Positions 1 to 64,000 of a stretch of DNA of 64,000 nucleotides are shown here, one piece after another. Numbering within the stretch: position 1 is the first letter of the stretch; the number at the start of each line of letters is the position of its first letter. Made by a program: the position numbers and the translations under genes. The stretch comes from Escherichia coli (GTDB lineage Bacteria > Pseudomonadota > Gammaproteobacteria > Enterobacterales > Enterobacteriaceae), in assembly GCF_017348835.2 (NCBI RefSeq), contig NZ_CP071375.1; one strand, written 5' to 3'. The notes beneath the pieces are model-generated. The model saw only the letters and a list, made by a program, of their open reading frames with translations, was not told where the DNA came from and did not search any database.

Positions 1-10895: not shown

Positions 10896-12287
10896 ATGAA
10901 CTTTCCATTAATTGCGAACATCGTGGTGTTCGTTGTACTGCTGTTTGCGCTGGCTCAGACCCGCCATAAACAGTGGAGTCTGGCGAAAAAAGTGCTGGTG
11001 GGTCTGGTGATGGGTGTGGTTTTTGGCCTTGCCCTGCATACCATTTATGGTTCTGACAGCCAGGTACTTAAAGATTCTGTACAGTGGTTTAACATTGTTG
11101 GTAACGGCTATGTTCAACTGCTGCAAATGATCGTTATGCCGTTAGTCTTCGCCTCTATTCTGAGCGCGGTTGCCCGTCTGCATAACGCATCTCAGTTAGG
11201 CAAAATCAGTTTTCTGACCATCGGTACGCTTTTGTTTACCACGCTGATTGCGGCGCTGGTCGGTGTGCTGGTCACCAACCTGTTTGGTTTGACGGCTGAA
11301 GGTCTGGTTCAGGGTGGTGCAGAAACTGCACGTCTGAACGCCATCGAAAGTAACTATGTTGGTAAAGTCTCTGACCTGAGCGTTCCGCAGCTGGTCCTGT
11401 CCTTTATCCCGAAAAACCCGTTTGCCGATCTGACCGGAGCCAATCCGACGTCAATTATCAGCGTGGTAATTTTTGCCGCATTCCTCGGTGTAGCTGCGCT
11501 GAAACTGCTGAAGGATGATGCGCCGAAAGGTGAACGCGTCTTAACCGCTATCGATACCCTGCAAAGCTGGGTGATGAAACTGGTTCGCCTGGTCATGCAG
11601 TTGACCCCTTACGGCGTTCTGGCACTAATGACCAAAGTGGTTGCAGGTTCTAACCTGCAAGACATCATCAAACTGGGAAGTTTCGTTGTCGCGTCCTACC
11701 TCGGTCTGCTGATTATGTTTGCAGTGCATGGCATTCTGCTGGGCATTAATGGCGTGAGTCCGCTGAAGTACTTCCGTAAGGTATGGCCTGTGCTGACGTT
11801 TGCCTTTACCAGCCGTTCCAGTGCTGCGTCTATCCCACTGAATGTGGAAGCACAAACGCGTCGTCTGGGCGTTCCTGAATCCATCGCCAGTTTCGCCGCC
11901 TCTTTCGGTGCGACCATTGGTCAGAACGGCTGCGCCGGTTTGTATCCGGCAATGCTGGCGGTGATGGTTGCGCCTACGGTTGGCATTAACCCGCTGGACC
12001 CGATGTGGATTGCGACGCTGGTCGGTATTGTTACCGTTAGCTCCGCAGGCGTTGCCGGTGTCGGTGGTGGTGCAACTTTCGCCGCACTGATTGTGCTGCC
12101 TGCGATGGGCCTGCCAGTAACCCTGGTGGCGCTGTTAATCTCCGTTGAACCGCTTATAGACATGGGCCGTACGGCGCTAAACGTTAGTGGCTCGATGACA
12201 GCTGGCACGCTGACCAGCCAGTGGCTGAAGCAAACCGATAAAGCCATTCTGGATAGCGAAGACGACGCCGAACTGGCACACCGTTAA
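10896..12287 (+). CDS. ydjN: L-cystine / dicarboxylate:cation symporter-family transporter
   Basis: 463 aa polytopic membrane ORF recognised as YdjN (TcyP); AGGAGA Shine-Dalgarno upstream. Confidence 0.9.
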
Positions 12288-12290
12288 TTC

Positions 12291-13094
12291 TTATGCTGGC
12301 AACGGCCCGTTTTGTATAGGGGCCGTTGCCTTACTTTTTAAATGTTCCATCGCGGCGATGCATACTGACTCATATTTAAACAGATCGTCAGCGAAAAAAA
12401 TGTCCAACTTATCAATACATTCCTGGCTCAATAAATGTGCCTGTAGCGAGAAGCTTAAAACCTCATACCCGAGACGTTTTCTAAGTGAAATATCTGAAAT
12501 ACTCATAATATCTTCAAGCACACCACTTCCCATTCCCGGAAGATTTAGTGGATTAAAAAGAAGATTGATATTAAGCATTGATATTATCGAAGGGAACTTC
12601 AGTAGATGCTCATTATTTTGAATCGCAGCAAAAATGCTCCCGGCAGGATGTATATAATTTTTTTCATAGTATATAGTCCTTAAATAATGAATAACCAACC
12701 TGTTTTTTATATTGATCAAATTGGTCATTTTTTCTGGGCGAAATACAGAAGTGACATCCATTCCAATAAAATCTTTATTTATACCTCTTATCCGAATTTC
12801 ACTACCATAAAGATTATTAATTATTACTTTATATTTAGCATTGTCCTGCAGATACGTATCAAAACTAAGTGCTGGCGCTCCTGGCTTTGAGGCATCAAAG
12901 TTAATGTTAGACATATAGGCAATCATATAATTAAAATTTGATTCTGCTATTTCATCGCAGTCACATTGACCCGTTGATATAAAGAAAGTGAGTGCTGTCA
13001 TAGTAGACTGCAGCCTTTCTTTAAAAGAGTCGAAAGCCAGGCTTTTAATATTTAAATCACCATAATTACTCTGTATTAAGTTTGTAGAAAACAT
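12291..13094 (-). CDS. ydjO: Uncharacterised protein YdjO (AT-rich gene)
   Basis: Track ORF of 271 aa; start set to the ATG at 13094 (MFSTNLIQSNYGDL..., 267 aa), preceded by a GAGGTG Shine-Dalgarno. Very low GC. Confidence 0.8.
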   Translation of the reverse strand: MFSTNLIQSNYGDLNIKSLAFDSFKERLQSTMTALTFFISTGQCDCDEIAESNFNYMIAYMSNINFDASKPGAPALSFDTYLQDNAKYKVIINNLYGSEIRIRGINKDFIGMDVTSVFRPEKMTNLINIKNRLVIHYLRTIYYEKNYIHPAGSIFAAIQNNEHLLKFPSIISMLNINLLFNPLNLPGMGSGVLEDIMSISDISLRKRLGYEVLSFSLQAHLLSQECIDKLDIFFADDLFKYESVCIAAMEHLKSKATAPIQNGPLPA

Positions 13095-13162
13095 CTCCCA
13101 CCTCATATTGAACCGCCCCGGAAATCCTGGAGACTAAACTCCCTGAGAAAGAGGTAAACAGG

Positions 13163-13489
13163 ATGACTAAAAATACTCGTTTTTCCCCCGAAGTCCGTCA
13201 GCGGGCGATTCGTATGGTTCTGGAAAGTCAGGATGAATATGACTCACAATGGGCGACAATTTGTTCCATTGCTCCAAAGATTGGCTGTACGCCGGAGACT
13301 CTGCGTGTCTGGGTTCGCCAGCATGAGCGGGATACCGGGGGCGGTGATGGCGGGCTCACCACCGCTGAACGTCAGCGTCTGAAAGAGCTGGAACGTGAAA
13401 ATCGTGAACTGCGCCGCAGTAACGATATCCTTCGCCAGGCTTCCGCTTATTTTGCGAAGGCGGAGTTCGACCGCCTCTGGAAAAAATGA
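13163..13489 (+). CDS. IS629-like transposase OrfA (helix-turn-helix / leucine-zipper part)
   Basis: 108 aa [26 protein letters not shown]...; recognised as IS3-family (IS629/IS1203 group) OrfA. Confidence 0.9.
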
Positions 13490-14376
13490 TGCCACTGCTG
13501 GATAAGCTGCGTGAGCAGTACGGGGTCGGACCGCTATGCAGCGAACTGCATATTGCCCCGTCAACGTATTACCATTGTCAGCAACAGCGACATCATCCGG
13601 ATAAACGCAGTGCCCGTGCGCAGCACGATGACTGGCTGAAGAAAGAGATACAGCGCGTATACGATGAAAATCACCAGGTATACGGTGTGCGTAAAGTCTG
13701 GCGTCAGTTGTTACGGGAAGGTATCAGAGTGGCCAGATGCACTGTGGCACGTCTCATGGCAGTTATGGGACTTGCCGGTGTTCTCCGGGGTAAAAAGGTC
13801 CGCACTACCGTCAGCCGGAAAGCCGTTGCCGCATGCGACCGCGTAAACCGTCAGTTCGTGGCAGAACGTCCAGACCAGTTGTGGGTGGCTGATTTTACCT
13901 GGGTAAGCACATGGCAGGGCTTCGTTTATGTGGCGTTCATCATTGATGTGTTCGCCGGATACATCGTGGGATGGCAGGTCTCATCATCCATGGAAACAAC
14001 ATTCGTGCTGGATGCACTGGAGCAGGCGTTGTGGGCCCGTCGGCCGTCCGGCACAATCCATCACAGTGATAAAGGTTCTCAGTATGTATCGCTGGCCTAC
14101 ACGCAGCGGCTTAAGGAAGCCGGATTACTGGCATCAACAGGGAGTACTGGCGACTCGTATGACAACGCGATGGCGGAGAGCATCAATGGTCTTTACAAAG
14201 CGGAGGTAATACACCGTAAGAGCTGGAAAAACCGGACAGAAGTGGAACTGGCCACACTCACGTGGGTGGACTGGTATAACAATCGACGATTGCTGGAAAG
14301 GCTGGGCCATACTCCCCCGGCAGAAGCAGAAAAAGCTTATTATGCTTCCATCGGAAACGATGATCTGGCAGCCTGA
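13486..14376 (+). CDS. IS629-like transposase OrfB (DDE catalytic part), in the -1 frame relative to OrfA
   Basis: 296 aa ORF with DDE-integrase features (HHSDKGSQY..., conserved acidic residues), overlapping orfA by 4 nt (ATGA). Confidence 0.9.
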
Positions 14377-14695
14377 GTTCACAGATAAAACACTCTCCAG
14401 GAAACCCGGGGCGGTTCATATTGTTAACAAAATTATTATCTCATTTAAATCTAAGTCATTTACAATATAAGTTTAAGAGCGACGCCACAGGATGAACTAT
14501 CAAAAATAGCTCATCATGATTAGCAAAACTTAACCATTTTAAAATAAATAAACAATTAAAGAAAAAAGATCACTTATTTATAGCAATAGATCGTCAAAGA
14601 CAGCTTTTTGTTACAGGTGGTTTGAATGAATGTAGCAATGAAATACAGAATTTCAGGCCATGTAACTCCCGGCAAAACCGGGAGGTACGTAATCT

Positions 14696-14938
14696 TTACT
14701 CAGTCACTTCCCCTTCCTGGCGGATCTGATTTGCCCAACGCTGGGCGGATTCAGGCACAGTAAACGCCGGTGAGCGCAGAAATGACTCTCCCATCAGTAC
14801 AAACGCAACATATTTGCCACGCAGCATCCAGACATCACGAAACGAATCCATCTTTATCGCATGTTCTGGCGGCGCGGGTTCCGTGCGTGGGACATAGCTA
14901 ATAATCTGGCGGTTTTGCTGGCGGAGCGGTTTCTTCAT
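14696..14938 (-). CDS. cedA: Cell-division modulator CedA
   Basis: Track ORF of 87 aa; internal ATG at 14938 gives the 80 aa protein MKKPLRQQNRQIISYVPRTEPAPPEH... recognised as CedA. Confidence 0.8.
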   Translation of the reverse strand: MKKPLRQQNRQIISYVPRTEPAPPEHAIKMDSFRDVWMLRGKYVAFVLMGESFLRSPAFTVPESAQRWANQIRQEGEVTE

Positions 14939-15140
14939 TACTGGCTTCACTAAACGCATATTAAAAATCAGAAAACTGTAGTTTAGCCGATTTAGCCCCT
15001 GTACGTCCCGCTTTGCGTGTATTTCATAACACCGTTTCCAGAATAGTCTCCGAAGCGGGGTCTGGCTGGTGGTCTATAGTTAGAGAGTTTTTTGACCAAA
15101 ACAGCGGCCCTTTCAGTAATAAATTAAGGAGACGAGTTCA

Positions 15141-17402
15141 ATGTCGCAACAAAACGAAAAGAACCCACATCAGCACCAGTCACCACTACACGATTCCAGC
15201 GAAGCGAAACCGGGGATGGACTCACTGGCACCTGAGGACGGATCTCATCGTCCAGCGGCTGAACCAACACCGCCAGGTGCACAACCTACCGCCCCAGGGA
15301 GCCTGAAAGCCCCTGATACGCGTAACGAAAAACTTAATTCTCTGGAAGACGTACGCAAAGGCAATGAAAATTATGCGCTGACCACTAATCAGGGCGTGCG
15401 CATCGCCGACGATCAAAACTCACTGCGTGCCGGTAGCCGTGGTCCAACGCTGCTGGAAGATTTTATTCTGCGCGAGAAAATCACCCACTTTGACCATGAG
15501 CGCATCCCGGAACGTATTGTTCATGCACGTGGATCAGCAGCTCACGGTTATTTCCAGCCATATAAAAGCTTAAGCGATATCACCAAAGCGGATTTCCTCT
15601 CAGATCCGAACAAAATCACCCCAGTATTTGTTAGGTTCTCTACCGTTCAGGGTGGTGCTGGCTCTGCCGATACCGTGCGTGATATCCGTGGCTTTGCCAC
15701 CAAATTCTATACCGAAGAGGGTATTTTTGACCTTGTTGGCAATAACACGCCAATCTTCTTTATCCAGGATGCGCATAAATTCCCCGATTTTGTTCATGCG
15801 GTAAAACCAGAACCGCACTGGGCAATCCCACAAGGGCAAAGCGCCCACGATACTTTCTGGGATTATGTTTCTCTGCAACCTGAAACTCTGCACAACGTGA
15901 TGTGGGCGATGTCGGATCGCGGCATCCCCCGCAGTTACCGCACCATGGAAGGCTTCGGTATTCACACCTTCCGCCTGATTAATGCCGAAGGGAAGGCAAC
16001 GTTTGTACGTTTCCACTGGAAACCACTGGCAGGTAAAGCCTCACTCGTTTGGGATGAAGCACAAAAACTAACCGGACGTGACCCGGACTTCCACCGCCGC
16101 GAGTTGTGGGAAGCCATTGAAGCAGGCGATTTTCCGGAATACGAACTGGGCTTCCAGTTGATTCCTGAAGAAGATGAATTCAAGTTCGACTTCGATCTTC
16201 TCGATCCAACCAAACTTATCCCGGAAGAACTGGTGCCCGTTCAGCGTGTCGGCAAAATGGTGCTCAATCGCAACCCGGATAACTTCTTTGCTGAAAACGA
16301 ACAGGCGGCTTTCCATCCTGGGCATATCGTGCCGGGACTGGACTTCACCAACGATCCGCTGTTGCAGGGACGTTTGTTCTCCTATACCGATACACAAATC
16401 AGTCGTCTTGGTGGGCCGAATTTCCATGAGATTCCGATTAACCGTCCGACCTGCCCTTACCACAACTTCCAGCGTGATGGCATGCATCGTATGGGGATCG
16501 ACACTAACCCGGCGAATTACGAACCGAACTCGATCAACGATAACTGGCCGCGCGAAACACCGCCGGGACCGAAACGCGGCGGTTTTGAATCATATCAGGA
16601 ACGCGTGGAAGGAAATAAAGTTCGCGAGCGCAGTCCATCGTTTGGCGAATATTATTCCCATCCGCGTCTGTTCTGGCTAAGTCAGACGCCATTCGAGCAG
16701 CGCCATATTGTCGATGGTTTCAGTTTTGAGTTAAGCAAAGTCGTTCGTCCGTATATTCGTGAGCGCGTTGTTGACCAGCTGGCGCATATTGATCTCACTC
16801 TGGCCCAGGCGGTGGCGAAAAATCTCGGTATCGAACTGACTGACGACCAGCTGAATATCACCCCACCTCCGGACGTCAACGGGCTGAAAAAGGATCCATC
16901 CTTAAGTCTGTACGCCATTCCTGACGGTGATGTGAAAGGCCGCGTGGTAGCGATTTTGCTTAATGATGAGGTGAGATCGGCAGACCTTCTGGCCATTCTC
17001 AAGGCGCTGAAGGCCAAAGGCGTTCATGCCAAACTGCTCTACTCCCGAATGGGTGAAGTGACTGCGGATGACGGTACGGTGTTGCCTATAGCCGCTACCT
17101 TTGCCGGTGCGCCTTCGCTGACGGTCGATGCGGTCATTGTCCCTTGCGGCAATATCGCGGATATCGCTGACAACGGCGATGCCAACTACTACCTGATGGA
17201 AGCCTACAAACACCTTAAACCGATTGCGCTGGCGGGAGACGCGCGCAAGTTTAAAGCAACAATCAAGGTCGCTGACCAGGGTGAAGAAGGGATTGTGGAA
17301 GCTGACAGCGCCGACGGTAGTTTTATGGATGAACTGTTAACGCTGATGGCAGCACACCGCGTGTGGTCACGCATTCCTAAGATTGACAAAATTCCGGCGT
17401 AA
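15141..17402 (+). CDS. katE: Catalase HPII (large-subunit monofunctional catalase)
   Basis: 753 aa ORF recognised as KatE; catalase core motifs (RERIPERVVHARG-like, FDHERIPER) and C-terminal flavodoxin-like extension. Confidence 0.97.
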
Positions 17403-17410
17403 ATATGGAT

Positions 17411-17438
17411 AAGGTCACGTCCCCTGGGGAGTGACCTT
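17411..17438. terminator. Perfect 8-bp stem hairpin between convergent katE and chbG (possible bidirectional terminator)
   Basis: AAGGTCAC-gtcccctgggga-GTGACCTT, 9 nt after the katE stop and 11 nt before the chbG stop; no strong U-tract. Confidence 0.45.
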
Positions 17439-17448
17439 ACCACCTTAC

Positions 17449-18219
<771 letters not shown>

Positions 18220-19572
18220 TTAATGTGCTTTTTTAAGCTCTGCGATGCAGTCGGCAAAATTTGGCAGCCATTTCTCGTGCGCCAGAATCATCTCGCGTGC
18301 CAGCAGCTCAGCATCGCGATCGGAATGCACCAACGGACTAAGGTTTAGCGCCAGTAACACATCGTTAAATTCTCCGCTAAGTGCGGCGTTGCTGGCAGCA
18401 ATCTCGAAGCCTTTAATGGTGTGAATCAGCCCCATCACTTTATCATCGAAATGCGTAATGCGCGGATGTGGCGTCGCGCCATCGCGCCCCAGCGTACAGG
18501 TCATTTCTACCGCCCAGTCTGCTGGAATATTATCAATATGCCCATGATGCGGGATATTAACGTAATGTTCTGCTTGCTTGTCGTTGTAGATAGCGTTGAT
18601 CACTTCGCACGCTGCATCAGAGTAATAAGCCCCACCGCGCTGTTCCAGTTCTTTCGGCTTAACTTTCAACTCCGGGTTTTTATACAGCTCAAAAAGTTGT
18701 TTCTCGACTTTCTGTACTACCTGCGCTCGTGCGCCGCCTTTGTAGTATTCGCCCATTTCAATAGCCAGCATCTCTTTTTGCTTGAAGTAATAAAGCAAAT
18801 AAGAACACGGCAACAGATTCAGAGAACGAATTAAGCCTTCGCTAAATGGCAGATCGAAAATATTTTTAACGCCAGATGCTTTTAACTGCCCGGATGCCAC
18901 ACCATCAAGTAATTCGGCAAAGCGAGATTTGCCATTTACCAGCACATCCTTAATGAACACCATATGGTTGAGGCCGAACAGATCGATAGATAAATCATCG
19001 CTGTCTTTCAGCATCAGAACATCGCGAATAAACATCTTCATGCCGATCGGAATATTACACACGCCGATAAAACGTTTAAATCCGGTATGACAATAAACGG
19101 CTTCAGTGACCATTCCCGCCGGGTTAGTGAAGTTAATCACCCATGCATTCGGACAAAGTTCTTCGACATCTTTTACGATGTCAAAAATCACCGGAATGGT
19201 ACGCAGACCTTTAAACAGACCGCCCGCGCCGTTGGTTTCCTGACCAAGATAACCATGACTTAATGGAATACGTTCATCCAGTTCGCGCGCCGGTAATTGG
19301 CCTACGCGCAGTTGGGTAGTAACGAAATCAGCATCTTTCAATGCTTCGCGGCGATCCAGCGTTTTATAAAGCTTCATCGGGACGCCAGAGTTATCAATCA
19401 TCCGTTGGCAGAGATCGAAAATAATATCCAGTTTAGCTTTGCCACCTTCGACATCCACCAGCCATAATTCGCTGACCGGCAATTCGTGATAACGCTTAAT
19501 AAATCCTTCCAGTAACTCCGGGGTATAGCTGCTCCCGCCACCAATAGTGACGACTTTTAATTTCTGGCTCAT
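18220..19572 (-). CDS. chbF: 6-phospho-beta-glucosidase (glycoside hydrolase family 4, NAD/Mn-dependent)
   Basis: 450 aa ORF recognised as ChbF/CelF; N-terminal Rossmann motif VVTIGGGSSYTPEL. Confidence 0.95.
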   Translation of the reverse strand: MSQKLKVVTIGGGSSYTPELLEGFIKRYHELPVSELWLVDVEGGKAKLDIIFDLCQRMIDNSGVPMKLYKTLDRREALKDADFVTTQLRVGQLPARELDERIPLSHGYLGQETNGAGGLFKGLRTIPVIFDIVKDVEELCPNAWVINFTNPAGMVTEAVYCHTGFKRFIGVCNIPIGMKMFIRDVLMLKDSDDLSIDLFGLNHMVFIKDVLVNGKSRFAELLDGVASGQLKASGVKNIFDLPFSEGLIRSLNLLPCSYLLYYFKQKEMLAIEMGEYYKGGARAQVVQKVEKQLFELYKNPELKVKPKELEQRGGAYYSDAACEVINAIYNDKQAEHYVNIPHHGHIDNIPADWAVEMTCTLGRDGATPHPRITHFDDKVMGLIHTIKGFEIAASNAALSGEFNDVLLALNLSPLVHSDRDAELLAREMILAHEKWLPNFADCIAELKKAH

Positions 19573-19676
19573 AATTTCTCCCTTCAGTACAGAATACTGA
19601 TATCTGGCATATCTGCCCCCCCGGACATAAATAATCCAGCAACAGGACAGATATGTGAATTGTCAGGTATAACGAC

Positions 19677-20519
19677 TTACTGATTAAATTCAGTCAATTT
19701 CTTACGATAGCTCTTAGGCGTAAAGGACGTTAATTTCTTAAACGTTTTAATAAACAAACTCGGGCTACTATAACCGGCCTCAAACGCAATATCCGTCACT
19801 GAATAGTTGGTCATTTCCAGTTGTTTTTTGGCAAAATTAATACGGATTTCATTAATAATCTGCATTGGCGTTTTGCCATAATATCGTTGAGTCGCTCGCG
19901 TCAAATATTCCTGTGATTTGGCTGACAACGTCACCATATTCTCCAGCGCCGATTCACTAAACTGCTCTTTATCATGCATCTTTTCTACCGTACTTTTCAG
20001 CCACTGCGGTACATCATCAATCACCTGTTCTTCGCGGTAATGACGTAAACGGTTAATGACATAAAAAGTAACCATCTCAACAAACTCTTCCAGCCCTGTT
20101 TCGCGGAAATTCAATGAAGAAATCACTGTTTCCACATAGGTGAGAAAAGCGTTATTGGTCCGGTATACCTGCGAAGCGACAAAGCAATAAGGCAACAACG
20201 GCAGGTAATGCTGCTCAAAAAAGCGTTTACTGATCCCAACGTTCAATATACGCGTGGCACCAAACTCATAAAAACTTTGATGGTGCGAACCTAACGGAAT
20301 AAAAACAAAATCGCCCCGTTCCAGTAACACGCGCTTACCGTTAATCTCCTGGAAATAACGCCCGGTTAATACCAGAGTAAATTCATAATAGTCGTGCTGA
20401 TGCAGTCCGCTGATACTCTCAGTTTTGTTATAGATAAACACATGGAAGTTTTTGCCATTAAACAACTGCTGTTCTCGGGCAGTGGCAATTTCCGGCGCGT
20501 TAATCACTGGCTGCATCAT
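19677..20519 (-). CDS. chbR: AraC-family dual regulator of the chb operon
   Basis: 280 aa ORF with C-terminal AraC-type HTH; recognised as ChbR. Confidence 0.9.
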
Positions 20520-20526
20520 CGACTCC

Positions 20527-20877
20527 TTATGCCTTCAGTTTTTCATGAAGCTCAATTAATTCAGTAATCAGTTCACGCGCAAGCATGGACGTCATTAAAT
20601 GATCCTGAGCGTGGACCAGCACCAGACTCACTTTCATCTTACCTTCGCCCGCATCGCCTTCAATCAGTTTCGTCTGTACCAGATGCGCTTCATTCAATGC
20701 CATCCGTGACTGATCCATCATGGCTTTTGCTGCGGCAAAATCGCCCTGCTTCGCCTGTTTCAGTGCCGCATACGCCAGGCTGCGCGCTTGTCCGGAGTTG
20801 ATGATAAGCCCCATCACCACTTCTTCCAGCTCTTCAGCTTCCGTTTGCGTATCGGGAATGTTATCGAGATCCATCAT
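20527..20877 (-). CDS. chbA: PTS chitobiose-specific EIIA component
   Basis: 116 aa ORF recognised as ChbA (lactose/cellobiose-family EIIA). Confidence 0.9.
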
Positions 20878-20927
20878 ACATCGTTCCTCTCTTTTCTTAC
20901 CGGCACGATTACCCGTACCGGCATCGA

Positions 20928-22286
20928 TTAAAATTTCAGGGCGTTAGCGATATCTTCTTCGCTCTCTTCTTTATCAATCGCATTTTGTGCTTTGTTAGCC
21001 ACCACAACAAAGGGCAGATAAATTAACGTTGCGATGCCAAGGTTGAAGAGTGCGACCAGCAATGCGGCGACGCTACCGTTGGTATTAAAGAAGGCTCCCA
21101 GACCGGTTGGCATGGTCCACGGTGCAATATTGGTCACCGGAGGAATAATGCCCATGTAGTACGCTGCGAGGGTGATTGCCGCCAGAATCGGTTGTACCAG
21201 TACAAACGGGATAAACATCACCGGGTTCATGATAATTGGCAGACCAAACAGAATCGGTTCGTTAATCTGGAAGATGCCGGACGGCAGCGCCAGTTTTGCC
21301 ACCTGACGATAATCAGCACGGCGAGAGGCGATAAAAATAGCCAGGATCAGGCCTAAAGTCGCACCACTGCCCCCAAGGAAAATAAAGGAGTCCAGCATCG
21401 GCTTGGCCCAGATATGGAAGGTCTTACCGGCTGCCAGCGCCGCTTCGACGGAACCATATTGCTGATAGGTCGCGATATTTTCCAGCGCCCACGGCGTCAT
21501 AATGCCGTTGTCCAGTGCGGTCAGCGCCAGCGCGCCATGAATACCGAAGAACCAGAGCAGTGGAACAAAGATCACATAGGCCCAGCCCACCACGCTACCC
21601 AACGATGCCAGTGGGGTTGAGATGGTATCCATAATGATCTGATGGAAGTTGGTGCCCCAGGTATTCAACGCCCAGGCAATAATCCCCATCACGGAAAGAA
21701 TAATAAAGCCGGGAATTAATGCCGAGAAGGAACGCGATACTGAAACAGGTACGCTGTCGGGCAGTTTAATGACCCAATTGCGGCGGACAATAAAGGTAAA
21801 CATTTCTGCCACCACCAGGCCAATAATAATCCCGGAGATGATATTCGCCCCACCTAACCAGTTTGCGCCAACCGCATAGGCCTCACCGACACTATATGGG
21901 GTGACGGTCATAAATGCTGCAACGGATAACAACCCAGCCGCCAGCGCATCGACTTTACGCTCTTCTGCCAGCGCCATGCCAATAAAGAACGGTGCCATTA
22001 AAGACATTATCCCTAATGTTCCGTTATATACGTTGCCGCCAATACCTTTCAGACCATTAAGTGTTTCAATGGTTGAGGCGTCGAGGCGAATACCTAAGGA
22101 ATAAAAAAACGACCCCTCCCCAAAGCTTAGAAAAACGTTGTTAATTAATACAAACATGGCCCCCGCAAGGGTTAACGGCATTAAGCGAATAAAGCCATTT
22201 TTGATTGCATTAACGTGTGGCTGCTTTCCTATTTTAACTGCAAAAGGGAGGAGTACCTTTTCAAGCGATGCAATAACATTACTCAT
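20928..22286 (-). CDS. chbC: PTS chitobiose-specific EIIC permease
   Basis: 452 aa polytopic ORF recognised as ChbC. Confidence 0.95.
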
Positions 22287-22370
22287 AGAAAAATACCCTT
22301 AAAAACCGCAATTTAAATATTGCGGTATTGATTTATGAAATAACTCTTTGACGGGAAAATTTAAAATAAA

Positions 22371-22691
22371 TTAATTTGCTGCGGCTTTTTTAATCGCTGC
22401 AACCGCAGCCTTAAGCACGCCTAAACCATCGACTTTGCCATAAAGCAGCGAGTCAATTACTTCAACCGGTTTGTTGGGTAACAAACGCTGGATTTCGGGC
22501 AACATATAAGCAATCTGCGGCCCTAATAACACGACATCGGCATTCTGACCTTTTTCACCAGCCAGTGTTTCCGGAAATGCTTCAATAATGACTGGAACTT
22601 CATATTTTTCTGCCTGTGCGCGCATTTTTGATACCAGTAAAGAGGTAGACATGCCCGCAGAACAAAACAGATAAATGTGTTTCTTTTCCAT
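22371..22691 (-). CDS. chbB: PTS chitobiose-specific EIIB component
   Basis: 106 aa ORF with active-site Cys near the N-terminus ([10 protein letters not shown]); recognised as ChbB. Confidence 0.9.
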
Positions 22692-22930
22692 AAAACTGCC
22701 CTCATCGACGATTATCTGTCAGCCAGACACTCCGCAAGCCTTAACCTGCTTCCATGCTCTGGGTAACTTGCGAAACCAACATGACTTTTTTTGTGGCTGA
22801 AAGGAGTATACGGTATAGACCTGAGCAATAGTATTTCTTTGACCTTATAAATTGTCTCTCCTTGACCTGCGGTTATGACCCTCTTCACATTTCGGGCAAA
22901 TAATTCGCGAAGATAATTAAGAACTCAGAC
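22692..22930 (-). promoter_or_regulatory. chb operon promoter / operator region (NagC, ChbR and CRP controlled; individual sites not resolved)
   Basis: Non-coding interval upstream of chbB; regulatory role assigned from established knowledge of the chb operon, not from motif matching. Confidence 0.4.
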
Positions 22931-22957
22931 CAAAAAAAACCGGCGCAATGGCCGGTT
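22931..22957 (-). terminator. Rho-independent terminator downstream of osmE
   Basis: On the minus strand: GC-rich stem (AAACCGGC / GCCGGTTT) followed by a run of 8 T, about 35 nt after the osmE stop. Confidence 0.65.
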
Positions 22958-22989
22958 TCCGTTGTTACTCAAGCTTTCAGACGAAGTGA

Positions 22990-23328
22990 TTACTTCGCAG
23001 CCTGTGGATCAGTGTCGTATTCAGCACAGGTCTGATAACCGGAGTTGATGACATGTCCGGTATCATCTAACGCGACAAAGTAGGTTTCTGCTTTACCATC
23101 ACGTTGACCCAGGATGTAGGTCTGGCAAGTACCACGAGCATGGATCATGCTCACTTCAGACGAAGGTTTACCCGCAATTTGTGCAACCTGCGCCCGGCTC
23201 ATGCCTTTTTTGACGTCTTTCACCACAGGCTGTACAAACTGGTCTTTGGTACGATCATAAGCCGTACAACCCGCCAGCATGGTTAATACCGCCGCTGCAC
23301 TCAGAATTCCTGCCATATTCTTGTTCAT
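22990..23328 (-). CDS. osmE: Osmotically inducible lipoprotein OsmE
   Basis: 112 aa ORF with lipoprotein signal peptide and lipobox (LAGC); recognised as OsmE. Confidence 0.9.
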
Positions 23329-23529
23329 ATTCCGTCCTCTTGTTTATCAGCGTGTTAGATAAGCCTGGAATACATTGGGCGCTTTTTCAAGCCCGTGAAC
23401 GAAACGGCTCCGCTTTCAGAGGATTCCTGTATGACGTTTTAACCACCATTCAGCCCGCTGTCGCTTGTCGTTTCAGTAGCAACGGGTTAGCTTTAAGGAA
23501 GTTTTGTCTTTTCTGTCTGGAGGGGTTCA

Positions 23530-24357
23530 ATGACATTGCAACAACAAATAATAAAGGCGCTGGGCGCAAAACCGCAGATTAATGCCGAAGAGGAAATTCG
23601 TCGTAGTGTCGATTTTCTGAAAAGCTACCTGCGAACTTATCCGTTCATTAAATCACTGGTGCTCGGGATCAGCGGCGGTCAGGACTCCACGCTTGCCGGT
23701 AAGCTGTGCCAGATGGCGATTAATGAGCTGCGCCAGGAAACCGGCAACGAATCACTGCAATTTATTGCCGTACGCCTGCCCTATGGTGTTCAGGCCGACG
23801 AACAAGATTGCCAGGATGCCATTGCCTTTATTCAACCGGATCGCGTATTAACCGTTAATATCAAGGGCGCGGTATTGGCTAGCGAGCAGGCATTGCGGGA
23901 AGCAGGCATTGAACTGAGCGATTTTGTCCGTGGCAATGAAAAAGCGCGTGAGCGGATGAAAGCACAATATAGCATTGCGGGTATGACCAGCGGTGTCGTG
24001 GTGGGCACCGATCATGCAGCAGAAGCCATTACCGGATTCTTCACTAAATATGGTGACGGCGGTACGGACATTAATCCGCTGTATCGTCTCAACAAACGTC
24101 AGGGTAAACAGTTACTGGCGGCATTAGGTTGCCCGGAACACCTTTATAAGAAAGCGCCAACGGCCGATCTGGAAGATGATCGCCCTTCTCTGCCAGATGA
24201 AGTGGCACTCGGCGTGACCTATGACAATATCGACGACTATCTGGAAGGGAAAAACGTACCTGAACAGGTCGCCAGAACAATAGAGAACTGGTATCTGAAA
24301 ACCGAACATAAACGCCGTCCGCCAATTACCGTTTTCGATGATTTCTGGAAAAAGTAA
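23530..24357 (+). CDS. nadE: NH3-dependent NAD+ synthetase
   Basis: 275 aa ORF with the PP-loop motif (SGGQDS); recognised as NadE. Confidence 0.95.
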
Positions 24358-24399
24358 TAATTTGCACCTATTGGATTGTGCGAAAAAGAGTAATTTGTT

Positions 24400-24505
24400 C
24401 ACGCCAGATGCGGCGTGAACGCCTTATTCGACCTACAAAACTATGCAAATTCAATACATTGCAGGAGTCGAATAGGCCTGACAGGCGTAGCACGTCAGAC
24501 GGTGT
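24400..24505. repeat. REP / BIME-like palindromic repeats between nadE and cho (boundaries approximate)
   Basis: Two oppositely oriented units resembling the REP consensus (GCCAGATGCGGCGTGAACGCCTTATTCGACCTACA and GTCGAATAGGCCTGACAGGCGTAGCACGTCAGACGG). Confidence 0.5.
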
Positions 24506-24553
24506 AACCTTTGTCATCGACCCGCCTCTTTTTTAATCGCTTCCCGCCTGTTA

Positions 24554-24573
24554 TACTGGATAGATAACCAGCA
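24554..24573 (+). promoter_or_regulatory. Candidate LexA (SOS) box upstream of cho
   Basis: TACTGGATAGATAACCAGCA (CTGG-N8-CCAG palindrome), 14 nt upstream of the cho GTG start; cho is a known SOS gene. Confidence 0.6.
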
Positions 24574-24586
24574 CTCGGAGTCAACA

Positions 24587-26087
<1,501 letters not shown>

Positions 26088-26211
26088 TTAGTGGTGATCA
26101 GGCTTTTTTTACAACTGTTTGAGAAGAGAAAAGAAAACCGCCGATCCTGTCCACCGCATTACTGCAAGGTAGTGGACAAGACCGGCGGTCTTAAGTTTTT
26201 TGGCTGAAAGA

Positions 26212-26697
26212 TTATTCAGCAGTTGCAGGCATTTTACCTTTTGCCGCTGGACGTTCTGTCAGACGCTTCTCAAAATTAGCATTAAATTGCTTTTTCTGTT
26301 CCGGCGTCAGGATGTTGTAAATTTTGTTCTGGGTTTCCATGTGCGCCAGCATGTTAGCTTTGCGCTGTTCTTCCATTTTTGCGATCTGCGCTTCAGCTTT
26401 TGCTTTATCGAAGGTATCGCTGGCAATGATGTCATGCATTGCGCGGCGTTCTTCCAGCGGCGGACGTTTCATCTGGTCACGCTGGCCTTTCATGATTTCG
26501 CGGATCTGCTGTTTCTGCGCGTCGGTCAGGTTCAGGTCTTTGAACATCATGTCCTGATGCGGACCGAACTTGCCTTTGTGGTGCATCATCGGCTTCGCGT
26601 CAGCCGGTGCTGCGGTAGTGGTGTCTGCGGCATGGGCCAGGTTAGCCGCGCCAAGAGCCAGGGTAGAGGCAACAAACAGTGCAGTTAATTTACGCAT
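26212..26697 (-). CDS. spy: Periplasmic ATP-independent chaperone Spy
   Basis: 161 aa ORF with signal peptide (MRKLTALFVASTLALGAANLAHA); recognised as Spy. Confidence 0.92.
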   Translation of the reverse strand: MRKLTALFVASTLALGAANLAHAADTTTAAPADAKPMMHHKGKFGPHQDMMFKDLNLTDAQKQQIREIMKGQRDQMKRPPLEERRAMHDIIASDTFDKAKAEAQIAKMEEQRKANMLAHMETQNKIYNILTPEQKKQFNANFEKRLTERPAAKGKMPATAE

Positions 26698-26759
26698 ATT
26701 CTATATCCTTCCTTTCAGTTATTTATTACGGCTTTCTTAAGTAGCGTGCCGTGTTGACG

Positions 26760-26830
26760 AGATTAACTTTACTGACTTTAGCGTCAATTAATCAGAGCAA
26801 CGGTAAAACAATGAAAGTGTAAAAAACACT
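26760..26830 (-). promoter_or_regulatory. spy promoter region with candidate CpxR-type direct repeats
   Basis: GTAAA-N5-GAAAG-N-GTAAAA at 26803..26824 and a TAAAG...TAAAG repeat at about 26767..26782, upstream of spy; consistent with the known Cpx/Bae control of spy. Matches are imperfect. Confidence 0.35.
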
Positions 26831-27026
26831 TTTGCGCCAATTATGGAGAAAAAAAGAAAATTTGATGGAGAGTGATGAGAGAATATTACAACATGATGAT
26901 TTTGCAGAGATTATGAAGAACTATACCGGATGACTGGTGATAAATAAAGCAAATAACCAGGATTAATCTGTATTAATTTATAAGAAAGCAACTTAATACC
27001 CGCAGAATGATTTCTGCGGGTATGTA

Positions 27027-33090
<6,064 letters not shown>

Positions 33091-33126
33091 TTAATAATAA
33101 GTAATGATTGCGCTGTAAATGTAGAT

Positions 33127-33142
33127 TGCAGGGTTCGTGCCA
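33127..33142 (-). promoter_or_regulatory. Candidate sigma-54 (-24/-12) promoter for astC
   Basis: Minus-strand sequence TGGCACGAACCCTGCA (GG-N10-GC), about 70 nt upstream of the astC start; the ast operon is known to be NtrC/sigma-54 dependent. Confidence 0.55.
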
Positions 33143-33207
33143 GCCAGTGATAAAAGTGCATAAAAGGGAGCGATTAACTGTTAATCAAGGAGTTACAACC
33201 GGACGAT

Positions 33208-33225
33208 ATGCACTAAAAGTGCATA
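33208..33225. promoter_or_regulatory. Palindrome resembling an NtrC/enhancer-type site in the astC-xthA intergenic region
   Basis: ATGCAC-TAAAA-GTGCAT perfect inverted repeat about 80 bp upstream of the candidate sigma-54 promoter; assignment to NtrC is inference. Confidence 0.35.
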
Positions 33226-33499
33226 TAAAGTGAATACGTTTGTGATATGGATGGATAAAAAGAATAAAAAACGCAATGTTATGCAAAAGTAAAATATAAT
33301 TCTGGAATTGTGATCATTGACGAAATTTACTGGAAATTACTGCGCCATTCTGACGCAGCGCGCACCAAAAGCGGGCATTTTTTGCGCCATCGTTGACATC
33401 ATTAACAACCATCGATCAAATCACTTAACAACAGGCGGTAAGCACAGCGAAATTCTGCTACCATCCACGCACTCTTTATCTGAATAAATGGCAGCGACT

Positions 33500-34306
33500 A
33501 TGAAATTTGTCTCTTTTAATATCAACGGCCTGCGCGCCAGACCCCACCAGCTTCAAGCCATCGTCGAAAAGCACCAGCCGGATGTGATTGGCCTGCAGGA
33601 GACAAAAGTTCATGACGATATGTTTCCGCTCGAAGAGGTGGCGAAGCTTGGCTACAACGTGTTTTATCACGGGCAGAAAGGCCATTATGGCGTGGCGCTG
33701 CTGACCAAAGAGACGCCGATTGCCGTGCGTCGCGGCTTTCCCGGTGACGACGAAGAGGCGCAACGGCGGATTATTATGGCGGAAATCCCCTCGCCGCTGG
33801 GCAATGTCACCGTGATCAACGGTTACTTCCCGCAGGGTGAAAGCCGCGACCATCCGATAAAATTCCCGGCAAAGGCGCAGTTTTATCAGAATCTGCAAAA
33901 CTATCTGGAAACCGAACTCAAACGTGATAATCCGGTACTGATTATGGGCGATATGAATATCAGCCCTACAGATCTGGATATCGGCATTGGCGAAGAAAAC
34001 CGTAAACGCTGGCTGCGTACCGGTAAATGCTCTTTCCTGCCGGAAGAGCGCGAATGGATGGACAGGCTGATGAGCTGGGGGTTGGTCGATACCTTCCGCC
34101 ATGCGAATCCGCAAACAGCAGATCGTTTCTCATGGTTTGATTACCGCTCAAAAGGTTTTGACGATAACCGTGGTCTGCGCATCGACCTGCTGCTCGCCAG
34201 CCAACCGCTGGCAGAATGTTGCGTAGAAACCGGCATCGACTATGAAATCCGCAGCATGGAAAAACCGTCCGATCACGCCCCCGTCTGGGCGACCTTCCGC
34301 CGCTAA
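33500..34306 (+). CDS. xthA: Exodeoxyribonuclease III (AP endonuclease)
   Basis: Track ORF starts at ATG 33488; the ATG at 33500 gives the 268 aa protein [14 protein letters not shown]... recognised as XthA. Confidence 0.95.
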
Positions 34307-34472
34307 TTTAGCAGCTCTCCTGGCTCAAACTGGGTCAGGAGAATTAACCTTGAGAAAAATCAACAAACTGTCAGTAATGATTTGTTGCCTGCCGCCCTTT
34401 GTTATACCGTCACTGCGTTTTTAGTTGTCTGACCACTTCTCTATTATCAAGTTTGATATAGGAAACTCCACG

Positions 34473-35183
34473 ATGAACGCTGAGCGTAAATTTCTTTTTG
34501 CCTGTCTTATTTTTGCGCTGGTCATTTACGCTATCCACGCTTTCGGTTTATTCGATCTGCTCACCGATTTACCCCACTTACAGACACTCATTCGCCAGAG
34601 CGGATTGTTCGGTTATAGCCTCTATATTCTGTTATTCATCATTGCCACCCTCTTTCTGTTACCAGGAAGCATATTGGTGATCGCGGGAGGAATAGTTTTT
34701 GGCCCGTTCTTAGGGACACTACTCTCATTAATTGCCGCCACGCTGGCCTCCTCGTGCTCATTCCTGCTGGCGCGCTGGATGGGACGTGATTTACTGCTGA
34801 AATACGTTGGCCATAGCCATACCTTCCAGGCCATTGAAAAAGGCATTGCGCGTAACGGCATCGATTTTCTTATTCTGACCCGCTTAATTCCGCTGTTTCC
34901 GTACAATATTCAAAATTACGCTTACGGATTAACCGCTATTGCTTTCTGGCCCTATACCCTTATTTCGGCATTAACCACCCTGCCCGGAATCGTAATTTAT
35001 ACCGTGATGGCAAGCGATCTCGCCAATGAAGGCATTACGCTGCGCTTTATTTTACAACTCTGTCTGGCGGGCCTGGCGCTGTTTATTCTCGTCCAGCTCG
35101 CCAAACTCTACGCCCGACACAAACATGTGGATCTGTCTGCTTCGCGCCGCAACCCACTTACTCACCCAAAAAATGAAGGATAG
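34473..35183 (+). CDS. ydjX: TVP38/TMEM64 (DedA-like) family inner-membrane protein
   Basis: Track ORF of 252 aa; the ATG at 34473 gives the 236 aa protein MNAERKFLFACLIF... recognised as YdjX. Confidence 0.85.
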   Translation: MNAERKFLFACLIFALVIYAIHAFGLFDLLTDLPHLQTLIRQSGLFGYSLYILLFIIATLFLLPGSILVIAGGIVFGPFLGTLLSLIAATLASSCSFLLARWMGRDLLLKYVGHSHTFQAIEKGIARNGIDFLILTRLIPLFPYNIQNYAYGLTAIAFWPYTLISALTTLPGIVIYTVMASDLANEGITLRFILQLCLAGLALFILVQLAKLYARHKHVDLSASRRNPLTHPKNEG

Positions 35184-35187
35184 AACG

Positions 35188-35865
35188 ATGTTGCAACATT
35201 ATTCAGTGTCATGGAAAAAAGGACTGACTGCACTCTGCTTACTGGCTGTTGCTGGGCTTAGCGGCTGCGATCAAAAAGAGAATGCGGCGGCAAAAGTGGA
35301 ATACGACGGACTTTCGAACAGCCAACCGCTGCGCGTCGATGCCAATAACCATACGGTAACCATGCTGGTGCAAATTAATGGTCGTTTCCTCACCGACGAC
35401 ACTCGTCACGGTATTGTGTTTAAAGATGGCTCCAACGGACATAAATCGCTGTTTATGGGTTATGCGACCCCGAAAGCATTTTATGAAGCCCTGAAAGAGG
35501 CAGGTGGTACGCCGGGCGAAAACATGACGATGGATAATAAAGAAACGACTCATGTCACAGGCAGCAAACTGGATATTTCGGTCAACTGGCAAGGGGCGGC
35601 AAAAGCGTATTCCTTCGATGAAGTGATTGTTGACAGTAATGGCAAGAAACTGGACATGCGCTTTGGCGGTAATTTAACGGCAGCAGAAGAGAAGAAAACG
35701 GGTTGCCTGGTGTGTCTGGATAGCTGCCCGGTCGGCATCGTCAGCAATGCAACATACACTTATGGTGCGGTTGAAAAACGAGGTGAAGTTAAATTCAAAG
35801 GCAATGCCTCGGTTCTCCCGGCGGATAACACGCTGGCAACGGTTACCTTTAAAATCACCGAATAA
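35188..35865 (+). CDS. ydjY: Predicted lipoprotein YdjY
   Basis: Track ORF of 279 aa; the ATG at 35188 gives the 225 aa protein MLQHYSVSWKKGLTALCLLAVAGLSGC..., with lipobox LSGC (Cys at 35266..35268) and a C-terminal CxxCxxxC motif (CLVCLDSC). Confidence 0.85.
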   Translation: MLQHYSVSWKKGLTALCLLAVAGLSGCDQKENAAAKVEYDGLSNSQPLRVDANNHTVTMLVQINGRFLTDDTRHGIVFKDGSNGHKSLFMGYATPKAFYEALKEAGGTPGENMTMDNKETTHVTGSKLDISVNWQGAAKAYSFDEVIVDSNGKKLDMRFGGNLTAAEEKKTGCLVCLDSCPVGIVSNATYTYGAVEKRGEVKFKGNASVLPADNTLATVTFKITE

Positions 35866-35879
35866 AGCCAGGATAAAGG

Positions 35880-36587
35880 ATGATGAAGATGCAATCGCGA
35901 AAAATCTGGTACTACCGTATAACCCTCATCATCCTGTTGTTCGCTATGCTGCTGGCATGGGCGCTGCTTCCCGGCGTCCATGAGTTTATCAATCGCAGCG
36001 TTGCGGCGTTTGCCGCCGTGGACCAACAGGGTATAGAACGCTTTATTCAGTCTTACGGCGCACTGGCGGCAGTTGTCTCGTTCTTGTTGATGATTTTACA
36101 GGCCATTGCTGCACCGCTACCTGCGTTTTTGATCACCTTTGCCAATGCGTCGCTGTTTGGCGCGCTCTGGGGCGGCTTGCTGTCATGGACCAGTTCGATG
36201 GCCGGCGCGGCGCTGTGCTTTTTTATCGCCAGAGTGATGGGCCGCGAAGTGGTGGAAAAATTAACCGGCAAAACCGTACTTGACAGTATGGACGGCTTTT
36301 TCACTCGCTACGGCAAACACACTATCCTGGTCTGTCGGTTATTGCCTTTTGTCCCTTTCGATCCAATCAGCTATGCTGCCGGTTTGACTTCAATCCGTTT
36401 TCGCTCGTTTTTTATCGCCACCGGGCTTGGTCAGTTACCGGCGACTATTGTTTATTCCTGGGCGGGCAGCATGTTAACAGGCGGTACCTTCTGGTTTGTC
36501 ACCGGACTGTTTATTCTGTTTGCCCTGACCGTGGTGATTTTTATGGCGAAGAAAATATGGCTTGAGCGCCAGAAGAGGAATGCCTGA
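35880..36587 (+). CDS. ydjZ: TVP38/TMEM64 (DedA-like) family inner-membrane protein
   Basis: 235 aa polytopic ORF recognised as YdjZ; paralogous in architecture to ydjX. Confidence 0.85.
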   Translation: MMKMQSRKIWYYRITLIILLFAMLLAWALLPGVHEFINRSVAAFAAVDQQGIERFIQSYGALAAVVSFLLMILQAIAAPLPAFLITFANASLFGALWGGLLSWTSSMAGAALCFFIARVMGREVVEKLTGKTVLDSMDGFFTRYGKHTILVCRLLPFVPFDPISYAAGLTSIRFRSFFIATGLGQLPATIVYSWAGSMLTGGTFWFVTGLFILFALTVVIFMAKKIWLERQKRNA

Positions 36588-37135
36588 TGGGTTTACCGCC
36601 GCTTAGCAAAATTCCTTTCATTTTACGTCCGCAGGCGTGGCTGCATCGTCGCCATTACGGCGAGGTGCTAAGCCCCATTCGCTGGTGGGGGCGGATCCCA
36701 TTTATCTTTTATCTGGTGTCGATGTTTGTTGGCTGGCTGGAGCGCAAACGCTCACCGCTCGATCCGGTAGTACGATCGCTTGTCAGCGCGCGCATTGCGC
36801 AAATGTGCCTGTGTGAGTTTTGCGTGGATATCACCAGTATGAAAGTCGCCGAGCGTACCGGCAGCAGCGATAAACTGCTGGCAGTGGCTGACTGGCGGCA
36901 AAGCCCGCTCTTCAGCGATGAAGAACGGCTGGCGCTGGAGTACGCCGAAGCCGCAAGCGTCACACCGCCTACGGTCGATGATGCCCTGCGCACCCAACTG
37001 GCTGCGCATTTTGACGCTCAGGCGCTCACCGAACTGACGGCATTGATCGGCCTGCAAAACCTGTCGGCTCGTTTTAATTCTGCCATGGACATTCCCGCTC
37101 AGGGGTTGTGCCGTATTCCGGAAAAACGTTCTTAA
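36587..37135 (+). CDS. ynjA: Carboxymuconolactone decarboxylase / AhpD-like family protein
   Basis: 182 aa ORF recognised as YnjA; start ATG overlaps the ydjZ TGA stop (TGATG). Confidence 0.85.
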   Translation: MGLPPLSKIPFILRPQAWLHRRHYGEVLSPIRWWGRIPFIFYLVSMFVGWLERKRSPLDPVVRSLVSARIAQMCLCEFCVDITSMKVAERTGSSDKLLAVADWRQSPLFSDEERLALEYAEAASVTPPTVDDALRTQLAAHFDAQALTELTALIGLQNLSARFNSAMDIPAQGLCRIPEKRS

Positions 37136-37141
37136 GGAGAG

Positions 37142-38311
37142 ATGATGCGCCATTGTGGGTGGTTGCTGGGATTGTTATCGCTGTTTTCTCTGGCAACACA
37201 TGCCAGTGACTGGCAAGAAATTAAAAATGAGGCCAAAGGGCAAACCGTCTGGTTTAACGCCTGGGGTGGCGATACCGCAATTAACCGCTATCTCGACTGG
37301 GTTAGCGGCGAGATGAAAACCCATTACGCTATAAACCTGAAGATTGTTCGTCTGGCGGATGCCGCAGACGCGGTGAAGCGCATTCAGACCGAAGCCGCAG
37401 CCGGACGTAAAACGGGCGGCTCGGTGGATCTGCTCTGGGTGAACGGCGAAAACTTCCGCACCTTAAAAGAGGCCAATTTATTACAAACGGGCTGGGCGGA
37501 GACTCTGCCCAACTGGCGCTATGTCGACACACAGCTGCCGGTGCGGGAAGATTTTTCAGTGCCTACAGAAGGGGCTGAATCGCCCTGGGGGGGCGCACAA
37601 CTGACATTTATCGCCCGCCGCGATGTTACGCCACAGCCACCACAAACGCCTCAAGCCTTACTGGAGTTTGCTAAAGCCAATCCCGGCACGGTTACCTATC
37701 CGCGCCCACCGGACTTTACCGGCACGGCGTTTCTTGAACAGTTGCTGATTATGCTGACGCCAGATCCCGCCGCATTAAAAGAAGCGCCGGACGATGCGAC
37801 TTTCGCCCGTGTCACTGCTCCCTTGTGGCAATATCTTGATGCGCTGCATCCGTATTTGTGGCGCGAAGGAAAGGATTTCCCGCCTTCGCCCGCGCGGATG
37901 GATGCTCTGCTGAAAGCCGGAACATTGCGCCTGTCGCTGACCTTTAACCCCGCGCATGCGCAGCAAAAAATCGCCAGCGGCGATTTGCCTGCAAGCAGTT
38001 ACAGTTTTGGCTTTCGCGAGGGGATGATTGGCAACGTGCATTTCGTCACCATTCCTGCCAACGCGAATGCCAGTGCTGCGGCGAAGGTAGTTGCCAATTT
38101 CTTGCTCTCACCCGATGCGCAATTGCGTAAAGCAGATCCCGCTGTCTGGGGCGATCCTTCTGTTCTCGATCCGCAAAAACTGCCTGATGGGCAGCGCGAA
38201 ACATTGCAATCAAGAATGCCGCAAGATCTGCCGCCGGTACTGGCTGAACCGCACGCAGGTTGGGTAAATGCGCTGGAACAAGAATGGCTACACCGTTACG
38301 GTACGCATTAA
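37142..38311 (+). CDS. ynjB: ABC transporter periplasmic substrate-binding protein
   Basis: 389 aa ORF with signal peptide (MMRHCGWLLGLLSLFSLATHA); recognised as YnjB. Confidence 0.85.
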   Translation: MMRHCGWLLGLLSLFSLATHASDWQEIKNEAKGQTVWFNAWGGDTAINRYLDWVSGEMKTHYAINLKIVRLADAADAVKRIQTEAAAGRKTGGSVDLLWVNGENFRTLKEANLLQTGWAETLPNWRYVDTQLPVREDFSVPTEGAESPWGGAQLTFIARRDVTPQPPQTPQALLEFAKANPGTVTYPRPPDFTGTAFLEQLLIMLTPDPAALKEAPDDATFARVTAPLWQYLDALHPYLWREGKDFPPSPARMDALLKAGTLRLSLTFNPAHAQQKIASGDLPASSYSFGFREGMIGNVHFVTIPANANASAAAKVVANFLLSPDAQLRKADPAVWGDPSVLDPQKLPDGQRETLQSRMPQDLPPVLAEPHAGWVNALEQEWLHRYGTH

Positions 38312-39819
38312 TCTTTTTGCTGTGGGCGATGGTGGCGGTGATTTATGCACCGCTGATCCCGGCAGCTCTCACGCTGATATCGCCTGCTTTGTCGTTGACA
38401 CACTGGCAGGCGTTATTTGCCGATCCACAGTTACCGCAGGCATTACTGGCAACGCTGGTGTCGACAACCATCGCGGCGGTCGGGGCGTTGTTGATTGCCC
38501 TGCTGGTGATTGTGGCGCTGTGGCCTGGGCCGAAATGGCAGCGTATGTGCACCCGTCTGCCGTGGCTGCTCGCCATTCCCCATATAGCTTTTGCCACCAG
38601 CGCCCTTCTGCTCTTTGCTGACGGAGGGCTGCTTTATGACTATTTCCCGTATTTCACTCCGCCAATGGACCGATTTGGCATCGGTCTGGGCCTCACCCTT
38701 GCAGTGAAAGAAAGCGCATTTCTGCTGTGGATCTTAGCAGCAGTATTGAGCGAAAAACGGCTGTTGCAGCAGGTCATTGTGCTGGATTCGCTGGGCTACA
38801 GCCGCTGGCAATGCCTGAACTGGCTGCTGTTGCCCTCCGTCGCGCCTGCGCTGGCAATGGCGATGCTGGCGATTGTGGCCTGGTCACTGTCGGTCGTGGA
38901 TGTGGCGATTATTCTTGGGCCAGGTAATCCACCGACGCTGGCAGTAATTAGCTGGCAGTGGTTAACCCAGGGCGACATTGACCAACAAACAAAAGGCGCG
39001 CTTGCCAGCCTGCTGTTGATGCTGTTACTCGCCGCCTACGTTTTGCTGGGCTATCTGCTATGGCGTAGCTGGCGGCATACTATTCCCCGCGTAGATGGCG
39101 TTCGTAAGCCTGCCACGCCTTTATTGCCAGGCATTACGCTGGCGATTTTTTTACCCTTGACCGGTGTGCTGTGTGTGGTTCTGCTGGCGATCCTCGCGGA
39201 TCAGTCGACGATCAATAGTGAAGCGCTCATCAACAGCCTGACAATGGGACTTACTGCGACGTTTATCGCTTTGCTCCTGTTACTGCTGTGGCTGGAATGG
39301 GGGGCAAAGCGTCGCCAGTTGTGGCTATGGTTGCCCATTTTATTACCCGCTCTGCCACTGGTTGCGGGCCAGTACACGCTGGCGCTATGGCTGAACCTGG
39401 ATAGGAGCTGGACGGCGGTGGTCTGGGGGCATCTGCTGTGGGTAATGCCGTGGATGCTGTTTATCCTGCAACCCGCCTGGCAGCGCATTGATACACGGTT
39501 AATTTTGATTGCGCAAACACTGGGCTGGTCGCGGGCCAAAATCTTCTTTTACGTGAAATGTCCGCTTATGCTACGCCCTACGCTGATTGCCTTCGCGGTG
39601 GGATTTTCAGTCAGTATTGCGCAGTATATGCCGACGCTGTGGCTGGGTGCGGGGCGTTTTCCGACGCTCACCACTGAGGCGGTGGCATTAAGCAGCGGCG
39701 GCAGCAACGGTATTCTCGCCGCCCAGGCTTTATGGCAACTGCTCTTACCGCTTACTATTTTTGCCCTGACCGCGTTAGTCGCAAAATGGGTAGGTTATGT
39801 CAGACAAGGACTCCGCTAA
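38284..39819 (+). CDS. ynjC: ABC transporter permease (two-domain)
   Basis: Track ORF starts at TTG 38260; the ATG at 38284 gives the 511 aa polytopic protein MATPLRYALIFLLWAM... recognised as YnjC; overlaps the ynjB 3' end by 28 nt. Confidence 0.8.
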   Translation: MATPLRYALIFLLWAMVAVIYAPLIPAALTLISPALSLTHWQALFADPQLPQALLATLVSTTIAAVGALLIALLVIVALWPGPKWQRMCTRLPWLLAIPHIAFATSALLLFADGGLLYDYFPYFTPPMDRFGIGLGLTLAVKESAFLLWILAAVLSEKRLLQQVIVLDSLGYSRWQCLNWLLLPSVAPALAMAMLAIVAWSLSVVDVAIILGPGNPPTLAVISWQWLTQGDIDQQTKGALASLLLMLLLAAYVLLGYLLWRSWRHTIPRVDGVRKPATPLLPGITLAIFLPLTGVLCVVLLAILADQSTINSEALINSLTMGLTATFIALLLLLLWLEWGAKRRQLWLWLPILLPALPLVAGQYTLALWLNLDRSWTAVVWGHLLWVMPWMLFILQPAWQRIDTRLILIAQTLGWSRAKIFFYVKCPLMLRPTLIAFAVGFSVSIAQYMPTLWLGAGRFPTLTTEAVALSSGGSNGILAAQALWQLLLPLTIFALTALVAKWVGYVRQGLR

Positions 39820-40472
39820 TGCTCGGCGTGAAAAATGTTTCGCTACGTTTACCAGAAAGCCGCTTGCTGACAAACGTTAACTTTACGGTGGATAAAGGTG
39901 ACATTGTCACGTTAATGGGTCCGTCTGGCTGTGGAAAATCCACTCTGTTTTCATGGATGATTGGTGCACTGGCTGGACAGTTTTCTTGTACAGGTGAGCT
40001 ATGGCTCAATGAGCAACGGATTGACATGCTACCCACCGCAGAGCGTCAGATTGGCATTCTTTTCCAGAATGCACTGTTATTTGACCAGTTCAGCGTCGGG
40101 CAAAATTTACTGCTGGCGCTACCGGCGACACTTAAAGGGAATGCCCGACGTAATGCCGTGAATGATGCACTTGAGCGTTCAGGCCTTGACGGAGCTTTCC
40201 ATCAGGATCCTGCCACTTTGTCTGGCGGTCAGCGAGCGCGCGTTGCTCTGCTTCGCGCCCTTCTCGCTCAGCCAAAAGCGTTGCTACTGGATGAGCCATT
40301 CAGCCGTCTTGATGTGGCTCTGCGCGATAATTTTCGCCAGTGGGTGTTCAGCGAAGTTCGCGCCCTGGCGATCCCCGTCGTTCAGGTAACGCATGATCTC
40401 CAGGATGTTCCTGCTGATAGTTCTGTTCTGGATATGGCGCAGTGGTCAGAAAATTACAACAAACTGCGATAA
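39819..40472 (+). CDS. ynjD: ABC transporter ATP-binding protein
   Basis: 217 aa protein MLGVKNVSLRL... with Walker A (GPSGCGKST) and signature (LSGGQ) motifs; its ATG overlaps the ynjC TAA stop by 1 nt. Confidence 0.85.
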   Translation: MLGVKNVSLRLPESRLLTNVNFTVDKGDIVTLMGPSGCGKSTLFSWMIGALAGQFSCTGELWLNEQRIDMLPTAERQIGILFQNALLFDQFSVGQNLLLALPATLKGNARRNAVNDALERSGLDGAFHQDPATLSGGQRARVALLRALLAQPKALLLDEPFSRLDVALRDNFRQWVFSEVRALAIPVVQVTHDLQDVPADSSVLDMAQWSENYNKLR

Positions 40473-40538
40473 CGCAAAGTTTTTCTCAATGCGTCAGTTC
40501 AGAATGGCGCACTCAAAACTACAATGTCGGGATTTTCG

Positions 40539-41846
40539 ATGAAACGTGTTTCTCAAATGACCGCGCTGGCAATGGCTTTAGGGCTGGCTTGCGCTTCTTC
40601 GTGGGCCGCTGAACTGGCGAAGCCTCTTACACTTGACCAGCTTCAACAACAAAATGGCAAAGCGATAGATACTCGCCCCAGCGCGTTTTATAACGGCTGG
40701 CCACAAACCTTAAATGGCCCTTCTGGTCATGAACCTGCCGCCTTAAACCTCTCTGCTAGCTGGCTTGACAAAATGAGCACCGAACAGCTAAACGCGTGGA
40801 TCAAGCAACATAACCTGAAAGCCGATGCCCCGGTGGCGCTGTACGGTAATGGCAAAGATGTCGACGCCGTCAAAACGCGACTGCAAAAAGCAGGTTTTAC
40901 GCATATCTCCATTCTGAGTGACGCGCTAAGCGAACCTTCCCGTCTGCAAAAACTGCCGCATTTTGAGCAGCTGGTTTATCCGCAATGGCTGCACGACCTG
41001 CAACAAGGTAAAGAGGTTACGGCGAAACCTGCCGGTGACTGGAAAGTCATTGAAGCGGCCTGGGGCGCTCCTAAGCTTTACCTTATCAGCCATATTCCCG
41101 GCGCTGACTACATCGATACCAACGAAGTGGAAAGTGAACCGCTGTGGAACAAAGTTTCTGATGAACAACTAAAAGCGATGCTGGCAAAACACGGCATTCG
41201 CCATGACACCACGGTCATTCTGTATGGGCGTGACGTATACGCTGCAGCGCGTGTGGCGCAGATTATGCTTTATGCCGGCGTGAAAGATGTCCGCCTGCTG
41301 GATGGCGGCTGGCAAACCTGGTCCGACGCGGGACTGCCCGTTGAGCGCGGAACGCCACCGAAAGTGAAAGCGGAACCGGATTTCGGCGTGAAGATCCCGG
41401 CACAACCGCAACTGATGCTCGATATGGAACAGGCCCGTGGACTGCTGCATCGCCAGGATGCATCGCTGGTGAGCATTCGTTCGTGGCCAGAATTTATCGG
41501 TACGACCAGCGGTTACAGCTATATTAAACCAAAAGGTGAAATAGCCGGAGCACGTTGGGGACACGCTGGTAGCGACTCGACGCATATGGAAGATTTCCAT
41601 AACCCGGATGGCACCATGCGTAGCGCCGATGATATTACCGCTATGTGGAAAGCATGGAATATCAAACCAGATCAGCAAGTTTCATTCTACTGCGGCACCG
41701 GCTGGCGCGCGTCCGAAACCTTTATGTACGCACGAGCAATGGGCTGGAATAACGTCTCCGTTTACGACGGCGGCTGGTACGAATGGAGCAGCGATCCAAA
41801 AAATCCGGTAGCAACCGGTGAACGCGGCCCGGACAGCAGCAAATAA
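40539..41846 (+). CDS. ynjE: Periplasmic multi-rhodanese-domain sulfurtransferase
   Basis: 435 aa protein from the ATG at 40539 (MKRVSQMTALAMALGLACASSWA...), with signal peptide and a C-terminal rhodanese active-site Cys (CGTGWRA). Confidence 0.9.
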   Translation: MKRVSQMTALAMALGLACASSWAAELAKPLTLDQLQQQNGKAIDTRPSAFYNGWPQTLNGPSGHEPAALNLSASWLDKMSTEQLNAWIKQHNLKADAPVALYGNGKDVDAVKTRLQKAGFTHISILSDALSEPSRLQKLPHFEQLVYPQWLHDLQQGKEVTAKPAGDWKVIEAAWGAPKLYLISHIPGADYIDTNEVESEPLWNKVSDEQLKAMLAKHGIRHDTTVILYGRDVYAAARVAQIMLYAGVKDVRLLDGGWQTWSDAGLPVERGTPPKVKAEPDFGVKIPAQPQLMLDMEQARGLLHRQDASLVSIRSWPEFIGTTSGYSYIKPKGEIAGARWGHAGSDSTHMEDFHNPDGTMRSADDITAMWKAWNIKPDQQVSFYCGTGWRASETFMYARAMGWNNVSVYDGGWYEWSSDPKNPVATGERGPDSSK

Positions 41847-41854
41847 CATTGCAA

Positions 41855-42481
41855 TTACTGACGCTGGAGCGACTTCAGCGTCAGATACCCACTCCACACC
41901 CGCGTAAAGGTCGTCATCCAGCACAACGCACCAAATACCCACGCAAACAACGGAAAACAGGTCGGAAAGAGGCAACTCAGAACAAACAGCAAAATCGTCT
42001 CGCTGCCTTCGGTTAACCCGCCCAGATAATAAAACGATTTATGCGCATAACCGGGATTATCAATCTGATGTTTCGCCGCCAGCGCAGCAAAAGCGAGAAA
42101 ACTGCTACCCGTGCCGATAAACGCAAACAGCAGCCAGCCGCCTGCCAGGGCGTTTTGCTGCGGTGCGGCGAGGATAAACCCAAAAGGCACCAGCGCGTAA
42201 AAAAGAAAATCGAGAAAAATATCAAGAAAGCCGCCCGCGTCGGTAAGCCCTCTGCGCCGCGCCAGCGCACCGTCCAGACCATCAAGCAGCCTGTTCAACA
42301 AAATGACGACTAGCGCCGCCAGATACCAGCCCAGCGCCAGAAACGGCAGAGCCAGCACGCCGATGGCAAATCCCACTAATGTTAAACCATCTGGCGTAAT
42401 GCCCGGTTTATCAAGAACCCGCACGCACTGATGCAACAACGGTTTAATCCGGGGATGAAGATGGCGGTCTAGCACAGGCAC
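41855..42481 (-). CDS. ynjF: CDP-alcohol phosphatidyltransferase-family membrane protein
   Basis: 208 aa ORF with the motif D-G-x2-A-R (LDGLDGALARRRG); recognised as YnjF. My reading of the exact start codon from the sequence text was inconsistent by 2 nt, so track coordinates are kept. Confidence 0.8.
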   Translation of the reverse strand: MPVLDRHLHPRIKPLLHQCVRVLDKPGITPDGLTLVGFAIGVLALPFLALGWYLAALVVILLNRLLDGLDGALARRRGLTDAGGFLDIFLDFLFYALVPFGFILAAPQQNALAGGWLLFAFIGTGSSFLAFAALAAKHQIDNPGYAHKSFYYLGGLTEGSETILLFVLSCLFPTCFPLFAWVFGALCWMTTFTRVWSGYLTLKSLQRQ

Positions 42482-42561
42482 TCCTTAAATATAAAGCCTT
42501 TCTGATTGAGCAACAGTGCGGATATTATGGCATTTTTCGCTTATCTGCCCGTGTGTAATTT

Positions 42562-42969
42562 ATGAAAATGATTGAAGTTGTTGCCGCCATCATTGAACGT
42601 GATGGCAAAATTTTACTCGCGCAACGCCCCGCCCAGCGCGATCAGGCGGGATTATGGGAGTTTGCCGGTGGTAAAGTCGAGCTGGATGAAAGCCAGCAGC
42701 AGGCGCTGGTGCGTGAGTTAAACGAAGAATTGGGCATCGAAGCAACTGTGGGTGAGTATGTTGCCAGCCATCAGCGAGAAGTTTCGGGGCGGATTATCCA
42801 TCTTCATGCCTGGCACGTACCCGACTTCCACGGGACGTTACAGGCACATGAACATCAGGCGCTGGTCTGGTGCTCACCTGAAGAGGCGCTGCAATATCCG
42901 CTGGCCCCTGCTGACATTCCACTATTAGAGGCGTTTATGGCTTTACGCGCCGCCAGACCAGCGGATTAG
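42562..42969 (+). CDS. nudG: Nudix hydrolase (CTP / 5-methyl-dCTP pyrophosphohydrolase)
   Basis: 135 aa ORF with the Nudix box (GGKVELDESQQQALVRELNEELGI); recognised as NudG. Confidence 0.9.
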   Translation: MKMIEVVAAIIERDGKILLAQRPAQRDQAGLWEFAGGKVELDESQQQALVRELNEELGIEATVGEYVASHQREVSGRIIHLHAWHVPDFHGTLQAHEHQALVWCSPEEALQYPLAPADIPLLEAFMALRAARPAD

Positions 42970-43207
42970 TGCTAAGGGTTTTGTCATCACGCTGGCATTG
43001 CAGCAGTATTCCCTCGGCTTTAATTACCGCTCCTTCAGAATAATTTTTATCCTGATAAACGCAGCACTGAGTACAGGGCTGCGCTGACTGCCCGCCTGAA
43101 CTGAACACTTCTGGCGGTACGTTTACCTCCACGTCCGGACGATAATGCGGGTTAGCCAGTGCAATTAATGGAAATGCTAATACTACGGCGAACAATGCTC
43201 GACTCAC
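42935..43207 (-). CDS. ynjH: DUF1496-family secreted small protein
   Basis: 90 aa ORF with signal peptide; recognised as YnjH; its 3' end overlaps the nudG 3' end by 35 bp (convergent). Confidence 0.8.
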   Translation of the reverse strand: MSRALFAVVLAFPLIALANPHYRPDVEVNVPPEVFSSGGQSAQPCTQCCVYQDKNYSEGAVIKAEGILLQCQRDDKTLSTNPLVWRRVKP

Positions 43208-43442
43208 AGGGAACTCCTTAACGTTATTGTCTCTGCTACTGATAACGGTAGCCGGGTGGCAAAACTTTAGCGTCTGAGTTATCGCATTTGGTTATGAGAT
43301 TACTCTCGTTATTAATTTGCTTTCCTGGGTCATTTTTTTCTTGCTTACCGTCACATTCTTGATGGTATAGTCGAAAACTGCAAAAGCACATCACATAAAC
43401 AACATAAGCACAATCGTATTAATATATAAGGGTTTTATATCT

Positions 43443-44786
43443 ATGGATCAGACATATTCTCTGGAGTCATTCCTCAACCATGTCCAAAAGCGCGACCCGA
43501 ATCAAACCGAGTTCGCGCAAGCCGTTCGTGAAGTAATGACCACACTCTGGCCTTTTCTTGAACAAAATCCAAAATATCGCCAGATGTCATTACTGGAGCG
43601 TCTGGTTGAACCGGAGCGCGTGATCCAGTTTCGCGTGGTATGGGTTGATGATCGCAATCAGGTACAGGTCAACCGTGCATGGCGTGTGCAGTTCAGCTCT
43701 GCCATCGGCCCGTACAAAGGCGGTATGCGTTTCCATCCGTCAGTTAACCTCTCCATTCTTAAATTCCTCGGCTTCGAACAAACCTTCAAAAATGCCCTGA
43801 CTACTCTGCCGATGGGCGGTGGTAAAGGCGGCAGCGATTTCGACCCGAAAGGTAAAAGCGAAGGCGAAGTGATGCGTTTCTGCCAGGCGCTGATGACTGA
43901 ACTGTATCGCCACCTGGGCGCGGATACCGACGTTCCGGCAGGTGATATCGGCGTTGGTGGTCGTGAAGTCGGCTTTATGGCGGGGATGATGAAAAAGCTC
44001 TCCAACAATACCGCCTGCGTCTTCACCGGTAAGGGCCTTTCATTTGGCGGCAGTCTTATTCGCCCGGAAGCTACCGGCTACGGTCTGGTTTATTTCACAG
44101 AAGCAATGCTAAAACGCCACGGTATGGGTTTTGAAGGGATGCGCGTTTCCGTTTCTGGCTCCGGCAACGTCGCCCAGTACGCTATCGAAAAAGCGATGGA
44201 ATTTGGTGCTCGTGTGATCACTGCGTCAGACTCCAGCGGCACTGTAGTTGATGAAAGCGGATTCACGAAAGAGAAGCTGGCACGTCTTATCGAAATCAAA
44301 GCCAGCCGCGATGGTCGAGTGGCAGATTACGCCAAAGAATTTGGTCTGGTCTATCTCGAAGGCCAACAGCCGTGGTCTGTACCGGTTGATATCGCCCTGC
44401 CTTGCGCCACCCAGAACGAACTGGATGTTGACGCCGCGCATCAGCTTATCGCCAATGGCGTTAAAGCCGTCGCCGAAGGGGCAAATATGCCGACCACCAT
44501 CGAAGCGACTGAACTGTTCCAGCAGGCAGGCGTACTGTTTGCACCGGGTAAAGCGGCTAATGCTGGCGGTGTAGCAACATCGGGCCTGGAAATGGCACAA
44601 AACGCTGCGCGCCTGGGCTGGAAAGCCGAGAAAGTTGACGCACGTTTGCATCACATCATGCTTGATATCCACCATGCCTGTGTTGAGCATGGTGGTGAAG
44701 GTGAGCAAACCAACTACGTGCAGGGCGCGAACATTGCCGGTTTTGTGAAGGTTGCCGATGCGATGCTGGCGCAGGGTGTGATTTAA
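43443..44786 (+). CDS. gdhA: NADP-specific glutamate dehydrogenase
   Basis: 447 aa ORF recognised as GdhA (MDQTYSLESFLNHVQKRDPNQTEFAQAV...); Glu/Leu/Phe/Val dehydrogenase family. Confidence 0.97.
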   Translation: MDQTYSLESFLNHVQKRDPNQTEFAQAVREVMTTLWPFLEQNPKYRQMSLLERLVEPERVIQFRVVWVDDRNQVQVNRAWRVQFSSAIGPYKGGMRFHPSVNLSILKFLGFEQTFKNALTTLPMGGGKGGSDFDPKGKSEGEVMRFCQALMTELYRHLGADTDVPAGDIGVGGREVGFMAGMMKKLSNNTACVFTGKGLSFGGSLIRPEATGYGLVYFTEAMLKRHGMGFEGMRVSVSGSGNVAQYAIEKAMEFGARVITASDSSGTVVDESGFTKEKLARLIEIKASRDGRVADYAKEFGLVYLEGQQPWSVPVDIALPCATQNELDVDAAHQLIANGVKAVAEGANMPTTIEATELFQQAGVLFAPGKAANAGGVATSGLEMAQNAARLGWKAEKVDARLHHIMLDIHHACVEHGGEGEQTNYVQGANIAGFVKVADAMLAQGVI

Positions 44787-44795
44787 GTTGTAAAT

Positions 44796-44890
44796 GCCTG
44801 ATGGCGCTACGCTTATCAGGCCTACAAATGGGCACAATTCATTGCAGTTACGTTCTAATGTAGGCCGGGCAAGCGCAGCGCCCCCGGCAA
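44796..44890. repeat. REP / BIME palindromic repeats downstream of gdhA (boundaries approximate)
   Basis: GCCTGATGGCGCTACGCTTATCAGGCCTACA followed by an inverted TGTAGGCCGGGCAAGCGCAGCGCCCCCGGCA unit; typical REP consensus. Confidence 0.55.
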
Positions 44891-44902
44891 AATTTCAGGC
44901 GT

Positions 44903-45943
44903 TTATGAGTATTTAACGGATGATGCTCCCCAGGGAACATTTCTTATGGGCCAACGGCATTTCTTACTGTAGTGCTCCCAAAACTGCTTGTCGTAACGAT
45001 AACACGCTTCAAGTTCAGCATCCGTTAACTTTCTGCGATAGCAGCAGATATGCCAGTAAAGAAATCCCATTAGACTATTTTTTTGATAATCTTCTTCGCT
45101 TTCGAACAACTCGTGCGCCTTTCGAGAAGCAAGCATTATATAATGCCAGGCCAGTTCTTCTTCAATTGTCCCGTTTTGAAAAGCTGTGCTTGATATCGAG
45201 ATCATCCATGATAATTCCGCCGCCCATATTAGCTTCGCCGAGGATTTACCGGAGCGATTATTAGCGCAATCAGAGATATAGTCTGAGGGAAAAACAGCAA
45301 ATTTATTCAACAAGGCGATAACCTGCTCTGGGGCTTCCTCCATGTTTGCTTTAAAGGTATTGGCTCCATGGTCGCCAGAAAGAAAATGCTCCATTAAGGC
45401 ACAATAACTTTCGCTATCTTCGATACCCCATTGATTCTCTAAAGACTCGCGTCTTTTACTGATGATATCGATCGAGTCAAAAGGAAGCACATGATATTGG
45501 AAGGTATCTTTGCCAGGTTCAGGCTTTCGCGGCCAGAACTCTAGCGTTTCAGACCATTGCTTATGATAGAATCGATAAGGTGCGATCAATTGTAGCGCCT
45601 GTAACTTCTCGATACTGAGCGGCTCAATACCTTTAGCCTGATAATAATGCAGTTGTTCTTTTTTTGCTTTAAAACCGGCCCGAACAATAAGCCCCATCAT
45701 AATTAATAGATAAAGAAAAGAGCATCCCGCGGTAATCAGGCCTCTTTCATTCAAACCGTTGGATGTTATCGCTGCGAATACAAACATTACAGCGACAACA
45801 CATGTTAAATAACCCCCCCACTTACAAAGCAGCATGGCCTTATTTTCTTTAATCATCCGTTCAAAATTACTATTAAATATTTCCCAGCCATTAAAAGAAT
45901 ACTTCTCGCTCCCAGGATGGTTTTGTAATAAAACTTTTTTCAT
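44903..45943 (-). CDS. ynjI: DUF1266-family inner-membrane protein YnjI
   Basis: Track ORF of 367 aa; the internal ATG at 45943 gives the 346 aa protein MKKVLLQNHPGSEKYSF... recognised as YnjI. Confidence 0.8.
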   Translation of the reverse strand: MKKVLLQNHPGSEKYSFNGWEIFNSNFERMIKENKAMLLCKWGGYLTCVVAVMFVFAAITSNGLNERGLITAGCSFLYLLIMMGLIVRAGFKAKKEQLHYYQAKGIEPLSIEKLQALQLIAPYRFYHKQWSETLEFWPRKPEPGKDTFQYHVLPFDSIDIISKRRESLENQWGIEDSESYCALMEHFLSGDHGANTFKANMEEAPEQVIALLNKFAVFPSDYISDCANNRSGKSSAKLIWAAELSWMISISSTAFQNGTIEEELAWHYIMLASRKAHELFESEEDYQKNSLMGFLYWHICCYRRKLTDAELEACYRYDKQFWEHYSKKCRWPIRNVPWGASSVKYS

Positions 45944-46070
45944 CACATTCCCTGTTATTACATACTTTAGAGGCGATAATTTTATCCATGCAAAAAAAAT
46001 ATCCAACGAATTTTCTTGATCCGCTGGATATTTCAGAATATGACTCGAATAGCACGAAAGATTCGCTCGC

Positions 46071-48032
46071 TTACGCTATCGCCCCGCTTCCGGCTTCATC
46101 TGCTGGCGGACTTTTTTTCGCACTACGTTTACGCGGTGCAGCCTTTTTCTTATCAGCACTGCCACCACTGCCCGGAGCCACAATGCCGCGAAACTGCCGC
46201 ACCGGAGTACGTTTGGCTTGATCAATAAGCTGATATAGCGTCCCCACCAGCGGCTGCATAAAGTCCTGATAGCGACACTGCTTTTCGCTGATTTGCGTCA
46301 GCACCGATTCCCAGTGCGCGGTCATGTCCGGTCGCGTAGCCATTTCTGGCAGCGAATGGAATAACGCTTTTCCGGCGTCGGTGGAGTGGATATAGCGCCC
46401 TTTTTTGGTCAGGAAACCACGCTTGAACAACAGTTCAATAATCCCGGCACGGGTTGCTTCTGTCCCCAGACCATCGGTCGCACGAAGGATCTTTTTCAGA
46501 TCTTTGTCCTGCACAAAGCGCGCGATCCCGGTCATTGCCGAAAGCAGTGTTGCATCGGTAAAATGGCGCGGCGGCTGGGTTTGCCGCTCTACCACTTCAC
46601 CTTTTTCACACAGCAACTCATCGCCTTTCGCCACCACAGGCAATGGCGTACCGTCGTTTTCTTCATCGCGCTCTTTGCTGCCTAACAGCGTGCGCCAGCC
46701 TGCTTCAGCAAGAAAACGCGCTTTAGCGACAAATTTGCCTTTGGCAATGTCCAGTTCGATAACACACTTGCGGAACACCGCATCCGGGCAGAACTGCATC
46801 AAGTACTGACGGGCAATCAGGTTATAGACCTTCGCTTCGTTCTCCGTCAGGTTGATCGCAGAACTCCGTGCGGTCGGAATGATGGCGTGGTGCGCATCGA
46901 CCTTTTTGTCATCCCAACAGCGGTTGCGTATATCTGGATCTACCACTGGCTGCGGCAACAGATCTGGTGCATGAACGCTGATGGCATTCATCACCGCGTG
47001 GCGTCCGGCAAAATGTTCTTCTGGCAAATAGCGACAATCGGAACGCGGATAAGTGATTAGCTTGTGCGTTTCGTACAGCTTCTGGCAGATATCAAGCACG
47101 TTCTGCGCGCTCAGACCAAAGCGTTTTGCCGCTTCAATCTGCAACGCCGAAAGCGAAAACGGCAGCGGCGCGGATTCTGATTCCCGTTTATCGTTATAGC
47201 TGGTGACAATAGCCGGTTGACCACTAATGCGGTTAACCACATGCTCCGCCAGTGGACGATGTAACAAGCGCCCTTCTTCATCCTGGTACGGTTCACACGC
47301 TTCGCTCGGTTGCCAGATAGCGGTAAACCGCTCATCGGCAGGTGTCACGATATGTGCTTTGACTTCAAAGAAGTCTTTCGCCACGAAGTTTTCAATCTCT
47401 TCATCGCGGCGCACCACCAGCCCGAGCACGGGTGTCTGTACGCGTCCCACGGAAAGTACGCCCTGATAACCGGCATTGCGACCGAGAATGGTATACGCAC
47501 GGGTCATATTGATGCCGTACAGCCAGTCGGCACGCGCTCGCGCCAGCGCAGAAACGCACAATGGCACAAACTCACTGTTGGACCGAAGACGGTCGATTGC
47601 CCGCTCAACCGCCTGCGGGTTCAGGTCGTTTATCAAGCAACGCTGCACCTGCTGGCGCTTTTCCGGTGCCAGTTGCAGATAGTCCAGCACTTCATCCACC
47701 AGCAGTTGCCCTTCACGATCCGGGTCCCCGGCGTGAACGATTTCGCTGGCTTCATGCAGGAACCGTTTGATGACGTTAAGTTGTTTGGTCACGGAGGGTC
47801 GGGGCTGTAATTGCCACTTTTCCGGGACAATCGGCAAATCCGCAAGATTCCAGCGCGCATAGCGGCTGTCGTAGGCGTCTGGCTGCGCCTGCTCAAGCAG
47901 GTGACCGATACACCAGGTCACCACCTGACCATTACCGCACTCGATAAAGCCATCGCCTTTCCGGTGCGGTTTGGGCAGGACATCAGCAATGGCGCGCGCC
48001 AGACTCGGTTTTTCGGCAATAAACAACCGCAT
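46071..48032 (-). CDS. topB: DNA topoisomerase III
   Basis: Track ORF of 672 aa; the ATG at 48032 gives the 653 aa protein [21 protein letters not shown]... recognised as TopB (type IA topoisomerase, TOPRIM N-terminus). Confidence 0.95.
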
Positions 48033-48036
48033 TGAA

Positions 48037-49080
48037 TTAACGAATCTCAACCATGGCACGACCGCCGCGCGCTGGCACCAGTTCGCCAATCGCCGTCAGT
48101 TCAATGCCAAACTCGGCGGCTGTAGCTTTAACCTCATTTTCTGCTTCCGGCATGACCGCCAGCAGCAAACCGCCAGAAGTTTGCGGATCGCACAGCAAAT
48201 CGCGCACTTCACGCGGCATTTCACCCATCAGATGACCGTAGCTGGCAAAGTTACGTTCGGTGCCGCCAGGCACTGCGCCCAACTTAATGTACTCTTCAAC
48301 CCCCGGCAATTTTGGGATCGCGTCATAGTCAACGCGCGCCTGCACACCTGCGCCCTGACACATTTCGCTCAAATGGCCCAGCAGACCAAAACCAGTAACG
48401 TCGGTCATCGCTTTTACGCCTTCGATGTTGGCAAAGGACGCGCCTGCGATGTTCATCCGGCACATCACTTCCGTCGCCAGTCCCTGATGTTCTGGTTTCA
48501 GCAGTGATTTTTTCTCAGCCGTGGTAAGAACGCCGATCCCCAGCGGTTTCGTCAGGAACAGTTTGCATCCGGCTTGTGCGGTACTGTTTTTCTTCACCCG
48601 CTCGGTCGGTACGATCCCCGTTACCGCCAGACCAAAAATCGGCTCCGGCGCATCGATGGAGTGACCGCCAGCCAGCGCAATACCCGCCTGACGGCATGCA
48701 TAGCGTCCACCTTCGGTTACTTCGCGGGCAATTTCCGGGGAAAGTTTGTTAATCGGCCAGCCGAGGATCGCAATCGCCATAATCGGTTTGCCCCCCATCG
48801 CGAAGATATCGCTGATGGCGTTAGTCGCCGCAATGCGGCCAAAATCGAAAGGATTATCAACGATCGGCATAAAGAAGTCGGTGGTACTGATAACGCTGGT
48901 GCCATTGCCCAGATCGTACACCGCCGCATCGTCGCGGGTTTCATTACCCACAAGCAAATTCGGATCAACAAACTTCGCCTGCTCACTGTGCAGGATGGTT
49001 TCCAACACTTTTGGGGAAATTTTACAGCCGCAACCAGCTCCGTGGCTGTATTGGGTCAAACGAATCGAGTTCTCGCTCAT
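48037..49080 (-). CDS. selD: Selenide, water dikinase (selenophosphate synthetase)
   Basis: 347 aa protein from [23 protein letters not shown]...; recognised as SelD with active-site Cys-17 motif. Its stop lies 4 nt upstream of the topB start (operon). Confidence 0.95.
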
Positions 49081-49196
49081 GGACATCTCCTGTCAATGCA
49101 ATCCGGGTATGGTAACCCTCATTCCGTGAAGTGATAAGTGAGAGTGTCTGAATTCCTGCGCCTTTGCTCACAATCCAGACAGTTTCGCGACAATTA

Positions 49197-49748
49197 TCAG
49201 AAATAAGTTACAAACGGCGTCGGGTCCGGGACGTTTATCGACGTAGATGCTTTCAGCTGCGGCGTGCCGAGGTAGAGAAAACCGACAATTTTATCCTGCT
49301 CACGGCAACCGAATGCTTCACGCACTACCGGACTTTCAGTTAATGCGCCACTGCGCCAGATGCCGCCAAATCCCTGGGCAACGGCTGCCATTTGCATCGC
49401 CATGACCGCGCATCCGGCAGACATTTCCTGTTCCCATCGCGGGACTTTATGATTTTCTTCGCATTTCGCCACCACCGTGATGATGAGCGGTGCGCGGAAC
49501 GGCGCATTACGGGCTTTGTCGATAGCTTTGTCATCACTACCGGCAGCAATCGCCCCCTGTTCCAGTACGGCGCTGAAACGCTCGCGCCCTTCCCCTTCAA
49601 TCACAAAAAAATGCCACGGTTGCATGGACTTATGGTCTGGCGCGCGCATACCCGCACGCAGGATGTTTTGCAGTTGTTCACCCGTTGGTGCGGGTTCAGC
49701 CAGGCGGGAGGCGCTACGGCGATTGATCAATAGTTCGAGTGCATCCAT
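49197..49748 (-). CDS. ydjA: NAD(P)H nitroreductase-family protein
   Basis: 183 aa ORF recognised as YdjA. Confidence 0.9.
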
Positions 49749-49908
49749 TTGATTAACTCCTGTCGTGATATTTATTCACAAAATTAACACGAGAGTGGAT
49801 TTTGTTACAGCACAGTCCGCAATTCCTGCTGACAAGTGCCGGTTGGGTCATTACGATAACCACATCTATTGCGCCTGTGACAGGTGTGACCTTAAGTTGG
49901 GAGAATAC

Positions 49909-51765
49909 ATGCGAACCCTTTGGCGATTTATTGCCGGATTTTTTAAATGGACGTGGCGTCTGCTGAATTTCGTCCGTGAAATGGTACTTAACCTGTTCTT
50001 TATTTTTCTCGTGCTGGTTGGTGTGGGGATCTGGATGCAGGTCAGTGGTGGTGATTCGAAAGAAACGGCCAGTCGTGGCGCACTGCTGCTGGACATTTCT
50101 GGTGTGATCGTCGATAAACCCGACAGTTCTCAGCGGTTTAGTAAATTAAGCCGCCAGCTGCTTGGTGCCAGTTCCGATCGTCTGCAGGAAAACTCACTGT
50201 TTGATATCGTCAACACCATTCGCCAGGCGAAGGACGACCGCAATATCACCGGTATCGTGATGGATCTGAAAAACTTCGCAGGCGGCGACCAGCCGTCTAT
50301 GCAGTACATCGGCAAAGCCCTGAAAGAGTTTCGTGACAGCGGGAAACCGGTTTATGCCGTTGGCGAGAACTACAGCCAGGGGCAATATTATCTCGCCAGT
50401 TTCGCCAATAAAATTTGGCTGTCACCGCAAGGCGTGGTTGATCTGCACGGTTTTGCTACCAACGGTCTGTACTACAAATCGTTGCTGGATAAGCTGAAAG
50501 TTTCCACCCATGTGTTCCGTGTGGGTACGTATAAATCTGCCGTTGAACCATTTATTCGTGATGATATGTCACCGGCAGCCCGCGAAGCTGACAGCCGCTG
50601 GATTGGTGAGCTGTGGCAAAACTATCTGAATACTGTTGCCGCTAACCGGCAGATCCCTGCTCAGCAGGTATTCCCTGGCGCGCAAGGGTTGCTTGAGAGT
50701 TTAACCAAAACCGGTGGCGATACCGCGAAATATGCACTGGAAAACAAGCTGGTCGATGCACTGGCATCGAGTGCCGAAATCGAAAAAGCTCTGACCAAAG
50801 AGTTCGGCTGGAGTAAGACTGATAAAAATTATCGCGCCATCAGTTATTACGATTACGCATTGAAAACGCCGGCAGATACCGGTGACAGCATCGGTGTCGT
50901 CTTCGCTAATGGCGCAATTATGGATGGCGAGGAAACTCAGGGGAATGTTGGCGGTGATACCACTGCGGCACAAATCCGCGACGCTCGCCTTGACCCGAAA
51001 GTGAAAGCGATTGTCCTGCGTGTTAATAGCCCAGGCGGCAGCGTTACCGCGTCTGAAGTGATTCGCGCTGAACTGGCAGCAGCCCGGGCAGCGGGTAAGC
51101 CTGTGGTTGTATCGATGGGCGGCATGGCGGCATCTGGTGGTTACTGGATTTCCACGCCAGCTAATTACATTGTGGCTAACCCCAGCACCCTGACCGGTTC
51201 TATTGGTATCTTCGGCGTGATCACCACCGTAGAAAATAGTCTGGATTCGATTGGTGTTCATACTGATGGTGTCTCAACTTCACCGCTGGCAGATGTTTCT
51301 ATCACCAGGGCACTGCCGCCGGAAGCGCAGCAGATGATGCAGTTAAGCATTGAGAATGGCTATAAACGCTTTATCACGCTGGTTGCTGATGCGCGTCATT
51401 CGACGCCGGAGCAGATTGATAAAATCGCCCAGGGCCACGTCTGGACCGGTCAGGATGCAAAAGCTAACGGGCTGGTCGATAGTCTCGGGGATTTCGATGA
51501 TGCGGTCGCCAAAGCAGCAGAGCTGGCAAAAGTGAAACAGTGGCATCTGGAATATTACGTTGATGAACCGACCTTCTTCGACAAAGTGATGGACAACATG
51601 TCTGGTTCTGTCCGGGCAATGTTGCCAGATGCGTTCCAGGCCATGTTACCTGCACCGCTGGCCTCGGTAGCCTCTACCGTTAAAAGTGAAAGCGACAAGC
51701 TGGCGGCGTTTAACGACCCACAAAACCGTTATGCGTTTTGCCTGACCTGCGCCAACGTGCGTTAA
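49909..51765 (+). CDS. sppA: Signal peptide peptidase A (protease IV)
   Basis: Track ORF of 666 aa; the ATG at 49909 (GGGA Shine-Dalgarno upstream) gives the 618 aa protein [18 protein letters not shown]... recognised as SppA. Confidence 0.93.
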
Positions 51766-51918
51766 GTCTTGTACTGAGTGGCCGACAGATCGTCGGCCAT
51801 ATTTTTAATCCTCTTCCCGCTGTCTCGCCCCATATTTCCTTATCCGCATAGTATCAGGTGCGCTCCCCCTGCCTCACGTATATACTTTTGCTCTTTCGAT
51901 ATCATTCATATCAATATC

Positions 51919-52935
51919 ATGCAAAAGAAATCAATTTACGTTGCCTACACGGGCGGGACCATCGGGATGCAGCGTTCCGAGCAGGGTTATATACCGGTGT
52001 CAGGTCATCTACAACGCCAACTGGCGCTGATGCCGGAATTCCATCGCCCGGAGATGCCTGATTTCACCATTCATGAATATACGCCGCTGATGGATTCTTC
52101 AGATATGACGCCGGAAGACTGGCAGCATATTGCTGAAGATATTAAAGCGCACTATGACGACTATGATGGTTTTGTCATTCTGCACGGCACCGATACGATG
52201 GCATATACCGCCTCTGCGCTGTCGTTCATGCTCGAGAATCTCGGTAAACCGGTCATTGTGACAGGGTCACAAATCCCGCTGGCTGAGTTACGCTCTGACG
52301 GACAAATTAATCTGCTGAATGCGTTGTACGTTGCGGCGAATTATCCGATCAACGAAGTAACGCTCTTTTTCAATAACCGATTGTATCGCGGCAACCGCAC
52401 TACCAAAGCCCATGCCGATGGTTTTGATGCGTTTGCCTCTCCAAACCTTCCTCCGTTACTGGAAGCAGGTATCCATATTCGTCGTTTGAATACGCCACCC
52501 GCCCCGCACGGTGAAGGGGAATTAATCGTTCATCCAATCACCCCACAACCAATTGGCGTAGTGACGATTTATCCAGGGATTTCTGCTGACGTCGTGCGCA
52601 ATTTTCTGTGCCAACCGGTGAAAGCATTGATTCTGCGCTCCTATGGCGTGGGTAATGCGCCACAAAACAAAGCCTTCCTGCAGGAATTACAAGAAGCCAG
52701 CGATCGCGGTATTGTGGTGGTCAACCTGACACAATGTATGTCCGGTAAAGTGAACATGGGTGGTTATGCCACCGGTAACGCCCTCGCCCATGCCGGCGTA
52801 ATTGGCGGTGCAGATATGACTGTAGAAGCCACGCTAACCAAACTGCATTACCTGCTTAGCCAGGAACTGGATACTGAAACCATTCGCAAGGCCATGAGCC
52901 AAAACCTGCGCGGCGAACTGACGCCGGATGATTAA
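51919..52935 (+). CDS. ansA: Cytoplasmic L-asparaginase I
   Basis: Track ORF of 385 aa; the ATG at 51919 gives the 338 aa protein MQKKSIYVAYTGGTIGMQ... recognised as AnsA. Confidence 0.95.
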   Translation: MQKKSIYVAYTGGTIGMQRSEQGYIPVSGHLQRQLALMPEFHRPEMPDFTIHEYTPLMDSSDMTPEDWQHIAEDIKAHYDDYDGFVILHGTDTMAYTASALSFMLENLGKPVIVTGSQIPLAELRSDGQINLLNALYVAANYPINEVTLFFNNRLYRGNRTTKAHADGFDAFASPNLPPLLEAGIHIRRLNTPPAPHGEGELIVHPITPQPIGVVTIYPGISADVVRNFLCQPVKALILRSYGVGNAPQNKAFLQELQEASDRGIVVVNLTQCMSGKVNMGGYATGNALAHAGVIGGADMTVEATLTKLHYLLSQELDTETIRKAMSQNLRGELTPDD

Positions 52936-52945
52936 GGAGACTGTA

Positions 52946-53587
52946 ATGCCCCCTCGCGCCCTGTTACTGGTCGATTTACAAAATGATTTCTGTGCTGGTG
53001 GCGCGCTCGCCGTGCCGGAAGGTGACAGTACGGTGGATGTCGCTAACCGCCTGATTGACTGGTGCCTGTCGCGCGGTGAAGCGGTTATCGCCAGTCAGGA
53101 CTGGCACCCAGCGAATCACGGCAGTTTCGCCAGTCAGCACTGTGTAGAGCCTTATACGCCAGGTCAACTCGACGGTTTGCCACAAACCTTCTGGCCAGAT
53201 CACTGTGTGCAGAACAGTGAAGGCGCACAATTACATCCGTTACTGAACCAAAAAGCGATCGCAGCGGTGTTCCATAAAGGCGAAAATCCTTTAGTTGACA
53301 GTTACAGTGCCTTTTTTGATAACGGCCGTCGGCAGAAAACCTCTCTCGATGACTGGTTACGCGATCATGAAATCGATGAATTGATCGTTATGGGCCTGGC
53401 TACTGACTATTGCGTGAAGTTTACCGTGCTGGACGCGTTACAGTTAGGTTATAAGGTAAACGTGATTACCGATGGTTGTCGTGGCGTGAATATCCAGCCC
53501 CAGGACAGTGCGCACGCGTTTATGGAGATGTCAGCAGCTGGGGCAACGCTATATACGCTGGCAGACTGGGAAGAGACGCAGGGGTAA
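52946..53587 (+). CDS. pncA: Nicotinamidase / pyrazinamidase
   Basis: 213 aa protein MPPRALLLVDLQNDFCAGG...; recognised as PncA (isochorismatase-like fold). Confidence 0.93.
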   Translation: MPPRALLLVDLQNDFCAGGALAVPEGDSTVDVANRLIDWCLSRGEAVIASQDWHPANHGSFASQHCVEPYTPGQLDGLPQTFWPDHCVQNSEGAQLHPLLNQKAIAAVFHKGENPLVDSYSAFFDNGRRQKTSLDDWLRDHEIDELIVMGLATDYCVKFTVLDALQLGYKVNVITDGCRGVNIQPQDSAHAFMEMSAAGATLYTLADWEETQG

Positions 53588-53605
53588 TATTAGTTGAATT
53601 CATCT

Positions 53606-53640
53606 CTGGCCTACATTTCCTCAATGACATTGTAGGCCAG
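53606..53640. other. Perfect 10-bp inverted repeat (hairpin) in the pncA-yeaC junction
   Basis: CTGGCCTACA - 15 nt loop - TGTAGGCCAG, 19 nt after the pncA stop; GGCCTAC arms resemble REP half-sites; no U-tract follows. Confidence 0.45.
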
Positions 53641-53747
53641 ATAATACTTGTCAGTGTTGCATTTAACCTACTTGCAGCTAAAACACGACGTCCGAACAAG
53701 TATATTTGCCCTCCCTTAATAACAGGCTTAAATACTAGATAACTCAT

Positions 53748-54020
53748 TCACTTAAACATGGCAATAGGCTTTGCTGAGATACCAAAATCTTCTTTTAACT
53801 GCTGTTTGCTCTTCATGACCATCTGACCATTTGTGTCAATTGTCATATGCTGTGCTTCGGTATTATGGCGGGCTTGCCACAGCATCACCAGTTGCAGGCA
53901 GTTCTCTTTTTGTTCCTCGGTCAACGCAACGCCATCAGGCCATTTCCCCAGTTCAACGGCGGTCGACAAACGCTGGTATACCTCAGGCGTCATGCTGTTG
54001 ATAATGTCATCAAGATCCAT
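53748..54020 (-). CDS. yeaC: DUF1315-family protein YeaC
   Basis: Track ORF of 105 aa; the internal ATG at 54020 gives the 90 aa protein MDLDDIINSMTPEVYQRL... recognised as YeaC. Confidence 0.8.
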   Translation of the reverse strand: MDLDDIINSMTPEVYQRLSTAVELGKWPDGVALTEEQKENCLQLVMLWQARHNTEAQHMTIDTNGQMVMKSKQQLKEDFGISAKPIAMFK

Positions 54021-54061
54021 AATTTTTCCGCTCCTGTGGAATAAGTTGCTGAATCGTTTTT

Positions 54062-54475
54062 TCAACCGTTGATTTCTTCGCCGTTTTCGCCATCGGTAAA
54101 GCGTAAAGAGGCAGAGTTAACACAATAACGTTCGCCCGTTGGCTGCGGCCCGTCGGGGAAGACATGCCCCAGATGGGCATCACAGTTACCGCAACGAATT
54201 TCTATGCGCTGCATTCCATGTGACAAGTCTTTGATATAACGAATGGATTCTTCACTTACCGGTTCGTAGAAACTGGGCCAGCCACAGCCGGAATCATACT
54301 TTGTTTGGGAATGAAACAGCGGGGCATCGCAGATCAAACAGTGATATACGCCGTCACGCTTGTTATGCAGTAAACGACCCGTAAATGGCGGCTCTGTCCC
54401 ATGATTCTGCGTCACGTAAAACTGCATCTCGGACAAATTTTTTTTCAGTTCTTCTGCCGAAGGTTTATTAGCCAT
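54062..54475 (-). CDS. msrB: Peptide methionine-(R)-sulfoxide reductase
   Basis: 137 aa protein [21 protein letters not shown]... with two CxxC zinc motifs and the catalytic Cys near the C-terminus; recognised as MsrB. Confidence 0.9.
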
Positions 54476-54804
54476 TTGCTCACATCTCACTTTAATCGTG
54501 CTCACATTACGCGACTGATTCTAACAAAATATTAACACCAACTGGCAAAATTTTGTCCTAAACTTGATCTCGACGAAATGGCTGCACCTAAATCGTGATG
54601 AAAATCACATTTTTATCGTAATTGCCCTTTAAAATTCGGGGCGCCGACCCCATGTGGTCTCAAGCCCAAAGGAAGAGTGAGGCGAGTCAGTCGCGTAATG
54701 CTTAGGCACAGGATTGATTTGTCGCAATGATTGACACGATTCCGCTTGACGCTGCGTAAGGTTTTTGTAATTTTACAGGCAACCTTTTATTCACTAACAA
54801 ATAG

Positions 54805-55812
<1,008 letters not shown>

Positions 55813-55833
55813 GTTGAGATGACACTGTGATCT

Positions 55834-55864
55834 AAAAAGAGCGACTTCGGTCGCTCTTTTTTTT
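55834..55864 (+). terminator. Rho-independent terminator of gapA
   Basis: AAAAAGAGCGAC-TTCG-GTCGCTC followed by 9 T, 22 nt after the gapA stop. Confidence 0.8.
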
Positions 55865-55895
55865 ACCTGATAAAATGAAGTTAAAGGACTGCGTC

Positions 55896-56780
55896 ATGAT
55901 TAAGAAAATTTTTGCCCTTCCGGTCATCGAACAAATCTCCCCTGTCCTCTCCCGTCGTAAACTGGATGAACTGGACCTCATTGTAGTCGATCATCCCCAG
56001 GTAAAAGCCTCTTTTGCATTACAGGGCGCACACCTTCTCTCGTGGAAACCTGCGGGTGAAGAAGAAGTTCTGTGGTTGAGCAACAACACACCGTTCAAAA
56101 ATGGCGTCGCCATTCGCGGTGGCGTACCGGTTTGCTGGCCGTGGTTTGGTCCGGCGGCAGAACGAGGCCTGCCTGCGCACGGTTTTGCCCGCAACCTGCC
56201 GTGGACGCTGAAATCACATCGTGAAGATGCTGATGGCGTAGCGCTGACTTTTGAATTGACACAAAGCGAAGAGACGAAAAAATTCTGGCCTCACGACTTT
56301 ACGCTGTTAGCGCATTTCCGCGTGGGTAAAACCTGTGAAATCGATCTTGAAGCACACGGCGAATTTGAAACCACCTCTGCCCTGCATACCTACTTTAACG
56401 TGGGTGATATCGCTAAGGTAAGCGTCAGTGGGCTGGGCGATCGCTTCATTGATAAAGTAAATGACGCGAAAGAAGATGTACTGACCGACGGTATTCAGAC
56501 CTTCCCTGACCGTACCGATCGCGTGTATCTGAATCCGCAAGATTGCAGCGTGATTAATGATGAAGCGCTGAATCGTATTATCGCCGTAGGCCACCAGCAT
56601 CATCTGAACGTTGTAGGCTGGAACCCGGGACCGGCGCTTTCAGTTAGCATGGGCGATATGCCGGACGATGGCTACAAGACCTTTGTTTGTGTAGAAACGG
56701 CTTACGCTTCAGAAACGCAAAAAGTGACCAAAGAAAAACCTGCACATCTGGCGCAATCCATTCGCGTTGCGAAACGTTAA
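55896..56780 (+). CDS. yeaD: Glucose-6-phosphate 1-epimerase (aldose 1-epimerase family)
   Basis: Track ORF of 301 aa; the ATG at 55896 gives the 294 aa protein MIKKIFALPVIEQISPV... recognised as YeaD. Confidence 0.9.
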   Translation: MIKKIFALPVIEQISPVLSRRKLDELDLIVVDHPQVKASFALQGAHLLSWKPAGEEEVLWLSNNTPFKNGVAIRGGVPVCWPWFGPAAERGLPAHGFARNLPWTLKSHREDADGVALTFELTQSEETKKFWPHDFTLLAHFRVGKTCEIDLEAHGEFETTSALHTYFNVGDIAKVSVSGLGDRFIDKVNDAKEDVLTDGIQTFPDRTDRVYLNPQDCSVINDEALNRIIAVGHQHHLNVVGWNPGPALSVSMGDMPDDGYKTFVCVETAYASETQKVTKEKPAHLAQSIRVAKR

Positions 56781-56796
56781 TTTACGTTAATGTTGT

Positions 56797-56821
56797 GTGC
56801 CGGGTGCGATGCATCCGGCAC
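56797..56821. terminator. Hairpin between convergent yeaD and yeaE (REP-like / possible bidirectional terminator)
   Basis: GTGCCGG-gtgcgatgcat-CCGGCAC, 17 nt after the yeaD stop and 10 nt before the yeaE stop. Confidence 0.45.
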
Positions 56822-56830
56822 GTATCAACA

Positions 56831-57685
56831 TCAAACCATATCCAGCGCAGTTTTTCCTTTTGGTGCCGGATACGCTTTGTCCAGCATGGCTAATTCCGCT
56901 GACGAAAGTTCGACCTCAAGCACAGCCGCATTCTGTTGGACATGGGCAATCGTGGCCGCTTTTGGAATCGCCATCACACCCTGATGGCTGATTACCCACG
57001 CCAACAATACTTGTGCCGCGCTGATATTGTGAGCATGTGCAATTTCGTTGACTACCGCGTTTTTTAACAGTCCATTGCGCAACCGCCCGGCCTGGGCTAA
57101 CGGACTGTAAGCCATCACCGGCATCTGCTGTTGCTGGCACCAGGGGAGTAGATCGTACTCAATCCCTCGTGAACCGAGATGGTAAAGCACCTGATTAGTG
57201 GCACACTGATTTCCCCCCGGCAGCTGCCAGAGTTCCTGCATATCAGCATAATCAAGGTTCGAAACGCCCCAGCGGCGGATTTTTCCCTGAGCGATCAATT
57301 TTTCCATCGCTGCGACAGTCTCTTCAAAAGTGAAACTGCCAGACCAGTGTAATAAGTAGAGATCGAGATAATCAGTATTGAGACGGCGTAAACTGGCTTC
57401 GCAAGCATTTATCGCTTTTTGCCCGCCAGCATTCCACGGATAGACTTTAGAGACGAGAAAGACGTTATCACGCAGACCGATTAATGCTTCCCCAACCACT
57501 TTTTCGGCACCGCCATCGGCATACATTTCGGCGGTATCAATGAGGGTTAAACCGAGTTCAATGCCCGCGCGTAGTGCAGCAACTTCTGTTTTACGCTGAC
57601 TGGCATCTTCGCCCATATACCATGTTCCCTGCCCTATGGCTGGCAGTGAGACATCGCCACTAAATTGAATCATTTTTTGTTGCAT
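56831..57685 (-). CDS. yeaE: Aldo-keto reductase (methylglyoxal reductase)
   Basis: 284 aa ORF recognised as YeaE; AKR family. Confidence 0.9.
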   Translation of the reverse strand: MQQKMIQFSGDVSLPAIGQGTWYMGEDASQRKTEVAALRAGIELGLTLIDTAEMYADGGAEKVVGEALIGLRDNVFLVSKVYPWNAGGQKAINACEASLRRLNTDYLDLYLLHWSGSFTFEETVAAMEKLIAQGKIRRWGVSNLDYADMQELWQLPGGNQCATNQVLYHLGSRGIEYDLLPWCQQQQMPVMAYSPLAQAGRLRNGLLKNAVVNEIAHAHNISAAQVLLAWVISHQGVMAIPKAATIAHVQQNAAVLEVELSSAELAMLDKAYPAPKGKTALDMV

Positions 57686-57774
57686 TGTTTCCTCCCAGGT
57701 ATTGCACCACCGTAATGCAAAACAGGGCGTGACGCCCTGTTTTTATGCACAAAATGCCCTGGAAAGATGCATTA

Positions 57775-58521
57775 TCAGAATTTGTAGGTGATCCCGGTAG
57801 AAATCAGGCCAGTCCAGGATTTATCCACCATTGGGCTGTCAGTAACTTCATCAGACAGACGGGTGTAGCGCGCGGTACCGTAAACACTCCAGTCGCCGAG
57901 GAAGTTGTAGCTGGCGCTCAGCTCCAGGTAAGGGCTCCAGCTGTCGTTCGGGTTATAGCCACGCAGACCGCTGCGAGCGGACTCTTTGCGCGATACGCCA
58001 TAATAGTATTCGTTCTGGTTTTCGCTGTTCCACTGCACACCAATACCCGGAGTCACGGTCAGGCCGCCGTTGGTGTAATGATACAACCAGGCCATATCCC
58101 AGACGATGCCGTTACTGTTATCCAGGGTATCGCCAGCCAGGGTGGTACGCAGGTAACCGTACTGGGTAAAGTGAGCATAAGACAGACCAGCCATCATGGT
58201 GCTCTTACGGTCATCCAGGTGACGCATTTGGTGATCGCCACTGTCTTTAGCTTTGAAGTAAAGCGGCGACCAGTAAGCGGTAATTGAAAGTTTATCCGTT
58301 GCGTCATTCCACAGGTAGTAACCACCACCTAAGCCACGGAACCAGAAGTTATCGCCTTCATAGTTGATTACCGGTACTGGGTAAACATCGGTATCGTAAT
58401 CTTTATATGGGTGTTCAACGACACCTACGCCTGCGCCCAGGGAAAATTTACCTTCAGCGTGCGCTACGCCTGCAGACGTTGCGATAAGCACTCCAAGTGC
58501 CAGAAGTTTGAGTTTGGTCAC
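57775..58521 (-). CDS. mipA: MltA-interacting outer-membrane scaffold protein
   Basis: 248 aa ORF with signal peptide (MTKLKLLALGVLIATSAGVAHA) and terminal Phe; recognised as MipA. Confidence 0.9.
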   Translation of the reverse strand: MTKLKLLALGVLIATSAGVAHAEGKFSLGAGVGVVEHPYKDYDTDVYPVPVINYEGDNFWFRGLGGGYYLWNDATDKLSITAYWSPLYFKAKDSGDHQMRHLDDRKSTMMAGLSYAHFTQYGYLRTTLAGDTLDNSNGIVWDMAWLYHYTNGGLTVTPGIGVQWNSENQNEYYYGVSRKESARSGLRGYNPNDSWSPYLELSASYNFLGDWSVYGTARYTRLSDEVTDSPMVDKSWTGLISTGITYKF

Positions 58522-58837
58522 AATTAATCATTCCTTAAACAAATGTTTAGCGGGCGACAAAGTTTACCCGTCAATACATCGAAACCCAACCTTTTTACGT
58601 TTTCATTTTTTAAAGTAACTGTTTAATTTTCCTGACGCGGATGACACCGCGCTTACAGCCAAATGAATTTAGCGTTACTGGCGAGCCTGGTCTTTACATT
58701 AATTATGCAAAATTTATGGATGAGTTGTTGATATGCCATTGAAATTAAGAAAGCCGTGTAGGCAAGTTTTCCATTTGCCATCTACGCTTAATTTTGAAGG
58801 TGTATCACCGGGCACGTTGTTCTCATCGTCGATAAAA

Positions 58838-58853
58838 TGGCATGAGAGTTGCT
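58838..58853 (+). promoter_or_regulatory. Candidate sigma-54 (-24/-12) promoter upstream of yeaG
   Basis: TGGCATGAGAGTTGCT (GG-N10-GC) about 100 nt upstream of the yeaG ATG; yeaGH is reported to be nitrogen-starvation (NtrC) induced. Confidence 0.5.
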
Positions 58854-58956
58854 GTGTTTTAGCAAGAGACGTCGTTCAGTTTACCTCTTCCGGGAGCCTC
58901 TACTATTCATATGAACGGCTCTTAACCTGTGCTAAAAAACGAAAGGACGGCATACC

Positions 58957-60891
58957 ATGAATATATTCGATCACTATCGCCAGCGATATGAAGCTGCCAA
59001 GGACGAAGAGTTCACACTGCAGGAGTTTCTTACCACTTGTCGGCAAGATCGCAGTGCTTATGCCAACGCGGCTGAGCGGCTATTGATGGCTATCGGTGAG
59101 CCTGTCATGGTCGATACAGCCCAGGAACCCAGACTTTCTCGACTCTTTTCTAACCGGGTCATTGCACGTTATCCGGCGTTTGAAGAGTTTTACGGCATGG
59201 AAGACGCGATTGAACAGATTGTCTCTTATCTGAAACACGCGGCTCAGGGGCTGGAAGAGAAGAAACAAATCCTGTATCTGCTGGGGCCTGTGGGTGGGGG
59301 TAAATCATCGCTTGCTGAGCGACTGAAATCATTAATGCAGCTCGTACCGATTTATGTATTGAGCGCCAACGGTGAGCGTAGCCCGGTCAACGATCATCCG
59401 TTCTGTCTTTTCAATCCGCAGGAAGATGCGCAGATTCTGGAAAAAGAGTATGGCATTCCTCGCCGTTATCTCGGCACCATCATGTCGCCGTGGGCGGCAA
59501 AACGTCTGCATGAATTTGGTAGCGATATTACTAAGTTCCGGGTAGTGAAGGTCTGGCCGTCCATTCTGCAACAAATTGCTATCGCCAAAACAGAGCCCGG
59601 TGATGAGAACAACCAGGACATCTCCGCGCTGGTAGGGAAAGTCGATATTCGTAAACTCGAACACTACGCGCAGAATGACCCAGACGCCTATGGCTATTCC
59701 GGCGCACTGTGCCGCGCCAACCAGGGGATCATGGAATTCGTTGAGATGTTTAAAGCACCGATTAAAGTGCTGCATCCCTTGTTAACCGCCACTCAGGAAG
59801 GTAACTACAACGGGACGGAAGGTATCTCCGCCCTGCCGTTCAACGGGATTATTCTTGCCCACTCGAACGAGTCCGAATGGGTCACTTTCCGTAATAACAA
59901 AAACAACGAAGCCTTCCTCGATCGTGTTTACATCGTGAAGGTGCCGTATTGCTTGCGCATTTCCGAAGAGATCAAAATCTACGAGAAATTGCTTAATCAC
60001 AGTGAATTGACTCACGCCCCATGCGCCCCTGGCACGCTCGAAACACTGTCACGTTTTTCCATTCTTTCGCGCCTGAAAGAGCCAGAAAACTCCAGCATTT
60101 ATTCAAAGATGCGGGTTTATGATGGCGAAAGTCTGAAAGACACCGATCCCAAAGCCAAGTCGTATCAGGAATATCGTGACTACGCCGGTGTCGATGAAGG
60201 GATGAACGGTCTGTCGACGCGTTTTGCGTTTAAGATCCTCTCCCGCGTGTTCAACTTCGATCATGTAGAAGTGGCGGCAAACCCGGTCCATCTGTTCTAC
60301 GTCCTGGAACAGCAGATCGAGCGCGAGCAGTTCCCACAAGAGCAGGCAGAACGCTATCTGGAGTTCCTGAAAGGTTATCTGATCCCGAAATATGCCGAGT
60401 TTATCGGCAAAGAGATCCAGACGGCCTACCTTGAATCCTATTCCGAATATGGGCAAAACATTTTCGACCGTTATGTTACCTACGCGGATTTCTGGATTCA
60501 GGATCAGGAGTATCGCGATCCGGATACCGGGCAGCTGTTTGACCGAGAATCTCTTAACGCCGAGCTGGAGAAAATCGAGAAACCGGCGGGGATCAGTAAT
60601 CCAAAAGATTTCCGCAACGAGATTGTTAACTTCGTACTGCGCGCCAGAGCGAATAACAGCGGACGCAATCCGAACTGGACCAGCTATGAAAAACTGCGCA
60701 CGGTTATCGAGAAGAAAATGTTCTCCAATACCGAGGAGCTGTTGCCAGTTATTTCGTTTAACGCCAAAACGTCAACCGACGAGCAAAAGAAACACGACGA
60801 CTTTGTCGACCGTATGATGGAAAAAGGCTACACCCGTAAACAGGTGCGTTTACTGTGCGAATGGTATTTGCGCGTACGTAAATCGTCTTAA
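58957..60891 (+). CDS. yeaG: PrkA-family serine protein kinase
   Basis: 644 aa ORF with P-loop (GPVGGGKSS); recognised as YeaG. Confidence 0.95.
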   Translation: MNIFDHYRQRYEAAKDEEFTLQEFLTTCRQDRSAYANAAERLLMAIGEPVMVDTAQEPRLSRLFSNRVIARYPAFEEFYGMEDAIEQIVSYLKHAAQGLEEKKQILYLLGPVGGGKSSLAERLKSLMQLVPIYVLSANGERSPVNDHPFCLFNPQEDAQILEKEYGIPRRYLGTIMSPWAAKRLHEFGSDITKFRVVKVWPSILQQIAIAKTEPGDENNQDISALVGKVDIRKLEHYAQNDPDAYGYSGALCRANQGIMEFVEMFKAPIKVLHPLLTATQEGNYNGTEGISALPFNGIILAHSNESEWVTFRNNKNNEAFLDRVYIVKVPYCLRISEEIKIYEKLLNHSELTHAPCAPGTLETLSRFSILSRLKEPENSSIYSKMRVYDGESLKDTDPKAKSYQEYRDYAGVDEGMNGLSTRFAFKILSRVFNFDHVEVAANPVHLFYVLEQQIEREQFPQEQAERYLEFLKGYLIPKYAEFIGKEIQTAYLESYSEYGQNIFDRYVTYADFWIQDQEYRDPDTGQLFDRESLNAELEKIEKPAGISNPKDFRNEIVNFVLRARANNSGRNPNWTSYEKLRTVIEKKMFSNTEELLPVISFNAKTSTDEQKKHDDFVDRMMEKGYTRKQVRLLCEWYLRVRKSS

Positions 60892-60991
60892 CAACCCTGG
60901 CCCGGTACACATGCTACCGGGCCTACAACGACAGCGAACCGTGGGCCAGAGAAGCGGCAACACAGGCGTAGCATACAGTTGGCAAATGTAG

Positions 60992-62287
<1,296 letters not shown>

Positions 62288-62433
62288 AACTATCAGCCGG
62301 GTCATTATCGCCTGGCTGATTTTTAGCTTACTGTAAATTATCTCATTTATTACATACATTAGCTTACAATCGCTTTAAATATGACAGCATAACCTTTACA
62401 TAATTTAGTTCCAGAAAACAATCATTCGGAAAA

Positions 62434-63909
62434 ATGATTCAGTCAACACGTATTTCCATGGGGTTATTCTTTAAATATTTTTTATCGTTAACGAAAATTG
62501 ATCCTGGTCAAAGCTATATATCTCTGCCGTCAATAAAATCCAGCACTCACATTGCTCTCCTTTTTATGGTTTCTATGGGTACACAAAAATTAAAAGCTCA
62601 AAGCTTTTTTATTTTCAGTTTATTGCTGACGTTAATTTTATTTTGCATCACCACATTATATAACGAAAACACGAATGTAAAACTCATCCCACAGATGAAT
62701 TATCTGATGGTCGTTGTGGCTTTGTTTTTCCTTAACGCCATCATTTTTCTTTTCATGTTAATGAAATATTTCACTAACAAACAAATTCTACCAACACTCA
62801 TTTTAAGTCTTGCATTTTTAAGTGGCCTTATCTATTTAGTTGAAACTATTGTTGTTATCCATAAACCTATCAGCGACAGCACACTGATCCAGACAAAGTC
62901 GAATGATGTTTCTATTTTCTATATTTTCCGCCAACTCAGTTTTATTTGTTTAACCTCGTTGGCGCTCTTTTGTTATGGCAAAGACAACATCCTGAACAAT
63001 AATAAGAAAAAAACGGCAATCCTGTTGCTGGCGCTGATCCCTTTTTTATTTTTTCCCGTTCTGGCACACAATCTGAGCAGTTATAACGCTGACTATTCTT
63101 TGTATGTCGTCGATTACTGTCCTGACAACCATACTGCGACCTGGGGAATCAACTATACAAAAATATTGGTTTGTCTGTGGGCATTTTTACTGTTCTTTAT
63201 TATCATGCGTACACGATTAGCCAGCGAACTATGGCCATTAATAGCATTATTATGTCTGGCATCGCTATGCTGCAACTTACTTCTACTGACTCTGGATGAG
63301 TATAATTACACCATCTGGTACATCAGTCGCGGGATTGAAGTCTCCAGTAAACTGTTTGTTGTGTCTTTTCTGATTTATAACATTTTTCAGGAGCTGCAAC
63401 TCTCCAGCAAACTGGCAGTTCATGATGTGCTGACCAATATTTATAATCGGCGCTACTTTTTCAACAGCGTAGAGTCATTATTGTCGCGACCTGTTGTTAA
63501 GGACTTTTGTGTCATGTTGGTTGATATTAATCAGTTCAAACGCATCAATGCCCAATGGGGACATCGTGTGGGTGATAAAGTGCTGGTATCAATTGTCGAT
63601 ATTATCCAGCAAAGCATCCGCCCCGATGATATTTTAGCGCGACTGGAGGGTGAGGTGTTTGGCTTGCTATTTACCGAACTCAATAGTGCCCAGGCAAAAA
63701 TCATTGCGGAACGTATGCGTAAAAATGTCGAACTCCTGACCGGCTTTAGTAACAGATATGATGTTCCTGAACAAATGACCATCAGTATTGGCACTGTTTT
63801 TTCAACGGGTGACACGCGTAATATCTCGCTTGTCATGACGGAAGCAGATAAAGCCTTACGCGAAGCGAAAAGCGAGGGGGGCAACAAAGTGATTATTCAT
63901 CATATTTAA
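62434..63909 (+). CDS. yeaI: Membrane-anchored GGDEF-domain protein with degenerate active site (EGEVF)
   Basis: 491 aa ORF with an AT-rich multi-helix membrane N-terminus and C-terminal GGDEF domain in which the signature reads RLEGEVF (63646..63660); recognised as YeaI (CdgI). Confidence 0.85.
   Translation: MIQSTRISMGLFFKYFLSLTKIDPGQSYISLPSIKSSTHIALLFMVSMGTQKLKAQSFFIFSLLLTLILFCITTLYNENTNVKLIPQMNYLMVVVALFFLNAIIFLFMLMKYFTNKQILPTLILSLAFLSGLIYLVETIVVIHKPISDSTLIQTKSNDVSIFYIFRQLSFICLTSLALFCYGKDNILNNNKKKTAILLLALIPFLFFPVLAHNLSSYNADYSLYVVDYCPDNHTATWGINYTKILVCLWAFLLFFIIMRTRLASELWPLIALLCLASLCCNLLLLTLDEYNYTIWYISRGIEVSSKLFVVSFLIYNIFQELQLSSKLAVHDVLTNIYNRRYFFNSVESLLSRPVVKDFCVMLVDINQFKRINAQWGHRVGDKVLVSIVDIIQQSIRPDDILARLEGEVFGLLFTELNSAQAKIIAERMRKNVELLTGFSNRYDVPEQMTISIGTVFSTGDTRNISLVMTEADKALREAKSEGGNKVIIHHI

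Positions 63910-64000: not shown

Follow-up and report, generated by a model that had tools for sequence, protein, structure and literature searches.

The spacer between cedA and ydjO in Escherichia coli PE164 is occupied by an insertion sequence that ends only a few bases in front of ydjO, which raises the questions of what kind of element this is, how recently it arrived and whether ydjO is still connected to a promoter. A first-pass annotation of the window, by which we mean the whole 64-kb stretch of DNA analysed here, had described the insertion as a complete, probably recent and possibly still active IS629-like copy. From the boundaries of the element, its coding capacity, its distribution in complete genomes and the position of the predicted ydjO promoter, it is very probably a complete and apparently functional IS629 which was inserted recently in the PE164 lineage into the cedA-ydjO spacer, with duplication of a TAT triplet, and which uncoupled ydjO from its predicted promoter. 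The features on which this reading is based are collected in Table 1.

Table 1. Features of the IS629 insertion and the neighbouring genes, in positions of the 64-kb window.
Feature	Position	Strand	Evidence
ydjO, 267 aa, intact, 5' region interrupted	12291..13094	-	ORF list, RefSeq
Left target-site duplication copy, TAT	13106..13108		Single TAT at F2_81 and K-12 empty sites
IRL (left terminal inverted repeat), begins 5'-TG	13109..13133	+	Repeat finder
orfA, 108 aa, HTH_Tnp_1 DNA-binding domain	13163..13489	+	ORF list, Pfam
ALIL pseudoknot RF01497, predicted frameshift stimulator	13444..13560	+	Rfam
A6 slippery run (AAAAAA), predicted -1 programmed frameshift from OrfA to OrfAB	13481..13486	+	Sequence reading
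orfB, 296 aa, -1 frame, HTH_21 and rve (DDE) core	13486..14376	+	ORF list, NF033516, Pfam
IRR (right terminal inverted repeat), finishes CA-3'	14394..14418	+	Repeat finder
Right target-site duplication copy, TAT	14419..14421		Same triplet once at empty sites
Predicted native ydjO promoter, ATGACT-16-AATAAT	14432..14459	-	Consensus scan and genomic SELEX
cedA, upstream neighbour, uninterrupted	14696..14959	-	ORF list, RefSeq

Boundaries and target duplication

Reading of the sequence placed the element at window positions 13109-14418 (1310 bp), starting with TGAACCGCCCCGG... and finishing with ...CCGGGGCGGTTCA. Its terminal inverted repeats of 25 nt are imperfect, with 22 of 25 positions complementary (88%) and outermost ends of TGAAC...GTTCA, and thus both the coordinates and the 25-bp repeats proposed in the first-pass annotation could be verified. 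The TAT direct repeat that had been described on both flanks was likewise found, and its length of 3 bp fits the duplications of 3-4 bp reported for IS629, which inserts without sequence specificity of the target (PMC3271280). When the earlier proposal of a comparison with an empty site was followed up, the two flanks joined over one TAT in strain F2_81 as well as in K-12 MG1655. Alternative boundaries had to be considered due to the pentamer CATAT, which is present at both junctions (13104-13108 and 14417-14421). These were ruled out, as five other copies of the element finish with ...GGTTCA beside unrelated flanks, which assigns the terminal CA to the IS and leaves a duplication of 3 bp.

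The claim that the IS is the sole mobile element of the window also held, since BLAST analysis of the IS and its proteins detected no second copy or fragment within the 64 kb and the RefSeq annotation of the same region is free of further transposase, integrase or phage genes, listing instead the core genes from infC to cdgI together with espL1.

Transposase genes and frameshift signal

Both orfA and orfB, previously described as intact, are open and equal in length to the corresponding genes in IS629 of phage BP-4795. The two frames overlap at AAAAAATGATG and their start coordinates correspond to a -1 phase. A -1 slip would convert ...RLWKK-stop to ...RLWKK-MMPLL... and lead to an OrfAB protein of 404 aa, and the length of the two-piece CDS annotated in RefSeq (13163-14376; 'IS3 family transposase, programmed frameshift') fits this fusion. 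The match to the ALIL model (RF01497) reached 120.2 bits (gathering score 50; E 6.6e-32) over the full model (1-117); it covers the A6 run, with the main stem downstream of the run. OrfB scored 311.8 bits against the NCBIfam model NF033516 'IS3 family transposase' (cut-off 160), Pfam analysis of the OrfAB fusion led to HTH_Tnp_1, HTH_21 and rve, and the catalytic triad of OrfB was assigned to D136, D195 and E231, the second D and the E being separated by 35 residues (DD(35)E), and K238 lying seven residues after the E.

By analogy to the IS3 family, OrfA would be translated alone, while a -1 ribosomal slip at the A6 run, with the ALIL pseudoknot as its stimulator, would give the OrfAB transposase, and this protein with its DDE core would move the element by copy-out-paste-in via a circular intermediate. 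From these intact parts we infer that the copy should be capable of transposition, and nothing in its sequence suggests an inactivation.

Assignment to IS629

The assignment to the IS3 family, as made in the first-pass annotation, is confirmed by the NF033516 score and the three Pfam domains, and the element shows all further family characteristics, namely a length within ~1.2-1.55 kb, TG...CA ends, overlapping -1 frames, a frameshift signal, HTH and DDE domains and a duplication of 3-4 bp. It shares the -1 orfA/orfB layout, the TG...CA ends, the DD(35)E motif and the 3-4 bp duplication with IS911, IS3 and IS2, the paradigms of the family, and their copy-out-paste-in transposition is presumed to be common to IS629. 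These three are distinct named elements of other subgroups, and promoters reading outward or formed at the junction have been described for them; a literature search on such a promoter of IS629 led to nothing specific. The ALIL frameshift pseudoknot was defined in IS3411, with which the present element shares the full-length ALIL match 3' of an A-rich slip site, a likeness drawn via the Rfam model.

The closest named relative compared is IS629 of the Stx1 phage BP-4795 (AJ556162, ORF77/ORF78), which agrees with the element at 99.0% of all 1310 bp (13 differences) and thereby bears out the earlier naming as IS629-like. Both elements have the same length, the same 12 terminal nucleotides at each end, an orfA of 327 nt and an orfB of 891 nt, but differ in two amino acids of OrfA, three amino acids of OrfB and the insertion site. 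Copies of IS1203 or IS1203v, an IS629 isoform, in Stx2a phages are 98.2% identical to the ydjO copy, and a chromosomal copy of F2_81 located in dprA is 98.9% identical; these copies, too, comprise 1310 bp and have the same 12 terminal nucleotides at each end. By convention, isoforms are copies that share, along their full length, at least 95% of the nucleotides with a named copy, and the identities to the deposited phage copies (99.0% and 98.2%) lie above this value. In the sister strain F2_18C, 23 chromosomal IS1203 or IS1203-like copies have been typed as 'IS1203 (IS629 variant)' (PMC6985150), and Rump et al. treated IS1203 and IS3411 as IS629 isoforms with sub-types that differ by 4-5% (PMC3271280). 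Judged by identity to the deposited phage copies, IS629 (IS1203 isoform group) is a sound name. The element is therefore an ordinary intact IS629/IS1203 copy, already known and annotated in RefSeq, and does not represent a new kind.

Distribution of the insertion

The window corresponds to positions 2793049-2857048 of the chromosome of PE164, an isolate from a pig (diarrhoea and blood) in Nanjing, China, except for 4 bases. These are found at window positions 13859, 15364, 19092 and 24406, with A or T in the window and G or C in the RefSeq PE164 record each time. At 13859 the exchange affects residue 125 of OrfB, which reads V in the window but A in RefSeq; the T of the window is shared by all five further copies that were compared. 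The window may stem from an earlier assembly version or from a sister isolate. The strain background is reflected by an intact espL1, encoding a type III secretion effector, between thrS and yniD (window 3054-4952), which fits an attaching-effacing (aEPEC/EHEC-like) strain.

When a probe of 2901 bp comprising the element and both flanks was searched against 5426 complete E. coli genomes, a full-length match was obtained only in the PE164 chromosome, and no other genome had a place covering at least 80% of the probe. F2_81, isolated from a pig in Australia, is the closest relative for this locus, with flanks of 99.9% identity and without the IS; its plasmid pF2_18C_FIB and the coordinates of its dprA::IS insertion match those of F2_18C, an ST302 atypical EPEC (PMC6985150). 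K-12, the second empty site compared, has been reported to be without IS629 (bioRxiv 10.1101/2023.06.07.543989). Occupation of the site in one of 5426 complete genomes and the empty site of the nearest relative agree with the recent insertion suggested by the first-pass annotation. Moreover, the YdjO protein has the same accession in PE164 (occupied) and F2_81 (empty), and the unique site, the perfect duplication and the unchanged protein together indicate a recent event. The insertion is thus a recent, strain-specific polymorphism in the PE164 lineage. A hot spot for insertion was considered as well and rejected, as of 4293 genomes matched by an empty-site probe of 401 bp, 4255 had a contiguous and just 24 a split match.

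Relation to other copies

Elements of the IS629 kind are present in 4260 of the 5426 complete E. coli genomes (near-full-length in 3042), and the PE164 chromosome has 32 places matching the element. As copies with 99% identity to the ydjO copy are few in E. coli, an origin from Shigella was considered, but rejected since the window agrees with PE164 throughout apart from 4 bases. A donor could not be found, as exact look-ups of OrfB and OrfAB had no match elsewhere, whereas the exact OrfA protein was detected in 54 blocks of a public collection. The copy on plasmid pPE164 and the chromosomal dprA copy of F2_81 are identical to each other, and the ydjO copy differs from both at 14 positions. 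These 14 differences are clustered at IS positions 141-165, 232-246 and 1204-1251. As far as can be read from the sequences, such clusters look like a mosaic to which different IS variants contributed by recombination or gene conversion. In the variant of pPE164 and F2_81, the main one of the lineage, a G-to-A exchange at IS position 380 (window 13488) gives orfA the stop codon TAA in place of TGA and abolishes the ATG of orfB. OrfB of this variant would consequently be expressible only as a frameshift fusion, while the ydjO copy keeps ATGATG with the TGA stop.

The closest copy outside PE164 was found on the metagenome scaffold VATA22-1...scaffold_564 (2447-3596), with 2 differences in the 1150 nt present. 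This copy is partial because the scaffold is truncated, and it adjoins genes for TrbM, a Cag12-like protein and a topoisomerase, a conjugative-plasmid-like context. Several other loci with an identical OrfA adjoin katP and cytochrome b562 genes, as on virulence plasmids of the pO157 type, one of them also being near stcE.

Separation of ydjO from its predicted promoter

The start codon of ydjO is located at 13092-13094 on the minus strand, and exactly 14 bases (13095-13108) lie between it and the left end of the IS, the distance reported in the first-pass annotation. Its description of the transposase frames as reading away from ydjO was also correct, the frames being on the plus strand and ydjO on the minus strand in a divergent arrangement. 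What is still joined to ydjO are these 14 bp, with the Shine-Dalgarno sequence GAGG among them, and the coding frame is untouched. On the other side, 275 bp lie between the right IS end and the stop codon of cedA, a gene that is likewise untouched.

In a consensus scan of the region, the minus strand gave a single sigma-70-like site, ATGACT-16-AATAAT (14459-14432). ATGACT-16-AATAAT had already been predicted by genomic SELEX (RpoD holoenzyme) to be the promoter of ydjO in the ydjO-cedA spacer, and H-NS was noted for it as well (PMC3946193). The hexamers and the spacing from the scan match the SELEX-listed promoter exactly, and the K-12 sequence is identical. As this predicted site is now beyond the IS, ydjO is indeed cut off from its predicted native promoter as had been proposed, with the IS and the second TAT copy adding up to 1313 bp between the two. 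Between the -10 hexamer and the duplicated TAT there are 10 nt, which puts the IS around +4 to +6 of the predicted ydjO transcript and thus probably inside its 5' UTR.

The earlier statement that no obvious outward promoter faces ydjO was supported by a relaxed scan, in which nothing on the minus strand of 13080-13520 reached 8 of 12 matches to a promoter, and a stricter consensus scan for an outward promoter towards ydjO likewise led to none. Moreover, the 14 bp between the IS and the ATG leave no room for a new or hybrid promoter in the flank. Transcription of ydjO would now have to proceed from the old promoter through 1.3 kb of IS sequence, read in antisense and untranslated, unless a cryptic start within the element is used. 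On account of Rho-dependent polarity, most transcripts from the old promoter would be expected to terminate there, so that ydjO is probably down-regulated. A reduced expression of ydjO by uncoupling from the promoter predicted by SELEX and consensus is hence the most likely effect.

The GC content is 34.7% for ydjO (12291-13094) and 30.7% for the cedA-ydjO spacer (14422-14695), compared to 49.7% for the window. Such low values fit binding of H-NS and are typical of horizontally acquired, H-NS-bound DNA, although ydjO, an orphan gene with no assigned function that is restricted to E. coli and Shigella, is reported to be conserved there. Due to this fit with H-NS binding, ydjO may be nearly silent anyway, and the effect of the insertion could then be nil.

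Alternative explanations

Insertion sequences repeated in a genome are a classic source of misassembly, and with 32 matching places on the PE164 chromosome, i.e. about 30 copies, one of them might have been misplaced at the ydjO locus. We regard such an artefact as practically negligible, as a misjoin would not give clean junctions with a 3-bp duplication of a triplet that is single in the empty sites, the window and the RefSeq record agree on the insertion despite their 4 different bases in 64 kb, and the ydjO copy has a sequence variant of its own. A structurally intact yet transpositionally dead or crippled passenger could be suspected from two positions at which the ydjO copy differs from all five copies compared, 13351 (silent) and 13534 (L17 of OrfB, V in the others), and from the lack of records for the exact OrfB and OrfAB proteins elsewhere. 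Position 13534, however, corresponds to a bulge without base pairing in the ALIL model, and no damage is seen in the catalytic residues, the slip site, the pseudoknot or either inverted repeat. As the copy beside plasmid-type genes (TrbM, Cag12) on the metagenome scaffold is just 2 of 1150 positions off, and the perfect duplication and the single-genome distribution reflect recent movement, a dead copy appears unlikely compared to a functional one.

With regard to ydjO, the insertion might also act in the opposite direction and activate or de-repress the gene, either by breaking an H-NS filament, as for IS insertions at bgl, or by a cryptic promoter that reads outward from within the left IS end. 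Outward -35 elements of the IS3 family lie in the IRR, which points away from ydjO in the present orientation, and neither the scans nor the 14-bp flank, in which no hybrid promoter is possible, offer a start site towards the gene. The very AT-rich ydjO and spacer, the listing of ydjO with H-NS in the SELEX table and the untouched Shine-Dalgarno sequence and coding frame would be compatible with an activation, and the activation of silent genes by IS elements is well documented in general (PMC9330008). Nevertheless, de-repression by disruption of H-NS binding is without positive support at this locus, and we consider activation by either route quite improbable, in favour of the reduced expression described above.

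Significance of the insertion

IS629/IS1203 is among the best-studied insertion sequences of E. coli, it is the basis of IS-printing in O157 and it serves as a substrate of the IEE excision enhancer. The copy described here is a lineage marker found in one of 5426 complete genomes and of little importance beyond strain typing, and it also represents a natural promoter-disruption allele of ydjO with respect to the predicted promoter. That the insertion was selected in the lineage of this pig pathogen for a changed expression of ydjO, be it silencing or de-repression by disruption of H-NS binding, is very improbable; if true, PE164 and F2_81 would form a natural isogenic-like pair for the function of ydjO. 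An E. coli-specific qPCR assay is directed at ydjO (PMC11057252); its amplicon is within the coding sequence and is unaffected by the IS. A different element, IS1A, was observed within ydjO itself in strain A10 (NZ_CP195143.1).

Follow-up and report, generated by a model that had tools for sequence, protein, structure and literature searches.

The 64,000-nt stretch of Escherichia coli DNA analyzed in this study (hereafter the window) contains, at positions 13109-14418, a complete 1310-bp IS3-family insertion sequence of the IS629/IS1203/IS3411 type (Table 1). The element has the 5'-TG...CA-3' ends of the family, formed by 25-nt inverted repeats (TGAACC...GGTTCA), and is flanked on both sides by the 3-bp sequence TAT. 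It is located between tcyP/ydjO and cedA/katE. When the element and one TAT are deleted, the reconstructed empty site (201 nt) is 100% identical to the corresponding sequence in two E. coli genomes, and the empty site is found in 4267 of 5426 E. coli genomes; the existence of the exact empty site elsewhere indicates that the insertion in the window is recent and clean. The element lies in the leader of ydjO, 14 nt ahead of its annotated start (13094, minus strand). Pig strain PE164 carries the IS at the same locus, one substitution apart from the window copy.

Table 1. Features of the insertion sequence and its flanks, with one unrelated RNA match elsewhere in the window.
Feature	Position	Strand	Basis
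Left target-site duplication copy, TAT	13106..13108	.	Sequence; removal of the IS and one TAT restores a known empty site
IRL, starts TGAACCGCCCCGG	13109..13133	+	Repeat search: 25-nt arms, 88% complementary, 1260 nt apart
orfA, 108 aa, HTH DNA-binding domain and leucine zipper L76-L83-L90-F97	13163..13489	+	ORF; Pfam HTH_Tnp_1, E = 1.2e-12
Stretch permissive for orfA-orfB fusion by a -1 shift	13423..13486	+	-1-frame translation
ALIL (apical loop-internal loop) frameshift pseudoknot, Rfam RF01497	13444..13560	+	120.2 bits, gathering score 50
Main candidate slip site, U_UUU(G)	13450..13454	+	Conserved motif, SL1 spacing, NCBI fusion junctions
SL1, 5-bp stem GGCGG/CCGCC, 7-nt apical loop AGUUCGA (13464-13470)	13459..13475	+	-7.5 kcal/mol, spacer 5
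A6 run, last two Lys codons of orfA, secondary slip site at most	13481..13486	+	Candidate of the first-pass annotation
AUGAUG, orfA UGA (13487-89) overlapped by orfB starts at 13486 and 13489	13486..13491	+	Termination-reinitiation junction
orfB, 296 aa, DDE (rve) catalytic domain	13486..14376	+	ORF; Pfam rve, E = 4.3e-27, and HTH_21; NF033516
SL2, internal loop UCGGAC (13526-13531)	13521..13560	+	Rfam alignment
IRR, ends CCGGGGCGGTTCA	14394..14418	+	Same repeat search as IRL
Right target-site duplication copy, TAT	14419..14421	.	Flank sequence and empty-site comparison
ES036 (CssrF) sRNA, Rfam RF02751, unrelated to the IS	24437-24479	+	42.9 bits, gathering score 37.6

At the nucleotide level, the element shares 95-99% identity with thousands of copies in E. 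coli and Shigella, a level that most E. coli copies show over the full length, and is 98-99% identical to plasmid copies named 'IS3-like element IS1203 family' in RefSeq (98.3% over the 401 nt compared). Judged against these RefSeq-named copies, its identity of more than 95% and its length of 1310 bp place it in the same isoform group. IS3411, IS629 and IS1203 belong to the IS51 group of the IS3 family. IS1203 and IS3411 have been classified as isoforms of IS629 (PMC3271280). RefSeq labels the element 'IS3 family transposase, programmed frameshift', and RefSeq copies also bear an 'AL1L pseudoknot' feature.

The coding arrangement is that of an IS3-family transposase, with two consecutive ORFs of which orfB overlaps orfA in the -1 frame, an N-terminal HTH in OrfA, and HTH_21 and the C-terminal DDE (rve) catalytic domain in OrfB. 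The first-pass annotation had described the end of orfA as TGG AAA AAA TGA, with six A residues directly before the stop codon and the orfB ATG overlapping the stop in the -1 frame, and the bases bear this out: positions 13478-13491 read TGGAAAAAATGATG, orfA ends in Trp-Lys-Lys-stop (TGG 13478-80, AAA 13481-83, AAA 13484-86, TGA 13487-89), and the last two bases of the orfB ATG (13486-88) are the first two of the orfA TGA, followed by a second in-frame ATG at 13489-91. The -1 frame has its last stop codon, a TAA, at 13420-22; because it is open from 13423 onward, a -1 shift anywhere between 13423 and 13486 yields a 404-aa OrfAB fusion. The fusion scores 366 bits against the NF033516 'IS3 family transposase' model (cut-off 160). 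The first-pass annotation had proposed that a -1 slip on AAA AAA produces this fusion; the OrfAB product and the -1 frameshift are supported by the ORF frames, the domains and the RefSeq label, while the A6 run as the joining site is not.

A second homopolymer within the permissive stretch is the better candidate. The tetramer U_UUU at 13450-13453, located 33 nt upstream of the A-run, consists of the Phe97 codon UUU preceded by a U. Among the relatives (56 distinct sequences from 80 loci, with OrfB 51-97% identical), a slip motif is found at the Phe97 codon in all 56, as U_UUU in 34, U_UUC in seven and the heptamer U_UUU_UUC in 15, and in every one of them the -1 frame is open from the U motif to the orfA stop. 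The T's of the slip motif (T7-T9 of alignment A1) form invariant columns, and TATTTTG is invariant in 94 of 94 IS629-type copies from viral contigs. Heptads counted on the OrfA translation make F97 part of the final heptad of the leucine zipper, the position at which IS3-family shifts are stated to fall (bioRxiv 10.1101/2023.06.07.543989). In E. coli, U_UUC and U_UUU rank second and third among the tetramers most prone to shift when a pseudoknot is present, while A_AAA is the weakest of the six tetramers that respond to one, and tetramers without a stimulator barely exceed background (PMC4066793). Part of the conservation of the U-run could stem from the conserved A-Y/F-F residues of OrfA; however, the fixed SL1 spacing and the choice between UUU and UUC argue against these residues being the whole explanation.

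The U-run is accompanied by a structure of the kind expected of a stimulator. The RF01497 match is full length (model positions 1-117 of 117), and SL1 begins after a 5-nt spacer, in keeping with the family description, in which SL1 lies about 6 nt 3' of the slippery motif. SL1 is present in the centroid fold, and its helix is 96% paired across relatives. Bases 13465-13470 of its apical loop (GUUCGA) pair with the SL2 internal loop, 45 nt separating the two stem-loops in the window. Every relative has a partner 6-mer for this loop-loop pairing at an unchanged offset, and the pairing shows compensatory changes: over the 56 sequences the helix is 98.5% paired, and two of its pairs change on both sides (CG to UA in 14 sequences, GC to CG or AU in five). 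The structure as a whole is 91.3% paired over the 56 relatives, compared with 31-48% when the partners are slid. In contrast to single-sequence folding, in which the region 13490-13565 has a z of -1.37 and is indistinguishable from shuffles on that basis alone, the covariance model and covariation bring out the frameshift-structure signal, which emerges only with them. The ALIL structure has been reported to raise -1 frameshifting in vivo for IS3411 (PMC5009743).

Database proteins are joined at the U-run as well. The exact U-site fusion of the window copy is present in NCBI (WP_435367413.1 and WP_207184212.1), and among the 120 best database matches to a U-site fusion, 119 have a U-site-type junction, AYF[C/G]...[M/I/V]MPLL, in which C and G are two spellings of one join at TTTTG. 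Eight A-site fusions were built from the commonest variants, and none is present in NCBI. Against NF033516, the U-site fusion scores 366.4 bits and the A-site fusion 361.6 bits, a difference of 4.8 bits in favor of the former. These junctions are annotation conventions that follow a curated model and are no substitute for protein data. Some E. coli copies, represented by four entries, are annotated as 430- or 436-aa fusion transposases, and one of these entries has a 26-aa tandem duplication in the leucine-zipper region of OrfA.

Taken together, these results make it highly probable that a -1 shift at U_UUU in conjunction with the ALIL pseudoknot is the main route to OrfAB, with the A-run forming part of a stop/restart junction. 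We infer both the slip and its stimulation from the sequence, its conservation and the literature on IS3411. Normal decoding of the IS mRNA would yield OrfA, and a small fraction of ribosomes would slip by -1 at the Phe97 codon, where tRNA-Phe on UUU 13451-53 would re-pair with UUU 13450-52, making UGC 13453-55 the next codon. The slip would be caused by SL1, 5 nt downstream, blocking the mRNA entrance, and base pairs between the SL1 apical loop and the SL2 internal loop, in the ALIL pseudoknot, would reinforce SL1. The shifted ribosome would go on to produce the 404-aa OrfAB transposase. Unshifted ribosomes would melt SL1, cross the linker that contains the A-run and terminate at the orfA UGA, and some of them may restart at the overlapping AUGAUG to produce OrfB. 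This mechanism of -1 frameshifting has already been described for IS3411/IS629.

The overlap of the A-run, UGA and AUG is best read as a junction between orfA termination and orfB restart, which would give free OrfB. Of the 56 relatives, 44 have a start codon (ATG in 40) that overlaps the orfA stop, and the conserved form of the junction is UGAUG, matching the second ATG in the window. Mixta mediterraneensis carries at least 11 near-identical copies of a related element in one genome; in these copies the orfA stop is UAG, the junction reads AAAAAAUAGCCC, and the overlap offers no AUG for orfB, a GUG six codons on being the nearest candidate start. It follows that free OrfB made from such an overlapping AUG is not essential for an apparently proliferating element.

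The A-run itself has few of the attributes of a programmed site. Read in frame with orfA, the heptamer is G_AAA_AAA, which departs from the pattern X_XXY_YYZ, as the first-pass annotation had rightly cautioned in calling it non-canonical; the tetramer A_AAA alone fits. The sequence AAAAAATGA has seven occurrences across the 64-kb window, compared with 1.4 expected from shuffles, and being commoner than expected it constitutes no recoding signal by itself; the six further positions are 6179, 12725, 35168, 43330, 57670 and 58603. The A6 run is not conserved across the family: it is found in 12 of the 56 relatives, all belonging to one enterobacterial IS629-like clade, and is missing from the other 44, of which 24 are without any A before the orfA stop. 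A stem-loop or pseudoknot downstream had been put forward as a check on the A-run, and SL2 does exist there. It begins 35 nt downstream of the run, and its partner SL1, the 5' half of the structure, lies upstream. Because the A-run and the orfA stop are in the linker 3' of SL1, a ribosome located there has already unwound SL1, and the pseudoknot cannot act on it. When stimulators were defined as a hairpin or pseudoknot starting 4-10 nt downstream with at least 7.6 kcal/mol (PMC4066793), no adequate hairpin was found 4-10 nt 3' of the A-run, where the best local structure reaches -4.3 kcal/mol, compared with -7.5 kcal/mol for SL1. A predicted long-range helix of 13493-13503 with 13596-13612, starting 6 nt after the A-run, was considered and rejected because relatives show conservation at the coding level and no consistent pairing or covariation. 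The A-run could permit low-level, stop-adjacent 'shifty stop' -1 slippage, which would be weak and secondary at most.

The alternative that survives best is that the A-run is a real second programmed -1 site beside the U-run, giving a second 404-aa OrfAB isoform that modulates transposition; we regard this as possible but doubtful. Ribosomes that had not shifted at the U-run would stall on AAA while the A site holds UGA, a slowly decoded codon, and the peptidyl-tRNA-Lys would slip from AAA 13484-86 to AAA 13483-85, after which AUG 13486-88 would be read. In support of such a site, A_AAA is measurably prone to shift in E. coli even though it ranks last of six (PMC4066793), and slippage beside stop codons is established (Weiss et al. 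1987, cited in PMC5009743). Of the 14 distinct alignment A1 sequences that belong to the enterobacterial clade, 12 also keep the run, among them the multi-copy Mixta element with no junction AUG, but dual coding (KK in frame 0, EK in frame -1) could alone preserve the A's. In addition, GGAG (13462-65) lies 14 nt upstream of G_AAA_AAA, a spacing within the stimulatory range of SD-like stimulators of -1 shifting. Chen and Hu reportedly found in 2006 that IS629 has two functional signals for a -1 shift, TTTTG and AAAAT, giving rise to two OrfAB isoforms that both take part in transposition. Should that hold, the A-run would be more than an incidental feature, and the idea of a second site would have been put forward before. 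A further paper confirms one result of Chen and Hu, namely that OrfB lowers transposition (PMC5771124). Against the second site stand, besides the narrow distribution of the run and the lack of adequate structure 4-10 nt downstream or of a fold in 13490-13565 that differs from shuffles, the absence of the A-site junction from database proteins and polymorphism of the run among IS629-type copies: among approximately 95 copies from viral contigs, the region reads AAAAAG in nine and AAGAAA in one, and one has an indel.

The nine AAAAAG copies, all from IMG/VR loci, have AAAAAGUGA in place of AAAAAAUGA and thereby gain A_AAG in the orfA frame. A_AAG is the most shift-prone tetramer in E. coli (PMC4066793).

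A narrower form of the same idea, in which the A6-UGA junction is a second slip site specific to the enterobacterial IS629 lineage and placed inside the ALIL linker, is tentative and about as improbable. If it were true, one mRNA would give two OrfAB isoforms of equal length that differ in 11 residues at the zipper end and have different roles in transposition.

Far less likely is the original proposal that the A-run is the principal site joining orfA and orfB. The run does lie inside the permissive stretch and abuts the orfB ATG, and A runs are the commonest slip motifs of the IS3 family (PMC4066793). However, in addition to the non-canonical heptamer and the restriction of the run to one clade, the known stimulator straddles the run instead of following it, the annotated junctions are at the U-run, and the proposal leaves unexplained a family-wide U motif with canonical spacing and an open -1 frame. 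With the U motif in all 56 relatives and the A-run in 12, AAA AAA is probably not used as the joining site. Overall, the first-pass annotation is partly supported: it correctly identified a known mechanism and misplaced the slip site by 33 nt. Least credible of all is transcriptional slippage, in which stuttering of RNA polymerase on the A6 run or the T4 run would make the fusion: IS elements form the largest known group of genes with this mechanism, but productive bacterial runs comprise nine, occasionally eight, A or T (PMC1088944) as opposed to the six A and four T here, and slippage of this kind would leave a conserved pseudoknot at ribosomal spacing without a function.

Several relatives were set aside or departed from the common arrangement. 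A Serratia locus was considered as a natural in-frame fusion arising through loss of one T of the U-run and was rejected, its ORFs showing a decayed copy with further indels. A Martelella locus with a -1-frame TGA inside SL1 was considered as support for the A-run and was given no weight, its orfB being broken. Two alphaproteobacterial loci, L028 (Labrys miyagiensis) and L060 (Pseudorhodobacter antarcticus), share a related palindromic insert of approximately 40 nt at about 1133-1175. The insert forms a GGCG(C)ATGCAAGCAT(G)CGCC hairpin with a GCAA loop and separates SL1 from the conserved TATTTTGCCC slip motif, being located exactly between the two. As a result, orfB of L060 is in frame +1 relative to its orfA instead of -1. 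The insert may be either a small mobile palindrome or a variant form of the stimulator.

In Shigella and pathogenic E. coli, IS629-type elements are drivers of genome rearrangement. Since frameshift efficiency sets the rate of transposition, the placement of the slip site matters for engineering or mutating the element and for predicting the sequence of OrfAB, in which the 11 residues after Phe97 depend on the slip site chosen. For scanning based on sequence alone, the lesson is that the homopolymer nearest a stop/start overlap need not be the programmed site. Beyond correct annotation, the finding matters little.

Among known systems, IS3411, IS629 and IS1203 represent the same element, with a length of 1310 bp, 25-nt inverted repeats and an orfA/orfB pair, as well as the same ALIL match (RF01497, Mazauric et al. 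2008), a U-run 5 nt before SL1 and a 45-nt linker from SL1 to SL2; the differences are limited to point changes. IS6110 of Mycobacterium tuberculosis, also of the IS3 family, similarly uses a -1 shift at a U-rich motif 5' of a hairpin with the loop GAGCUCGA, followed by a pseudoknot, its slip motif UUUUAAAG lying directly 5' of the near-identical hairpin cggccgagctcgaccggcc (PMC5896891). It differs in that its heptamer is U_UUA_AAG rather than the tetramer U_UUU found here, and in lacking an A-run at the stop of orfA. In IS911 and IS3, too, frameshifting yields an OrfAB transposase in addition to OrfA and OrfB; the shift takes place where the leucine zipper ends, with an RNA stimulator on the 3' side. 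Whereas IS911 relies on A_AAA_AAG, an upstream SD and a three-way junction, and IS3 on A_AAG with an H-type pseudoknot, the element in the window has U_UUU and an ALIL pseudoknot. Finally, cdd of B. subtilis reportedly undergoes 'shifty stop' -1 slippage at CGA AAG near its stop codon, according to work attributed to Mejlhede et al. in 1999. If the A-run of the window element were used, the likeness to cdd would consist of P-site slippage beside a slowly decoded stop, near the start of the downstream gene.

Follow-up and report, generated by a model that had tools for sequence, protein, structure and literature searches.

The ydjXYZ-ynjABCD cluster of Escherichia coli, together with ynjE and ynjF, is one conserved membrane system that is found across phyla. 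It was analyzed here in a window of 64,000 nucleotides (the whole stretch of DNA under study, from contig NZ_CP071375.1). We tentatively propose, at a probability of about 0.4, that these genes constitute an anaerobically induced envelope system of three coupled modules, which would act as a chalcogen relay similar to that of the Mer proteins, with trace selenium as the most likely substrate, ahead of sulfane sulfur. Support for this model comes from anaerobic co-regulation, conserved neighbourhoods, gene fusions, conserved cysteines and selenium-related neighbours.

Gene content and anaerobic control of the operon

The window is chromosomal DNA of E. coli, and the interval 34473-41846 is an operon of the core genome, ydjX-ydjY-ydjZ-ynjA-ynjB-ynjC-ynjD, followed by ynjE. 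An 8.5 kb query was found in 5424 of 5426 complete genomes, and strain PE164 shares 100% identity with it. The genes and control elements are as follows, gene coordinates being those of the RefSeq annotation carried over to the window (L001 position + 30999):

34350..34363, plus strand: FNR-type site TTGAGaaaaATCAA, 110-123 nt 5' of the ydjX ATG
34445..34458, unstranded: perfect 6-2-6 palindrome TATCAA-GT-TTGATA, read from the sequence
34473..35183, plus strand: ydjX, X-type DedA/VTT membrane protein (COG0398), without conserved cysteine
35188..35865, plus strand: ydjY, lipoprotein exported via Sec, bearing an invariant CxxCxxxC triad
35880..36587, plus strand: ydjZ, Z-type DedA/VTT membrane protein (COG0398) that carries Cys113 and Cys152
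36587..37135, plus strand: ynjA, AhpD/CMD family protein with conserved C76-x-x-C79 and a short hydrophobic N-terminal extension
37145..38311, plus strand: ynjB, periplasmic substrate-binding protein of an ABC importer
38284..39819, plus strand: ynjC, permease of 511 aa, two fused halves with about 12 hydrophobic segments
39819..40472, plus strand: ynjD, ABC ATPase
40498..40525, plus strand: sigma-70-like promoter match between ynjD and ynjE, TTCAGA-16-TACAAT, 9/12 positions, a consensus match only
40539..41846, plus strand: ynjE, secreted rhodanese of three domains whose single catalytic cysteine, Cys385, is in the motif CGTGWR
41855..42475, minus strand: ynjF, CDP-alcohol phosphatidyltransferase convergent with ynjE, beyond the range of the initial annotation

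From ydjX through ynjE there are eight intact open reading frames, all on the plus strand. The initial annotation had described the first seven as co-directional with tight or overlapping junctions, which both the RefSeq annotation and a reading of the sequence bear out exactly: gaps of 4 nt (ydjX/ydjY), 14 nt (ydjY/ydjZ) and 9 nt (ynjA/ynjB), 1-nt overlaps at ydjZ/ynjA (common TGATG) and ynjC/ynjD (TAATG), and a 28-nt overlap at ynjB/ynjC. The ynjD/ynjE junction is a 66-nt gap that holds the promoter-like site. The protein classes assigned there were also right: two DedA/TVP38-like membrane proteins (YdjX and YdjZ, both VTT/DedA), a lipoprotein with CxxCxxxC (YdjY, lipobox LSGC and C173-x2-C176-x3-C180, invariant in 20 homologues), an AhpD-like protein with a conserved CxxC (YnjA), a full ABC importer (YnjB binding protein, YnjC fused permease, YnjD ATPase) and, 3' of ynjD, a secreted triple rhodanese, YnjE, which matches the three-rhodanese structures 3IPO/2WLR (E = 8.5e-287).

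The operon ydjXYZ-ynjABCD is activated by FNR, with an FNR ChIP site at -60.5 (PMC3688515). The site TTGAGaaaaATCAA has one mismatch to TTGATNNNNATCAA; as a motif alone it falls short of significance, the window having 5 matches where 2.85 are expected, and its position agrees with that of the ChIP site. The palindrome at 34445-34458, which lies past the inferred transcription start and ahead of the Shine-Dalgarno sequence of ydjX, is a candidate operator. One E. coli iModulon consists of ydjXYZ-ynjABCD, ynjE, yedEF and yjiLM; its activity is higher anaerobically and lower in fnr and arcA mutants, and molybdenum/selenium usage was proposed for the ydjXYZ-ynjABCD, ynjE and yedEF set (Sastry et al. 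2021).

Neighbourhood conservation across phyla

Gene neighbourhoods were surveyed in 80 loci anchored on YdjY (73 of them non-enterobacterial) and 80 anchored on YnjB (46 non-enterobacterial). YdjY scores 146 bits on NF040466 (cut-off 50) and belongs to a rare family (394 representatives in 1.84e9 proteins). Of the 73 non-enterobacterial loci, which come from at least four phyla, 70 have a VTT protein no more than 10 kb from YdjY, and 50 have a Z-type protein adjoining YdjY. In Bacillota the same gene set is repeated in one direction, as in L057 (YdjY, small membrane protein, YdjX-like, YdjZ-like, HdrD-like, YnjF-like, YnjB/C/C/D) and similarly in L050, L027, L044 and L065; the two halves of YnjC are separate genes in Firmicutes. 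The test of neighbourhood conservation that had been set beforehand was thus positive across phyla and beyond Proteobacteria, which backs a functional linkage of the genes.

The gene set of the initial annotation is linked as claimed, with ynjF left out although it is the tightest partner of ynjBCD and ynjA. A ynjF homologue stands directly 3' of ynjD in 15 of the 46 non-enterobacterial YnjB loci, distant proteobacteria among them, follows YnjD in 12 of the 23 YnjB-anchored loci with enough downstream DNA, and in 5-6 Firmicute loci is a neighbour of the ABC genes or of YdjY. The association of ynjE with ydjXYZ also held, given YnjE-like rhodaneses beside YdjY in Catonella, Campylobacter and Peptostreptococcaceae loci, rhodanese-YdjY fusions (P0277, P0272, P0343 and two AFDB entries) and co-expression in E. 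coli. In addition, a YdjZ-type VTT domain is fused to YdjY in P0311. YnjA, by comparison, was not found as a co-conserved member outside enterobacteria (0/73 YdjY-anchored and 1/46 YnjB-anchored loci), where other disulfide reductases take its place. Among enterobacteria its gene shifts position yet remains in the cluster, either between ydjZ and ynjB or, in Citrobacter/Salmonella-like and Kluyvera loci, 5' of ynjF and overlapping it.

These comparative data make a chance mix of unrelated genes unlikely. Such a mix would bring together YnjBCD as a thiamine-like nutrient importer, a pair of housekeeping DedA proteins, and YnjE with a role in molybdenum cofactor sulfuration, and it finds some backing in the label of putative thiamine transport protein that some sources give to YnjB, in an earlier proposal of YnjE as an alternative sulfur carrier in molybdopterin synthesis, and in the promoter-like site and 66-nt gap that set ynjE apart from ynjD. 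Neighbourhoods and fusions are nevertheless conserved across phyla, the genes are co-expressed, the score on the ThiQ model is 130 bits (cut-off 245), Moco-dependent phenotypes are normal in a ynjE deletion, and YnjE is periplasmic whereas Moco synthesis is cytoplasmic; the absence of a common function is therefore very improbable.

Cysteine proteins and the putative chalcogen relay

The first module of the proposed relay would be formed by the periplasmic cysteine proteins YdjY (triad Cys173/176/180) and YnjE (Cys385), the second by the membrane pair YdjZ and YdjX with a cytoplasmic redox partner (YnjA in E. coli), and the third by an import/lipid arm in which the ABC importer YnjBCD is coupled to YnjF. 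A thiophilic chalcogen might be captured in the periplasm on YnjE as perselenide or persulfide, handed over to the cysteine triad of YdjY, moved across the membrane through YdjZ/YdjX and released reductively by YnjA in the cytoplasm, from where selenium could pass to SelD during anaerobic selenoprotein synthesis. We infer both this direction of transfer and the element carried.

Among the periplasmic proteins, YdjY has five invariant residues in 20 homologues (R73, H74, C173, C176 and C180), and its AF2 model (pLDDT 90) gave no informative fold match. Since the E. coli periplasm is oxidizing, free cysteine triads may be disulfide-bonded, which counts against the relay. Mature YnjE has one cysteine only, and the CGTGWR motif is kept in YnjE-like proteins. 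The enzyme acts poorly on thiosulfate and 3-mercaptopyruvate, and its poor use of thiosulfate was counted in favour of the relay. Its nearest solved relatives besides YnjE itself are 6KTV/6H98 (E ~1e-88 over the whole length), which were deposited simply as 'Sulfurtransferase' and which we take to be EanB, the anaerobic ergothioneine sulfurtransferase that forms a C-S bond on a small molecule; unlike EanB, YnjE is secreted, and genes of the hercynine pathway are absent nearby.

In the membrane, YdjX carries the RefSeq name TVP38/TMEM64, and PF09335 was found on an orthologue with 73% identity. In 75 distinct Z-type sequences, 67 positions are at least 95% conserved, and the YdjZ cysteines are present in 75/75 (C113) and 69/75 (C152). 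C152 immediately precedes R153-L-L-P156, which is a re-entrant-loop motif. X-type relatives in other bacteria are fused to reductases, either HdrD-like or MerA/GR-like flavoproteins, and these reductase-fused VTT proteins do not have the YdjZ cysteines, which counts against a continuous Cys-to-Cys path. For YnjA, PDB relatives include 2IJC, AhpD and Bmp8, the CxxC is invariant across 5 orthologues, and the NCBIfam 'YciW-related (seleno)protein' model gives 99 bits, below its cut-off of 310; E. coli YnjA probably fills the role of a cytoplasmic disulfide reductase.

Much of this evidence could also be read as a supply of reductant in the manner of DsbD/CcdA, in which cytoplasmic reductases (YnjA, elsewhere HdrD-like or MerA-like) would keep the cysteines of YnjE and YdjY reduced via the VTT proteins while the two perform extracytoplasmic sulfur transfer. 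The reductase-VTT fusions, the two conserved membrane cysteines of YdjZ, the cysteine proteins on the periplasmic side and the sulfurtransferase relatives of YnjE all agree with it. We nevertheless consider it unlikely, as the reductase-fused VTT type has no conserved cysteine, YnjBCD/YnjF and SelD are left unexplained, and we know of no DedA protein that transfers electrons.

The relay model has the same three-compartment layout as the mer relay (MerP, MerT/MerC, MerA), namely an extracytoplasmic cysteine protein (YdjY, YnjE), a membrane cysteine protein (YdjZ) and a cytoplasmic partner of the disulfide-reductase type, which is YnjA in E. coli and a VTT-fused MerA/GR-like or HdrD-like domain in relatives. 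The cluster differs from mer in that its proteins are unrelated in sequence to MerP and MerT, MerR is absent, FNR is the regulator, and an ABC importer plus a phosphatidyltransferase are added. The likeness of the VTT-fused reductases to MerA amounts to 346-368 bits, which is short of the MerA cut-off (454), and these reductases do not have its C-terminal cysteine pair. A true metalloid or metal function, in which As(III), Sb(III) or Hg(II) would be captured on the three-cysteine site of YdjY and then transferred and transformed, is decidedly unlikely on account of this shortfall from MerA, and also because ars/mer genes are absent from the E. coli cluster and the operon is under FNR and co-regulated with yedEF rather than under metal sensors. 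Nonetheless, the likeness to MerA speaks for it, three-cysteine sites are classic As(III) ligands (ArsR, ArsD), a YdjY homologue is present in Desulfuribacillus stibiiarsenatis, and three recurrent neighbour families are named 'arsenosugar biosynthesis' by NCBIfam.

Selenium is suggested by several neighbours. SelD was found near YdjY in five Desulfobacterota loci, as was YedF in five, and a SelD fusion lies near YnjBCD-YnjF-VTT/reductase genes in 6 of 46 loci with two different gene orders; in E. coli, selD is 5.6 kb beyond ynjF. Only a minority of loci and few lineages have SelD or YedF as neighbours, which also weighs against a selenium reading, and the minimal YdjY + YdjZ pair of Gemella and Finegoldia has no SelD or YedF neighbour. 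For YedE (putative selenium transporter) and YedF (selenium-metabolism sulfurtransferase-like protein), as for the cluster with which they are co-regulated, a candidate role in selenium trafficking comes from comparative evidence alone; they differ in belonging to unrelated protein families, and yedEF lies outside the window. No high-affinity selenium transporter is known, and a DedA protein has reportedly been tied to selenite resistance (Ledgham 2005). The initial annotation had suggested uptake or detoxification of a sulfur or selenium compound: the theme fits the SelD, YedF, rhodanese and disulfide-reductase neighbours and the co-regulation with yedEF, whereas detoxification received no specific support.

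The importer, YnjF and a possible lipid product

The role of YnjBCD and YnjF is not explained by a simple relay and counts against that model; they may produce, from an imported polar head group, a phospholipid that serves the relay, or provide a second entry route. YnjB is recognized by PRK11622 (562 bits, cut-off 203). It has no sequence relative in the PDB, and the best Foldseek matches of its AF2 model (pLDDT 86) are cluster-D binding proteins with 11-17% identity. YnjC matches the PhnU2, ModB and CysT permease models weakly, and the best NCBIfam matches of YnjD are the PhnT2, sulfate and ThiQ ATPases, all below cut-offs. The importer thus shares binding-protein fold, fused or paired permease and ATPase similarity with ThiBPQ, PhnSTUV and Fbp-type cluster-D importers, and is set apart from them by its low identity to solved binding proteins (TM at most 0.64, query-normalized) and by scores below the cut-offs of all the named equivalog models. 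Nothing was found in favour of the suggested sulfur or selenium cargo, and ligand prediction from the YnjB structure model yielded no ligand call. Trp, Asp, Glu and Asn abound among the invariant residues of YnjB, which hints at a site unlike that for an oxyanion and slightly disfavours the relay.

YnjF has an intact catalytic motif DGLDGALARRRGLTDAGGFLDIFLD, an orthologue carries PF01066, and its nearest models are phosphatidyl- and archaetidyl-inositol-phosphate synthases. When choline ABC import is linked to Pcs, an exogenous head group is joined to CDP-DAG to give phosphatidylcholine. YnjBCD/YnjF similarly pairs a binding-protein-dependent importer with a genetically coupled CDP-alcohol phosphatidyltransferase, although YnjF matches Pcs models weakly (~20 bits against cut-offs of 400-440) and is nearer to the inositol-phosphate type. 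A rival reading makes the lipid the purpose of the system: YnjBCD would take up a polar alcohol (perhaps an onium alcohol or a sugar containing organo-arsenic, -selenium or -sulfur), YnjF would couple it to CDP-diacylglycerol, YdjX/YdjZ would scramble the resulting unusual phospholipid or glycolipid to the outer leaflet, and YnjE, YdjY and YnjA would modify or maintain the head group, which in anaerobes would be made de novo by ArsS, TIGR04282/kinase and TIGR04283.

Such head-group salvage is possible, though we regard it as doubtful. YnjF is the tightest partner of YnjBCD, and COG0398 DedA proteins resemble eukaryotic phospholipid scramblases, a likeness that also counts against the relay. 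YdjX and YdjZ share the VTT/DedA fold (PF09335) with COG0586 DedA flippases (UptA, YghB/YqjA) and VTT scramblases (TMEM41B, VMP1); they score 27-37 bits on the UptA model (cut-off 250), do not have the charged residues, acidic and basic, that are associated with UndP flipping, and YdjZ-type proteins have an extra invariant cysteine. Families termed 'arsenosugar' outnumber SelD as neighbours (TIGR04282 in 13 loci, ArsS in 9), the ArsS/TIGR04282/TIGR04283 set being interleaved with YdjY, VTT, HdrD-like and YnjE-like genes in 9-13 anaerobe loci. In the Campylobacter operon L069, YdjY and two VTT genes are mixed with an ArsS radical SAM protein, a TIGR04282/kinase fusion and a TIGR04283 GT2, all three above NCBIfam cut-offs. 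YnjF-like and MprF-like flippase-domain genes occur inside Bacillota YdjY/VTT operons, and a fatty-acid hydroxylase is fused to YdjY in P0362; the arsenosugar families and the flippase domains suggest a product of sugar or lipid type, a point against the relay. On the other hand, ArsS, TIGR04282 and TIGR04283 are all absent from the E. coli window, an unusual YnjF-dependent lipid has never been reported (the literature found on ynjF is almost nil), and salvage by itself leaves the reductase fusions, invariant cysteines and SelD/YedF neighbours unexplained. It is partly compatible with the relay model rather than exclusive of it.

The operon was already catalogued and a molybdenum/selenium role already proposed, so that both the locus and the sulfur/selenium idea were known before. 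What the census of YdjY and YnjB loci adds is that these genes are a real cross-phylum system, and that this system takes in ynjF.

Organization and regulation of the nine-gene locus

The window is chromosomal DNA of E. coli. An 8.5 kb query around the ydjX-ynjF locus was found at 100% identity in strain PE164 and, among 5426 complete E. coli genomes, is present in 5424; the locus therefore belongs to the core genome. Gene positions were taken from the RefSeq annotation of the identical record, and all nine genes are intact open reading frames.

Genes of the ydjX-ynjF locus (RefSeq annotation)
34473-35183, + strand, ydjX
35188-35865, + strand, ydjY
35880-36587, + strand, ydjZ
36587-37135, + strand, ynjA
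37145-38311, + strand, ynjB
38284-39819, + strand, ynjC
39819-40472, + strand, ynjD
40539-41846, + strand, ynjE
41855-42475, - strand, ynjF

Annotation, reading frames and junctions all bear out the gene cluster described in the initial annotation, including the TGATG shared by ydjZ and ynjA, the 28-nt overlap of ynjB and ynjC and the 1-nt overlap of ynjC and ynjD. The remaining gaps measure 4 nt (ydjX/ydjY), 14 nt (ydjY/ydjZ) and 9 nt (ynjA/ynjB), and ynjD and ynjE are spaced by 66 nt with a promoter-like match inside the gap. The eight genes first assigned to the cluster were correct, but the range stopped short of ynjF, a genuine member, since ynjF directly follows YnjD in distant YnjB loci. 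The convergent ynjE and ynjF leave 8 nt between their stop codons (41846-41855), so that their transcripts must overlap, and the pair is among the predicted excludons (PMC12288877). A terminator scan of 34200-42700 gave 27 sites versus 10.8 expected from shuffles, many of them weak and nearly all within coding sequences of T-rich membrane-protein genes; this simple scan detected no convincing internal terminator and no site at any gene junction.

Published work lists ydjXYZ-ynjABCD among the operons activated by FNR, the site being at -60.5 (PMC3688515). The sequence TTGAGaaaaATCAA at 34350-34363 lies at a distance that fits this published site; the motif by itself has no statistical significance in the window and rests on the published ChIP data. 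In addition, ynjABCD is mildly induced by BaeR overproduction. Independent-component analysis of E. coli transcriptomes placed ydjXYZ-ynjABCD, ynjE, yedEF and yjiLM in one uncharacterised iModulon, whose activity rises anaerobically and falls in fnr and arcA mutants and for which the study proposed a function in the usage of molybdenum and selenium (PMC7888660). At 34445-34458, downstream of the inferred transcription start and ahead of the ribosome-binding site of ydjX, stands a perfect 6-2-6 palindrome, TATCAA-GT-TTGATA. It resembles FNR half-sites placed in inverted order and could be an operator for the regulator of this iModulon.

With the operon listing and the iModulon proposal published, both the locus and the idea of sulfur or selenium chemistry are already in print. 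The literature searches covered all gene names and turned up no functional study of ydjX, ydjY, ydjZ, ynjA-D or ynjF. What the present analysis adds is comparative evidence, through which ynjF joins the system and particular residues and partners are defined.

Protein families and conserved residues

Both YdjX and YdjZ belong to the COG0398 (TVP38/TMEM64) subfamily of the DedA/VTT superfamily: the PF09335 VTT domain is recorded on 73%-identical orthologues, the RefSeq name is TVP38/TMEM64, and the conserved G/P and RLxP motifs are visible in VTT alignments. YdjZ has served as the structural example of COG0398, a group of DedA proteins of unestablished function in which fusion to a pyridine-nucleotide disulfide oxidoreductase is common (PMC10127716). 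An UptA-type undecaprenyl-phosphate flippase was rejected, the two proteins scoring 27.6 and 37.4 bits against the NF052604 cut-off of 250, and according to the literature COG0398 proteins lack the acidic and basic re-entrant-tip residues of such flippases. Across phyla, 75 distinct YdjZ-type sequences share 67 positions with conservation of 95% or more; Cys113 is found in all 75 and Cys152, immediately N-terminal of the R153-L-L-P156 re-entrant-loop motif, in 69. No conserved cysteine was seen in alignments of YdjX-type proteins, the reductase-fused ones included. A literature search on DedA proteins and selenite added nothing beyond Ledgham 2005, in which a DedA protein is linked to selenite resistance.

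YdjY scored 146 bits against the YdjY-domain family NF040466/PF27149 (cut-off 50), and PF27149 is recorded on all its homologues. It carries a lipobox and three invariant cysteines, C173-x2-C176-x3-C180. The UniProt label of 4Fe-4S ferredoxin was not sustained: three conserved cysteines stand in place of the four-cysteine motif CxxCxxCxxxCP, the lipoprotein signal is of the Sec type and has no twin arginine as Tat export would demand, and ferredoxin-like matches are weak (E about 0.3 in PDB; Fer4_3 at E = 0.16 for a homologue). Selenocysteine at the triad was likewise rejected, as the triad falls within one stop-free reading frame in nearly all 73 non-enterobacterial loci; this was read off the table of reading frames, the exceptions being L028 (a locus cut by the contig end) and L084 (where the match extends to residue 213). 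The family is rare: in 1.84 billion proteins it has 394 representatives at E ≤ 0.001. Fusions exist: rhodanese with YdjY in the homologues P0277, P0272 and P0343 and in two AFDB entries (the rhodanese domain is Pfam-confirmed in P0277 and P0343 and assigned by sequence motif in P0272), and a YdjZ-type VTT protein with YdjY in a single case, P0311.

YnjA is a member of the AhpD/carboxymuconolactone decarboxylase family (PDB relatives at E = 1.8e-9 to 8e-6; PF02627 on an orthologue) with an invariant C76-x-x-C79. Its score on the YciW-related (seleno)protein model NF053654, 99 bits, falls short of the cut-off of 310. YnjE is a rhodanese matching the solved three-rhodanese structures 3IPO/2WLR (E = 8.5e-287), and its active-site Cys385, in CGTGWR, is the sole cysteine outside the signal peptide. 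After YnjE itself, the nearest solved relatives are the sulfurtransferases 6KTV and 6H98, which we take to be EanB. YnjE is reported to work poorly or not at all with thiosulfate or 3-mercaptopyruvate and to show no apparent thiosulfate:GSH activity, and its physiological substrate was called unclear (PMC10215317), and Moco-dependent phenotypes are normal in a ynjE deletion (PMC3831636).

YnjBCD constitutes a complete type I, binding-protein-dependent ABC importer: YnjB scores 562 bits against PRK11622 (cut-off 203), YnjC has about 12 hydrophobic segments and YnjD matches many ABC models. No named equivalog, thiamine included, exceeded its NCBIfam cut-off for any of the three proteins. The thiamine transporter ThiBPQ was rejected, with ThiQ models at 130.7 and 128.6 bits versus cut-offs of 245 and 298 and no ThiB or ThiP match in NCBIfam; TbpA (2QRY) matches YnjB in fold at 15% identity. 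Prediction of the YnjB ligand from a structure model, as had been suggested, gave no call: the AF2 model (pLDDT 86) matches the generic cluster-D binding proteins FbpA, PhnS/STM0429, PotD, TbpA and MctA, and with identities of 11-17% and TM scores of at most 0.64 normalised on the query, a ligand cannot be named. A sequence search of the PDB with YnjB found no relative. PADLOC returned generic ABC-ATPase matches to YnjD only, and an anti-phage defence system was ruled out.

YnjF is a CDP-alcohol phosphatidyltransferase with the motif D(x)2DG(x)2AR(x)7-12G(x)3D(x)3D intact at residue 65, about five hydrophobic segments and PF01066 on an orthologue; among solved structures, AF2299 and PIPS match weakly.

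Gene neighbourhoods across phyla

Three arrangements occur among enterobacterial relatives of YnjB. Citrobacter/Salmonella-like and Kluyvera loci have no ydjY, and their YnjA orthologue (58% identity) is encoded upstream of ynjF on the opposite strand and overlaps it; thus ynjA moves yet stays in the cluster, coupled to ynjF. GC content is about 48% over ydjX-ydjY (34200-36000) and 55-57% over ynjA-ynjC (36600-39600), and homologues of YdjY in Firmicutes and Campylobacterota share 50-58% identity with it. Together with the absence of the gene from the enterobacterial loci just named, this suggests that ydjY may be a late insertion in the Escherichia lineage.

In 46 non-enterobacterial metagenome loci whose YnjB is 46-64% identical to that of E. 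coli, YnjF directly follows YnjD in 15; 23 of the loci extend 4.5 kb or more downstream, and 12 of these show the arrangement. A VTT protein occurs in nine, and a flavoprotein resembling MerA or glutathione reductase in eight, fused to VTT in the three that were annotated (L129, L136 and L169). These VTT-fused reductases are not true MerA (346-368 bits versus the TIGR02053 cut-off of 454); their MerA-like domains keep the CxxxxC redox pair and have no cysteine at the C-terminus, where MerA has a pair. SelD was found in six of the 46 loci, in two gene orders; in L136, the only case examined in detail, it is fused to a TIGR03169 oxidoreductase. A separate branch of YnjB-like importers (47-50% identity; L153, L158, L160, L162, L165, L168 and L171) has no YnjF or VTT neighbours and shares instead an 842-aa protein, along with other neighbours that are conserved; the YnjB family is therefore functionally heterogeneous.

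Scanning for YdjY in a single genome of each species gave 120 loci. Eighty were retained, seven from Escherichia or Citrobacter and 73 from anaerobes or microaerophiles, namely Bacillota (Finegoldia, Peptostreptococcus, Gemella, Catonella, Clostridium, Thermincola and Bacillus benzoevorans), Campylobacterota (Sulfurospirillum and Campylobacter), Desulfobacterota, Syntrophia and one Spirochaetia MAG.

Proteins encoded within 10 kb of YdjY in the 73 non-Escherichia/Citrobacter loci
Any VTT protein: 70/73
YdjZ-type VTT protein: 50/73
YdjX-type or other VTT protein: 30/73
HdrD-like Fe-S/CCG protein: 26/73
Small membrane protein of 126-154 aa: 42/73
YnjB/C/D-like importer: 11/73
YnjF-like transferase: 5-6/73
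YnjE-like rhodanese: 5/73
YnjA: 0/73

Conservation of the neighbourhood, proposed initially as a check, thus extends across phyla, from the nearly constant VTT protein to several Bacillota loci that carry nearly the entire E. coli set in one direction, such as L057 (YdjY, small membrane protein, YdjX-like, YdjZ-like, HdrD-like, YnjF-like, YnjB, YnjC, YnjC, YnjD). The HdrD-like protein is often fused to a VTT domain, and rhodaneses of other kinds occur in YdjY loci besides the five with a YnjE-like protein. The small membrane protein, which has no family assignment, lies downstream of ydjY in anaerobes (L002 8649-9029, L005 8666-9130, L069 3311-3688 and 39 other loci) and has no counterpart in E. 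coli; in Firmicutes it is fused to the N-terminus of YdjZ-type proteins, which brings them to about 395 aa. The system is seen in fuller form at 2673-13300 of L069, from an uncultured Campylobacter, as a 12-gene co-directional operon: YdjY, small membrane protein, TIGR04282/kinase fusion, YdjZ-like, YdjX-like, TIGR04283 GT2, HdrD-like, ArsS, membrane protein, YnjE-like rhodanese, C-GCAxxG-C-C and sodium:solute symporter-like protein.

By NCBIfam, recurrent YdjY neighbours include TIGR04282 (13 loci), ArsS radical SAM (nine), an MprF-like flippase domain (six), and SelD, YedF and C-GCAxxG-C-C (five each). The frequent ArsS, TIGR04282 and TIGR04283 proteins, together with YnjF and the flippase-like neighbours, speak for the involvement of a sugar or lipid product, and a lipid head-group salvage pathway, possibly part of the same mechanism as a relay, is therefore kept as the main rival. 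A second hint that YdjY might act at or on a membrane lipid is P0362, a 478-aa homologue joining a fatty-acid hydroxylase (PF04116) membrane domain to a YdjY-like domain. The arsenosugar set ArsS, TIGR04282 and TIGR04283 had no match across the 64 kb window and was seen only in the related anaerobe loci; literature searches on arsenosugars and ArsS gave titles and abstracts of which none concerned these gene families. In L004 (Finegoldia), genes for an SBF/ACR3-like transporter and an ArsC-like low-molecular-weight phosphatase at 1-713, 7-8 kb upstream of YdjY, possibly reflect an arsenic link, or chance.

In E. coli, selD (48037-49080, - strand) lies 5.6 kb beyond ynjF, with nudG, ynjH, gdhA, ynjI and topB between. 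As SelD recurs beside distant YnjBCD-YnjF-VTT and YdjY loci, this closeness may be a linkage relic, or coincidence.

A possible chalcogen relay across the envelope

Taken together, the nine genes from ydjX to ynjF very probably form one functional system (probability roughly 0.85). Its modules are an extracytoplasmic cysteine pair of YdjY and a rhodanese, two membrane proteins, and an arm of importer and phosphatidyltransferase. Of the membrane proteins, the YdjZ type has conserved cysteines, and the YdjX type is linked to a disulfide reductase in the cytoplasm. This reductase is HdrD-like in anaerobes and a flavoprotein in aerobic proteobacteria; in enterobacteria YnjA, with its CxxC motif, probably takes its place. 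The MerP-MerT-MerA relay, which handles a thiophilic element, has a parallel layout. A Mer-like thiol relay, in which a chalcogen would cross the envelope from YnjE/YdjY through YdjZ/YdjX to YnjA, is a tentative model to which we give slightly less than even odds, and such a mechanism was not in print before. Selenium is the leading candidate for the substrate, because the genes are regulated anaerobically and co-expressed with yedEF and because SelD and YedF recur in the neighbourhood; sulfane sulfur is second. The direction of transfer, the element and the lipid are all points that we infer.

The most far-reaching form of the relay proposal is that the cluster represents the first described trans-envelope relay for a chalcogen, dedicated to acquiring trace selenium (or sulfane sulfur), with COG0398 DedA/TVP38 proteins as the membrane-crossing step; we consider it unlikely as a whole. 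YdjZ would then work through its conserved cysteines, perhaps aided by a carrier phospholipid that YnjF makes, and YdjX-type partners would dock cytoplasmic disulfide reductases.

According to reviews, no high-affinity selenium transporter is known and a SelD-dependent trait of unknown nature exists. The function of COG0398 DedA proteins, and possibly trace-selenium acquisition by bacteria, can now be tested directly in E. coli, the handles being the nine-gene set with ynjF, the predicted partners yedEF and selD, a predicted YnjF-dependent lipid, and the cysteines YdjZ C113/C152, YdjY C173/176/180, YnjA C76/C79 and YnjE C385. If lipid head-group salvage were the true function, E. coli would possess an unrecognised anaerobic phospholipid. 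If the chalcogen relay is true, it would be the missing high-affinity route of bacterial selenium uptake and would give a role to a DedA subfamily whose conservation reaches as far as eukaryotic TVP38/TMEM64.

Follow-up and report, generated by a model that had tools for sequence, protein, structure and literature searches.

The window, a 64-kb stretch of E. coli DNA analysed as a whole, carries the gene order sppA, ansA, pncA, yeaC, msrB, gapA, yeaD, yeaE, and a spacer of 160 bp (53588-53747) separates the stop codons of the convergent genes pncA and yeaC. Both genes are so named in the annotation of the identical strain PE164. Their products share 98.6% (PncA) and 96.7% (YeaC) amino acid identity with the K-12 proteins, and the last 100 nt of pncA contain a single difference from K-12. 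The features of the locus are as follows.

52946-53587, plus strand: pncA (nicotinamidase/pyrazinamidase), left flank of the slot, stop codon ending at 53587
53588-53747, no strand: 160-bp spacer representing the ydj slot in its empty form, uninterrupted in 1089 of the 5426 complete E. coli genomes searched
53605-53641, no strand: hairpin with perfect 11-nt arms and a 15-nt loop, formed by head-to-head REP heads (GGCCTAC / GTAGGCC)
53632-53668, plus strand: decayed REP body after the right hairpin arm, from a search for GTAGGCCGGATAAGGCG-like sites and alignment to K-12, E. whittamii and Escherichia sp. E1V33
53664-53705, no strand: segment of about 42 nt specific to the empty class, homologous to the empty spacer of L007 (a species-level relative described below); K-12 has ~9.07 kb in its place
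53706-53747, minus strand: remnant of a hairpin downstream of yeaC, 3' arm eroded, from alignment to K-12, Escherichia sp. MOD1-EC7003 (L003), E. whittamii (L005) and E1V33 (L008)
53748-54020, minus strand: yeaC, right flank of the slot, stop codon ending at 53748

In the K-12 strain BW25113, pncA is followed by ydjE, ydjF, ydjG, ydjH, ydjI, ydjJ, ydjK and ydjL, all on the minus strand, and only then by yeaC, the interval from stop codon to stop codon being 9173 bp. The eight genes encode two MFS transporters, a DeoR regulator, a PfkB kinase, a class II aldolase and three oxidoreductases, and the block has a G+C content of 46.4% compared with 51.6% for its left flank. Megablast of the window against the K-12 stretch returned two collinear blocks (41313-53592 and 53738-56579) from which only the ydj block was missing, and no Ydj orthologue is encoded within the 64-kb window. 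The preliminary description had placed the pncA stop at 53587 and the convergent yeaC stop at 53748 with a 160-bp gap, and had stated that ydjE-ydjL lies between these genes in K-12 but not here. These coordinates were confirmed and so was the K-12 gene order: pncA does not directly adjoin yeaC in K-12, where eight ydj genes intervene, and the window, collinear with K-12 on both sides, lacks just these genes (about 9.1 kb).

The pncA-proximal hairpin and the limits of homology

The arms of the hairpin, TCTGGCCTACA (53605-53615) and TGTAGGCCAGA (53631-53641), are 100% complementary; the perfect inverted repeat described at first as 10 bp is real, and its arms are one base longer, at 11 nt. Folded as RNA, the element reached -18.9 kcal/mol (z = -5.0), a value matched by none of 200 shuffled sequences. 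The stem was kept in all six Escherichia alleles examined, both empty and ydj-positive and drawn from four Escherichia species, with a loop that varies, so the hairpin is not a chance structure. A stem that does not vary provides no covariation evidence for or against pairing. The early suggestion that the arms are REP-like proved right, in that they carry the GTAGGCC head found in three other REPs of the window. A relaxed search of the whole window for the REP start GTAGGCCGGATAAGGCG returned exactly four sites, at 24436 (minus), 44825 (minus), 44860 (plus) and 53632 (plus).

The arrangement resembles REP/BIME elements in lying outside genes between two convergent genes, in carrying the conserved GTAG-containing head at the unit end on both arms, and in having a body of REP length after the right arm; its heads face each other as they do in the window REP pair 44825/44860. 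It differs from them in that the left REP is reduced to its head and in that the imperfect internal palindrome of ~35 nt was not found, complementarity having been lost in the body at 53632-53668. The minimum free energy fold pairs the two REP heads and not an internal REP stem, the stable stem thus being built from two heads instead of a single REP. Part of the internal palindrome is kept, and better preserved, in the K-12 and E. whittamii versions. The hairpin is therefore what remains of a head-to-head REP pair. The arrangement that has decayed at 53605-53668 is present in intact form in the head-to-head pair at 44790-44900 of the window. Elsewhere in the window, the stretch 24420-24479 combines an intact REP on the minus strand (head at 24436) with a directly adjoining Rfam match to the sRNA ES036/CssrF (24437-24479, plus strand, 42.9 bits).

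An intrinsic (Rho-independent) terminator was considered for the hairpin and rejected, as the stem is not followed by a T-run on either strand and no terminator-like site occurs on either strand of 53400-53900. A promoter scan of the spacer found nothing, and Rfam gave no match with an E value of 1 or less in 53450-53850. The REP hairpin probably acts as a stabiliser of, or barrier at, the 3' end of pncA mRNA. It may serve yeaC likewise in the empty allele, where yeaC's own hairpin is eroded. Nothing suggests that the spacer has a role beyond separating two convergent genes.

K-12 has this hairpin too, right after pncA (L001:12297-12329, in a spacer that folds at -29 kcal/mol as a whole). Starting at the pncA stop, the window is homologous to the K-12 pncA–ydjE spacer, with an 11-nt indel, as far as about 53663; homology to the ydj-positive allele picks up again at about 53706. 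The additional K-12 segment corresponds to about L001:12353-21420, or roughly 9.07 kb. The left limit of homology falls about 22 nt to the right of the hairpin, inside the decayed REP body, and the hairpin is present in ydj-positive alleles too; the proposal that it marks the scar or breakpoint was therefore not borne out. On the yeaC side, K-12, MOD1-EC7003, E. whittamii and E1V33 keep a hairpin, ATCCCCTT...AAGGGGAT, which folds at -22.2 kcal/mol in K-12, whereas the minus strand of the window shows no excess structure (z +0.5). The allele-specific ~50 nt of the window and ~75 nt of L007 were compared by Smith-Waterman, on both strands, with the ydj blocks of K-12, E. whittamii (L005), E1V33 (L008) and C. 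amalonaticus (L017); all scores stayed within the shuffle range, giving no ydj remnant. Around the K-12 block itself, no flanking direct repeat beyond a 7-mer was found.

Distribution of the empty junction

A 701-nt probe across the junction was searched against 5426 complete E. coli genomes. It was contiguous in 1089 of them (20%) and matched the remaining genomes as separate pncA and yeaC parts, and sequence of the K-12 ydj block was found in 4336 of the 5426. The two counts are complementary, so ydj is not present at another locus where the junction is empty. Alignment of the junction to K-12 and to an E. coli panel, which the preliminary description had proposed as a check, thereby separated 1089 empty genomes from 4336 with the block and set the boundaries at ~53663 and ~53706. 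Identity to the 160-bp spacer reaches 99% or more in 945 genomes and lies at 95-99% in 142, and the complete PE164 genome matches the 701-nt stretch over the junction at 100%. Strains of O111:H8, O103:H2 and O112ab:H8 are among the empty genomes. A second empty haplotype, 95.6% identical and with a left flank closest to a B2 strain, occurs in O78:H4 APEC, APEC O2-211 and many other poultry isolates, which we take to be the ST117 / phylogroup G lineage. Here and below, the phylogroups of database strains are those indicated by serotype knowledge and one paper. In a third empty form, seen in strain BS-04 (L084 5965-6036), only 72 bp lie between pncA and yeaC; this spacer belongs to the allele class of the window and has lost 88 internal nt, including the right hairpin arm. 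The 160-bp junction is also matched at 133455-133614 of NZ_CP074995.1, a 166,865-bp record of E. coli strain 8479 that is counted as a plasmid but probably represents a piece of the chromosome or a contig assigned wrongly.

The ydj-less pncA–yeaC junction is a common accessory-operon polymorphism that has already been reported. Treating ydjE–ydjL as one unit, a survey of gene content (PMC9602453, Microbiol Spectr 2022) found ydj to be mostly absent from phylogroup B1, the prevalence of ydjI being 96.6% in A, 29.9% in B1, 100% in B2, 50% in C, 100% in D and 100% in E; ydjH has also been listed among 'true deletions' in some strains (PMC12595684). The window agrees with this picture in that the eight genes are absent as a unit. 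Absence is concentrated in B1 and partly in C, and its overall frequency fits the 20% of genomes with an empty junction. Both studies score gene presence only; neither describes the junction, the split into two diverged classes of allele or the occurrence of a counterpart in other Escherichia species. What is added here is the exact boundaries, the identification of the hairpin as a shared REP remnant, and evidence for an old empty allele as opposed to a fresh scar. The junction can serve as a clean marker for ydj-negative E. coli, that is, most of B1 (including O26, O103 and O111-type lineages) and the poultry-associated lineage.

To place the locus in a wider context, 80 species-level loci were fetched by YeaC and their genes were mapped by tblastn. 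Across these loci the pncA–yeaC interval is a variable slot throughout the Enterobacteriaceae and a family-wide hot spot. It is empty in Salmonella arizonae and diarizonae, Kosakonia, Phytobacter, several Enterobacter and Escherichia sp. MOD1-EC7003. The ydj genes occupy it alone, in the K-12 orientation, in E. whittamii, Escherichia sp. E1V33, one C. amalonaticus-like species and Intestinirhabdus, and together with a further gene of ~2 kb in the C. freundii complex, the K. oxytoca complex and R. planticola. The ~2-kb gene stands alone in K. pneumoniae and others, where it appears as a GH18 chitinase-like ORF, and three Kluyvera loci (L036, L079 and L080) hold ~8 kb of other cargo. In K. pneumoniae ATCC 13883 the GH18 chitinase-like ORF lies at L050 10879-11646 (minus strand), and the same spacing recurs in many Citrobacter, Klebsiella and Enterobacter loci. 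The E. albertii contig ends 449 nt past yeaC, with a tail similar to the long spacer between ydjL and yeaC in E. whittamii; this similarity suggests, short of proof, that E. albertii is ydj-positive. The junction of MOD1-EC7003 (L003 10271-10378) joins a different pncA-proximal hairpin, AAATGCCCG...CGGGCATTT, to the K-12-type yeaC hairpin, a difference implying that ydj-less sites arose at least twice independently within the genus.

Nucleotide identity of ydj between K-12 and other Escherichia is about 85-92%, and between K-12 and Citrobacter/Klebsiella 74-83%; msrB, yeaC and pncA behave alike. Such parallel divergence argues for long residence of the ydj block in this slot and for its repeated loss. 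When the C. freundii group is compared with the K. oxytoca group, ydj is slightly more similar than its flanks; this excess, with the lower G+C of the block, makes some lateral movement of ydj possible. Examined as a candidate mobile genomic island, the K-12 block contained neither an integrase or transposase gene nor a tRNA gene, and the longest repeat shared by its boundaries was 7 nt.

Age and origin of the empty allele

Spacer identities were calculated over 64-76 nt of unambiguously homologous sequence, the spacers compared being short (64-160 nt). Alongside E. coli, the set comprised two empty and three full alleles of other Escherichia, with E. fergusonii, E. marmotae, E. ruysiae and Shigella left out. 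The ydj-positive alleles of E. coli (A, B1, B2 and one more) are 94-100% identical to one another, and the two empty haplotypes are 96% identical. Between the empty and ydj-positive classes within E. coli, identity drops to 73-78%, a level similar to the 71-83% seen between Escherichia species. The flanking genes of the window, in contrast, differ from K-12 by 0.7% on each side, and no rise in flank divergence of the kind that would mark a recently imported tract was seen, with 0-4 differences per 100 nt within 1 kb either side. A counterpart of the window spacer is the empty spacer of L007, a species representative that is labelled E. coli SCPM-O-B-8794 and is, with flanks 8-11% diverged, a species-level relative. 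The 160-bp spacer aligns with it end to end at 76% identity, the allele-specific middle included, with a Smith-Waterman score of 115 against a shuffle maximum of 27.

We conclude, with a probability of roughly 0.7, that the window carries an old empty allele of the ydjE–ydjL presence/absence polymorphism instead of a recent deletion, and that the hairpin is not a breakpoint. The preliminary description had left a deletion scar open, and it is true that the left limit of homology (~53663) falls in REP-derived sequence, that REPs are recombination substrates, and that other lineages are losing ydj or have it disrupted, through IS insertions, a frameshift and an IS1 deletion. Even so, loss of ydjE–ydjL from a K-12-like ancestor in phylogroup B1 by recombination at or near the REP hairpin, with the 160 bp as what was left over, is improbable. 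A spacer divergence of 22-27% beside a flank divergence of 0.7% cannot be explained by recent deletion from any sampled E. coli ydj-positive allele; against the sampled A, B1 and B2 alleles taken together, the flanks differ by 0.7-3.6%. The ~42 nt in the middle of the spacer have no source in any ydj block tested, a matching empty spacer exists in another Escherichia species (L007), the hairpin is intact in empty and ydj-positive alleles alike, and the junction contains neither a ydj remnant nor an IS. A recent loss from a K-12-like allele, with 73-78% identity in the shared spacer and 99.3% in the flanks, is thus unsupported. The appearance of a genuine recent deletion is illustrated by strain KTa005 (L085 4093-5413), in which most of ydj is likewise gone from between pncA and yeaC; there, unlike in the window, an IS1 copy, a 567-nt ydjE stump and a K-12-type spacer are kept, and the strain represents an independent, recent, IS1-associated route to the ydj-negative genotype.

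The opposite reading, also put forward initially, is that of an ancestral empty site: the ancestors of K-12-like E. coli acquired the block by insertion into this spacer, and the window never received it. pncA directly adjoins yeaC in Salmonella, Kosakonia, Phytobacter and several Enterobacter, the K-12 block has a lower G+C content than its left flank, and the empty allele is free of ydj remnants. We nevertheless consider a pristine site unlikely. The ydj genes occupy the matching slot, in the matching orientation, in E. whittamii, Escherichia sp. E1V33, Citrobacter, the Klebsiella oxytoca group, Raoultella planticola and Intestinirhabdus; they diverge in step with msrB, yeaC and pncA, as would be expected from long vertical residence with repeated loss; and they come without mobility genes, tRNA or flanking repeats. 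When the Escherichia empty spacer was compared with the empty spacers of 22 other Enterobacteriaceae, nothing scored above shuffles except the REP head, so that homology between the empty spacers of Escherichia and those of other genera was not detectable. The term 'ancestral empty site' was therefore too strong: the window does lack ydj, but the block, diverging with its flanks across Escherichia, Citrobacter and Klebsiella, is old here too. An assembly or sampling artefact, with the block elsewhere in the genome or collapsed in assembly, could be entertained because only 64 kb of the source genome was inspected; with the 701 nt over the junction 100% identical in the complete PE164 genome, the junction contiguous in 1089 finished genomes, and these complementary to the 4336 genomes with ydj sequence, it is hardly credible.

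The divergence pattern suggests that the empty allele is of long standing or came in from a relative long ago, and that homologous recombination, with crossovers in pncA and yeaC, has since spread it among E. coli lineages. One counter-point concerns its persistence within the species: the deep groups B2, D and E are 100% ydj-positive (PMC9602453), and parsimony on the E. coli tree for this reason favours a ydj-positive ancestor, so the empty allele may have entered later instead of having persisted. A broader version of the old-allele reading, which we put forward tentatively and hold to be possible at most, is a trans-species polymorphism. Here the empty and ydj alleles would either be older than the split of the Escherichia species or move from one species to another; both would be kept by selection that depends on the niche and acts on an orphan sugar-acid pathway, and recombination would homogenise the flanks up to the stop codons. 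The deep divergence between the alleles offers a small example of an accessory operon segregating for a long time inside a core-genome neighbourhood.

Functional context of the ydj block

The ydjE–ydjL genes form a putative sugar-acid catabolic cluster. According to PMC9602453, which draws on Huddleston & Raushel 2019, acid sugars with long chains are preferred by YdjH and YdjI, and the best YdjI substrate given there, L-glycero-L-galacto-octuluronate, is not known to be naturally abundant. The same survey associates ydj with lactic-acid resistance, an association confounded with phylogroup. The metabolic difference from K-12 that was predicted from the gene order is accordingly real at the level of genes, eight ydj genes being absent, but it translates into no concrete phenotype. 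Screens for the natural Ydj substrate could take as controls natural isolates that lack or carry ydj and are near-identical in the flanks. Decay of ydj in several ydj-positive lineages is consistent with weak or conditional selection on the pathway.

Several interruptions of the block were recorded in the course of the survey. An IS3-family transposase lies inside it in O157:H7 Z1834 and 146N4, IS30 is inserted in strain 64EVA and ISVsa5 in ET12567, and ydjK is frameshifted in USMARC-51688; L088 9823-11203 is among the loci with such decay. In the window itself, Rfam reports an ALIL pseudoknot, the IS3-family frameshift signal, at 13444-13560 (plus strand, 120 bits), which places an IS3-family insertion sequence there.

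Follow-up and report, generated by a model that had tools for sequence, protein, structure and literature searches.

The mipA-yeaG interval of Escherichia coli, a divergent control region with sigma-54 and sigma-S promoters for yeaGH

The interval between mipA and yeaG (58522-58956, 435 bp) in the window, the 64,000-nucleotide stretch of Escherichia coli DNA analysed here, is an ordinary divergent control region with two promoters for yeaG. The sigma-54-type motif that it contains is, with very little doubt, the NtrC-activated promoter of the yeaGH stress-kinase operon, arranged in tandem with a sigma-S promoter. Occupancy by sigma-54 and NtrC, a transcription start site (TSS) of sigma-S type, induction by nitrogen starvation and regulation by the small RNA SdsR are all published, and the present work adds coordinates and conservation. 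The original prediction, which had read the motif as a sigma-54 promoter, was thus correct in its interpretation but not new: the motif is the already documented sigma-54/NtrC promoter of yeaGH.

Organization of the mipA-yeaG interval

The interval separates mipA (57775-58521, minus strand) from yeaG (58957-60891, plus strand). A segment of 701 bp around the sigma-54 site is 100% identical to an O157:H7 chromosome and was found in 5,425 of 5,426 complete E. coli genomes, with the two-promoter core present in 5,424 of the 5,426; the 439 bp from the beginning of the interval to the yeaG start codon (58522-58960) differ from K-12 MG1655 by a single base. Over its whole length the window is not colinear with NZ_AP018488.1, the O157:H7 sequence with the 100% match at the yeaG region: astC lies approximately 9.8 kb further along in the window, which points to a strain-specific insertion or deletion at some place upstream. 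The description of the interval as unusually long is roughly true, since it ranks third among 61 gaps (median 80 bp) in a crude list computed from the open reading frames of the 64-kb window, practically tied with the divergent astC-xthA gap of 433 bp. Its designation as a 435-bp leader proved wrong, because the mipA promoter, the sigma-S promoter and the sigma-54 promoter all lie inside it; most of the interval is divergent promoter DNA, and the leader itself measures 93 or 161 nt, depending on the promoter used.

Read from left to right, the interval opens with the mipA leader and promoter; a spacer of poor conservation and a conserved block follow, then the two yeaG promoters, sigma-S first and sigma-54 after it, and last a leader shared by both yeaG transcripts. 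The mipA 5' UTR occupies 34 nt on the minus strand (58522-58555), its start at 58555 corresponding to TSS 1864530 of Kim et al. (2012), and the 50 nt located 5' of this mapped start (58556-58605, minus strand) form the mipA promoter region, with a -10-like TAAACT and a promoter sequence listed together with the TSS. Two other matches fall at the mipA end: a CRP-like site with one mismatch (58507-58522) overlies the mipA start codon, and a one-mismatch sigma-54-like motif, TGGCACTTGGAGTGCT, lies in the mipA orientation within the first mipA codons (58487-58502, minus strand). The latter is probably a chance match, since the main text of the sigma-54 ChIP-seq paper (Bonocora et al., 2015) makes no mention of mipA. 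A simple sigma-70 and terminator scan returned just two weak promoter-like sites on the minus strand and no terminator.

Alignment of the region across relatives revealed five conserved islands: the block at 58716-58745, the sigma-S promoter, the sigma-54 element, CTTCCGGGAGCC (58887-58898), and the SdsR site with the ribosome-binding site. The original picture of the interval was right about the sigma-54 promoter and missed both the sigma-S promoter and the SdsR target site.

Tandem sigma-54 and sigma-S promoters upstream of yeaG

The sigma-54 promoter, TGGCATGAGAGTTGCT, spans 58838-58853 on the plus strand, with a -24 element TGGCAT and a -12 element TTGCT, the GG at 58839-58840 and the GC at 58851-58852 being arranged as GG-N10-GC. 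These are exactly the positions originally proposed, and the distance to the yeaG ATG, given there as about 100 nt, is 104 nt from the end of the motif. The sequence matches TGGCAY-N5-TTGCW without mismatch and is the sole exact match on both strands of the 64-kb window. As 0.25 such matches are expected by chance and at least one occurred in 23 of 100 shuffles, the match by itself is only mildly improbable, and therefore suggestive; it gains weight from its position, orientation and conservation and from published ChIP data. With the yeaG ATG at 1864932 (U00096.2) set to 58957, the motif centre falls at 58845 and the predicted sigma-54 start at 58864, 12 nt past the GC and 93 nt 5' of the ATG.

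The same sequence has been recovered as a sigma-54 binding site in both E. coli and Salmonella. ChIP-seq peak OS18 (FAT 6), with the 17-mer motif ATGGCATGAGAGTTGCT on the plus strand, was attributed to yeaG, its TSS being predicted 19 bp past the motif centre and 93 nt from the ATG (Bonocora et al., 2015); the yeaG site had earlier only been predicted in EcoCyc, and binding was confirmed by that ChIP-seq. In Salmonella, TGGCATGAGAGTTGCTTT is the ChIP-chip site of yeaG (STM1285), with a signal ratio of 4.1 (Samuels et al., 2013). Induction of yeaGH by nitrogen starvation, as originally proposed, likewise agrees with the literature: an NtrC ChIP-seq peak is located at yeaGH (Brown et al., 2014), yeaG mRNA is 36-fold higher 20 min after ammonium run-out (Figueira et al., 2015), and the operon is described as NtrC-activated, with two adjacent promoters dependent on E-sigma-54 and E-sigma-38 (McQuail et al., 2024, with reviews and other papers of the same group).

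The distribution of the motif was followed in a scan with the YeaG N-terminus, one genome per species, which yielded 80 loci from Escherichia to Shewanella and Rheinheimera. An exact TGGCAY-N5-TTGCW was present upstream of yeaG in the same orientation in 27 of the 35 scanned Enterobacterales loci, at 94-155 nt from the ATG (242 nt in Brenneria). These loci belong to Escherichia, Citrobacter, Pseudescherichia, Pluralibacter, Leclercia, Kluyvera, Superficieibacter, Cedecea, Erwinia, Pantoea, Serratia, Rahnella, Pectobacterium and Brenneria. No exact match was found in any scanned locus of Vibrionaceae, Shewanella, Aeromonas, Pseudoalteromonas, Colwellia or Rheinheimera. The sequence separating the two promoters varies freely, which argues for selection on the sigma-54 motif itself.

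Among the Enterobacterales, the motif is absent from Yersinia, Hafnia, Edwardsiella and three 'Enterobacter'-like genomes. Six loci of Yersinia, Hafnia and the 'Enterobacter'-like genomes carry a sigma-70-like TTGACC-17-CATAAC(A) at -130 to -90 from the yeaG ATG and a different leader, ending in GTTCCCA...AGGACGG; Edwardsiella is not of this type. Decayed versions, such as CGGGGAGTTCGGGTGCT (Pseudocitrobacter) and TTGGCATAAGGGTTTCT, occur at about -95 to -125 from the yeaG ATG in two Pseudocitrobacter and in two Pantoea insect symbionts, where the GC is changed to TC or worse; a few other lineages also show decay of the motif. The Pseudocitrobacter and Pantoea symbiont genomes keep the sigma-S -10 element, the upstream block and the leader, and their loci look like natural variants that have lost sigma-54 control.

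These data bear on the possibility that the motif is a chance or vestigial match, and that nitrogen starvation acts on the sigma-S promoter through ppGpp and RpoS accumulation. Such a reading could draw on the frequency of exact matches in shuffled windows (about one in four), on the many sigma-54 ChIP sites with no known output (Bonocora et al., 2015), on the sigma-S type of the only yeaG start listed by Kim et al. (2012) and on the absence of a canonical NtrC site. It is nevertheless highly improbable given an exact match that 27 of 35 scanned Enterobacterales loci share in the same position despite divergence of the flanking spacer, the decay of the motif in the two Pseudocitrobacter, the two Pantoea insect symbionts and a few other lineages, and an NtrC ChIP signal and fast 36-fold rise at 20 min that fit control by NtrC.

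The second promoter, of sigma-S (sigma-38) type, spans 58758-58795 on the plus strand and contains an extended -10 element CTACGCT (58782-58788), a sigma-S-style sequence with a C at -13 (CTAnnnT) that is kept across Enterobacterales. It precedes the only yeaG start in the table of Kim et al. (2012), TSS 1864771, which is preceded by ...GCCATCTACGCTTAATTTTG and corresponds to 58796 in the window, 68 bp upstream of the predicted sigma-54 start and giving a leader of 161 nt. In line with this assignment, yeaG reads fall from 5730 to 26 in a Salmonella rpoS mutant (approximately 200-fold rpoS dependence), and those of the yeaG 5' region, STM14_1559, from 589 to 1. The comparison with mapped starts thus returns a sigma-S-type TSS, yet the operon is described with both sigma-54 and sigma-38 promoters rather than with a sigma-S promoter only, and the condition originally named as refuting the sigma-54 reading does not apply.

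The 30-bp conserved block, GATGAGTTGTTGATATGCCATTGAAATTAA (58716-58745), is centred at about -66 from the sigma-S start. It reads GATGAGTT(G/A)TTGATATG(C/T)CATTGAAAT and is kept from Escherichia to Serratia and Pectobacterium, its Serratia version being an inverted repeat, AGTCAT-TGAT-ATGACT. As it is retained in Pseudocitrobacter despite the loss of the sigma-54 motif, the block probably serves the sigma-S promoter. Scans of 58400-59100 with the consensus sites of NtrC, IHF, Lrp and CRP, and with the extended -10 consensus, placed an IHF-like core inside the block, as a one-mismatch consensus on the minus strand (58721-58733). An Lrp ChIP signal at yeaG has been reported.

The presence of two promoters also concerns the Salmonella reporter data. 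With a constitutive enhancer-binding protein, yeaGH increased 2.5-fold, below the 3-fold cut-off of the authors, and a yeaG promoter fusion was equally or more active without rpoN; both the weak microarray effect and the rpoN-independent activity were attributed to the other promoter, the fusion result being explained by other promoters on the cloned fragment (Samuels et al., 2013). The fusion result would also be compatible with a mainly negative role of the sigma-54 site, in which a closed holoenzyme sitting at +43 to +57 of the sigma-S transcript blocks or dampens read-through unless NtrC fires, the motif then being a gate in addition to a promoter. The site does lie between the mapped sigma-S start at 58796 and yeaG, and the sigma-54 holoenzyme occupies promoters as a stable, inactive complex (Bonocora et al., 2015). 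This gating appears unlikely, both because the authors of the fusion explained their result by other promoters and because yeaG is very highly expressed through sigma-S in stationary phase with sigma-54 present.

For the preferred reading, an NtrC-activated sigma-54 promoter, an enhancer was sought between 58450 and 59100, where the canonical NtrC site (TGCACC-W4-TGGTGCA) was not found. The best full site (58693-58709) has five mismatches, which is chance level, since 42 such sites occur per 64 kb, and the sole half-site-like hexamer near yeaG is GGTGTA at 58799. The astC upstream region served as control. Its sigma-54 motif, TGGCACGAACCCTGCA (33127-33142, minus strand), matches the published ChIP-seq motif CTGGCACGAACCCTGCA of OS17, and two tandem NtrC-like sites, TGCGCCATTCTGACGCA and CGCACCAAAAGCGGGCA, with four mismatches each (33341-33377), lie approximately 225-260 bp upstream, within the astC-xthA gap. 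The published NtrC ChIP bin of yeaGH (Brown et al., 2014) maps to 58846-58926, on or downstream of the sigma-54 promoter; it cannot locate the enhancer, because comparison with the sigma-54 ChIP-seq paper (Bonocora et al., 2015) gives the same downstream offset at nac, astC and ddpX. A candidate overlapping this bin, and attractive for that reason, was the palindrome GCAC-N7-GTGC, present with one mismatch as GCTC-N7-GTGC at 58918-58932. It was rejected as a downstream NtrC site, since the distance between its halves varies among Enterobacterales (7 to 12 nt) and a separate constraint accounts for each of them, the 3' strand of a hairpin for one and the SdsR site for the other.

Overall, sigma-54 RNA polymerase would bind the -24 GG and -12 GC at 58838-58853 as a closed complex, which phosphorylated NtrC would remodel using ATP when nitrogen runs out, so that transcription would begin at about 58864 and yield a 93-nt leader. 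The promoter 68 bp upstream drives yeaGH in stationary phase and under other stresses. Both transcripts share a leader with a putative stem-loop and with an SdsR site just upstream of the ribosome-binding site, and through this SdsR site translation is lowered in long-term starvation. In this scheme, the precise position of the sigma-54 start and the site and manner of NtrC contact with the DNA are inferences. A wider combination can be envisaged, in which NtrC dispenses with a canonical enhancer, acting from solution or via weak or non-canonical sites, a parked sigma-54 complex gates sigma-S read-through 43-57 nt into the transcript, and the block at 58716-58745 and the stem-loop at 58892-58923 bind regulators new to yeaGH; that all of this should hold together is improbable.

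The shared leader and the 75-codon open reading frame

The leader of the sigma-54 transcript extends over 93 nt (58864-58956, plus strand) from the TSS predicted by Bonocora et al. (2015), and the segment from -93 to +63 has been cloned as the yeaG 5' UTR (McQuail et al., 2024). Pairing of SdsR at -31 to -22 from the AUG lowers YeaG translation, as demonstrated by a compensatory-mutation reporter test on that segment (McQuail et al., 2024). In the window this pairing site, CCTGTGCTAA, occupies 58926-58935 on the plus strand, and its TGTGCT is invariant in the alignment. A duplex calculation using the SdsR seed region only, with the seed taken from MG1655, gave -19.1 kcal/mol over 58925-58954, a value equalled by 3 of 500 shuffles. 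Downstream of it, the Shine-Dalgarno sequence AAGGA (58943-58947) and the ATG (58957-58959) of yeaG form an element (58943-58959, plus strand) whose GAAAGGACGGCAT..ATG varies little or not at all between species.

Just 5' of the SdsR site, a stem-loop may form at 58892-58923 on the plus strand, where GGGAGCC (58892-58898) pairs with GGCTCTT (58917-58923). When the segment is excised and folded, the minimum free energy (MFE) structure contains the stem in 17 of 18 Enterobacterales species, with five pairs only in Rahnella; the loops differ between species, compensatory changes occur in a few instances and the per-species z-scores are weak to modest. RNAalifold, run on a MAFFT alignment of 17 leaders, did not recover the GGGAGCC/GGCTCTT hairpin and returned a weak six-pair stem around the SdsR site and the Shine-Dalgarno sequence, with no covariation. 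Taken whole, the E. coli leader is no more stable than its shuffled versions (z = 0.47), and a search of Rfam with 58300-59200 gave no match at E<=1. The conserved stem is, consequently, suggestive only. The E. coli MFE structure also contains a long-range stem, GAGACGUCGUUCA/UGAACGGCUCUU, which is confined to Enterobacteriaceae and competes with the hairpin, whose conservation is wider. A mini-ORF of four codons, ATG AAC GGC TCT TAA (58911-58925), which shares bases with the 3' arm of the hairpin, probably has no significance, since its ATG reads ACG or ACC in several genera.

The 75-codon open reading frame listed at 58733-58960 on the plus strand is a chance open frame and not a gene, and the original judgement that it lacks a convincing ribosome-binding site and is probably untranslated is well supported. 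The mapped start at 58796 lies 63 nt, and the predicted sigma-54 start 131 nt, downstream of its ATG, which is therefore part of neither known transcript. The nearest Shine-Dalgarno-like bases, GGATGAG (58714-58720), are 12-16 nt from the ATG, which is too distant. The frame is also broken in relatives: it has no ATG and a shorter open stretch in E. albertii, 7 open codons only in a second E. coli representative, 43 open codons and no start codon in Citrobacter, and 6-60 unrelated codons in more distant genera. No CDS is annotated at 58733-58960 in the MG1655 record, curated small proteins included, or in the O157 RefSeq records. The ribosome-profiling data consulted point the same way, the small-ORF supplement of Stringer et al. 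(2021), obtained under non-inducing conditions, containing no yeaG or mipA entry and none at 18665xx-18669xx.

Two features could nonetheless recommend this frame, or its 47-codon in-frame version beginning with TTG at 58817, as a real upstream ORF coupled to yeaG: its stop overlaps the yeaG start (ATGA), and a hypothetical gene, STM14_1559, is annotated in the yeaG 5' region of Salmonella 14028. STM14_1559 was, however, read by its own authors as possibly the yeaG 5' non-coding region, and, with an ATG upstream of both starts, no well-placed Shine-Dalgarno sequence, a frame interrupted in the second E. coli, start-less in Citrobacter and truncated in E. albertii, and no trace in the MG1655 annotation or the table of Stringer et al. 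(2021), a functional upstream ORF is barely credible.

Significance and comparison with known promoters

Beyond correct annotation, the importance of these results is small, since the literature already covers the promoter, its activator, the sigma-S partner and the sRNA site of the leader. The 75-codon ORF of the gene caller should be dropped, and the interval is better labelled a divergent dual-promoter region than a leader. The additions made here, namely the distribution of the motif across relatives and the conserved 5' UTR hairpin, are modest. The comparison across genomes cleanly illustrates how a deeply conserved stress operon can gain or lose sigma-54 control in particular lineages, and the absent NtrC enhancer and the conserved block pose small questions for those working on yeaGH.

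The closest known system is yeaGp of K-12 and of Salmonella (STM1285), which has the identical core 16-mer, gene, orientation and 93-nt distance (Samuels et al., 2013; Bonocora et al., 2015); nothing of substance differs from K-12 yeaGp in the window, which derives from an O157:H7-like strain. The astC promoter (astCADBE) resembles that of yeaG in being a sigma-54 -24/-12 promoter within a divergent gap of approximately 433 bp, with sigma-54 and NtrC binding recorded by the ChIP studies that also cover yeaG, but it possesses two recognisable tandem NtrC-like sites, whereas yeaG has none above chance and has, in addition, a tandem sigma-S promoter. In glmY, glmZ and rpoH, as in yeaGH, a sigma-54 promoter and a second promoter of the sigma-70 family serve one operon, the second masking rpoN dependence in reporter assays; unlike in those cases, the two yeaG starts do not overlap, lying 68 bp apart, and the partner promoter is sigma-S-dependent.

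Follow-up and report, generated by a model that had tools for sequence, protein, structure and literature searches.

CdgI (YeaI) of Escherichia coli as a probable non-catalytic MASE4-GGDEF protein that retains c-di-GMP binding

The gene yeaI of Escherichia coli, now named cdgI, encodes a membrane protein of the GGDEF type in which the signature of diguanylate cyclases reads EGEVF instead of GG(D/E)EF, raising the question of whether this protein still synthesizes c-di-GMP, only binds it, or has no function left. Here, the question is addressed for the copy carried in the window, the whole stretch of 64,000 nucleotides that was analysed. In the ORF list, cdgI lies at 62434..63909 on the plus strand and encodes 491 aa (coordinates including the stop codon). 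The 1.7-kb stretch with this ORF matches, at 100% identity, the cdgI that RefSeq annotates in E. coli PE164, where the gene is placed between yeaH and dgcJ; in the window, yeaG and yeaH lie upstream of it. The yeaH-dgcJ slot and the near-identity to annotated cdgI place it in the cdgI orthologous group, and the name YeaI given in the preliminary description was correct. An intrinsic terminator of yeaGH (62292..62320, +), found in the terminator scan as an 11-bp stem followed by TTTTT and having a stem kept across genera, sets cdgI apart as its own transcription unit.

Of 5426 complete E. coli genomes, 5424 contain the 1.7-kb stretch and 5411 have the ORF at 80% or more of its length, while alleles at least 99% identical to that of the window were present in only 7 of the 5424. 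Compared with cdgI of K-12 (YeaI, b1785, NP_416299.1), the same gene at the same locus, 38 of 1476 nucleotides differ (97.4% nucleotide identity), 32 of them in the MASE4 part. The nine resulting amino-acid differences all fall inside residues 27-209, that is, in the N-terminal extension and MASE4, and the GGDEF domain (residues 320-491, including EGEVF and RPDD) is identical in amino acids. The gene is AT-rich, as had been described, with 38.6% GC (35.6% in the membrane part and 43.9% in the GGDEF part) against 49.7% for the window and 49.5-49.7% when yeaG and yeaH are included. The cdgI orthologs are likewise AT-rich (36-38% GC).

CdgI contains a MASE4 integral-membrane sensor domain (PF17158, E=1.2e-48) at residues 88-319 (62695..63390, +), matched over profile positions 5-237 of 239, and a GGDEF domain (PF00990, E=9e-45) at residues 328-485 (63415..63888, +), matched over profile positions 1-161 of 161, which place the protein in the MASE4 family and in the GGDEF superfamily, respectively. 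TIGR00254 scores 123 bits on CdgI, with a cut-off of 37.4; among the NCBIfam models, the generic GGDEF domain alone is above cut-off, and no cyclase equivalog model attains its own. In HMMER, 43 PDB cyclase sequences match the CdgI GGDEF domain at E<=1e-10. The large polytopic membrane module noted earlier at the N-terminus is supported by seven clear hydropathy segments and by eight long helices in the AlphaFold model (52-77, 87-114, 119-148, 152-180, 190-214, 239-260, 267-285 and 292-327), so that the module covers about residues 52-327, residues 226-237 forming a short beta-hairpin loop. The model has a mean pLDDT of 76.8, with most of the GGDEF part at 85-94. Eight helices were also predicted for the MASE4-type domain by Richter 2014 (PMC4287979). 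Using Foldseek against the PDB, CdgI matched PleD, WspR, DgcZ, DosC and GcbC with a probability of 1.00 and target TM-scores of 0.76-0.90 to isolated-domain and short GGDEF entries; this search recovered the GGDEF domain alone and no solved MASE4 relative.

The degenerate A-site corresponds to residues 405-409 at 63646..63660 (+), where the window reads GAGGGTGAGGTGTTT, with the codons GAG, GGT, GAG, GTG and TTT for E405-G406-E407-V408-F409. Directly before it, CGA and CTG encode R403-L404 in frame with the ORF at 62434..63909 (+), so that RLEGEVF is present in the right frame, as first reported. In HMMER alignments, "arlegevf" falls onto "srfggeef", "gryggeef" and "arlggeef" of solved active cyclases, and a MAFFT alignment of 16 sequences (CdgI, PleD, DgcJ and 13 MASE4-GGDEF relatives) places E405-G406-E407-V408-F409 on PleD G368-G369-E370-E371-F372. 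The PleD GGDEF sequence used was verified against PDB 1W25, 2WB4 and 9G86. Alignment to active GGDEF proteins thus confirms the active-site substitution, since EGEVF lies exactly on GG(D/E)EF, with positions 1 and 4 replaced. The substitution is specific and the domain around it aligns with confidence, which leaves no role for chance. In the AlphaFold model, EGEVF sits at the hairpin turn between strands 400-405 and 408-414. A true signature elsewhere in the domain was considered and ruled out: no intact GG[DE]EF was found at any other position of the CdgI GGDEF domain, and every alignment puts EGEVF on the motif. Among 5426 complete E. coli genomes, 5407 match a 54-nt stretch that contains the I-site and the A-site, and the match is exact in 3572. 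Two sampled full-length variants with one changed base have an identical synonymous C-to-T change, and a third sampled match ends 4 nt early at an IS1 insertion just past the motif, in one strain.

The remaining catalytic positions were compared with those of the Caulobacter crescentus protein PleD (1W25, 2V0N), which serves as the reference for an active cyclase, has the same fold (Foldseek probability 1.00) and differs in its input, with receiver domains where CdgI has the membrane MASE4 module. PleD D327, K332, N335 and D344 are retained as D364, K369, N372 and D381 (63523..63576, +), a stretch in which A373 replaces D336; PleD R366 and K442 are also retained, as R403 and K479. Besides D336, the losses are G368 to E405, E371 to V408 and R446, the ligand of the GTP gamma-phosphate, to G483 (63880..63882, +). 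In active cyclases, D327 and E370 bind metal, N335 and D344 the guanine, and K442 and R446 the beta/gamma phosphates (PMC7288161, PMC3509222). CdgI therefore has the metal ligand D327 and the guanine ligands N335/D344 in their equivalents D364, N372 and D381, which are invariant, and only one of the two phosphate ligands, K479 being present and the R446 position being G483. A change of E to V at motif position 4 has been reported to inactivate WspR, as cited from Malone 2007 in PMC3509222. The loss of cyclase activity that the preliminary description predicted from EGEVF fits the three substitutions at G368, E371 and R446, as read from the alignment.

Unlike the A-site, the I-site is intact. 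Its RxxD, R396-P-D-D399 (63619..63630, +), aligns to PleD R359/D362 and lies exactly five residues upstream of EGEVF with the spacer ILARL, and both R396 and D399 are invariant in the 16 aligned sequences. The secondary I-site arginine is also present, with R427 corresponding to PleD R390, and an R stands here in every member of the clade of relatives with a degenerate A-site (hereafter, the degenerate clade), two outgroup sequences having K instead. The conservation check of the I-site proposed at the outset is thereby answered. An intact I-site beside a degenerate A-site was described for CdgI by Sarenko 2017 (PMC5635695), where the purified GGDEF domain of K-12 CdgI was found to bind c-di-GMP (Fig. 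S4). The c-di-GMP-binding role suggested earlier holds up on both counts, the intact RxxD and R427 and the direct binding by an identical K-12 domain in the same study.

Much of this had been reported. In Richter 2014, the A-site of YeaI is described as degenerate and its I-site as intact (PMC4287979), Spurbeck 2012 lists the yeaI signature residues as KNAHDREGEVF in Table 1, and CdgI is described as catalytically non-functional by Cimdins-Ahne 2023 (PMC10459773). According to Sarenko 2017 (PMC5635695), CdgI forms strong heteromeric interactions with the GGDEF domains of other proteins in two-hybrid assays, its protein is undetectable under laboratory conditions, and cdgI is repressed by CsrA and toxic when overproduced. 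The degenerate A-site, the intact I-site and the binding of c-di-GMP were thus already known, having been published in 2012-2017; the naming of the protein in the K-12 RefSeq entry already takes account of this, and the EGEVF finding as first stated adds nothing new. The in vivo claims conflict, since two papers count YeaI as a working cyclase from indirect observations in cells, and the accessible literature yielded no in vitro assay that would directly prove CdgI to have zero cyclase activity.

From these observations, it is proposed here, with a probability of about 85%, that CdgI is an inner-membrane MASE4-GGDEF protein that does not synthesize c-di-GMP and still binds it. Three residues for GTP phosphate and metal handling are replaced (E405, V408 and G483), and judging from the residue roles, the condensation of two GTP should not occur. 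The allosteric I-site formed by R396xxD399 and R427 is intact and binds c-di-GMP, as shown for the K-12 domain of identical sequence. CdgI would then most likely be a c-di-GMP receptor or regulator, with a membrane signal presumably entering through the MASE4 module and an output that is probably protein-protein contact, including heteromeric GGDEF-GGDEF interactions. On this reading, CdgI would be anchored in the membrane as a receptor of c-di-GMP, or would antagonize other GGDEF proteins in a way that c-di-GMP modulates.

The papers that assign cyclase activity to YeaI lead to a different reading, in which CdgI is still a working diguanylate cyclase, perhaps weak or conditionally active. Papers that cite Sanchez-Torres 2011 report less c-di-GMP and higher motility in BW25113 when yeaI is deleted, and the RstA paper cites the same work for yeaI raising cellular c-di-GMP. 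Spurbeck 2012 counts YeaI among the proteins with "verified diguanylate cyclase activity", and in that study WspR complements the biofilm defect of CFT073 yeaI in no-salt LB; however, WspR failed to complement the yeaI defect in glycerol medium, and effects on c-di-GMP in vivo can be indirect, through heteromeric contacts with active cyclases. At the level of residues, D364, K369, N372, D381 and K479 are all kept, but motif positions 1 and 4 and the R446 equivalent are all lost. Furthermore, motif positions 3 and 4 drift among the relatives of CdgI while the rest of the domain has a dN/dS of about 0.08, and drift of the motif under constraint of the domain indicates that the catalytic motif is no longer a target of selection. 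A cyclase that still works is therefore considered very unlikely.

The retention of nucleotide ligands can also be explained by a degenerate A-site that serves as a sensing pocket for GTP or another guanine nucleotide, this being the main regulatory input in place of c-di-GMP at the I-site. The model for such a nucleotide-sensing domain is the GEDEF domain of Caulobacter PdeA/CC3396. In CdgI, N372, D381, D364 and K479 are invariant throughout the degenerate clade although catalysis appears lost, and this conservation of ligands exceeds the need of a purely structural role. Nevertheless, the phosphate ligand at R446 is gone, the acidic E405 stands beside the phosphate-binding turn, Pfam gives CdgI no partner enzymatic domain to regulate, and the binding that has been shown directly is that of c-di-GMP (PMC5635695). 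Nucleotide sensing as the main input is thus regarded as unlikely, and the preferred reading remains that of a non-catalytic protein with c-di-GMP at the I-site. Residual nucleotide binding by the A-site is possible, given the retained D364, N372 and D381 and the motif EGEEF found in one member of the degenerate clade (P0007).

Degenerate GGDEF proteins that act as c-di-GMP receptors through the I-site include PopA of Caulobacter, with receiver domains as partners, and PelD of Pseudomonas, with a GAF domain and transmembrane segments. Another is SgmT of Myxococcus (GGGVF, RxxD), which has V at motif position 4 like CdgI (PMC3509222). Both SgmT and CdgI have an inactivated A-site, have lost one of the K442/R446 phosphate ligands, keep RxxD and bind c-di-GMP (PMC3509222 for SgmT, PMC5635695 for CdgI). 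They differ in the partner domain, a histidine kinase in SgmT and MASE4 in CdgI, and unlike the SgmT-type receptors, CdgI has kept K442 (as K479) and lost motif position 1. The A-site losses in CdgI and in the SgmT-type receptors are independent and do not define one family.

The evolutionary setting of the loss was examined with a search of 5.8 billion proteins, which gave 39 CdgI relatives, 20 of which were aligned. Relatives 64-99% identical to CdgI carry EGEVF, EGDVF, EGEEF, DGEVF, EGNVF (in E. albertii) or EGKRF (in the locus L007), the EGEEF being that of the single protein P0007; one of the lineages with EGEVF (L006) is 77% identical. All members of this degenerate clade have GGN where active relatives show GRN or GKN, so that the R446 position is always G, and their motif position 1 is always E or D. 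Positions 3 (E/D/N/K) and 4 (V/E/R) drift, and the G at position 2, the F at position 5, RxxD, R427, D364, N372, D381 and K479 are constant. In contrast, three proteins 57-62% identical to CdgI (P0019, P0023 and P0025), two of them from Citrobacter, carry GGEEF and GRN, and more distant proteins similar to DgcT and DgcX have GGEEF with GRN or GKN. DgcT (YcdT) and DgcX, which are active cyclases of E. coli, and P0019, P0023 and P0025 have the same MASE4 and GGDEF domains and I-site as CdgI at 37-64% identity; these cyclases and the Citrobacter-type orthologs show GGEEF, R or K at the R446 position and ALY(E/Q)AK, where CdgI has EGEVF, G483 and ALREAK.

The loci of P0019 and P0023, the two examined, read yeaD-(yeaE)-mipA-yeaG-yeaH-[MASE4-GGDEF]-dgcJ-yeaK-yeaL-nimR-nimT, making these proteins positional orthologs of CdgI, and the degenerate members share the yeaG-yeaH-X-dgcJ context wherever context is available. 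The syntenic orthologs of the Citrobacter type thus keep GGEEF, GRN and ALYEAK. The split between GGEEF and degenerate motifs, taken together with synteny, indicates that the A-site was lost once, on the branch leading to the Escherichia-type clade. What this adds to the published picture is a catalytic motif lost in the Escherichia-type branch and canonical in Citrobacter, with motif positions that have drifted after the loss and an I-site and rest of the domain under strong constraint. CdgI would in this way be a clean natural example of a change from enzyme to receptor.

A gene that is AT-rich, associated with H-NS in a "promoter island", without detectable laboratory expression, toxic on overproduction, drifting in its motif and occasionally disrupted by IS1 could also be a decaying relic, silenced by H-NS binding, unexpressed and functionless. 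The rates of evolution bear on this in two ways. For pairs within the degenerate clade, with dS up to about 1.2, the Nei-Gojobori dN/dS is 0.064-0.104 in the GGDEF part and 0.063-0.109 in the membrane part. Of the neighbours, yeaH has 0.004-0.013, and dgcJ has 0.015-0.032 in the three lineages whose dS is not saturated. With about 0.07, cdgI thus evolves faster than its neighbours, as a relic might, and yet far from neutrally: for both domains, lineages with dS of 0.6-1.2 give dN/dS values far below 1. The near-universal length of the ORF given above, the invariant I-site and the reported binding of the regulators FNR, AppY, SrsR and RstA also speak against a functionless gene, which is considered extremely improbable. 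The pseudogene reading of cdgI was rejected by its dN/dS of 0.06-0.12 and its near-universal intactness. In the sequences compared, the low dN/dS argues for a retained, non-catalytic function of CdgI.

As a separate observation, the first 47 annotated codons of cdgI are not conserved as coding sequence and are open only in E. coli proper. The upstream frame contains stops or has no ATG in two Citrobacter-type loci (P0023 and L002), in the locus L007 and, on the Escherichia side, in E. albertii and four further lineages of that type. The ATG of Met48 (62575..62577, +) is the sole start codon common to all orthologs (MGTQK / MEKHK), and residues 1-51 have a pLDDT below 50 in the AlphaFold model. 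Met48 is therefore likely, from these comparisons, to be the true start of cdgI.

The approximately 290 bp from the yeaH stop to Met48 have four conserved blocks in the alignment of lineages, namely the stem of the yeaH terminator, ATCATTCGGAAAAA (about 62420-62433), TTGAT-N4-[AG]TCAA (62498-62511) and TA[AG]AAT (62534-62539). The third block is an FNR box, TTGATCCTGGTCAA in the window (62498..62511, +), placed inside the annotated N-terminal codons; it is conserved in nine of nine lineages, three of which have the perfect TTGATnnnnATCAA. The fourth block is a -10-like hexamer, TAAAAT in the window (62534..62539, +) and TAGAAT in some orthologs, which follows the FNR box after 22 nt. Of the nine lineages, which range from Escherichia to Citrobacter, eight have a spacing of 22 nt, and E. 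albertii has one of 21 nt. Transcription is predicted to start near 62546, which would place the centre of the FNR box at -41.5, the geometry of class II FNR-activated promoters.

The FNR-type box is not significant by itself: the window has a single match where 0.37 would be expected, and 23% of shuffles contain one or more. It is accepted here only because of its conservation across lineages and the published ChIP data. In Myers 2013, TTGATCCTGGTCAA is listed as a predicted FNR site "Within yeaI" with a PatSer score of 15.15 (Tables S5, S6 and S9), and an FNR peak in K-12, called from ChIP-seq data by three programs and also found by ChIP-chip, lies over it. The same study files the yeaI peak with those lacking an FNR-dependent expression change, in glucose minimal medium, and its Table S2 gives sigma-70 peaks that are increased anaerobically at yeaI. 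The sigma-70 promoter scan of 62200-64000 returned four matches, fewer than the 6.1 in shuffles, and did not report the FNR-linked -10 hexamer; this outcome would be expected if the promoter depends on an activator and lacks a -35 element.

Binding of FNR at cdgI was thus already known; what would be new is the geometry of the promoter, which is conserved across genera, and an annotated start that appears too far upstream. Put together, these suggest a tentative reading, held to be less likely than not, in which the first 47 codons are promoter DNA with a class II FNR site and CdgI is a c-di-GMP receptor of 444 aa induced anaerobically by FNR. If this is true, induction by FNR would name the "still-unknown condition" for CdgI expression, and the evolutionary change would be from an oxygen-regulated cyclase, with GGEEF as in Citrobacter, to an oxygen-regulated c-di-GMP sensor or cyclase antagonist. 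The proposed start codon and FNR promoter could guide the search for conditions that produce the silent CdgI.

After conversion of the K-12 coordinates of Myers 2013 to those of the window, one of the sigma-70 peaks lies near 62354, with a signal rising from 86 to 172. Additionally, an intragenic sigma-70 peak near 63322 rises from 16 to 408. It adjoins a hexamer at 63302-63307 that is a perfect TATAAT, and the summit of AppY binding by ChIP, at nucleotide 845 of the CDS, lies close to the peak.

The coding sequence of cdgI (yeaI; ORF 62434-63909, plus strand) was not kept across orthologs in its first 47 annotated codons (window 62434-62574). Upstream of Met48, the reading frame contains stops or lacks an ATG in E. 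albertii, four other Escherichia-type lineages, a further lineage with a cdgI ortholog (L007) and two loci of Citrobacter type; Met48 itself (ATG at window 62575) is common to all these orthologs. Residues 1-51 also have a pLDDT below 50 in the structure model. Here it is proposed that the true cdgI start may lie downstream of the annotated one.

Immediately 5' of the annotated ATG is the block ATCATTCGGAAAAA (62420-62433), which is kept even where the lineage has no ORF beginning there, and which includes a GGA, the core of CsrA-binding motifs. Repression of cdgI by CsrA has been reported.

Within the annotated N-terminal codons of cdgI lies the FNR box TTGATCCTGGTCAA (62498-62511), followed 22 nt downstream by a conserved TAAAAT (62534-62539). 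Their spacing corresponds to a class II geometry: relative to a transcription start predicted near 62546, the box is centred at -41.5. This layout is kept from Escherichia to Citrobacter. An FNR ChIP-seq peak at the same site has been reported in K-12 and labelled 'Within yeaI', with no expression change recorded (Myers 2013).

Further inside the gene (region about 63300-63325), a perfect -10 hexamer, TATAAT (63302-63307), coincides after coordinate conversion with the published sigma-70 ChIP-seq peak 'within yeaI', for which a 26-fold anaerobic increase was described (Myers 2013). The summit of an AppY ChIP-seq peak is found approximately 45 bp from this site. The hexamer may represent an internal or a spurious promoter within an AT-rich gene.

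Variation of cdgI within E. coli is concentrated in the part encoding the MASE4 membrane domain (within window 62434-63390), which contains 32 of the 38 nucleotide differences between the window gene and that of K-12; seven of the nine amino-acid differences between the two proteins are in residues 141-209, and the GGDEF part has four differences, all silent. An allele with 99% identity or more to the window cdgI over 1.7 kb occurs in only 7 of 5424 genomes. In E. coli ET791, the gene is split by an IS1B insertion (locus positions 1551-2320) directly after EGEVFGLL, which is one natural cdgI knockout among the few genomes without the full-length gene.

Just 3' of the cdgI stop, a terminator-like hairpin was seen by eye at 63927-63949, having in order GCCATGC, a TTTTT loop, GCGTGGC and TTTT; it was not among the elements reported by the consensus terminator scan. 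Elsewhere in the window, two overlapping plus-strand ORFs of 108 and 296 aa (13163-14376) flank an ALIL frameshifting pseudoknot (13444-13560; Rfam RF01497, 120 bits), an arrangement that looks like an IS3-family insertion sequence. Additionally, the small RNA ES036 (CssrF) was matched in Rfam at 24437-24479; the match scores 42.9 bits, above the gathering cut-off of 37.6.
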